Part shown: positions 1-7,168 of the stretch, piece by piece
How positions within the stretch are numbered: the first letter of the stretch is position 1
Layout of the letters: every line of letters begins with the position of its first letter
Source: a virus
Taxonomy: Duplodnaviria; Heunggongvirae; Uroviricota; Caudoviricetes
Length of the DNA: 7,168 bases
IMG/VR virus record: IMGVR_UViG_2541047698_000013
Strand: one strand, 5' to 3'
The notes under the pieces: model-generated
Seen by the model: only the letters and a program-made list of their open reading frames with translations
Told to the model about the DNA's origin: nothing
Database searches by the model: none
Position numbers and translations under genes: made by a program

Positions 1-801
1 ATGCCACTGCTGGATAAGCTGCGTGAGCAGTACGGGGTCGGACCGCTATGCAGCGAACTGCATATTGCCCCGTCAACGTATTACCACTGTCAGCAACAGC
101 GACATCATCCGGATAAACGCAGTGCCCGTGCGCAGCGCGATGACTGGCTGAAGAAAGAGATACAGCGCGTATACGATGAAAATCACAAGGTATACGGTGT
201 GCGTAAAGTCTGGCGTCAGTTGTTACGGGAAGGTATCAGAGTGGCCAGATGCACTGTGGCACGTCTCATGGCGGTTATGGGACTTGCCGGTGTTCTCCGG
301 GGTAAAAAGGTCCGTACGACCATCAGCCGGAAAGCCGTTGCCGCAGGCGACCGCGTAAACCGTCAGTTCGTGGCAGAACGACCTGACCAGCTGTGGGTGG
401 CTGATTTTACTTACGTCAGCACATGGCGGGGCTTCGTCTATGTGGCGTTCATCATTGATGTGTTTGCCGGATACATCGTGGGGTGGCGGGTCTCATCGTC
501 CATGGAAACGACATTCGTGCTGGATGCACTGGAGCAGGCGTTATGGGCCCGTCGACCGTCCGGCACGGTCCATCACAGTGATAAAGGTTCTCAGTATGTA
601 TCGCTGGCCTACACACAGCGGCTTAAGGAAGCCGGATTACTGGCATCAACAGGAAGTACAGGCGACTCGTATGACAACGCGATGGCTGAGAGCATCAATG
701 GTCTTTACAAAGCGGAGGTAATACACCGTAAGAGCTGGAAAAACCGTGCAGAAGTGGAACTGGCCACACTCACGTGGGTGGACTGGTATAACAATCGATG
801 A
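1..801 (+). CDS. IS629-like transposase OrfB (DDE, integrase-type catalytic domain); ends at an in-frame TGA (799-801), with family-conserved C-terminal sequence continuing in the same frame to the next stop at 886-888
   Basis: 266-aa ORF from the track. DDE motif spacing is typical of the IS3 family. The ATG at 1 is probably not the natural initiation site, because IS3-family OrfB is normally made as an OrfAB fusion by -1 frameshifting from an upstream orfA that is outside the window. Confidence 0.88.
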   Translation: MPLLDKLREQYGVGPLCSELHIAPSTYYHCQQQRHHPDKRSARAQRDDWLKKEIQRVYDENHKVYGVRKVWRQLLREGIRVARCTVARLMAVMGLAGVLRGKKVRTTISRKAVAAGDRVNRQFVAERPDQLWVADFTYVSTWRGFVYVAFIIDVFAGYIVGWRVSSSMETTFVLDALEQALWARRPSGTVHHSDKGSQYVSLAYTQRLKEAGLLASTGSTGDSYDNAMAESINGLYKAEVIHRKSWKNRAEVELATLTWVDWYNNR

Positions 802-905
802 TTGCTGGGAAGGCTGGGCCATACTCCTCCGGCAGAAGCAGAAAAAGCTTATTATGCTTCCATCGGAAACGATGATCTGGCAGCCTGAGTTCACAGATAA
901 AACAC

Positions 906-930
906 TCTCCAGGAAACCCGGGGCGGTTCA
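906..930 (+). repeat. Right terminal inverted repeat of the IS element (inner boundary approximate)
   Basis: Terminal sequence ...CTCTCCAGGAAACCCGGGGCGGTTCA ends the element at 930. The left end is not in the window, so the IR length cannot be confirmed by self-complementarity. Confidence 0.5.
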
Positions 931-3720
931 GCGCTAAGAAATCTTGAACAACAGCAGGATGAACTTAATGCTGCGTTTGCATCCGGGAAAATAAATGGTT
1001 CTCAGTTTGAGAATTATAGCCGAAAAATACAGGAAACACGGCGAGAGCTTACCGGAGAGGCTCAGGCAGAGCGAGAAGCAGCAAAAGCGCATGATGAACA
1101 GGTTGCTGCTTTGCAACGTCTGATTGCTCAACTTGACCCTGTCGGAACTGCTTTTAATCGTCTGGTAGAACAACAGAAACAGCTCAATGAAGCAAAAGCT
1201 AAGGGGATGCTCTCTCCTGAAATGTATGAGGAACTTTCTGGAAAACTTCGTGCTATGCGGAGTGAGCTTGAGGTTACTCAATCTCAATTAAGCAAAACCG
1301 GAATGTCGGCAAAACAAACGGCTTTTGCTATGCGCATGTTGCCTGCACAAATGACGGATATTGTTGTTGGGTTGTCCACTGGTCAGTCGCCTTTTATGGT
1401 GTTAATGCAGCAGGGCGGCCAGCTAAAAGATATGTTCGGTGGGATTGGCCCGGCGATCAAAGGTGTTGGTTCTTATGTGCTGGGATTAATTAATCCTTTT
1501 ACCCTGGCCGCAGCAGCCGTTGGCGTCTTAGGGCTGGCTTACTATAAAGGCTCTCAGGAGCAGGACGAATTTAATAAGTCTCTTATTCTTACCGGAAATC
1601 AGTTGGGGACAACCAGCGGGCAATTGGCCGATATAGTTCAACGTGCCGGGAATGCGGCTGATTCGACAACTGGCGCTGCGGCGGCAGTATTAAACCAGCT
1701 TGTGCGTTCGGGAAAGGTAGCGAGCAGTTCGCTGGAGCAAGTGACGACAGCGATAGTAAAAACGAGCGAAGTAACAGGAATATCAACCGAACAACTGGTT
1801 AATGACTTCAATGAAATTGCAAAGGATCCTGTCAGTGCCATATCAAAACTTAATGATCAGTACCATTTTCTGACAATTGCGACTTATAACCAGATTAAGG
1901 CGCTACAGGATGAAGGGAACCAGCAGGAGGCCGCCCGCATTGCGACAGAAGCATACTCATCCTCAATGATCCAGCGCACCAACCAGATTAAAGAAAATCT
2001 TGGTTATCTTGAGACTGCATGGAAAGCTGTCGCAGACTCCGCAAAATGGGCATGGGATTCCATGCTGGATATTGGCCGTGAGGCCTCCCTTGATCAAAAA
2101 ATCTCAGATGTTCTCCGTCAAATTGATGAAATAGAAAAAAATACCCGACCCGGAGTTTTCGGGTTAGGTGGCATTGGAGATGGCGGAGCTCAAAATAAAA
2201 GGCTGGCACGATTAAAGCAGCAATTGGGCGTACTTCAAGCAGAAAAAATTGCTCAGGACGTACTAAATTCATCAATAAACGATTACAACAAGCGACAACA
2301 GGAAGGAATTGAACTCAGACAGAGAGCAGATGCCTTTTCAAAACAATATCAGACCCGGGAGCAGCAGAGAGCTAGTGAACTTGCAAAACTGGAAAAACTA
2401 AAGAGTCAGTATTCAAAGGAAGAATATAATAATCTTATCGCTCAAATAAATGAGCGTTATAAAGATCCAAAGCAACCAAAGGCGAAAGGTTATTCGGATG
2501 ATGCTGCCCAACGAATGATTGATCATCTGAATCAACAGAATGCGTTACTAAGTTCACAAACTGAATTAACCGTTAAATTAAGTTCCTCTGAACAGGAACT
2601 GGTTAAGTGGCGTCAGCAGATTGCCGACCTGGAGTCACGACCGTCATCGAAATTAACCAAGGATCAGAAATCGCTTCTCTTACACCGGGAAGAAATAACC
2701 GCGTTGATGGAGAAAAATGTTGCGATTGAAAAAAATAACAGGCTAATCAAGGAATCCGCCGAAATAGCTGCATGGCGTGATTCATTGCAGGCTTCGATTG
2801 ATAATCGTCAACAGGGGTATGATATTCAGATTGCTGGTTATGGGGTTGGCGATAAAAATCAGCAACGCCAGCAGGAATTACTGCGGATTGAACGTGAATA
2901 TAACAATCAGCGTCTGCAACTTGAACGTGACTATGCAGATAAATCCCGTGGGATGTCAAATCATGTTTTTCAGGAGAAAATGCAGGCTCTGAATGATGCT
3001 CTGGAACGAGAAAAAGAAATTGTCAGACAGAAAAACGAGCAGCTCGATATTCAGGCAGGAGACTGGGTTAGTGGTGCCTCCCAGGGATTCAATAACTGGC
3101 TGGATGACACTAAGGATATCAGTGAGCAGATAAAATCAACCACGACTCAGATGTTTGATGGAATGACCGATGCGCTGGGTGATTTTGTCACGACAGGCAA
3201 AGCAAATTTTCGTTCTTTCGCTACTTCCGTGATTTCGGATCTTAGTCGAATAGCATTAAAGGCTTCAATTACTGGGATTTTCGACAGCATTAGTAACAGT
3301 TCTTCTGGGGGGATTTTAGGAACTATCGGGAGTGCTATTAGTAAATTTATTCCGAATGCAAAGGGCGGTGTTTATGAGTCTCCGTCATTGAACACGTATT
3401 CGAACGGTATTTATGATTCCCCGCAATTTTTTGCTTTTGCAAGAGGGGCTGGTGTTTTTGGTGAGGCTGGTCCGGAAGCCATTATGCCATTAACACGAAC
3501 TTCCGATGGTTCTCTTGGTGTCAGAGCTGTTAATAGTAAAAGTGGTAATGGAGGCGGAGATATTACCTATGCCCCTGTATACCAAATCACTATTCAAAAT
3601 GACGGCCAGAATGGAGAGATTGGCCCTCAGGCAATAAAAGCACTTATGGGGATGGTTGATCAGCGGGTGCAGGGCAATCTGTTAAATATGCGACGTGATG
3701 GGGGAATGTTAAGTGGCTAA
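931..3720 (+). CDS. H: Tail length tape measure protein (lambda gpH-like), C-terminal portion; 5' end apparently severed by the IS insertion (probable pseudogene)
   Basis: Frame 1 is open from the IS junction to the TAA at 3718-3720, with no ATG/GTG/TTG before the TTG at 1111 (first ATG at 1207); frames 2 and 3 have stops at 935 and 945. The translation carries the conserved tape-measure motif [41 protein letters not shown] (lambda H: [13 protein letters not shown]...QSPWLILLQQGGQVKDSFGG) and a lambda-H-like C-terminus (...[16 protein letters not shown]...[10 protein letters not shown]). The central region is long, charged and Q/E/K/R-rich, typical of tape measure proteins. Confidence 0.9.
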
Positions 3721-4051
3721 TACGGAAGAATTTCACTGGTTACCAGAGGATGGAATGAAAACAGAAAATAAACCATCGATAAAAACTGTAAGATTTGGCG
3801 ATGGTTATGAGCAACGAAGTCCAAATGGACTTAATCATTCTCTGCGCGTTTTCACCTGTGATTTCAAAGTTGAGGCGAATGAACGTGATTCATTTGAAAA
3901 ATTTTTAGCCCGGCATGAAGGCTATAAATCTTTTTTTTGGCGCCCGCCGGGTATTAACAGAAAAATCAGAGTGGTGTGTCGAACGTGGTCAGCGACAGAA
4001 CATATCACCTATACCGATTTTTCGTGTCAGTTTGACGAAGTGGTGATCTGA
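3713..4051 (+). CDS. M: Minor tail protein M (lambda gpM-like)
   Basis: 112-aa ORF with ...[16 protein letters not shown]...[16 protein letters not shown]...FDEVVI, matching lambda M (...VRFGDGYSQRAPAGLN...FLEEHGGWKSFLWTPP...FEQVVN). The GTG start at 3713 overlaps the H stop (GTGGCTAA). An alternative ATG at 3755, preceded by GAGGA, would give MKTENKP..., which resembles the lambda M N-terminus MKTFRWK. Confidence 0.85.
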
Positions 4052-4749
4052 TGCAGGACATACAACAGGAAACGCTGAATGAATGCATTCGTGCGGAGCA
4101 GTCGGCCAGCGTGGTGCTCTGGGAAATCGACCTGACAGAGGTAGGCGGGGATCGCTACTTTTTCTGTAATGAGCAGAACGAAAAAGGTGAGTCTGTCACC
4201 TGGCAGAGTCGGCAGTATCAGGCCTATCCCATTCAGGGGAGTGGATTTGAGATGAACGGCAAGGGCAGTGCTGCCCGTCCGACACTGGCGGTCTCTAACC
4301 TGCACGGCATGATCACCGGGATGGCGGAAGATCTGCAGAGTCTGGTCGGCGGAACGGTGGTCCGGCGTAAGGTTTACGCCCGCTTTCTGGATGCGGTGAA
4401 CTTCGTCAACGGAAACAGCGAAGCCGATCCGGAGCAGGAGGTGATCAGCCGCTGGCGCATCGAGCAGTGCAGCGAACTGAGCGCGGTCAGTGCCTCTTTT
4501 GTACTGTCCACGCCGACTGAAACGGATGGCGCTGTTTTTCCGGGACGTATCATGCTGGCCAACACCTGCACCTGGACCTATCGCGGCGATGAGTGCGGTT
4601 ATAGCGGTCCGGCGGTCGCGGATGAATATGACCAGCCGACGTCCGATATCACGAAGGATAAATGCAGCAAATGCCTGAGTGGCTGTAAGTTTCGCAATAA
4701 TGTCGGCAACTTTGGCAGCTTCCTTTCCATTAACAAACTTTCGCAGTAA
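4051..4749 (+). CDS. L: Minor tail protein L (lambda gpL-like; tail tip assembly)
   Basis: 232-aa ORF, near-identical over its length to lambda L as I recall it (MQDI.QETLNEC.RAEQSASVVLWEIDLTEVGG.RYFFCNEQNEKGE... ending KCSKCLSGCKFRNNVGNFG.FLSINKLSQ), including the C-terminal Cys cluster. Its ATG overlaps the M stop (TGATG). Confidence 0.95.
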   Translation: MQDIQQETLNECIRAEQSASVVLWEIDLTEVGGDRYFFCNEQNEKGESVTWQSRQYQAYPIQGSGFEMNGKGSAARPTLAVSNLHGMITGMAEDLQSLVGGTVVRRKVYARFLDAVNFVNGNSEADPEQEVISRWRIEQCSELSAVSASFVLSTPTETDGAVFPGRIMLANTCTWTYRGDECGYSGPAVADEYDQPTSDITKDKCSKCLSGCKFRNNVGNFGSFLSINKLSQ

Positions 4750-4754
4750 ATCCC

Positions 4755-5498
4755 ATGACAGAGACAGAATCAGCGATTCTGGCGCACGCCCGGCGATGTG
4801 CGCCAGCGGAGTCGTGCGGCTTCGTGGTGAGAACGCCGGAGGAGGAAAGATATTTTCCCTGCGTGAATATCTCCGGTGAGCCGGAGGAGTATTTCCGGAT
4901 GTCGCCGGAGGACTGGCTGAGTGCAGAAATGCAGGGAGAGATTGTGGCGCTGGTCCACAGCCACCCCGGTGGTCTGCCCTGGCTGAGTGAGGCCGACCGG
5001 CGGCTGCAGGTACAGAGTGATTTGCCGTGGTGGCTGGTCTGCCGGGGGGCGATTCATAAATTCCGCTGTGTGCCGCATCTCACCGGGCGGCGCTTTGAGC
5101 ACGGGGTAACGGACTGTTACACGCTGTTCCGGGACGCTTACCATCTGGCGGGAATTGAGATGCCGGATTTTCATCGCGGGGATGACTGGTGGCGTAACGG
5201 TCAGAATCTCTATCTGGATAATCTGGAGGCCACAGGGCTGTATCAGGTGCCGTTGTCAGCGGCGCAGCCGGGCGATGTGCTGCTGTGCTGTTTTGGTTCA
5301 TCGGTGCCGAATCATGCCGCCATTTACTGTGGTGACAGCGAGCTGCTGCACCATATTCCTGAACAACTGAGCAAACGAGAGAGGTACACCGACAAATGGC
5401 AGCGACGCACACACTCCCTCTGGCGTCACCGGGCATGGCACGCATCTGCCTTTACGGGGATTTACAACGATTTGGCCGCCGCATCGACCTTCGAGTGA
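4755..5498 (+). CDS. K: Tail assembly protein K (lambda gpK-like), with an N-terminal JAB/MPN-type metalloprotease motif and a C-terminal NlpC/P60-type Cys/His peptidase region
   Basis: 247-aa ORF. It contains the JAMM signature H-x-H-x7-S-x2-D (HSHPGGLPWLSEAD, nt 4956-4997) with a conserved upstream Glu (AESCGF), and a downstream Cys (VTDCYTLF, codon at 5115-5117) plus His residues (PNHAAIY, LLHH) consistent with NlpC/P60. It starts 5 nt after the L stop. Confidence 0.9.
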   Translation: MTETESAILAHARRCAPAESCGFVVRTPEEERYFPCVNISGEPEEYFRMSPEDWLSAEMQGEIVALVHSHPGGLPWLSEADRRLQVQSDLPWWLVCRGAIHKFRCVPHLTGRRFEHGVTDCYTLFRDAYHLAGIEMPDFHRGDDWWRNGQNLYLDNLEATGLYQVPLSAAQPGDVLLCCFGSSVPNHAAIYCGDSELLHHIPEQLSKRERYTDKWQRRTHSLWRHRAWHASAFTGIYNDLAAASTFE

Positions 5499-6037
5499 AA
5501 ACGGGGTCCGAAGCCATCCGGGCGCTGGCCATGCAGATCCCGGCATTTCGTCAGAAACTGAGCGACGGCTGGTACCAGGTACGCATTGCCGGGCGTGATG
5601 CAGGTGAAACCGAATTGTCTGCCCGTCTTAATGAGCCGCTGGAAAATGGTGCCGTGATCCATATCGTGCCGCGTCTGGCAGGAGCCAAAAGTGGCGGTGT
5701 GTTTCAGGCTGTGCTGGGGGCGGCTGTTATGGCGGTTGCTATATGGATGCCGGGGGTAGGAATTATGGCGAGTAATCTGCTGTTTTCTCTCGGTGCCAGT
5801 ATGACGCTTGGCGGTGTTGCACAGATGCTGGCCCCTAAACCCAAAACCCCCCGCACACAGACAACGGATAACGGCAAACAGAACACCTATTTTTCTTCAC
5901 TGGATAACATGGTTGCCCAGGGCAATGTTCTGCCGGTTCTGTACGGTGAAATGCGCGTGGGGTCACGCGTGGTTTCTCAGGAGATCAGCACGGCAGACGA
6001 AGGGGATGGTGGTCAGGTTGTGGTGATTGGTCGCTGA
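5396..6037 (+). CDS. I: Tail assembly protein I (lambda gpI-like)
   Basis: 213-aa ORF. The N-terminus MAATHTLPLASPGMARICLYGDLQRFGRRIDLRVKTG and the C-terminus ...TPRTQTTDNGKQNTYFSSLDNMVAQGNVLPVLYGEMRVGSRVVSQEISTADEGDGGQVVVIGR match lambda I as recalled. It overlaps the 3' end of K by 103 nt in a different frame, as in lambda. Confidence 0.9.
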   Translation: MAATHTLPLASPGMARICLYGDLQRFGRRIDLRVKTGSEAIRALAMQIPAFRQKLSDGWYQVRIAGRDAGETELSARLNEPLENGAVIHIVPRLAGAKSGGVFQAVLGAAVMAVAIWMPGVGIMASNLLFSLGASMTLGGVAQMLAPKPKTPRTQTTDNGKQNTYFSSLDNMVAQGNVLPVLYGEMRVGSRVVSQEISTADEGDGGQVVVIGR

Positions 6038-6055
6038 TGCAAAATGTTTTATGTG

Positions 6056-6085
6056 AAACCGCCTCCGGGCGGTTTTATCGTTTAT
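6056..6085 (+). terminator. Candidate stem-loop / weak intrinsic terminator-like structure in the I-J intergenic region
   Basis: AAACCGCC (6056-6063), loop TCCG, GGCGGTTT (6068-6075) form a perfect 8-bp stem, followed by a T-rich but interrupted tract TTATCGTTTAT. It lies in the only sizeable intergenic gap of the operon (6038-6097). Confidence 0.25.
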
Positions 6086-6097
6086 GGAGCATGACGA

Positions 6098-7168
6098 ATG
6101 GGTAAAGGCAGCAGTAAGGGGCATACCCCGCGCGAAGCGAAGGACAACCTGAAGTCCACGCAGCTGCTGAGTGTGATCGATGCCATCAGCGAAGGGCCGG
6201 TTGAAGGTCCGGTGGATGGATTAAAAAGCGTGCTGCTGAACAGTACGCCGGTGCTGGACAGTGAGGGGAATACCAATATATCCGGCGTCACGGTGGTGTT
6301 CCGGGCCGGTGAGCAGGAGCAGACACCGCCGGAGGGATTTGAATCCTCCGGCTCCGAGACGGTGCTGGGTACGGAAGTGAAGTACGACACGCCGATTACC
6401 CGGACCATCACGTCGGCAAACATCGACCGTCTGCGCTTTACCTTCGGTGTGCAGGCACTGGTGGAAACCACCTCAAAGGGGGACCGGAATCCGTCGGAAG
6501 TCCGCCTGCTGGTTCAGATACAGCGTAATGGTGGCTGGGTGACGGAAAAAGACATCACCATTAAAGGCAAAACCACCTCACAGTATCTGGCCTCGGTGGT
6601 GGTGGGTGACCTGCCGCCGCGTCCGTTCAATATCCGGATGCGCAGGATGACGCCGGACAGCACCACAGACCAGCTGCAGAACAAAACGCTCTGGTCGTCA
6701 TACACCGAAATCATCGATGTGAAACAGTGCTACCCGAACACGGCACTGGTCGGCGTACAGGTGGATTCGGAGCAGTTCGGCAGCCAGCAGGTGAGCCGTA
6801 ATTATCATCTGCGCGGGCGTATTCTGCAGGTGCCGTCGAACTATAACCCGCAGACTCGGCAATACAGCGGTATCTGGGACGGAACGTTTAAGCCAGCATA
6901 CAGCAATAACATGGCCTGGTGTCTGTGGGATATGCTGACCCATCCACGCTACGGCATGGGGAAACGTCTTGGTGCGGCGGATGTGGACAAATGGGCGCTG
7001 TATGTCATCGGCCAGTACTGCGACCAGTCAGTGCCGGACGGCTTTGGCGGCACGGAGCCGCGCATCACCTGTAATGCGTACCTGACCACACAGCGCAAGG
7101 CGTGGGATGTGCTCAGTGATTTCTGCTCGGCGATGCGCTGTATGCCGGTATGGAACGGGCAGACGCTG
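6098..7168 (+). CDS. J: Host specificity protein J / tail tip (central fibre) protein, N-terminal 357 codons; continues beyond the window
   Basis: ATG at 6098 is preceded by GGAG with 8-nt spacing. The translation MGKGSSKGHTPREAKDNLKSTQLLSVIDAISEGP... matches the lambda J N-terminus essentially residue for residue. The frame stays open to the window end, which is why the ORF track does not list it. Confidence 0.95.
   Translation, partial: MGKGSSKGHTPREAKDNLKSTQLLSVIDAISEGPVEGPVDGLKSVLLNSTPVLDSEGNTNISGVTVVFRAGEQEQTPPEGFESSGSETVLGTEVKYDTPITRTITSANIDRLRFTFGVQALVETTSKGDRNPSEVRLLVQIQRNGGWVTEKDITIKGKTTSQYLASVVVGDLPPRPFNIRMRRMTPDSTTDQLQNKTLWSSYTEIIDVKQCYPNTALVGVQVDSEQFGSQQVSRNYHLRGRILQVPSNYNPQTRQYSGIWDGTFKPAYSNNMAWCLWDMLTHPRYGMGKRLGAADVDKWALYVIGQYCDQSVPDGFGGTEPRITCNAYLTTQRKAWDVLSDFCSAMRCMPVWNGQTL

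Follow-up and report, generated by a model that had tools for sequence, protein, structure and literature searches.

The first 930 positions of the window (the whole 7,168-nucleotide stretch of DNA analysed here) probably represent the right part of a full-length IS629-family insertion sequence (IS) whose transposase frame has been disabled by an inherited nonsense allele. The allele appears to have been gained through gene conversion or homologous recombination with an IS copy of the type found beside papI in E. coli, and a new point mutation is a less likely origin than such an exchange. The element sits at a junction in a prophage remnant, between a truncated integrase gene and a truncated tape measure gene.

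The window comes from the end of a 122-kb contig (locus L007, 10001-17168) on source scaffold KE699060.1 of assembly GCA_000456365.1, a draft short-read scaffold of an unfinished genome. Its first 930 bp are the right-hand portion of a 1310-bp IS3-family element, and the remainder is a lambdoid prophage tail-gene block (Table 1). The full element occupies L007 9621-10930; the first base of the window, where the orfB ATG lies, corresponds to IS position 381, and any IS position is the window position plus 380.

Table 1. Features of the window, with the evidence on which each was placed.
Feature	Position	Strand	Basis and remarks
orfB, IS629-family (IS3 family)	1-801	+	ORF list, profiles; 266 codons plus premature TGA
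ALIL pseudoknot, 3' part, stimulator of -1 frameshifting	1-72	+	Rfam RF01497, model 46-117, cut at its 5' side
Premature TGA replacing CGA (Arg267)	799-801	+	Comparison with intact copies (C there, T here)
Former orfB C-terminal tail, 28 codons plus native stop 886-888	802-888	+	Equals the intact C-terminus save for one Glu to Gly change
A to G, GAA to GGA, Glu to Gly relative to the ET82 type	809	+	Also in intact IS1203-type copies
Right terminal inverted repeat IRR, ending ...GGGGCGGTTCA at 930	906-930	+	Extent read from printed sequences
Tape measure gene, 5'-truncated, of a lambdoid prophage at the Rac site	931-3720	+	Annotated matches; Pfam TMP_2, TMP_4, Tape_meas_lam_C
Minor tail protein	3713-4051	+	ORF list, profiles
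Tail protein L	4051-4749	+	ORF list, profiles
C40/JAB peptidase K	4755-5498	+	ORF list, profiles
Tail assembly protein I	about 5435-6037	+	ORF list, profiles
Tip protein J, start	6098 to window end (7168)	+	ORF list, profiles

Membership of the IS3 family is clear from the protein. The window OrfB scores 299.4 bits against the NCBIfam profile NF033516 (transpos_IS3), above the curated cut-off of 160 and over profile positions 93-354 of 369, and it contains the Pfam domains HTH_21, rve and a truncated rve_3. The DDE triad, sought with the second D and the E some 35 residues apart and with a K or R seven residues further on, is present as D135 (in WVADFTY), D194 (in HHSDKGSQY) and E230, followed by K237 (in AESINGLYK), and all of these lie upstream of the stop. 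The two-frame organization of the family is likewise in place. In the source contig, orfA (0 frame) is intact and encodes 108 aa, orfB lies in the -1 frame, an A6 slippery run occurs at IS position 373, and the ALIL pseudoknot is complete (RF01497, 117 nt, 120 bits; L020 1966-2082), the window itself holding only the 3' part of this programmed frameshift signal. The ends of the element have the TG...CA form, with TGAACCGCCCCGGG... at the left repeat (IRL) and ...CCCGGGGCGGTTCA at the right, the same as in intact copies; over its outermost 14 bases IRR repeats IRL (TGAACCGCCCCGGG) perfectly in inverted orientation, and the outer 25 bases agree at about 22 positions.

These are the properties of the IS629/IS1203/IS3411 group of E. 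coli and Shigella, with which the window element shares a length of 1310 bp, TG...CA ends, an imperfect terminal repeat of about 25 bp, orfA and orfB in the 0 and -1 frames, the A6 run, the ALIL pseudoknot and the DDE triad. It is 99.85% identical to intact copies of the type found in strain ET82 and 96.4% identical to a copy named IS1203 by PGAP. An earlier note on this DNA had related the element to IS629, and that placement agrees with the name under which NCBI sources list the identical 266-aa protein ("IS3-like element IS629 family transposase, partial"); this protein name and the identity to the PGAP-named IS1203 copy serve as proxies for a comparison with the ISfinder IS629 reference. 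Unlike intact members of the group, the window copy has a nonsense codon at position 267, leaving OrfB and OrfAB short by 29 C-terminal residues, and unlike simple insertions of the group, it has no target-site duplication at its location.

The interruption itself is easily read from the sequence. The ORF at 1-801 ends in WVDWYNNR, with CGA at 796-798 immediately followed by the TGA, and the ORF list and translation bear out the earlier reading that the same frame stays open to a second stop at 886-888. Between the two stops the frame translates as LLGRLGHTPPAEAEKAYYASIGNDDLAA. An open stretch of this kind is unremarkable alone, as 28 stop-free codons are expected by chance in about one case in four; the tail is meaningful because it is homologous to intact copies, not because its frame is open. 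The closest of those copies, in ET82 (L001) and EC21GDE043 (L002), encode a 295-aa protein (WP_151327001.1) that ends in ...WYNNRRLLERLGHTPPAEAEKAYYASIGNDDLAA. They read ...WYNNRRLLERLGH... and are annotated as "IS3 family transposase, programmed frameshift". With CGA at codon 267 in the intact copies, the TGA is indeed premature, and the loss of about 29 residues proposed in the earlier note proves to be exactly 29. The part of orfB that follows the stop is no longer translated.

When the complete 1310-bp elements are compared, just two bases separate the source copy from that of ET82, C799T and A809G (C1179T and A1189G in IS numbering). The haplotypes formed by these two sites are informative. 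The ET82 type has C/A, is intact and is widely dispersed; a C/G combination (carried by loci L017, L018 and L019) is found in other intact copies, including one on plasmid pMRY16-002_1 and the PGAP-named IS1203 copy, which reads RRLLGRLGH; and the T/G combination carries the stop. Since C/G copies are intact, G809 is an ordinary polymorphism and the C to T change alone is disabling. The disabling change arose on a C/G background and not on the ET82-type background that the window copy possesses.

The T/G pair is by no means private to the window. A 69-base segment spanning both changes (window 770-838) recurs at 100% identity among complete E. coli records, 676 of which contain it, and the T/G copies that were examined first, from Nissle 1917, strain 4/1-1 and AVS0575, all adjoin papI (the AVS0575 copy is interrupted by a group II intron). 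A query with the papI-side junction was found in 760 of 5426 complete genomes, 683 of them at 99% identity or higher, and the papI locus accounts for essentially all T/G occurrences. The pair identifies a long-standing pseudogene copy that adjoins papI in E. coli genomes by the hundred. The earlier proposal of a single C-to-T change is thereby upheld in one part only: CGA to TGA is one transition, but it is paired with A809G, and the T/G pair was already a common allele rather than a mutation peculiar to this copy. The finding of the same pair in hundreds of finished genomes also makes a plain sequencing error at position 799 very unlikely. By comparison, an exact 36-mer with both changes was absent from GTDB representatives, among which E. 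coli is a single genome, so that this search is uninformative.

RefSeq annotates the papI-linked copies as pseudogenes with an "internal stop"; the Nissle 1917 copy (locus CIW80_RS08605), for example, is marked "programmed frameshift; internal stop". This treatment of same-allele copies by RefSeq/PGAP is consistent with the earlier suggestion that the window holds an inactivated IS. In this respect the window copy is an ordinary disabled member of the IS629 family, of a kind already known and already flagged by annotation pipelines. The Nissle 1917 pseudogene has the same TGA codon and the same linked G ten bases downstream as the window copy, and over window positions 688-930 the two differ at only two positions. 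Elsewhere they are clearly distinct. The Nissle copy shows 68 differences from the window element (94.8% identity), nearly all of them before IS position 1067; these 66 further backbone differences and its location beside papI set it apart from the window copy, which is of the ET82 type and lies in a prophage remnant.

The window copy is thus a mosaic. At 70 sites that separate the ET82 and Nissle types, it is of the ET82 type except at IS positions 1179 and 1189. The most likely route to this pattern would be gene conversion or homologous recombination with a papI-type copy, and the conversion tract would measure between 11 and 183 bp, the upper limit being set because the two backbones agree over IS 1068-1250 apart from the two sites. 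Comparable mosaics occur in finished genomes. In strains 5132 and DETEC-E1005, the papI copy retains Nissle flanks and the TGA around an interior (IS 426-1034) of the ET82 type, while in PEC1013 and 51489 the TGA is found on a mostly ET82-type backbone with another right-hand junction, beside IS66 tnpB. These four strains demonstrate that conversion or recombination among copies does occur. The window thereby offers an example of how, in an element with many copies, what looks like a point mutation may have been taken over as an allele from a different copy.

Some further details of these mosaics can be recorded. The copies of 5132 and DETEC-E1005 (L023 and L024; IS at 2062-3371) have outer parts of the Nissle type and present a clear tract of IS-IS gene conversion. 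Those of PEC1013 and 51489 (L025 and L026; IS at 2062-3371) adjoin IS66 tnpB/tnpA, with aerobactin genes nearby in PEC1013; their left flanks differ from one another, and neither copy has a target-site duplication. A junction of this IS66 tnpB type is rare, with about three exact cases.

Assembly is the source of another conceivable explanation. The copy at the tape-measure junction could truly be intact, with C/A, and the assembler could have filled a bubble at IS 1179-1189 from another copy, such as one linked to papI. Position 799 sits 132 bp inside a multicopy repeat of a short-read scaffold, and the backbones around the two sites are identical over the same IS 1068-1250 interval, so that a path through the assembly graph could switch freely. 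Moreover, the two other assemblies with this junction extend only 54-76 bp into the IS and do not reach position 799, as a collapsed repeat would lead one to expect, and the exact mosaic is found in no complete genome, where the 1310-bp element has no identical copy. The exact protein is otherwise mostly confined to short or metagenomic contigs with shuffled flanks (52 of 95 blocks consist solely of contigs under 2 kb). On the other hand, similar mosaics, with an ET82-type interior and the TGA, are present at two loci in complete genomes and render this one biologically plausible; the exact protein occurs on 63 contigs from several sources (the intact 295-aa and Nissle-type truncated proteins each occur on at least 1000); and a sister assembly confirms the G at window position 871 as contiguous with the junction. 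An assembly chimera is therefore considered unlikely, albeit worth bearing in mind, and the case illustrates that short-read base calls inside IS copies need read-level evidence if they are to be assigned to a particular copy. A fresh and independent C to T change in the window copy would require either a backbone, so far unsampled, that already had G809, or an independent origin for G809 as well. A single transition suffices to turn CGA into TGA, and C/G copies, which are one step away, do exist. However, the rest of the window backbone matches the C/A copies of the ET82 type, the C/G copies seen so far differ from it at 19-47 other positions, and the two changes, 10 bp apart, together form a haplotype present in about 680 genomes, for which transfer is a far better explanation. 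A fresh mutation is accordingly rated as very improbable.

It is also conceivable that the UGA is functional, either because it is decoded (as Trp by read-through or as selenocysteine) or because selection maintains the truncated OrfAB as a regulator or inhibitor of transposition. The allele lasts in hundreds of genomes and the frame after the stop is undamaged; in addition, truncated IS3-family transposases that keep their N-terminal domains have been reported to bind the IS ends (PMC2909936). Persistence, however, is explained by vertical inheritance of one papI-linked locus, and read-through would place Trp at a conserved Arg. Downstream of the UGA, the RNA is no more stably folded than shuffled versions of itself, with no SECIS-like signal in the fold of 796-875 (z = -1.67; 15 of 200 shuffles fold as well), and no Rfam family was found just 3' of the UGA. 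A UGA followed by U is, moreover, reportedly an efficient termination context in E. coli. Selenocysteine insertion and programmed read-through were rejected as candidates from the comparison with shuffles, the lack of an Rfam match and the UGA-U context. The TGA-bearing copies also show no sign of insertion, as described below, and a functional UGA in any form seems scarcely credible.

With the inherited nonsense allele, OrfB and the OrfAB fusion produced by -1 frameshifting would both end 29 residues early; they would keep the HTH, the leucine-zipper region and the DDE triad and would lose the terminal part of the integrase-core fold with its conserved R(P)HxxLG..P. The stop falls on the residue that aligns with the conserved R/H of a YNxxR(P)HxxLG..(S/T)P motif, common to the IS600-like OrfB and two other diverged IS3-family OrfBs in the alignment. 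That the tail resembles a conserved IS3-family C-terminal region, as the earlier note had it, is confirmed by the profiles: the match to NF033516 reaches position 354 of 369 in the window OrfB and 369 of 369 in an intact relative, and that to rve_3 reaches 55 and 67 of 67, respectively. No solved structure was detectable by sequence for the transposase, and the role of the lost tail rests on this profile and motif conservation; a search of the literature turned up no experimental work on an IS3-family transposase shortened by 29 residues at its C-terminus. The uninterrupted full-length OrfAB frame expected of an autonomous copy is broken by the TGA at orfB codon 267. From these features of its sequence, the window copy would most likely be unable to transpose by itself.

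Whether such copies move with the help of others is a separate matter. Mobilization in trans by other copies, which had been put forward as possible, is feasible in principle but finds no support in the flanks: target-site duplications are absent from all 11 TGA-bearing copies compared, which have nine different pairs of flanks, and present, at 3-4 bp, in three of four intact copies, in a sample that is small and drawn partly from metagenome assemblies. The contigs encoding the exact protein show several flank combinations, with left and right flanks shuffled, and recombination among copies accounts for this pattern better than straightforward insertion of an element with the TGA. Nevertheless, IS1203v/IS629 derivatives that lack the transposase gene have been excised once OrfAB was supplied (bioRxiv 10.1101/2023.06.07.543989), and IS911 OrfAB without its catalytic domain still binds the inverted repeats (PMC2909936). 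Because its ends, orfA and frameshift signal are intact, and in light of these IS1203v/IS629 and IS911 findings, the window copy is plausibly non-autonomous yet recognizable by transposase made elsewhere. It could, in principle, serve as a substrate for transposase from intact copies, and its own truncated product might still bind the ends.

A more speculative possibility is that the nonsense allele acts as a spreading "poison" patch, passing by conversion from the papI copy into active IS629-family elements and silencing them, while the truncated OrfAB, which keeps the DNA-binding and multimerization domains, might inhibit intact copies in trans. If true, some E. coli lineages would possess an inbuilt check on the expansion of IS629, but the idea is regarded as quite unlikely.

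As a separate observation on IS629-like copies, a metagenome scaffold (L006, 5299-7772) was found to contain two of them in an apparently overlapping or tandem arrangement; one IRL lies at 5299, and the IRRs terminate at 6608 and 7772. Both OrfBs in this scaffold are truncated, at 266 aa, and either a nested insertion or an assembly artefact could account for the arrangement.

The setting of the window copy (window 906-1000 and L007 9003-10990) is that of a damaged prophage. On its left, a truncated intR gene, encoding the Rac prophage integrase, is 100% identical to that of K-12 up to the first base of the IS. On its right, the sequence starts at nt 445 of a 3234-nt tape measure gene, the first 444 nt being absent. 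(In the source annotation, the shortened tape measure CDS begins with an ATA codon at window position 991, but the frame is already open from 931, the first base after the IS.) In the relative 23CRST032, the tape measure gene is intact (L028 19557-22790, with the window match beginning at 20001) and is preceded by more than 20 kb of prophage upstream of the match point, all of it missing in the source. The bases flanking the IS, GGCAAA and GCGCTA, form no target-site duplication, because of a later deletion or recombination that left intR on one side and the tape measure gene on the other. The IS marks the place where the Rac-site prophage lost more than 20 kb, through an IS-associated deletion or through IS-IS recombination. 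Adjacent deletions and IS-IS recombination by IS629 have been described in prophages of E. coli O157 (reviewed in bioRxiv 10.1101/2023.06.07.543989), and the window element likewise joins sequences that are not normally adjacent; as candidate mechanisms, the transposase may have produced an adjacent deletion, or two IS copies may have recombined.

The same right-hand IS/tape-measure junction, with identical downstream sequence, is present in assemblies GCA_907175065.1 and GCA_002464185.1; it was found in none of the 5426 complete genomes and in none of the JGI metagenome contigs. The case has little significance beyond annotation, where the appropriate label for the element is IS629-family pseudogene with an internal stop; the prophage should be described as a remnant left by deletion, with the IS connecting intR to what is left of the tape measure gene. 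Finally, the tail region of this prophage is 100% identical in strain DLI.6n (L004 1-5812), where the tape measure gene carries a different IS3-family element at another site and the tail terminator gene is interrupted by an IS629-like copy; the prophage appears to be a repeated target of IS elements.

Follow-up and report, generated by a model that had tools for sequence, protein, structure and literature searches.

The stretch of DNA analysed here (the window; 7,168 nt of the IMG/VR virus record IMGVR_UViG_2541047698_000013) carries the right-hand part of an insertion sequence (IS), a long reading frame coding for a phage tape measure protein (TMP) and a series of tail-tip genes (Table 1). 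The window is an exact substring of the GenBank scaffold KE699060.1 (GCA_000456365.1), positions 10001-17168. That scaffold provides 9.6 kb to the left and 6.2 kb to the right of the IS, across which it is unbroken.

Table 1. Features of the window, with the evidence on which each was placed.
Feature	Position	Strand	Evidence
ALIL frameshift-stimulating pseudoknot, 3′ part, cut by the window start	1..72	+	Rfam RF01497
IS transposase orfB, shortened to 266 aa	1..801	+	Pfam HTH_21, rve, rve_3; comparison with the DLI.6n copy
IS629-like element (IS3 family), right-hand 930 nt	1..930	+	Gap-free alignment to full copies
Right terminal inverted repeat of the IS	906..930	+	Starts TGAACCGCCCCGGG; first 14 nt identical to the left end; 23/25 match
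IS right end/TMP nt 445 junction, one edge of the probable deletion scar	930..931	.	Alignment to the intact gene
Tape measure (TMP) remnant, codons 149-1077 and stop	931..3720	+	Pfam TMP_2, TMP_4, Tape_meas_lam_C
Minor tail protein, lambda M-like, intact ORF	3713..4051	+	Pfam Phage_min_tail (E 1e-31); annotated gene in locus L002 at the same coordinates
Minor tail protein L, intact ORF	4051..4749	+	Pfam Phage_tail_L (E 1.5e-97)
Lambda K-like tail tip protein (JAB and NlpC/P60), intact ORF	4755..5498	+	Pfam Prok-JAB, NLPC_P60
Tail assembly protein I, intact ORF	5435..6037	+	Pfam Lambda_tail_I; gene call in KE699060.1
Tip attachment protein J, N-terminal 357 codons, cut by the window end	6098..7168	+	Pfam FNIII-A_GpJ

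The complete IS is 1310 bp long (KE699060.1 9621-10930), its left end lying 380 nt beyond the start of the window. The right terminus reads ...GGGCGGTTCA, and in eight independent IS copies the same terminus is followed by differing, unrelated flanks. Because these copies share the terminus but not the flanks, position 930, which the earlier note had taken from the letters of the window as the end of the element, is the true IS end. Judged by its sequence, the element is IS629-like, as proposed in that note, and belongs to the IS629/IS1203 group of the IS3 family. Scored against a single reference, an O157:H7 copy annotated as IS3-like element IS1203 family, it is 96.26% identical over 1310 nt without a gap; the ISfinder convention for isoforms is 95% identity. 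It resembles the group in its length (1310 bp, where ~1.3 kb is expected), in imperfect terminal inverted repeats that start TGAACCGCCCCGGG (14/14 and 23/25 positions matching), in its orfA/orfB organisation, ALIL pseudoknot and DDE (rve) transposase, and in its location in a prophage. It differs in being 96.3% rather than fully identical to the O157:H7 copy, in having its closest relatives outside O157 and in a nonsense codon in orfB. Of the IS629 copies in O157 genomes, 62% are found within prophages or prophage-like elements (PMC3271280). The link to O157-type genomes drawn in the earlier note is not borne out for the present copy: the closest matches, full copies in DLI.6n (L001), M15 (L015) and two further loci (L006 and L008) that align to the window part at 99.5-99.8% identity with no gaps, come from non-O157 strains.

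The coding content is also that of the group, with an orfA (HTH) and an orfB (DDE core) in 0/-1 frames together with the pseudoknot, except that orfB is cut short. The pseudoknot match (58.6 bits against a gathering score of 50, E 2.3e-13) covers model positions 46-117 of RF01497, and the same structure is annotated in RefSeq copies of the IS. In the KE699060.1 copy orfA is intact at 108 aa. Compared with the DLI.6n copy, a C-to-T change at 799 converts codon 267 (799-801) of orfB from CGA to TGA. The intact orfB would run for 295 codons from the same ATG to a TGA at 886-888, and OrfB here loses 29 C-terminal residues, including the end of rve_3, the match to which stops at model position 55 of 67. 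The same 266-aa OrfB is indexed in 95 blocks of the collection searched, and an IS encoding it occurs at five or more differing flanks, in plasmid-like heme-uptake, afa/dra and pap-like fimbrial contexts (loci L003, L004, L006 and L008). At the four sites checked, no target-site duplication borders the IS copies with this allele. Either the OrfB tail is dispensable, or these copies are mobilised in trans, or the allele has spread by recombination between IS elements.

To the right of the IS, window 931 matches nt 445 of an intact 1077-aa lambda-H-like TMP gene, where codon 149 begins. We take the join at 930/931 as specific rather than fortuitous. Both this alignment and the Pfam domains bear out the earlier identification of the sequence from 931 onward as tape-measure coding. 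Over the 6238 nt of window 931-7168, only 4 mismatches separate the sequence from the intact prophage of strain 23CRST032. These lie at 3262, 3283, 4137 and 6622, the first two within the TMP remnant and the others in L and J, respectively. The remnant itself is 99.9% identical to the TMP genes of intact prophages and phages, and phage records annotate the same gene as tail length tape-measure protein H. Its TMP_2, TMP_4 and Tape_meas_lam_C domains stand upstream of M-L-K-I-J, as is characteristic of lambda gpH-like genes; a complete ORF of ~1077 aa with its own start is lacking here, codons 1-148 being absent.

The TMP frame is open from 901, through 931, to the stop at 3718-3720. The alternative frames after 931 end at 935-937 (TAA) and 945-947 (TGA), and the earliest in-frame ATG, GTG or TTG after 931 is TTG 1111, followed by ATG 1207, leaving 60 codons free of a start; the earlier reading of these frames was correct throughout. 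No promoter-like site was found in window 700-1400, and visual reading of the 20 nt before TTG 1111 and before ATG 1207 revealed no well-placed Shine-Dalgarno sequence. The remnant is without a start of its own for 60 codons and without a detectable promoter, and we treat it as a pseudogene. Exact look-ups of an 837-aa product starting at ATG 1207 and of a 909-aa product with Ile as its first residue gave no matches, and the 909-aa product with Met as first residue was found in three contigs. This last product is the public collection's own gene call, which starts at ATA, window 991, recorded as Met; since the gene so called has no real start, the call is an artefact.

Downstream of the remnant the J frame remains open up to the end of the window. 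KE699060.1 itself ends at 17169 (window 7169), one base past the window and inside J, and related draft contigs end at window 4088, 4715, 4851 and 6219. That the source scaffold and its relatives end inside this module suggests that parts of it are repeated in other prophages of these genomes.

The earlier note had placed the 5′ end of the TMP gene on the far side of the IS, and had suggested looking for a 3-4 bp target-site duplication matching the bases just after 930. KE699060.1 shows neither. On its left the IS is bordered by the Rac integrase gene intR, of which the 3′ 567 nt remain; the gene runs on the opposite strand, next to ttcA and dbpA. This flank translates to IntR residues 224-411 and has a Pfam Phage_integrase match. 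The bases on either side of the element (aaa-IS-gcg) form no 3-4 bp duplication. A simple insertion of the same IS type into the TMP gene of NCTC9699, used as a positive control, has one (gtc-IS-gtc). IS629 normally makes duplications of 3-4 bp, seen at only 21/47 O157 sites (PMC3271280). A left flank other than TMP coding sequence was one of two observations that the earlier note had named as speaking against its own reading, and it is what the scaffold contains; the other, an intact TMP beginning at 1111 or 1207, was not encountered, the intact homologues starting 148 codons upstream.

Both flanks can be followed along the intact prophage locus of 23CRST032. KE699060.1 1-9621 is collinear with the dbpA-ttcA-intR side of that locus (43523 to 33904) at 99.0% identity, and 10931 onward is collinear with its TMP gene (locus positions 358 to 1) at 100%, in the same orientation. 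As both flanks follow the order and orientation of the intact prophage, an inversion between two IS copies is excluded. Between them, locus positions 359-33903 (33,545 bp) are unrepresented in KE699060.1; intR and TMP nt 445, which should be adjacent in an uninterrupted homologue had the IS simply inserted, are this far apart. According to the 23CRST032 annotation, the missing interval comprises early genes (the 5′ part of intR, xisR, ralR, recT, recE, racC, kilR, sieB, racR, ydaS/T/U/V and replication genes) and late genes (lysis, trkG, both terminase subunits, portal, head/capsid, tail terminator, tail tube, ydaY and TMP codons 1-148). What remains on the left, dbpA, ttcA and the intR 3′ fragment, is 98-99% identical to Rac-like loci, and has the Rac-type arrangement of an intR-type integrase next to ttcA. 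The early region typical of Rac (recET, racR, kilR, sieB and ydaSTUV) falls entirely within the missing interval. What the window shows is the right-hand portion of a Rac-type lambdoid prophage in decay, integrated at the ttcA attachment site; the locus is a remnant and not a complete prophage.

The single IS629-like element is very probably a deletion scar that joins the 3′ part of intR to TMP codon 149, with a predicted loss of ~33.5 kb. The two junctions, the missing duplication, the collinearity and the size of the gap are read directly from the alignments; the order of events and the molecular route we infer. IS629-mediated deletions are documented (PMC3271280). Provided that a deletion occurred, we would favour, somewhat cautiously, a route in which an IS copy in intR recombined homologously with a second, directly oriented copy in TMP. 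We lean this way because contigs elsewhere stop at TMP nt 443/444 and at the intR site, a suggestive pattern that strains with an IS at each of these places would produce. A lone IS copy may have given the same product by one-ended intramolecular transposition (adjacent deletion), which is the less likely route.

Other histories of this junction have to be weighed against such a deletion. Were the IS simply inserted into the TMP gene, as first proposed, the 5′ 444-447 nt of the gene would lie directly to its left, together with a 3-4 bp duplication. This has a precedent in NCTC9699, where an IS629-type element sits at ~nt 636 of the same gene with a GTC duplication, and contigs of other strains end at TMP nt 443/444. 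However, the left flank in KE699060.1 is intR next to ttcA, with no duplication. Moreover, the predicted read-through products of TMP residues 1-149 and the IS are absent from a collection of 15 billion proteins, and the predicted junction DNA is absent from the collections scanned, an exact scan for a duplication-less left junction of TMP nt 444 and the IS giving no match in GTDB species representatives and JGI metagenomes. A simple insertion is thus very improbable. A scaffold misjoin would require that IS copies in intR and in TMP were collapsed by the assembler, with 33.5 kb still lying between them and a separate duplication for each copy. The IS is multicopy, related short-read contigs break at it, and other drafts have clusters of contig ends at both breakpoints, some of these drafts retaining interior prophage DNA; the adjacency of the two junctions is known from one draft scaffold crossing this 1.3-kb multicopy repeat. 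Against this, KE699060.1 is unbroken across the IS with long flanks on both sides, and the places listed for a 148-aa N-terminal TMP partial do not include the source assembly. We consider a misjoin improbable, and were it true, the prophage integrase and TMP would be disrupted all the same.

A different objection concerns not the deletion but its effect, namely that a shortened, functional TMP might be expressed from TTG 1111 or ATG 1207 by read-out from the IS. The frame is indeed open over 901-3720, and the tail-tip genes that follow it are intact, with 99.9% identity to their counterparts in active relatives. Yet the region 700-1400 offers no promoter-like site and neither start codon has a well-placed Shine-Dalgarno sequence by visual reading, the intact homologues are all 1077 aa long, and the tube, terminator and head genes required for any tail are deleted. 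A working shortened protein is therefore scarcely credible.

Returning to the deletion, its probable consequences for the prophage are severe. Because the integrase N-terminus and the excisionase, immunity, replication, lysis, packaging, head, tube and terminator genes are gone, the remnant is predicted to be unable to excise, replicate, lyse its host or build heads or tails. The earlier note had held that a split TMP gene makes the prophage defective. The defect stands, the TMP gene having lost its start and 148 codons, but the split is not its only cause, since ~33.5 kb has gone as well. The defect therefore exceeds the initial proposal, almost every early, lysis, head and proximal tail gene being lost. 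The deletion is probably recent, because the remaining 6.2 kb differs from the intact relative by only 4 bases. For annotation, the locus is best described as a Rac-type remnant in which a 5′-truncated TMP pseudogene and an intR pseudogene are joined by one IS629-like element; the label of an IS-interrupted but otherwise complete prophage is inappropriate. This is ordinary IS-driven prophage decay, in which every component and process is of an already known kind. The locus offers a clean, recent example of it, with little importance beyond annotation, and the junction could serve as a clonal marker of the lineage in which it occurs.

Among prophages at ttcA, Rac is the classic cryptic one. The Rac prophage of K-12 shares with the present locus the ttcA-side attachment site and the integrase, and is likewise a defective remnant that keeps a TMP fragment; it is of the same family as the intact relative with recET, racR, kilR, sieB, trkG and ydaY. 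In K-12-type records ynaA covers TMP nt 245-644, spanning the present breakpoint. K-12 Rac keeps its early region, whereas the present locus is without the early region and the 5′ part of TMP but keeps M, L, K, I and J.

IS629-type elements have also struck Rac-like prophages of other strains, in independent events. In DLI.6n (L001 5621-6930) the IS lies between the truncated recE and the truncated tail terminator gene, and in M15 (L015 5621-6930) between a truncated ydaU and TMP nt 1390; both are deletion scars with no duplication, and their breakpoints differ from the present ones. The match of DLI.6n to the window is a composite of three pieces with the IS at different positions. The NCTC9699 prophage (L013 4191-5500) has the simple insertion described above, again at a different breakpoint. 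In all three strains the IS629-type element, of the same or a closely related type, is oriented as the tail genes. DLI.6n has in addition a second, different IS3-family element inside its TMP gene (L001 11043-12271), and M15 a further IS in J.

Lastly, we looked for the breakpoints in other assemblies. Queries of 300 nt spanning either junction found neither of them among 5426 complete E. coli genomes, a point in which the present element again stands apart from known IS629/IS1203 copies, and an exact scan of GTDB species representatives and JGI metagenomes for the real right junction gave no match. In draft assemblies, two contigs (L017 and L018) carry 54 and 76 nt of the IS end followed by the sequence from 931 onward with no mismatch, two more (L035 and L036) begin at window 933 and 932, and another two (L037 and L040) end 1-4 nt before the boundary of intR and the IS, with 0-1 mismatch to the source flank in 3 kb. 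Because draft assemblies repeat the junctions or breakpoints, the scar appears to mark a small clone rather than one assembly. In three TPA assemblies the accessions of the IntR and TMP partial proteins are neighbours, an indication that these genomes contain both breakpoints. When N-terminal IntR partials with residue 223 as their last were sought, the sole match was a cluster representative that runs to residue 233.

A further 22 draft contigs, from other strains, contain head and tail genes and TMP nt 1-443/444 and end there, so that in some strains the interior DNA is evidently retained beside a repeat at the TMP nt 444 site. Contigs L020-L029 end at TMP nt 443/444, and L037-L049 end in intR at KE699060.1 9614-9619; they come from many samples. 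The ends on the intR side occur in two backgrounds, the source clone and a ~2%-diverged one whose ttcA-dbpA allele is of the E. coli B/C type. Duplication of the 5′ part of intR in E. coli B was considered as the cause of the ends in the second lineage but offered no explanation, BL21 having one intact intR. The pile-up of contig ends could reflect an insertion hot spot, a two-IS variant of Rac or an assembler effect. Given that the intR ends of many contigs fall within 1-6 nt of the same intR position in at least two backgrounds and that 22 contigs stop at TMP 443/444, the breakpoints may be recurrent: a Rac variant with IS629-type copies at two preferred target sites might be widespread and collapse repeatedly to a one-IS scar; we consider this unlikely, if worth bearing in mind.

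Two candidate breaks near the present one were set aside. P0001 (153 aa) is really a 1-nt insertion in a poor Logan contig, and P0002 marks a deletion junction at TMP nt 455 that has no relation to the present one. A junction at this position, 10 nt from the present breakpoint and in another lineage, is seen in GCA_013357225.1 (L030 6001-6579), where the 5′ part of TMP is joined to chromosomal genes for an ABC transporter, Usp and a porin. The complete genome NZ_AP025209.2 also breaks at about TMP nt 452.

Follow-up and report, generated by a model that had tools for sequence, protein, structure and literature searches.

The stretch of DNA analysed here (the window, 7168 nt in full length) represents the tail operon carried by an E. 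coli lambdoid prophage of the Rac family, and its genes and other features are listed in Table 1. The tape-measure gene H has lost its 5' end to an IS insertion; in IS-free relatives, to which matches begin at position 931, the intact gene is 3234 nt long and every ORF is intact. M, the final gene of the low-GC left module, has a GTG start and a TGA stop at 4049–4051, and its product matches lambda gpM in the lambda tail-tip structures 8IYK and 8IYL. The M stop overlaps the start codon of L (4051–4053), for which the preliminary description of the sequence had given the right coordinates. Downstream, L, K, I and J follow one another in the order, and with the Pfam family domains, of a lambda-type tail-tip cassette, J extending past the window end. 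All reading frames are kept across the joint analysed below, and so is the M/L translational overlap.

Table 1. Genes and features of the window around the M/L border
Feature	Position	Strand	Content or evidence
H, tape-measure gene	931..3720	+	Pfam TMP_2, TMP_4, Tape_meas_lam_C
M, distal tail protein	3713..4051	+	Pfam Phage_min_tail, 1.2e-31
Start of DNA similarity to lambda-family prophages, last M codons	4029..4047	+	blastn to lambda
Conserved island 1	4048..4073	+	M stop/L start overlap and L codons 1–8 (MQDIQQET)
L, tail-tip hub protein	4051..4749	+	Pfam Phage_tail_L, 1.5e-97
Interval of the older joint	4063..4079	+	left, window follows H/M-lineage relatives; right, lambda-type L
Interval of the recent crossover	4090..4142	+	53 nt identical in window, PhiR49_1 and lambda
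Conserved island 2	4111..4142	+	L codons 21–31 (VVLWEIDLTEV)
K, JAB/MPN and NlpC/P60 domains	4755..5498	+	Pfam Prok-JAB, NLPC_P60
I, lambda family	5435..6037	+	Pfam Lambda_tail_I
J, 5' part, central tail fibre/tip attachment protein	6098..7168	+	Pfam FNIII-A_GpJ

The G+C content is 44.3% over 931–4089 and 57.6% over 4090–7168. Gene by gene, it is 44.8% for H and 41.0% for M, as against 55.8% for L, 59.3% for K, 56.4% for I and 58.3% for J, and the step is also present at third codon positions (GC3 is 38.5% in H and 34.5% in M, but 67.0% in L, 67.3% in K, 56.7% in I and 72.8% in J). Among non-overlapping windows of 60 nt, the 52 to the left of the step had a median G+C of 43.3% and the 51 to its right one of 58.3% (Mann–Whitney p=1.4e-13). 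When a single break was fitted over 931–7168, the maximum-likelihood change point fell at 4090 (2-log-unit support interval 4034–4105) with an LLR of 55.3, whereas 200 block shuffles, used as the null, averaged 3.6 and never exceeded 10.1. Thus the properly computed profile is stepped and not uniform, as had been proposed from 60-nt stretches counted by eye, and those counts proved accurate for both the AT-rich samples (28.3% G+C at 2401–2460 and 36.7% at 3781–3840) and the G+C-rich ones (60% at 4081–4140 and at 4801–4860, and 66.7% at 6601–6660). The G+C gap between M and L was at most 9 points in 25 other loci, compared with 41% versus 56% in the window. Relative to the E. coli average, H and M of the window are richer in A+T.

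The step in composition and GC3 coincides with a step in similarity to lambda. With blastn (word size 7, E≤1e-3) the sole part of the window that aligned to lambda was 4029–7168, at 91.4% identity, and no H or M DNA matched lambda at these settings. At the protein level, identity to lambda was 28% for H, 42% for M, 93% for L, 97% for K and 78% for I, and 98.9% for residues 1–357 of J. The preliminary description was therefore correct in calling H and M distantly similar; its account of L, K, I and J as near-identical to lambda holds for K and J, is slightly generous for L and does not apply to I, in the centre of which lies a divergent patch where DNA identity falls to 50–60% (5613–5812). L is of lambda type from about codon 6–10 on. 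In an IS-free relative, lambda-like DNA extends to window-equivalent position 8594, inside J and ~1 kb before the J stop; the lambda-type cassette consists of L, K and I plus the ~830 codons that encode the N-terminal part of J.

To place these values on a scale, species whose M protein is at most 44% identical to that of the window were used, for calibration only. In Providencia and Pantoea loci, where M and L have similar G+C, identity rose from 28–29% for H and 38–43% for M to 52–55% for L, 51–56% for K and 61% for J. Lambda, in contrast, combines 42% for M with 93% for L, 97% for K and 99% for J. The divergence step at the M/L border exceeds the differences in rate between the genes.

The joint had been placed at or near the M stop/L start overlap, and this proved not to be its position: it lies 15–90 nt inside L, in 4063–4142. 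Position 4029, where most matches to E. coli prophages start, was also considered and is ruled out as the joint, since relatives of the H/M lineage have 4029–4072 in common with the window. Two such relatives, the Citrobacter contig L039 and the metagenome contig L040, share 4029–4047 and are nearer to the window there than lambda is. Read off the alignment, the window differs over 4029–4072 at ~3 sites from L039 and at 8 from lambda; over 4073–4142 only three differences from lambda are found (4074, 4088 and 4089), and identity to L039 drops to 65–68%. Comparison with the phage PhiR49_1 gave a second boundary. The window and PhiR49_1 are ~45% identical in M and differ at 11 sites in 4029–4089, but at none of the 3079 nt of 4090–7168, and PhiR49_1 itself matches lambda without a difference over 3930–4142, diverging from 4143 onward. 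The recent crossover thus lies in register within a 53-nt perfect match, as in homologous exchange, and the left edge of this match is also the G+C change point. These alignments point to at least two superimposed events, an older switch at ~4063–4079 and a very recent crossover in 4090–4142. Mosaic patches are also present throughout L–J.

Each flank of the joint was found with other partners. The right flank occurs in PhiR49_1 next to H and M of lambda type; in lambda, PhiR49_2 and mEp460, cassettes of the right-flank type stand beside a different M type in each case. The left flank is followed in Ec_30602 by an mEp460-type L from 4074, the change from window type to mEp460 type falling between 4062 and 4074 (an interval of ~11 nt, 4063–4073), and the same M stands beside other L alleles in AH50, NCTC9082 and E. 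ruysiae, with switch points within 4063–4166. All of these switch points are in register, without indels, and in sequence common to both parents. A large protein search gave the intermediates P0003 (83%) and P0005 (75%), whose contigs are L040 and L039. L040, whose H and M proteins are 85% and 83% identical to those of the window, keeps a low-GC L (G+C 44%, GC3 38%, 78% amino acid identity) and has a weaker G+C step of its own near the L/K boundary (LLR 15.9). L040 (~80% DNA identity) and L039 serve only as proxies for the 'native' state of the H/M lineage; a parent combining exactly the H and M of the window with the original L was not found.

The M–L junction was detected with a junction probe in 716 of the 5426 complete E. 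coli genomes, the module formed by the H C-terminus and M being present in 712, and M was essentially always beside a lambda-family L. Identity over the junction ranged from 89% to 99.8% among the sampled matches. The same junction is found in Shigella flexneri, in E. ruysiae and in ten phage or prophage records, and a blastn search of the phage collection returned no H/M module with a different L (10 of the 10 module-bearing records share the junction). The remaining matches in that collection were to part of the tape measure, from Klebsiella prophages (~70% over 931–1956) and Stx phages (~68% over 3430–3718). A scan for the M protein in one genome per species revealed two close relatives (S. 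flexneri and E. ruysiae), all others being at most 44% identical. The vB_EcoS records that match the junction apparently originate in a prophage survey of clinical isolates. A literature search returned no paper on PhiR49_1 and none describing this particular M/L joint.

Taken together, the similarity step far beyond what differential constraint produces, the occurrence of either flank with other partners and the H/M-lineage relative with a low-GC L argue that the cassette has recombined on to a foreign H and M. Thus the mosaic joint put forward in the preliminary description, between a lambda-type tail-tip cassette and a tape measure and M of other ancestry, is upheld, and we conclude, with a probability of roughly 0.9, that low-GC, non-lambda H and M and a lambda-type L-to-J cassette were joined by recombination between lambdoid (pro)phages in at least two events. 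We infer that the lambda-type cassette replaced a 'native' low-GC L-to-J allele, although sequence alone cannot polarise the transfer. Most likely, lambdoid (pro)phages that shared a cell, as residents or on infection, underwent homologous or relaxed-homology recombination, and the left crossover would have fallen in the sole sequence that both parents share there, the two islands at the 5' end of L, which are conserved owing to protein constraint on L. The recent exchange left 4090–7168 identical to the cassette of PhiR49_1. The chimeric tail is predicted to be functional; the intact ORFs of IS-free relatives and the presence of the combination in 716 genomes are indirect hints of this, while in the window itself the IS disrupts H.

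The pathway may have been that of RecA or of Red/RecET-type annealases. Recombination between lambda and a defective Rac prophage has been measured at ~2e-6 over DNA that is 88% identical and in which no perfect match is longer than 49 bp, and it proceeded mainly via Red-beta, much more than via RecA (De Paepe et al. 2014, PMC3945230). The partners were of the same kinds as those proposed here, and the exchange likewise used short, diverged homology in tail genes (49 bp there, 53 nt here). However, stf and tfa were scored in that system and not the M/L border, and the pathway was demonstrated there, whereas we infer it for the window. The older joint and that of Ec_30602 are placed on only ~11–17 nt, which makes their pathway uncertain, and the ~11-nt interval of Ec_30602 is short for RecA-type recombination and also compatible with microhomology-mediated joining.

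Random joining followed by selection is a model of phage mosaicism, and the joint could accordingly have arisen by illegitimate (non-homologous or microhomology) joining at an essentially random site, kept since both genes were preserved. The ~11-nt switch interval of Ec_30602 fits such a process, as does the older switch, which lies in a short conserved island with diverged sequence around it; moreover, the Chi octamer GCTGGTGG, which Chi-stimulated RecBCD exchange would call for near the joint, was absent from both strands of the whole window. Against it, all the switch points found are in shared sequence and in register, with no indels, the recent crossover falls within 53 nt of perfect identity, and in the lambda x Rac system recombination over diverged homology was measurable while the no-homology control was below detection (PMC3945230). 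We consider illegitimate joining unlikely.

A different possibility is a dedicated site of exchange, kept by selection, at the 5' end of L, either a DNA 'linker' of the Susskind–Botstein type or a hotspot for cassette swapping. At least five independent switch points lie within ~100 nt (4063–4166), database matches to thousands of prophages have their start at 4029, 4040, 4048 or 4099, and two islands there show conservation among sequences with four unrelated M types. In island 1, 22 of the 26 positions were invariant among ten aligned sequences that include these M types, the variable ones being mostly synonymous third positions, and the island 2 motif VxLWEIDLT recurs in L homologues of Providencia, Pantoea, Neisseria and Pseudomonas. 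The preliminary description advised a check for short conserved linkers at gene boundaries; the conservation of the two islands is at the protein level, because synonymous third positions vary in both (GAC/GAT, ATA/ATC/ATT, ACG/ACA and ATC/ATT). A DNA-level linker with conserved synonymous sites was not borne out in either island in this modest test of ~10 sequences. That the motif is kept in L of distant genera and that mosaic patches run throughout L–J also speak against a dedicated site, and there were no repeats around the junction, where promoter and terminator scans gave nothing above shuffle expectation. Furthermore, H and M are without homology to other lambdoid phages; any exchange that takes in all of L therefore has to stop where homology gives out on the left, and clustering of switch points there is expected anyway. 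A dedicated linker or hotspot is thus improbable. We leave a small chance to the broader idea that tip cassettes are exchanged among otherwise unrelated siphovirus tails preferentially, and perhaps under selection, within the first ~30 codons of L, with the few N-terminal, M-facing residues of L to the left of the exchange point co-inherited with M; if this were true, tip cassettes could be swapped on to different shafts with assembly unbroken.

The step might also reflect no exchange at all, but a single vertically inherited operon in which H and M evolve at a much higher rate than L, K, I and J. Tape-measure and M proteins were indeed the least conserved in every comparison, and the Providencia and Pantoea loci show such a gradient. 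Its normal size, however, is ~10–15 points of amino acid identity, compared with 50 points against lambda, and rate differences explain neither a jump in GC3 from 35% in M to 67% in L over a distance of ~60 nt, nor the absence of any difference from PhiR49_1 next to an M of ~45% identity, nor the occurrence of one M beside several different L alleles. This explanation is very improbable and effectively refuted. An assembly or chimera artefact in the source record has a negligible probability, as nothing was found in its favour and the identical junction recurs in the 716 complete E. coli genomes, the two other species and the ten phage or prophage records.

Recombination between lambdoid (pro)phages is thus our reading of the joint, and the phenomenon is already known: it is textbook lambdoid mosaicism and involves no new principle. 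The same abrupt step from unrelated to near-identical sequence marks the mosaic junctions of lambda, HK97, HK022, N15 and the mEp phages, on which the modular genome hypothesis bears, and these likewise lie in the late operon at or near a gene border, with reading frames kept and structural genes moving as a multi-gene block. The classical accounts of such junctions are reportedly those of Susskind and Botstein from 1978, Highton from 1990 and Juhala et al. from 2000. The present joint does not differ from them in kind, but it lies 15–90 nt inside L and not exactly at the border, two superimposed events can be resolved, and the host element is a Rac-family prophage with AT-rich H and M. Adjacent tail genes of lambdoid phages are reported to be co-transferred as modules (PMC9836094). 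Host-range swaps of the receptor-binding C-terminus of J concern the other edge of the same cassette (window-equivalent 8594, inside J); they differ in lying outside the window, within a gene at a domain border, and a change in receptor specificity is not expected from the M/L joint.

In lambda, the gpM ring stacks electrostatically, via its E-loops, on the ring formed by gpL HDI and gpJ HDII (PMC10721106). An M ring of one lineage stands beside an L/J hub of another in hundreds of genomes, which fits this ring-stacking interface. The locus is a clear example of lambdoid prophages swapping blocks of structural genes, with a crossover placed within 53 nt and a 4.5-kb tail-tip cassette that is common to two phages with unrelated tape-measure and M genes and shows 0 differences over the visible 3.1 kb. 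The joint may offer a defined natural substrate for recombination studies and, for the typing and annotation of prophages, tail-tip genes do not show to which lineage the other tail genes belong.

DNA searches matched the entire window to E. coli prophage DNA. The prophage of E. coli 23CRST032, an IS-free relative, is flanked by trkG/ynaK/ydaY on one side and by sitABCD, uspF and ompN on the other. Because these prophage gene names are those of Rac of E. coli K-12, we assigned it to the Rac-family lambdoid prophages. The head and tail-shaft genes of this relative carry family annotations unlike those of lambda (e.g. a DUF4055 protein and a phage tail tube protein). Matches to all IS-free relatives start at 931, following the terminus of an IS3-family element (...CCCGGGGCGGTTCA, last nucleotide 930) that interrupts the 3234-nt tape-measure gene after 444 nt; the prophage of the window therefore cannot produce an intact tape-measure protein.

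Features of the window and of the region around the joint
Feature	Position	Strand	Remarks
End of IS3-family element	1-930		Annotated IS1203-like in matching genomes
Transposase ORF of the element	1-801		Domains HTH_21, rve, rve_3
H (tape measure)	931-3720	+	Expected Pfam family
M	3713-4051	+	Expected Pfam family; matches lambda gpM, tail-tip structures 8IYK/8IYL
L	4051-4749	+	Expected Pfam family
K	4755-5498	+	Expected Pfam family
I	5435-6037	+	Expected Pfam family
J, 5' part	6098-7168	+	Expected Pfam family
Conserved island 1	4048-4073		M stop/L start overlap and MQDIQQET
Conserved island 2	4111-4142		VVLWEIDLTEV
Lambda K deletion region	4755-4900		Lambda NC_001416 ~14133-14290 (L001 5134-5290)

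The preliminary description had contrasted an AT-rich H/M with a GC-rich L/K/I/J, and this held on recomputation. Its by-eye samples were reproduced on the left (28.3% G+C at 2401-2460 and 36.7% at 3781-3840) and on the right (60%, 60% and 66.7%). Overall G+C was 44.3% over 931-4089 and 57.6% over 4090-7168, with medians of 43.3% and 58.3% in 60-nt windows (Mann-Whitney p=1.4e-13), and third-position G+C was 38.5% in H and 34.5% in M compared with 67.0%, 67.3%, 56.7% and 72.8% in L, K, I and J. A single change-point model placed the break at 4090 (support 4034-4105), with a log-likelihood gain of 55.3 against at most 10.1 among 200 block shuffles. A lesser step lies inside H at ~1700-1900 (~53% at 1501-1800 to ~42% at 1701-1900), and Klebsiella prophages share ~70% DNA identity with H over 931-1956 only, the TMP_2 domain region; such a pattern may mark another module border within H, or no more than a conserved domain.

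Alignment to lambda DNA was confined to 4029-7168 (91.4% identity; blastn, 7-nt word). Protein identities to lambda were 28% for H and 42% for M, and 93% for L, 97% for K, 78% for I and 98.9% for J residues 1-357, so that the description of L/K/I/J as near-identical to lambda, with H and M distant, overstated only I. The cassette is itself mosaic relative to lambda in I (5513-5812) and L (4213-4312), with DNA identity falling to 83%, 60% and 50% in mid-I and to 78% in part of L; phage PhiR49_1, which has a lambda-type H and M, is identical to the window throughout these patches. In the window, as in PhiR49_1, PhiR49_2 and mEp460, K is an uninterrupted ORF of 247 codons (JAB and NlpC/P60). Relative to the window, the lambda reference lacks 1 nt in the 5' region of K (GAGG-CTAT against GAGGAGTAT), which may be a genuine lesion of laboratory lambda or an error of early sequencing. 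The initial ~45 codons are thereby shifted out of frame, and the lambda K annotation accordingly starts at an internal Met and covers 199 aa.

A step of this kind could reflect either recombination or uneven evolutionary rates along the tail genes. In Providencia and Pantoea loci, where M and L are alike in G+C, M is 38-43% identical to the window, L 52-55%, K 51-56% and J 61%; in lambda, by contrast, M is 42% identical yet L, K and J reach 93%, 97% and 99%. The M-L G+C gap was at most 9 points in 25 comparison loci, whereas in the window the values are 41% and 56%. Both flanks of the joint also recur with different partners. PhiR49_1 is lambda-type in its Z, U, V, G, T, H and M genes; even so, comparison with the window gives 11 differences over 4029-4089 and none over 4090-7168. 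Window-type M is joined in Ec_30602 to an mEp460-type L from 4074, and other carriers diverge from the window from 4064 (AH50), 4137 (NCTC9082) and 4074/4167 (E. ruysiae) onward. Finally, the H/M lineage has intermediates: a Citrobacter sedlakii prophage (L039; M 75%, L 78% identical) and a metagenome contig (L040; H 85%, M 83%), whose low-GC L (G+C 44%, GC3 38%, 78% aa) illustrates a compositionally uniform H-M-L in this lineage. Taken together, these three sequence-based controls (divergence calibration, alternative partners and H/M-lineage intermediates) argue for the recombination joint that had been proposed. L040 (ENA ERZ27254723 k141_25771) has its own weaker G+C step at ~3943 (43.7% to 51.0%, LLR 15.9), 30 nt beyond its L end and close to the L/K border, which suggests a differently placed cassette boundary in that lineage.

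The joint does not lie at the M stop/L start overlap, as first proposed, but 15-90 nt inside L. Position 4029 was ruled out, as 4029-4072 is common to H/M-lineage relatives and merely starts a conserved stretch. Over 4029-4072 the window shows ~3 differences from L039 and 8 from lambda (read off the alignment); over 4073-4142 it shows 3 from lambda and is 58-68% identical to L039 and L040, a drop from the preceding stretch. Thus an older switch is placed at ~4063-4079, L codons 5-10. A second, very recent event is bounded by 4089, the last window/PhiR49_1 difference, and 4143, where PhiR49_1 ceases to be identical to lambda. In the 53-nt interval between them (4090-4142) all three are identical, and its left edge coincides with the G+C change point.

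Switch points in six M-bearing sequences all fell inside 4063-4166. A dedicated DNA linker at the L 5' end is unlikely, since both islands, although kept across four unrelated M types in an alignment of about 10 sequences, vary at synonymous third positions; this variation and the retention of VVLWEIDLTEV in L proteins as remote as those of Neisseria and Pseudomonas indicate protein-level conservation. H and M lack DNA homology to other lambdoid phages, and exchanges replacing the whole of L must therefore stop where homology begins on the left; this accounts for the clustering with no need for a hotspot. Scanning the joint site revealed no repeats, promoter or convincing terminator, and no Chi site occurs anywhere in the window. 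Within the H/M module, DNA similarity (66-68%) to the tape-measure genes that many E. coli prophages carry, Stx-converting ones included, could be detected only in the last ~290 nt of H (3430-3718); the encoded C-terminal region is located in the tail tip in lambda (PMC10721106).

The best-supported mechanism would be recombination between lambdoid (pro)phages, either homologous or relaxed-homology, although microhomology-mediated joining may conceivably account for the ~11-nt Ec_30602 interval. As a direct precedent, lambda gains Rac prophage DNA via 88%-identical tail-fibre sequence with a longest perfect match of 49 bp, at a rate of ~2e-6 and chiefly through Red-beta, a no-homology control being below detection (PMC3945230). 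Structurally, the gpM hexamer stacks electrostatically via E-loops on the gpL HDI/gpJ HDII domain ring, and the gpI tripod carries the gpH C-terminal coiled coil (PMC10721106). The H C-terminus of the window has a recognisable motif in common with lambda (...NDGxNGxIGPxAxKA...MRDGG), which, with the tail-tip structure, would fit an interface tolerant of partner swapping.

In 23CRST032, lambda-like DNA ends within J at 19664 (window-equivalent 8594), where similarity drops, giving a cassette of ~4.5 kb whose right edge lies ~1 kb before the J stop, in the C-terminal part of J. The genes beyond it, lom and stf-like ones, resemble those of PhiR49_1 and lambda in patches, at 73-90%. The H C-terminus/M module was present in 712 of 5426 complete E. 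coli genomes, a junction-spanning probe matched 716 genomes at at least 80% coverage (89-99.8% identity among sampled matches), and 688 carried the complete 931-7168 arrangement. A literature search found no paper on this particular joint. Neighbouring tail genes are documented to move together as modules (PMC9836094), and lambda x Rac recombination has been measured with the same kinds of partners as here (PMC3945230). The M/L joint adds no new kind of feature and is a standard lambdoid mosaic joint.

What the first reader, a model, noticed from the sequence alone, without database searches (positions are those of the whole stretch)
4755..5840. K/I pair: JAB-type metalloprotease plus NlpC/P60 in K, ubiquitin-like N-domain with a di-glycine in I
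K carries an intact JAMM motif (E...HSHPGGLPWLSEAD) and a Cys/His peptidase region. Comparative-genomics work on lambda-type tail assembly proteins K and I has proposed that I has an N-terminal beta-grasp (ubiquitin-like) domain that the JAB domain of K may process. Here the N-terminal ~100 residues of I end in ...IVPRLAGAKSGG (Gly-Gly at nt 5693-5698), immediately followed by a strongly hydrophobic segment (VFQAVLGAAVMAVAIWMPGVGIMASNLLFSLGASMTLGGVAQMLAP). That layout fits a ubiquitin-like domain with a di-Gly processing site. All catalytic residues appear preserved, so the pair looks functional even though the prophage is IS-damaged.
Basis: partly seen in the sequence, partly recalled or inferred. 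Interest (0 to 1): 0.4.

Follow-up and report, generated by a model that had tools for sequence, protein, structure and literature searches.

The report
Lambda tail genes K and I

Summary
K (4755-5498, 247 aa) has a Prok-JAB domain with a complete JAMM motif (E19, H68-S-H70, S78, D81). It also has an NlpC/P60 domain (C121, H187, H199). I (5396 or 5435 to 6037) has the Lambda_tail_I domain. AlphaFold2 folds that domain as a beta-grasp whose best structural matches are CysO, MoaD, SAMP1, Urm1, ThiS, SUMO and ubiquitin. Gly-Gly lies at nt 5693-5698 and is followed by a hydrophobic helical hairpin.

The pair is orthologous to lambda gpK and gpI (K about 95% identical to lambda K). The K-I DNA is 100% identical to that of phage PhiR49_1.

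Cryo-EM finds only the C-terminal part of gpI in virions and no gpK. [quoted passage not shown] One detail is weak. Across 64 diverse I homologues the invariant feature is P92-x3-G96-[A/S]97 at fixed spacing. G100 is kept in 22 of 64, and the spacer to G101 varies from 3 to 8 residues. The cut more likely lies at G96/A97.

Verdict: already known, low interest. The prophage itself cannot make tails, because an IS3 element interrupts the tape-measure gene.

The parts
4755..5498 (+). Gene K (tail tip assembly protein K, 247 aa): JAB/JAMM metalloprotease domain plus NlpC/P60 (C40) cysteine peptidase domain
   Evidence: ORF. Pfam PF14464 and PF00877. PHROG phrog_30 'minor tail protein' at 2.3e-162. 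11 differences in 247 residues from lambda K as re-sequenced. Annotated as K in PhiR49_1 and as C40 family peptidase WP_001351716.1.
4764..5048 (+). JAB (MPN+) domain of K, residues 4-98. JAMM motif: E19 (4809-4811), H68-S69-H70 (4956-4964), S78 (4986-4988), D81 (4995-4997)
   Evidence: Pfam. Motif read against the definition. H68, S69, H70, P71, S78 and D81 are invariant in 67 homologues. The AF2 model has pLDDT around 95 here. Foldseek matches 2kks, PfJAMM1 (5lda, 5ld9), Rpn11, CSN5 and AMSH. phmmer hit to 2kks_A at 1.2e-5.
5085..5426 (+). NlpC/P60 domain of K, residues 111-224. Putative triad: C121 (5115-5117), H187 (5313-5315), H199 (5349-5351)
   Evidence: Pfam. D120-C121, N186-H187 and L198-H199 are invariant in 67 homologues. 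Foldseek matches MepS/Spr, LytE, CwlO and Acd autolysins.
5435..6037 (+). Gene I (tail tip assembly / plug protein I). The conserved start is Met14 at 5435 (200 aa). An in-frame upstream ATG at 5396 gives the 213-aa ORF used for numbering here. The gene overlaps the end of K by 64 nt (103 nt from the upstream ATG), in the -1 frame relative to K
   Evidence: ORF. PGAP start. Most homologues start at the Met14 equivalent. phmmer to lambda gpI 8iyk_I at 1.7e-107. The K/I overlap is also present in distant loci L004-L006.
5435..5686 (+). Ubiquitin-like beta-grasp domain of I (residues 14-97). It ends in the invariant P92 (5669-5671), three variable residues, G96 (5681-5683) and A97 (5684-5686)
   Evidence: Pfam PF06805 on residues 14-97. 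AF2 gives mean pLDDT 86.9, at least 88 per ten-residue block up to ORF residue 93, with the order beta-beta-alpha-beta-beta-beta. Foldseek top hits are CysO 3dwg_C, MoaD 1fm0_D, SAMP1, Urm1, ThiS, SUMO and ubiquitin. Conservation.
5693..5698 (+). G101 is conserved (56 of 64) and G100 is not (22 of 64). It sits at the N-terminal end of helix H1
   Evidence: In the AF2 fusion model the helix starts at fusion residue 313, which is I residue 101.
5699..5836 (+). Gly/Ala-rich hydrophobic helical hairpin (H1 and H2, residues 102-147), with invariant G108 and G133. It is 10 residues shorter than in lambda gpI
   Evidence: Translation. Alignment to lambda gpI. G108 and G133 are present in 64 of 64. 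Helices predicted. The literature calls these predicted transmembrane helices.
5771..6034 (+). C-terminal structural (plug) part of I, residues 126-213. It corresponds to the part of lambda gpI resolved in virions (residues 134/135-223)
   Evidence: phmmer to 9e7m chains, query 126-212 at 6.6e-47. Cryo-EM descriptions.

Best explanation
The window carries intact orthologues of phage lambda tail-tip genes K and I, inside a prophage whose tape-measure gene H is broken by an IS3 element.

I is made as a precursor with three parts:
- an N-terminal MoaD/ThiS/ubiquitin-like beta-grasp domain (residues 14-97);
- a Gly-rich hydrophobic helical hairpin (about residues 101-148);
- a C-terminal beta-rich part that, as a trimer, plugs the lumen of the tail tip and holds the C-terminus of the tape-measure protein.

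K is a non-virion assembly factor made of a minimal JAMM zinc metalloprotease and an NlpC/P60 cysteine peptidase.

The most likely mechanism has four steps.
1. The beta-grasp of I docks on the JAB domain of K the way SAMP or ubiquitin docks on JAMM deubiquitinases.
2. Its flexible tail enters the zinc site.
3. The peptide bond just after the beta-grasp is cut once I has joined the J/L tip complex.
4. K and the freed ubiquitin-like domain leave, and the C-terminal part of I stays in the tail.

Shown here: domain identities, intact catalytic residues, the predicted beta-grasp fold, conserved synteny and the conservation pattern. Taken from the literature: absence of the N-domain and of K from virions, proteolytic removal of the N-region in the F-pyocin homologue, and a conference statement that gpK performs the cut. 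Inferred by me: the scissile bond is at or next to the invariant G96-A97, which sits 4-5 residues after the invariant P92 and corresponds to ubiquitin G75-G76, rather than after G100-G101. In this particular prophage the pair can have no productive role, because H is interrupted.
For: Domains and motifs.

Orthology to lambda K and I, and identity to a phage record.

Beta-grasp: AF2 pLDDT 86.9. Foldseek gives CysO, MoaD, SAMP1, Urm1, ThiS, SUMO and ubiquitin, with TM 0.55-0.70 for the MoaD-type hits.

K fold: the JAB part matches PfJAMM1 (solved with SAMP2), Rpn11, CSN5 and AMSH. The second domain matches MepS, LytE and CwlO.

Synteny: the order M-L-K(JAB+NlpC/P60)-I-J, with the K/I overlap, is kept in loci whose I is only 34-46% identical.

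Literature:
- The hypothesis itself (PMC1779556).
- Only gpI 134/135-223 (or 'from 101') is seen in virions, and gpK is not detected by mass spectrometry (PMC10721106, PMC12617516, PMC11101478).
- The N-region of the F-pyocin homologue PA0640 is present in stalled precursor tips but absent from mature particles, and deleting the K homologue PA0639 gives tip-less tubes (bioRxiv 10.64898/2026.02.24.707460).

Site inference: P92 to G96 spacing is 4 in 64 of 64; G96 63 of 64; A/S97 61 of 64; G100 22 of 64; spacer to G101 3-8 residues. The last strand ends at residue 93 and pLDDT drops after it. Both solved homologues, 9l9p_A and 25vf_9, keep P-x3-G-S, and 25vf_9 has S-G instead of G-G.
Against: The only statement that K is the protease is a conference summary, not a paper with data. 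The F-pyocin preprint explicitly leaves the protease unidentified, and it notes that host proteases remove the N-region when the protein is expressed alone.

My AF2 model of a natural K-I fusion gave no confident domain arrangement (pTM 0.41). The tail residues 98-102 had pLDDT below 50, and coordinates could not be inspected. No docking evidence was therefore obtained.

G101 is itself well conserved (56 of 64), so a cut next to it cannot be excluded. The role of the invariant NlpC/P60 triad is unexplained.
Confidence: 0.8

Rival explanations
1. One reading: K's JAB cuts immediately after Gly100-Gly101, so that the di-Gly is the ubiquitin-like C-terminus and mature I starts at V102.
For: The GG is present at nt 5693-5698 in the window and at the same place in lambda gpI. 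G101 is conserved in 56 of 64 homologues, and a GG precedes the helix in 31 of 64. JAMM enzymes classically cut after a Gly-Gly (established knowledge of the family).
Against: G100 is conserved in only 22 of 64, and several homologues have no Gly at either position. The distance from the beta-grasp to this position varies from 3 to 8 residues, which fits poorly with rigid docking of a ubiquitin-like body on a JAB domain. The pyocin-type solved homologue 25vf_9 has S-G. GG occurs at chance frequency in this Gly-rich protein. G101 is predicted to start helix H1. PMC11101478 says the virion model starts at residue 101.
Confidence: 0.25
2. K is only a chaperone or scaffold, and the N-terminal domain of I is removed non-specifically by host proteases, or is not removed at all and is simply disordered in the virion.
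For: The cryo-EM papers leave both options open. Recombinant PA0640 loses its N-region to 'unknown host proteases' in E. coli. Virion mass spectrometry found only one gpI peptide, about 10% coverage, so absence of the N-domain is not proven there.
Against: The full JAMM motif is invariant across K homologues down to about 30-35% identity, which implies selection for catalysis. The JAB-Ubl gene pairing is conserved. The N-region of PA0640 is stable in stalled precursor tips and lost only on maturation. The conference report says gpK performs the cleavage.
Confidence: 0.08
3. The NlpC/P60 cysteine peptidase domain of K, not the JAB domain, makes the cut in I. The JAB domain would only bind the ubiquitin-like domain.
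For: The Cys-His-His triad is invariant. K is absent from virions, so it cannot act on host cell wall during infection. [quoted passage not shown]
Against: The JAMM catalytic residues, not just the fold, are invariant. The nearest structural relatives of the second domain are peptidoglycan DL-endopeptidases rather than protein-processing enzymes. The conference report attributes the cut to the 'deubiquitinating domain' protein.
Confidence: 0.06
4. The beta-grasp of I is a true modifier or sulfur carrier. After release it would be activated at its C-terminal Gly and conjugated to another protein or thiocarboxylated, like SAMP, Urm1, ThiS or MoaD.
For: The closest folds are exactly these carriers. 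The 2006 paper raised thiolation as a possibility.
Against: No E1-like adenylating enzyme or E2 is encoded in the window or in the conserved M-L-K-I-J module. Position 97 is Ala or Ser rather than Gly in 61 of 64 sequences. No report of such conjugates turned up in the literature searches.
Confidence: 0.02

Closest known systems
Phage lambda gpK (tail tip assembly protein K) and gpI (tail tip assembly / plug protein I)
   Same: Same genes in the same order (H-M-L-K-I-J). K differs from re-sequenced lambda K at 11 of 247 residues. I aligns end to end with lambda gpI at E=1.7e-107. The JAMM motif, the NlpC/P60 triad, the P-x3-G-A-K-S-G-G tail and the C-terminal plug domain are all the same.
   Different: I has a hydrophobic H1-H2 region 10 residues shorter than in lambda. 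The reference lambda record annotates K as only 199 aa because of a 1-nt gap. Here the host prophage is defective, with IS3 in H.
TAPK/TAPI system of Iyer, Burroughs and Aravind 2006 (PMC1779556)
   Same: Exactly the architecture they describe: a ubiquitin-like TAPI with a conserved C-terminal Gly, a Gly-rich linker and a TAPI-C domain, flanked by a JAB plus NlpC/P60 TAPK and by TAPJ.
   Different: None in kind.
F-type pyocin PA0639 (K homologue) and PA0640 (tip plug, I homologue)
   Same: Only the C-terminal part of the plug is seen in the particle. The N-region is present in precursor tips and removed on maturation. The K homologue is absent from particles and is needed for the tip. The pyocin-type PDB chains 25vf_9 and 9l9p_A match the window's I at 1.9e-24 and 8.9e-19 and keep P-x3-G-S. 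That these chains are the pyocin plug proteins is my guess from their names and lengths.
   Different: This is a tailocin, not a phage. The sequence is distant. 25vf_9 has no di-Gly at the equivalent position.
Archaeal JAMM1 desampylases with SAMP1/SAMP2 (for example PfJAMM1-SAMP2, PDB 5LDA)
   Same: A minimal JAMM fold acts on a MoaD-like beta-grasp. K's JAB domain matches 5lda and 5ld9, and there is a sub-threshold NCBIfam hit to 'desampylase'. I's N-domain matches SAMP1.
   Different: Those enzymes remove a free modifier from isopeptide or linear conjugates made by an E1. Here the ubiquitin-like domain is translationally fused to its 'substrate', no E1 is present, and the residue after the conserved Gly is Ala or Ser.
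CysO with the Mec+ JAMM hydrolase (Mycobacterium), and ThiS/MoaD fusions cut by JAB
   Same: CysO is the top structural match of I's N-domain (3dwg_C). That a JAMM protein (Mec+) hydrolyses the CysO C-terminal adduct is from my own knowledge. discusses JAB cutting fused ThiS/MoaD.
   Different: That system is a sulfur-carrier metabolic pathway. Nothing suggests sulfur chemistry in the tail module.
Phage T5 pb3 plug domain
   Same: It occupies the same place in the tail tip as the gpI tripod and closes the tube.
   Different: It is an internal domain of the hub protein, with no ubiquitin-like cap and no K-like protease.

Membership tests
Lambda gpK / TAPK (JAB + NlpC/P60 tail assembly protein) | N-terminal prokaryotic JAB domain with the complete JAMM motif E-Xn-H-S/T-H-X7-S-X-X-D | tested here: met
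   PF14464 at E=4e-14, above the gathering score. E19, H68-S-H70, seven residues, S78, two residues, D81, read from the sequence. Invariant in 67 homologues.
Lambda gpK / TAPK (JAB + NlpC/P60 tail assembly protein) | C-terminal NlpC/P60 domain with a catalytic Cys and His | tested here: met
   PF00877 at E=5.4e-12, above the gathering score. C121, H187 and H199 are invariant. The fold matches MepS, LytE and CwlO.
Lambda gpK / TAPK (JAB + NlpC/P60 tail assembly protein) | Gene sits between L and I in a lambda-type tail module, with close sequence identity to lambda K | tested here: met
   The order H, M, L, K, I, J is confirmed by Pfam and annotation. 236 of 247 residues are identical to lambda K of PV340536.
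Lambda gpK / TAPK (JAB + NlpC/P60 tail assembly protein) | Needed for tail-tip assembly but absent from the virion | not testable with these tools
   Known for lambda and for the F-pyocin only from the literature.
Lambda gpI / TAPI (PF06805) | N-terminal Lambda_tail_I domain | tested here: met
   PF06805 at E=1e-23, 83.9 bits against a cutoff of 23.8, covering profile positions 2-83 of 83.
Lambda gpI / TAPI (PF06805) | Conserved Gly at the C-terminal end of the beta-grasp, followed by a Gly-rich linker and the TAPI-C domain | tested here: met
   G96 sits 4 residues after the invariant P92. The Gly/Ala-rich hydrophobic hairpin covers residues 102-147. The C-terminal part matches solved gpI chains at 6.6e-47.
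Ubiquitin-like beta-grasp superfamily (ThiS/MoaD/SAMP/Urm1/ubiquitin) | Beta-grasp fold | tested here: met
   AF2 with a 63-sequence alignment gives pLDDT 86.9 and pTM 0.76. The Foldseek top 17 hits are CysO, MoaD, SAMP1, Urm1 and close relatives, followed by SUMO, ThiS and ubiquitin. This is a prediction, not a solved structure.
Ubiquitin-like beta-grasp superfamily (ThiS/MoaD/SAMP/Urm1/ubiquitin) | C-terminal Gly-Gly that is, or becomes, a free terminus used for activation by an E1-like enzyme | tested here: not met
   The equivalent positions are G96-A97 (A or S in 61 of 64), they are internal to the polypeptide, and no E1 or E2 is found in the module. It works like a ubiquitin-fold cap removed by a DUB-type enzyme, but nothing shows that it is a conjugatable modifier.
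JAMM/MPN+ deubiquitinase-type metalloproteases | Zinc-dependent cleavage after the C-terminal tail of a ubiquitin-like domain | not testable with these tools
   Only the motif and the fold could be tested. Activity is reported for gpK in a conference summary.
NlpC/P60 (C40) peptidoglycan endopeptidases | Hydrolysis of cell-wall peptide stems | not testable with these tools
   The fold and triad are met. However, K is cytoplasmic and is not a virion component, so the real substrate is unknown.

The most novel reading that the evidence does not exclude
K is a two-substrate maturation protease. Its JAB domain removes the ubiquitin-like cap of I at the invariant G96-A97. Its equally invariant NlpC/P60 Cys-His-His site cuts a second tail protein inside the producing cell. 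The obvious candidate is the Gly-rich C-terminal region of the tape-measure protein H (the H to H* step), whose protease is still unknown according to PMC12617516. This would explain why a 'cell-wall hydrolase' fold with an intact active site is conserved in a protein that never leaves the cytoplasm with the virion.
Probability: 0.1. Interest if true: 0.55.

Novelty: already known. Interest (0 to 1): 0.15.

Why it matters
For this window it matters little.

The general biology is interesting: a phage-encoded ubiquitin-fold cap removed by a deubiquitinase-type protease as an assembly checkpoint. The credit for that lies elsewhere.

Three small useful by-products came out of this work:
- The family-wide invariant is P-x3-G-[A/S], not the di-Gly, which gives a sharper prediction of the cut site.
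- The N-terminal domain of gpI is a beta-grasp, so it is unlikely to be the missing peptidoglycan hydrolase that one cryo-EM paper speculated about.
- The reference lambda record under-annotates K, giving 199 aa that lack the catalytic Glu, because of a 1-nt gap. This can mislead domain analyses.

Tried and rejected
1. Docking test. I looked for natural K-I fusion proteins so that a single-chain AF2 run could show which residue sits in the JAB zinc site. Rare singleton fusions exist (P0189, P0269 and others), and they are probably indels in the K/I overlap.
   - The first alignment (A4) was unusable because MAFFT laid I-only sequences over the K part.
   - A set with six fusions aligned correctly.
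   - The model had pTM 0.41, with pLDDT below 50 for I residues 98-102, and coordinates cannot be inspected. The test was inconclusive.
2. The search for related loci with I alignments A2 and A3 failed because there was no conserved 7-10 column stretch. I used the look-up of encoding contigs instead.
3. Searching with a distant K (from L005) for more diverse K homologues returned only 7 proteins.
4. Programmed -1 frameshift making a K-I fusion. I is in the -1 frame of K, but there is no X XXY YYZ heptamer in the overlap, and the fusions in the databases are singletons. Rejected.
5. Virion mass-spectrometry supplement of PMC10721106. It has only one gpI peptide at 9.87% coverage, which is uninformative about the N-terminus.
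6. Consensus promoter and terminator scan of 4600-6300 found nothing.
7. The Structure 2024 paper behind PDB 8IYK is not in the library. The statement 'resolved from residue 101' is therefore second-hand.
Full report
**What is in the window**

The window is the tail-tip part of a lambda-type prophage of E. coli. ORF listing and Pfam give the following layout:

| Coordinates | Feature |
|---|---|
| 1-801 | 3' part of an IS3-family transposase gene |
| 1111-3720 | remnant of the tape-measure gene H |
| 3713-4051 | M |
| 4051-4749 | L |
| 4755-5498 | K |
| 5396/5435-6037 | I |
| from 6098 | start of J |

In an otherwise 99.9% identical prophage without the IS (NZ_AP045802), H starts 444 nt upstream of the point where the window's homology begins at nt 931. 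The IS therefore removes about the first 148 codons of H. In the closest complete genome the prophage lies next to ttcA/intR, the Rac site.

**Check of the observation**

K is 247 aa.
- Pfam finds Prok-JAB (PF14464, residues 4-98, E=4e-14) and NLPC_P60 (PF00877, residues 111-224, E=5.4e-12), both above the curated cutoffs.
- The JAMM motif as defined by Ambroggio et al. (E-Xn-H-S/T-H-X7-S-X-X-D, PMC300881) is complete: E19, H68-S69-H70, seven residues, S78, two residues, D81 (read codon by codon).
- In an alignment of 67 K homologues, which includes sequences only about 30-40% identical, these residues are invariant or have one exception: H68, S69, H70, P71, S78, D81, D120-C121, N186-H187 and H199.

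I carries Lambda_tail_I (PF06805, residues 14-97, E=1e-23). Gly100-Gly101 are at nt 5693-5698, and the hydrophobic stretch follows, exactly as described.

Two qualifications apply.
- The 213-aa numbering starts at an upstream ATG (5396). PGAP, the Pfam domain and most of the homologues found begin at Met14 (nt 5435).
- A GG dipeptide has no weight on its own. I has 25 glycines and three GGs, against about 2.9 expected by chance.

**What it is**

The K-I stretch (4700-6100) is 100% identical to the phage record Escherichia phage PhiR49_1. It is 90-95% identical to many lambdoid phages in which the genes are annotated as tail tip assembly proteins K and I. K differs from lambda K at 11 of 247 residues. 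I aligns over its whole length with lambda gpI (8iyk_I, E=1.7e-107), and the only indel is a hydrophobic region 10 residues shorter. These are therefore orthologues of lambda gpK and gpI.

**Fold of the N-terminal domain of I**

I collected 3,225 homologues of I from 1.84 billion representative proteins. I aligned 62 diverse full-length ones with residues 14-110 of I and ran AlphaFold2.
- Mean pLDDT is 86.9 and pTM is 0.76. Confidence is at least 88 per ten-residue block up to ORF residue 93, then falls to 61 and 46.
- The order of elements is that of a beta-grasp.
- Foldseek against the PDB returns CysO (3dwg_C, E=2e-4, TM 0.67/0.70), MoaD, SAMP1, Urm1 and ThiS, then SUMO and ubiquitin.

The domain is closest to the MoaD/ThiS/SAMP branch, as Iyer et al. 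found by sequence.

**Fold of K**

An AF2 model of a natural K-I fusion (P0189) gave pLDDT around 95 for the JAB domain and 60-77 for the NlpC/P60 domain.
- The JAB part matches 2kks, the Pyrococcus JAMM1 desampylase (5ld9, and 5lda in complex with SAMP2), Rpn11, CSN5 and AMSH.
- The second domain matches MepS/Spr, LytE, CwlO and Acd autolysins.

**Conservation of the pairing**

Three I homologues only 34-46% identical to the window's I all lie in the same M-L-K-I-J order. They come from a 6.1-Mb genome record, an assembly contig and a metagenome scaffold. In each, a JAB plus NlpC/P60 K sits directly upstream and overlaps I by 13-64 nt.

**How it works, and what is already known**

They proposed that TAPI has a ubiquitin-like domain with a highly conserved C-terminal glycine, a Gly-rich linker and a C-terminal domain. 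[quoted passage not shown]

Later work fits this picture.
- Cryo-EM of lambda and Ur-lambda resolves only gpI 135-223 or 134-222 as a trimeric plug holding the C-terminus of gpH. gpK is not detected in virions (PMC10721106; PMC12617516).
- Ge and Wang state that the closed-state model starts at residue 101, and that the N-terminal domain is never seen (PMC11101478).
[quoted passage not shown] The authors call this a 'proteolytic checkpoint'. Deleting the gpK homologue PA0639 gives tip-less tubes. The protease was not identified (bioRxiv 10.64898/2026.02.24.707460).

I found no full paper with those data. The mechanism is thus well supported, but not by anything I could measure here.

I aligned 64 diverse full-length I proteins and counted residues around the junction.

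| Position | Conservation (of 64) |
|---|---|
| P92 | 64 |
| P92 to G96 spacing of exactly 4 | 64 |
| G96 | 63 |
| A or S at 97 | 61 |
| G100 | 22 |
| G101 | 56 |
| GG before the helix | 31 |
| G108, G133 (inside the hydrophobic helices) | 64 each |

- The number of residues between G96 and the G101 column ranges from 3 to 8.
- Several homologues have no glycine there at all, for example PRVAGAAKNPTVNIIIG and PVLAGAKSEFTRIILG.
- The two pyocin-type PDB homologues read IVPIPTGSKTGGLFQ and IVPLVIGSKQSGLFQ.
- In the model the last strand ends at residue 93. G96-A97 therefore sit where ubiquitin has G75-G76 and where MoaD has its terminal GG. This alignment to ubiquitin and MoaD is my inference from known sequences.
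- G101 is predicted to begin helix H1, which could explain its conservation structurally.
- A ubiquitin-like body docked on a JAB domain presents its tail at a fixed length. The fixed-distance G96/A97 is therefore a better candidate for the scissile bond than a position at variable distance.

This remains an inference, and only the N-terminus of mature gpI will settle it.

**Rivals**

The alternatives, with my weights, are:
- a cut after G101 (0.25);
- non-specific or no removal of the N-domain, with K as a mere chaperone (0.08);
- cleavage by the NlpC/P60 site rather than the JAB site (0.06);
- a true modifier or sulfur-carrier role for the released beta-grasp (0.02).

The invariance of the JAMM catalytic residues, the absence of any E1 or E2 in the module, and the literature above argue against the last three.

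One thing stays unexplained. K also keeps an invariant Cys-His-His NlpC/P60 site, although it is not a virion protein. Its substrate is unknown. The unassigned cleavage of gpH to gpH* is a speculative candidate.

**By-products**

- The reference lambda records J02459 and NC_001416 lack one nucleotide at about position 14266 relative to the window and to independently sequenced lambda records such as PV340536, KT232076, LC730321 and DE3. This is why K is annotated there as 199 aa starting MSPEDW, without the catalytic Glu. In the other records K is 247 aa.
- Three different starts are in use for I: ATG 5396 (the lambda reference), ATG 5435 (PGAP), and GTG 5495 (the PhiR49_1 and PV3405xx records). 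The last would delete the first two strands of the beta-grasp and is almost certainly wrong.

**Verdict**

The gene pair is an ordinary, already known component of lambdoid prophages, here stranded in a prophage that cannot build tails. Interest is low.

Noticed in passing
Locus L002 (NC_001416) about 4267, which is lambda coordinate about 14266; equivalent to window about 4886-4889: The reference lambda sequence (J02459/NC_001416) has a 1-nt gap relative to the window and to independently sequenced lambda records (PV340536, KT232076, LC730321, DE3, imm21/imm434 hybrids). The gap splits K into a 44-codon N-terminal ORF and the annotated 199-aa K, which lacks the catalytic Glu of the JAB domain. 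In the other records K is 247 aa. This is probably an error in the 1982 sequence.
   Followed up: yes
window 5396, 5435 and 5495 (candidate starts of I): Three different start codons are annotated for I in public records: ATG 5396 (lambda reference, 213/223 aa), ATG 5435 (PGAP, 200 aa, and where most homologues and the Pfam domain begin), and GTG 5495, which overlaps K's stop (PhiR49_1 and the lambda record PV340536). The GTG start would remove beta-strands 1-2 of the beta-grasp. Neither ATG has a good Shine-Dalgarno sequence; only a GAGAGG lies 12-17 nt upstream of 5396.
   Followed up: partly
window 1-930 and 931-3720: An IS3-family element (transposase ORF 1-801) is inserted 444 nt into the tape-measure gene H, judged against an uninterrupted, 99.9% identical prophage in E. 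coli 23CRST032. H here lacks about its first 148 codons, so the prophage cannot make tails. In strain DLI.6n the same prophage carries two IS3 copies.
   Followed up: partly
window 6056-6075 (between I and J): A perfect 8-bp GC-rich hairpin (AAACCGCC-TCCG-GGCGGTTT) followed by TATCGTTT lies in the 60-nt I-J spacer. The fold of 6030-6100 has a free energy of -25.8 kcal/mol, z = -3.4. The consensus terminator scan did not call it, because the T run is too short. One related phage record (Ayreon) annotates a terminator between I and J.
   Followed up: partly
window about 5720-5775 (I residues about 110-126): The loop between the two hydrophobic helices of I is 10 residues shorter than in lambda gpI. 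This region varies widely in length across the family, while G108 and G133 inside the helices are invariant.
   Followed up: no
proteins P0189, P0242, P0165, P0269, P0215, P0222 (database relatives): Rare singleton K-I fusion ORFs exist in public assemblies, joined at different points within the K/I overlap. They look like indels or sequencing errors rather than a real fused form, and no -1 slippery heptamer exists in the overlap. PHROGs nevertheless has families built on such fusions: phrog_28576, and phrog_35166, which looks like a JAB-I fusion.
   Followed up: partly
window 5085-5426 (NlpC/P60 domain of K): The Cys-His-His site of a cell-wall-hydrolase fold is invariant across the family, although K is reported absent from virions and so cannot reach host peptidoglycan during infection. 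Its substrate is unknown.
   Followed up: no
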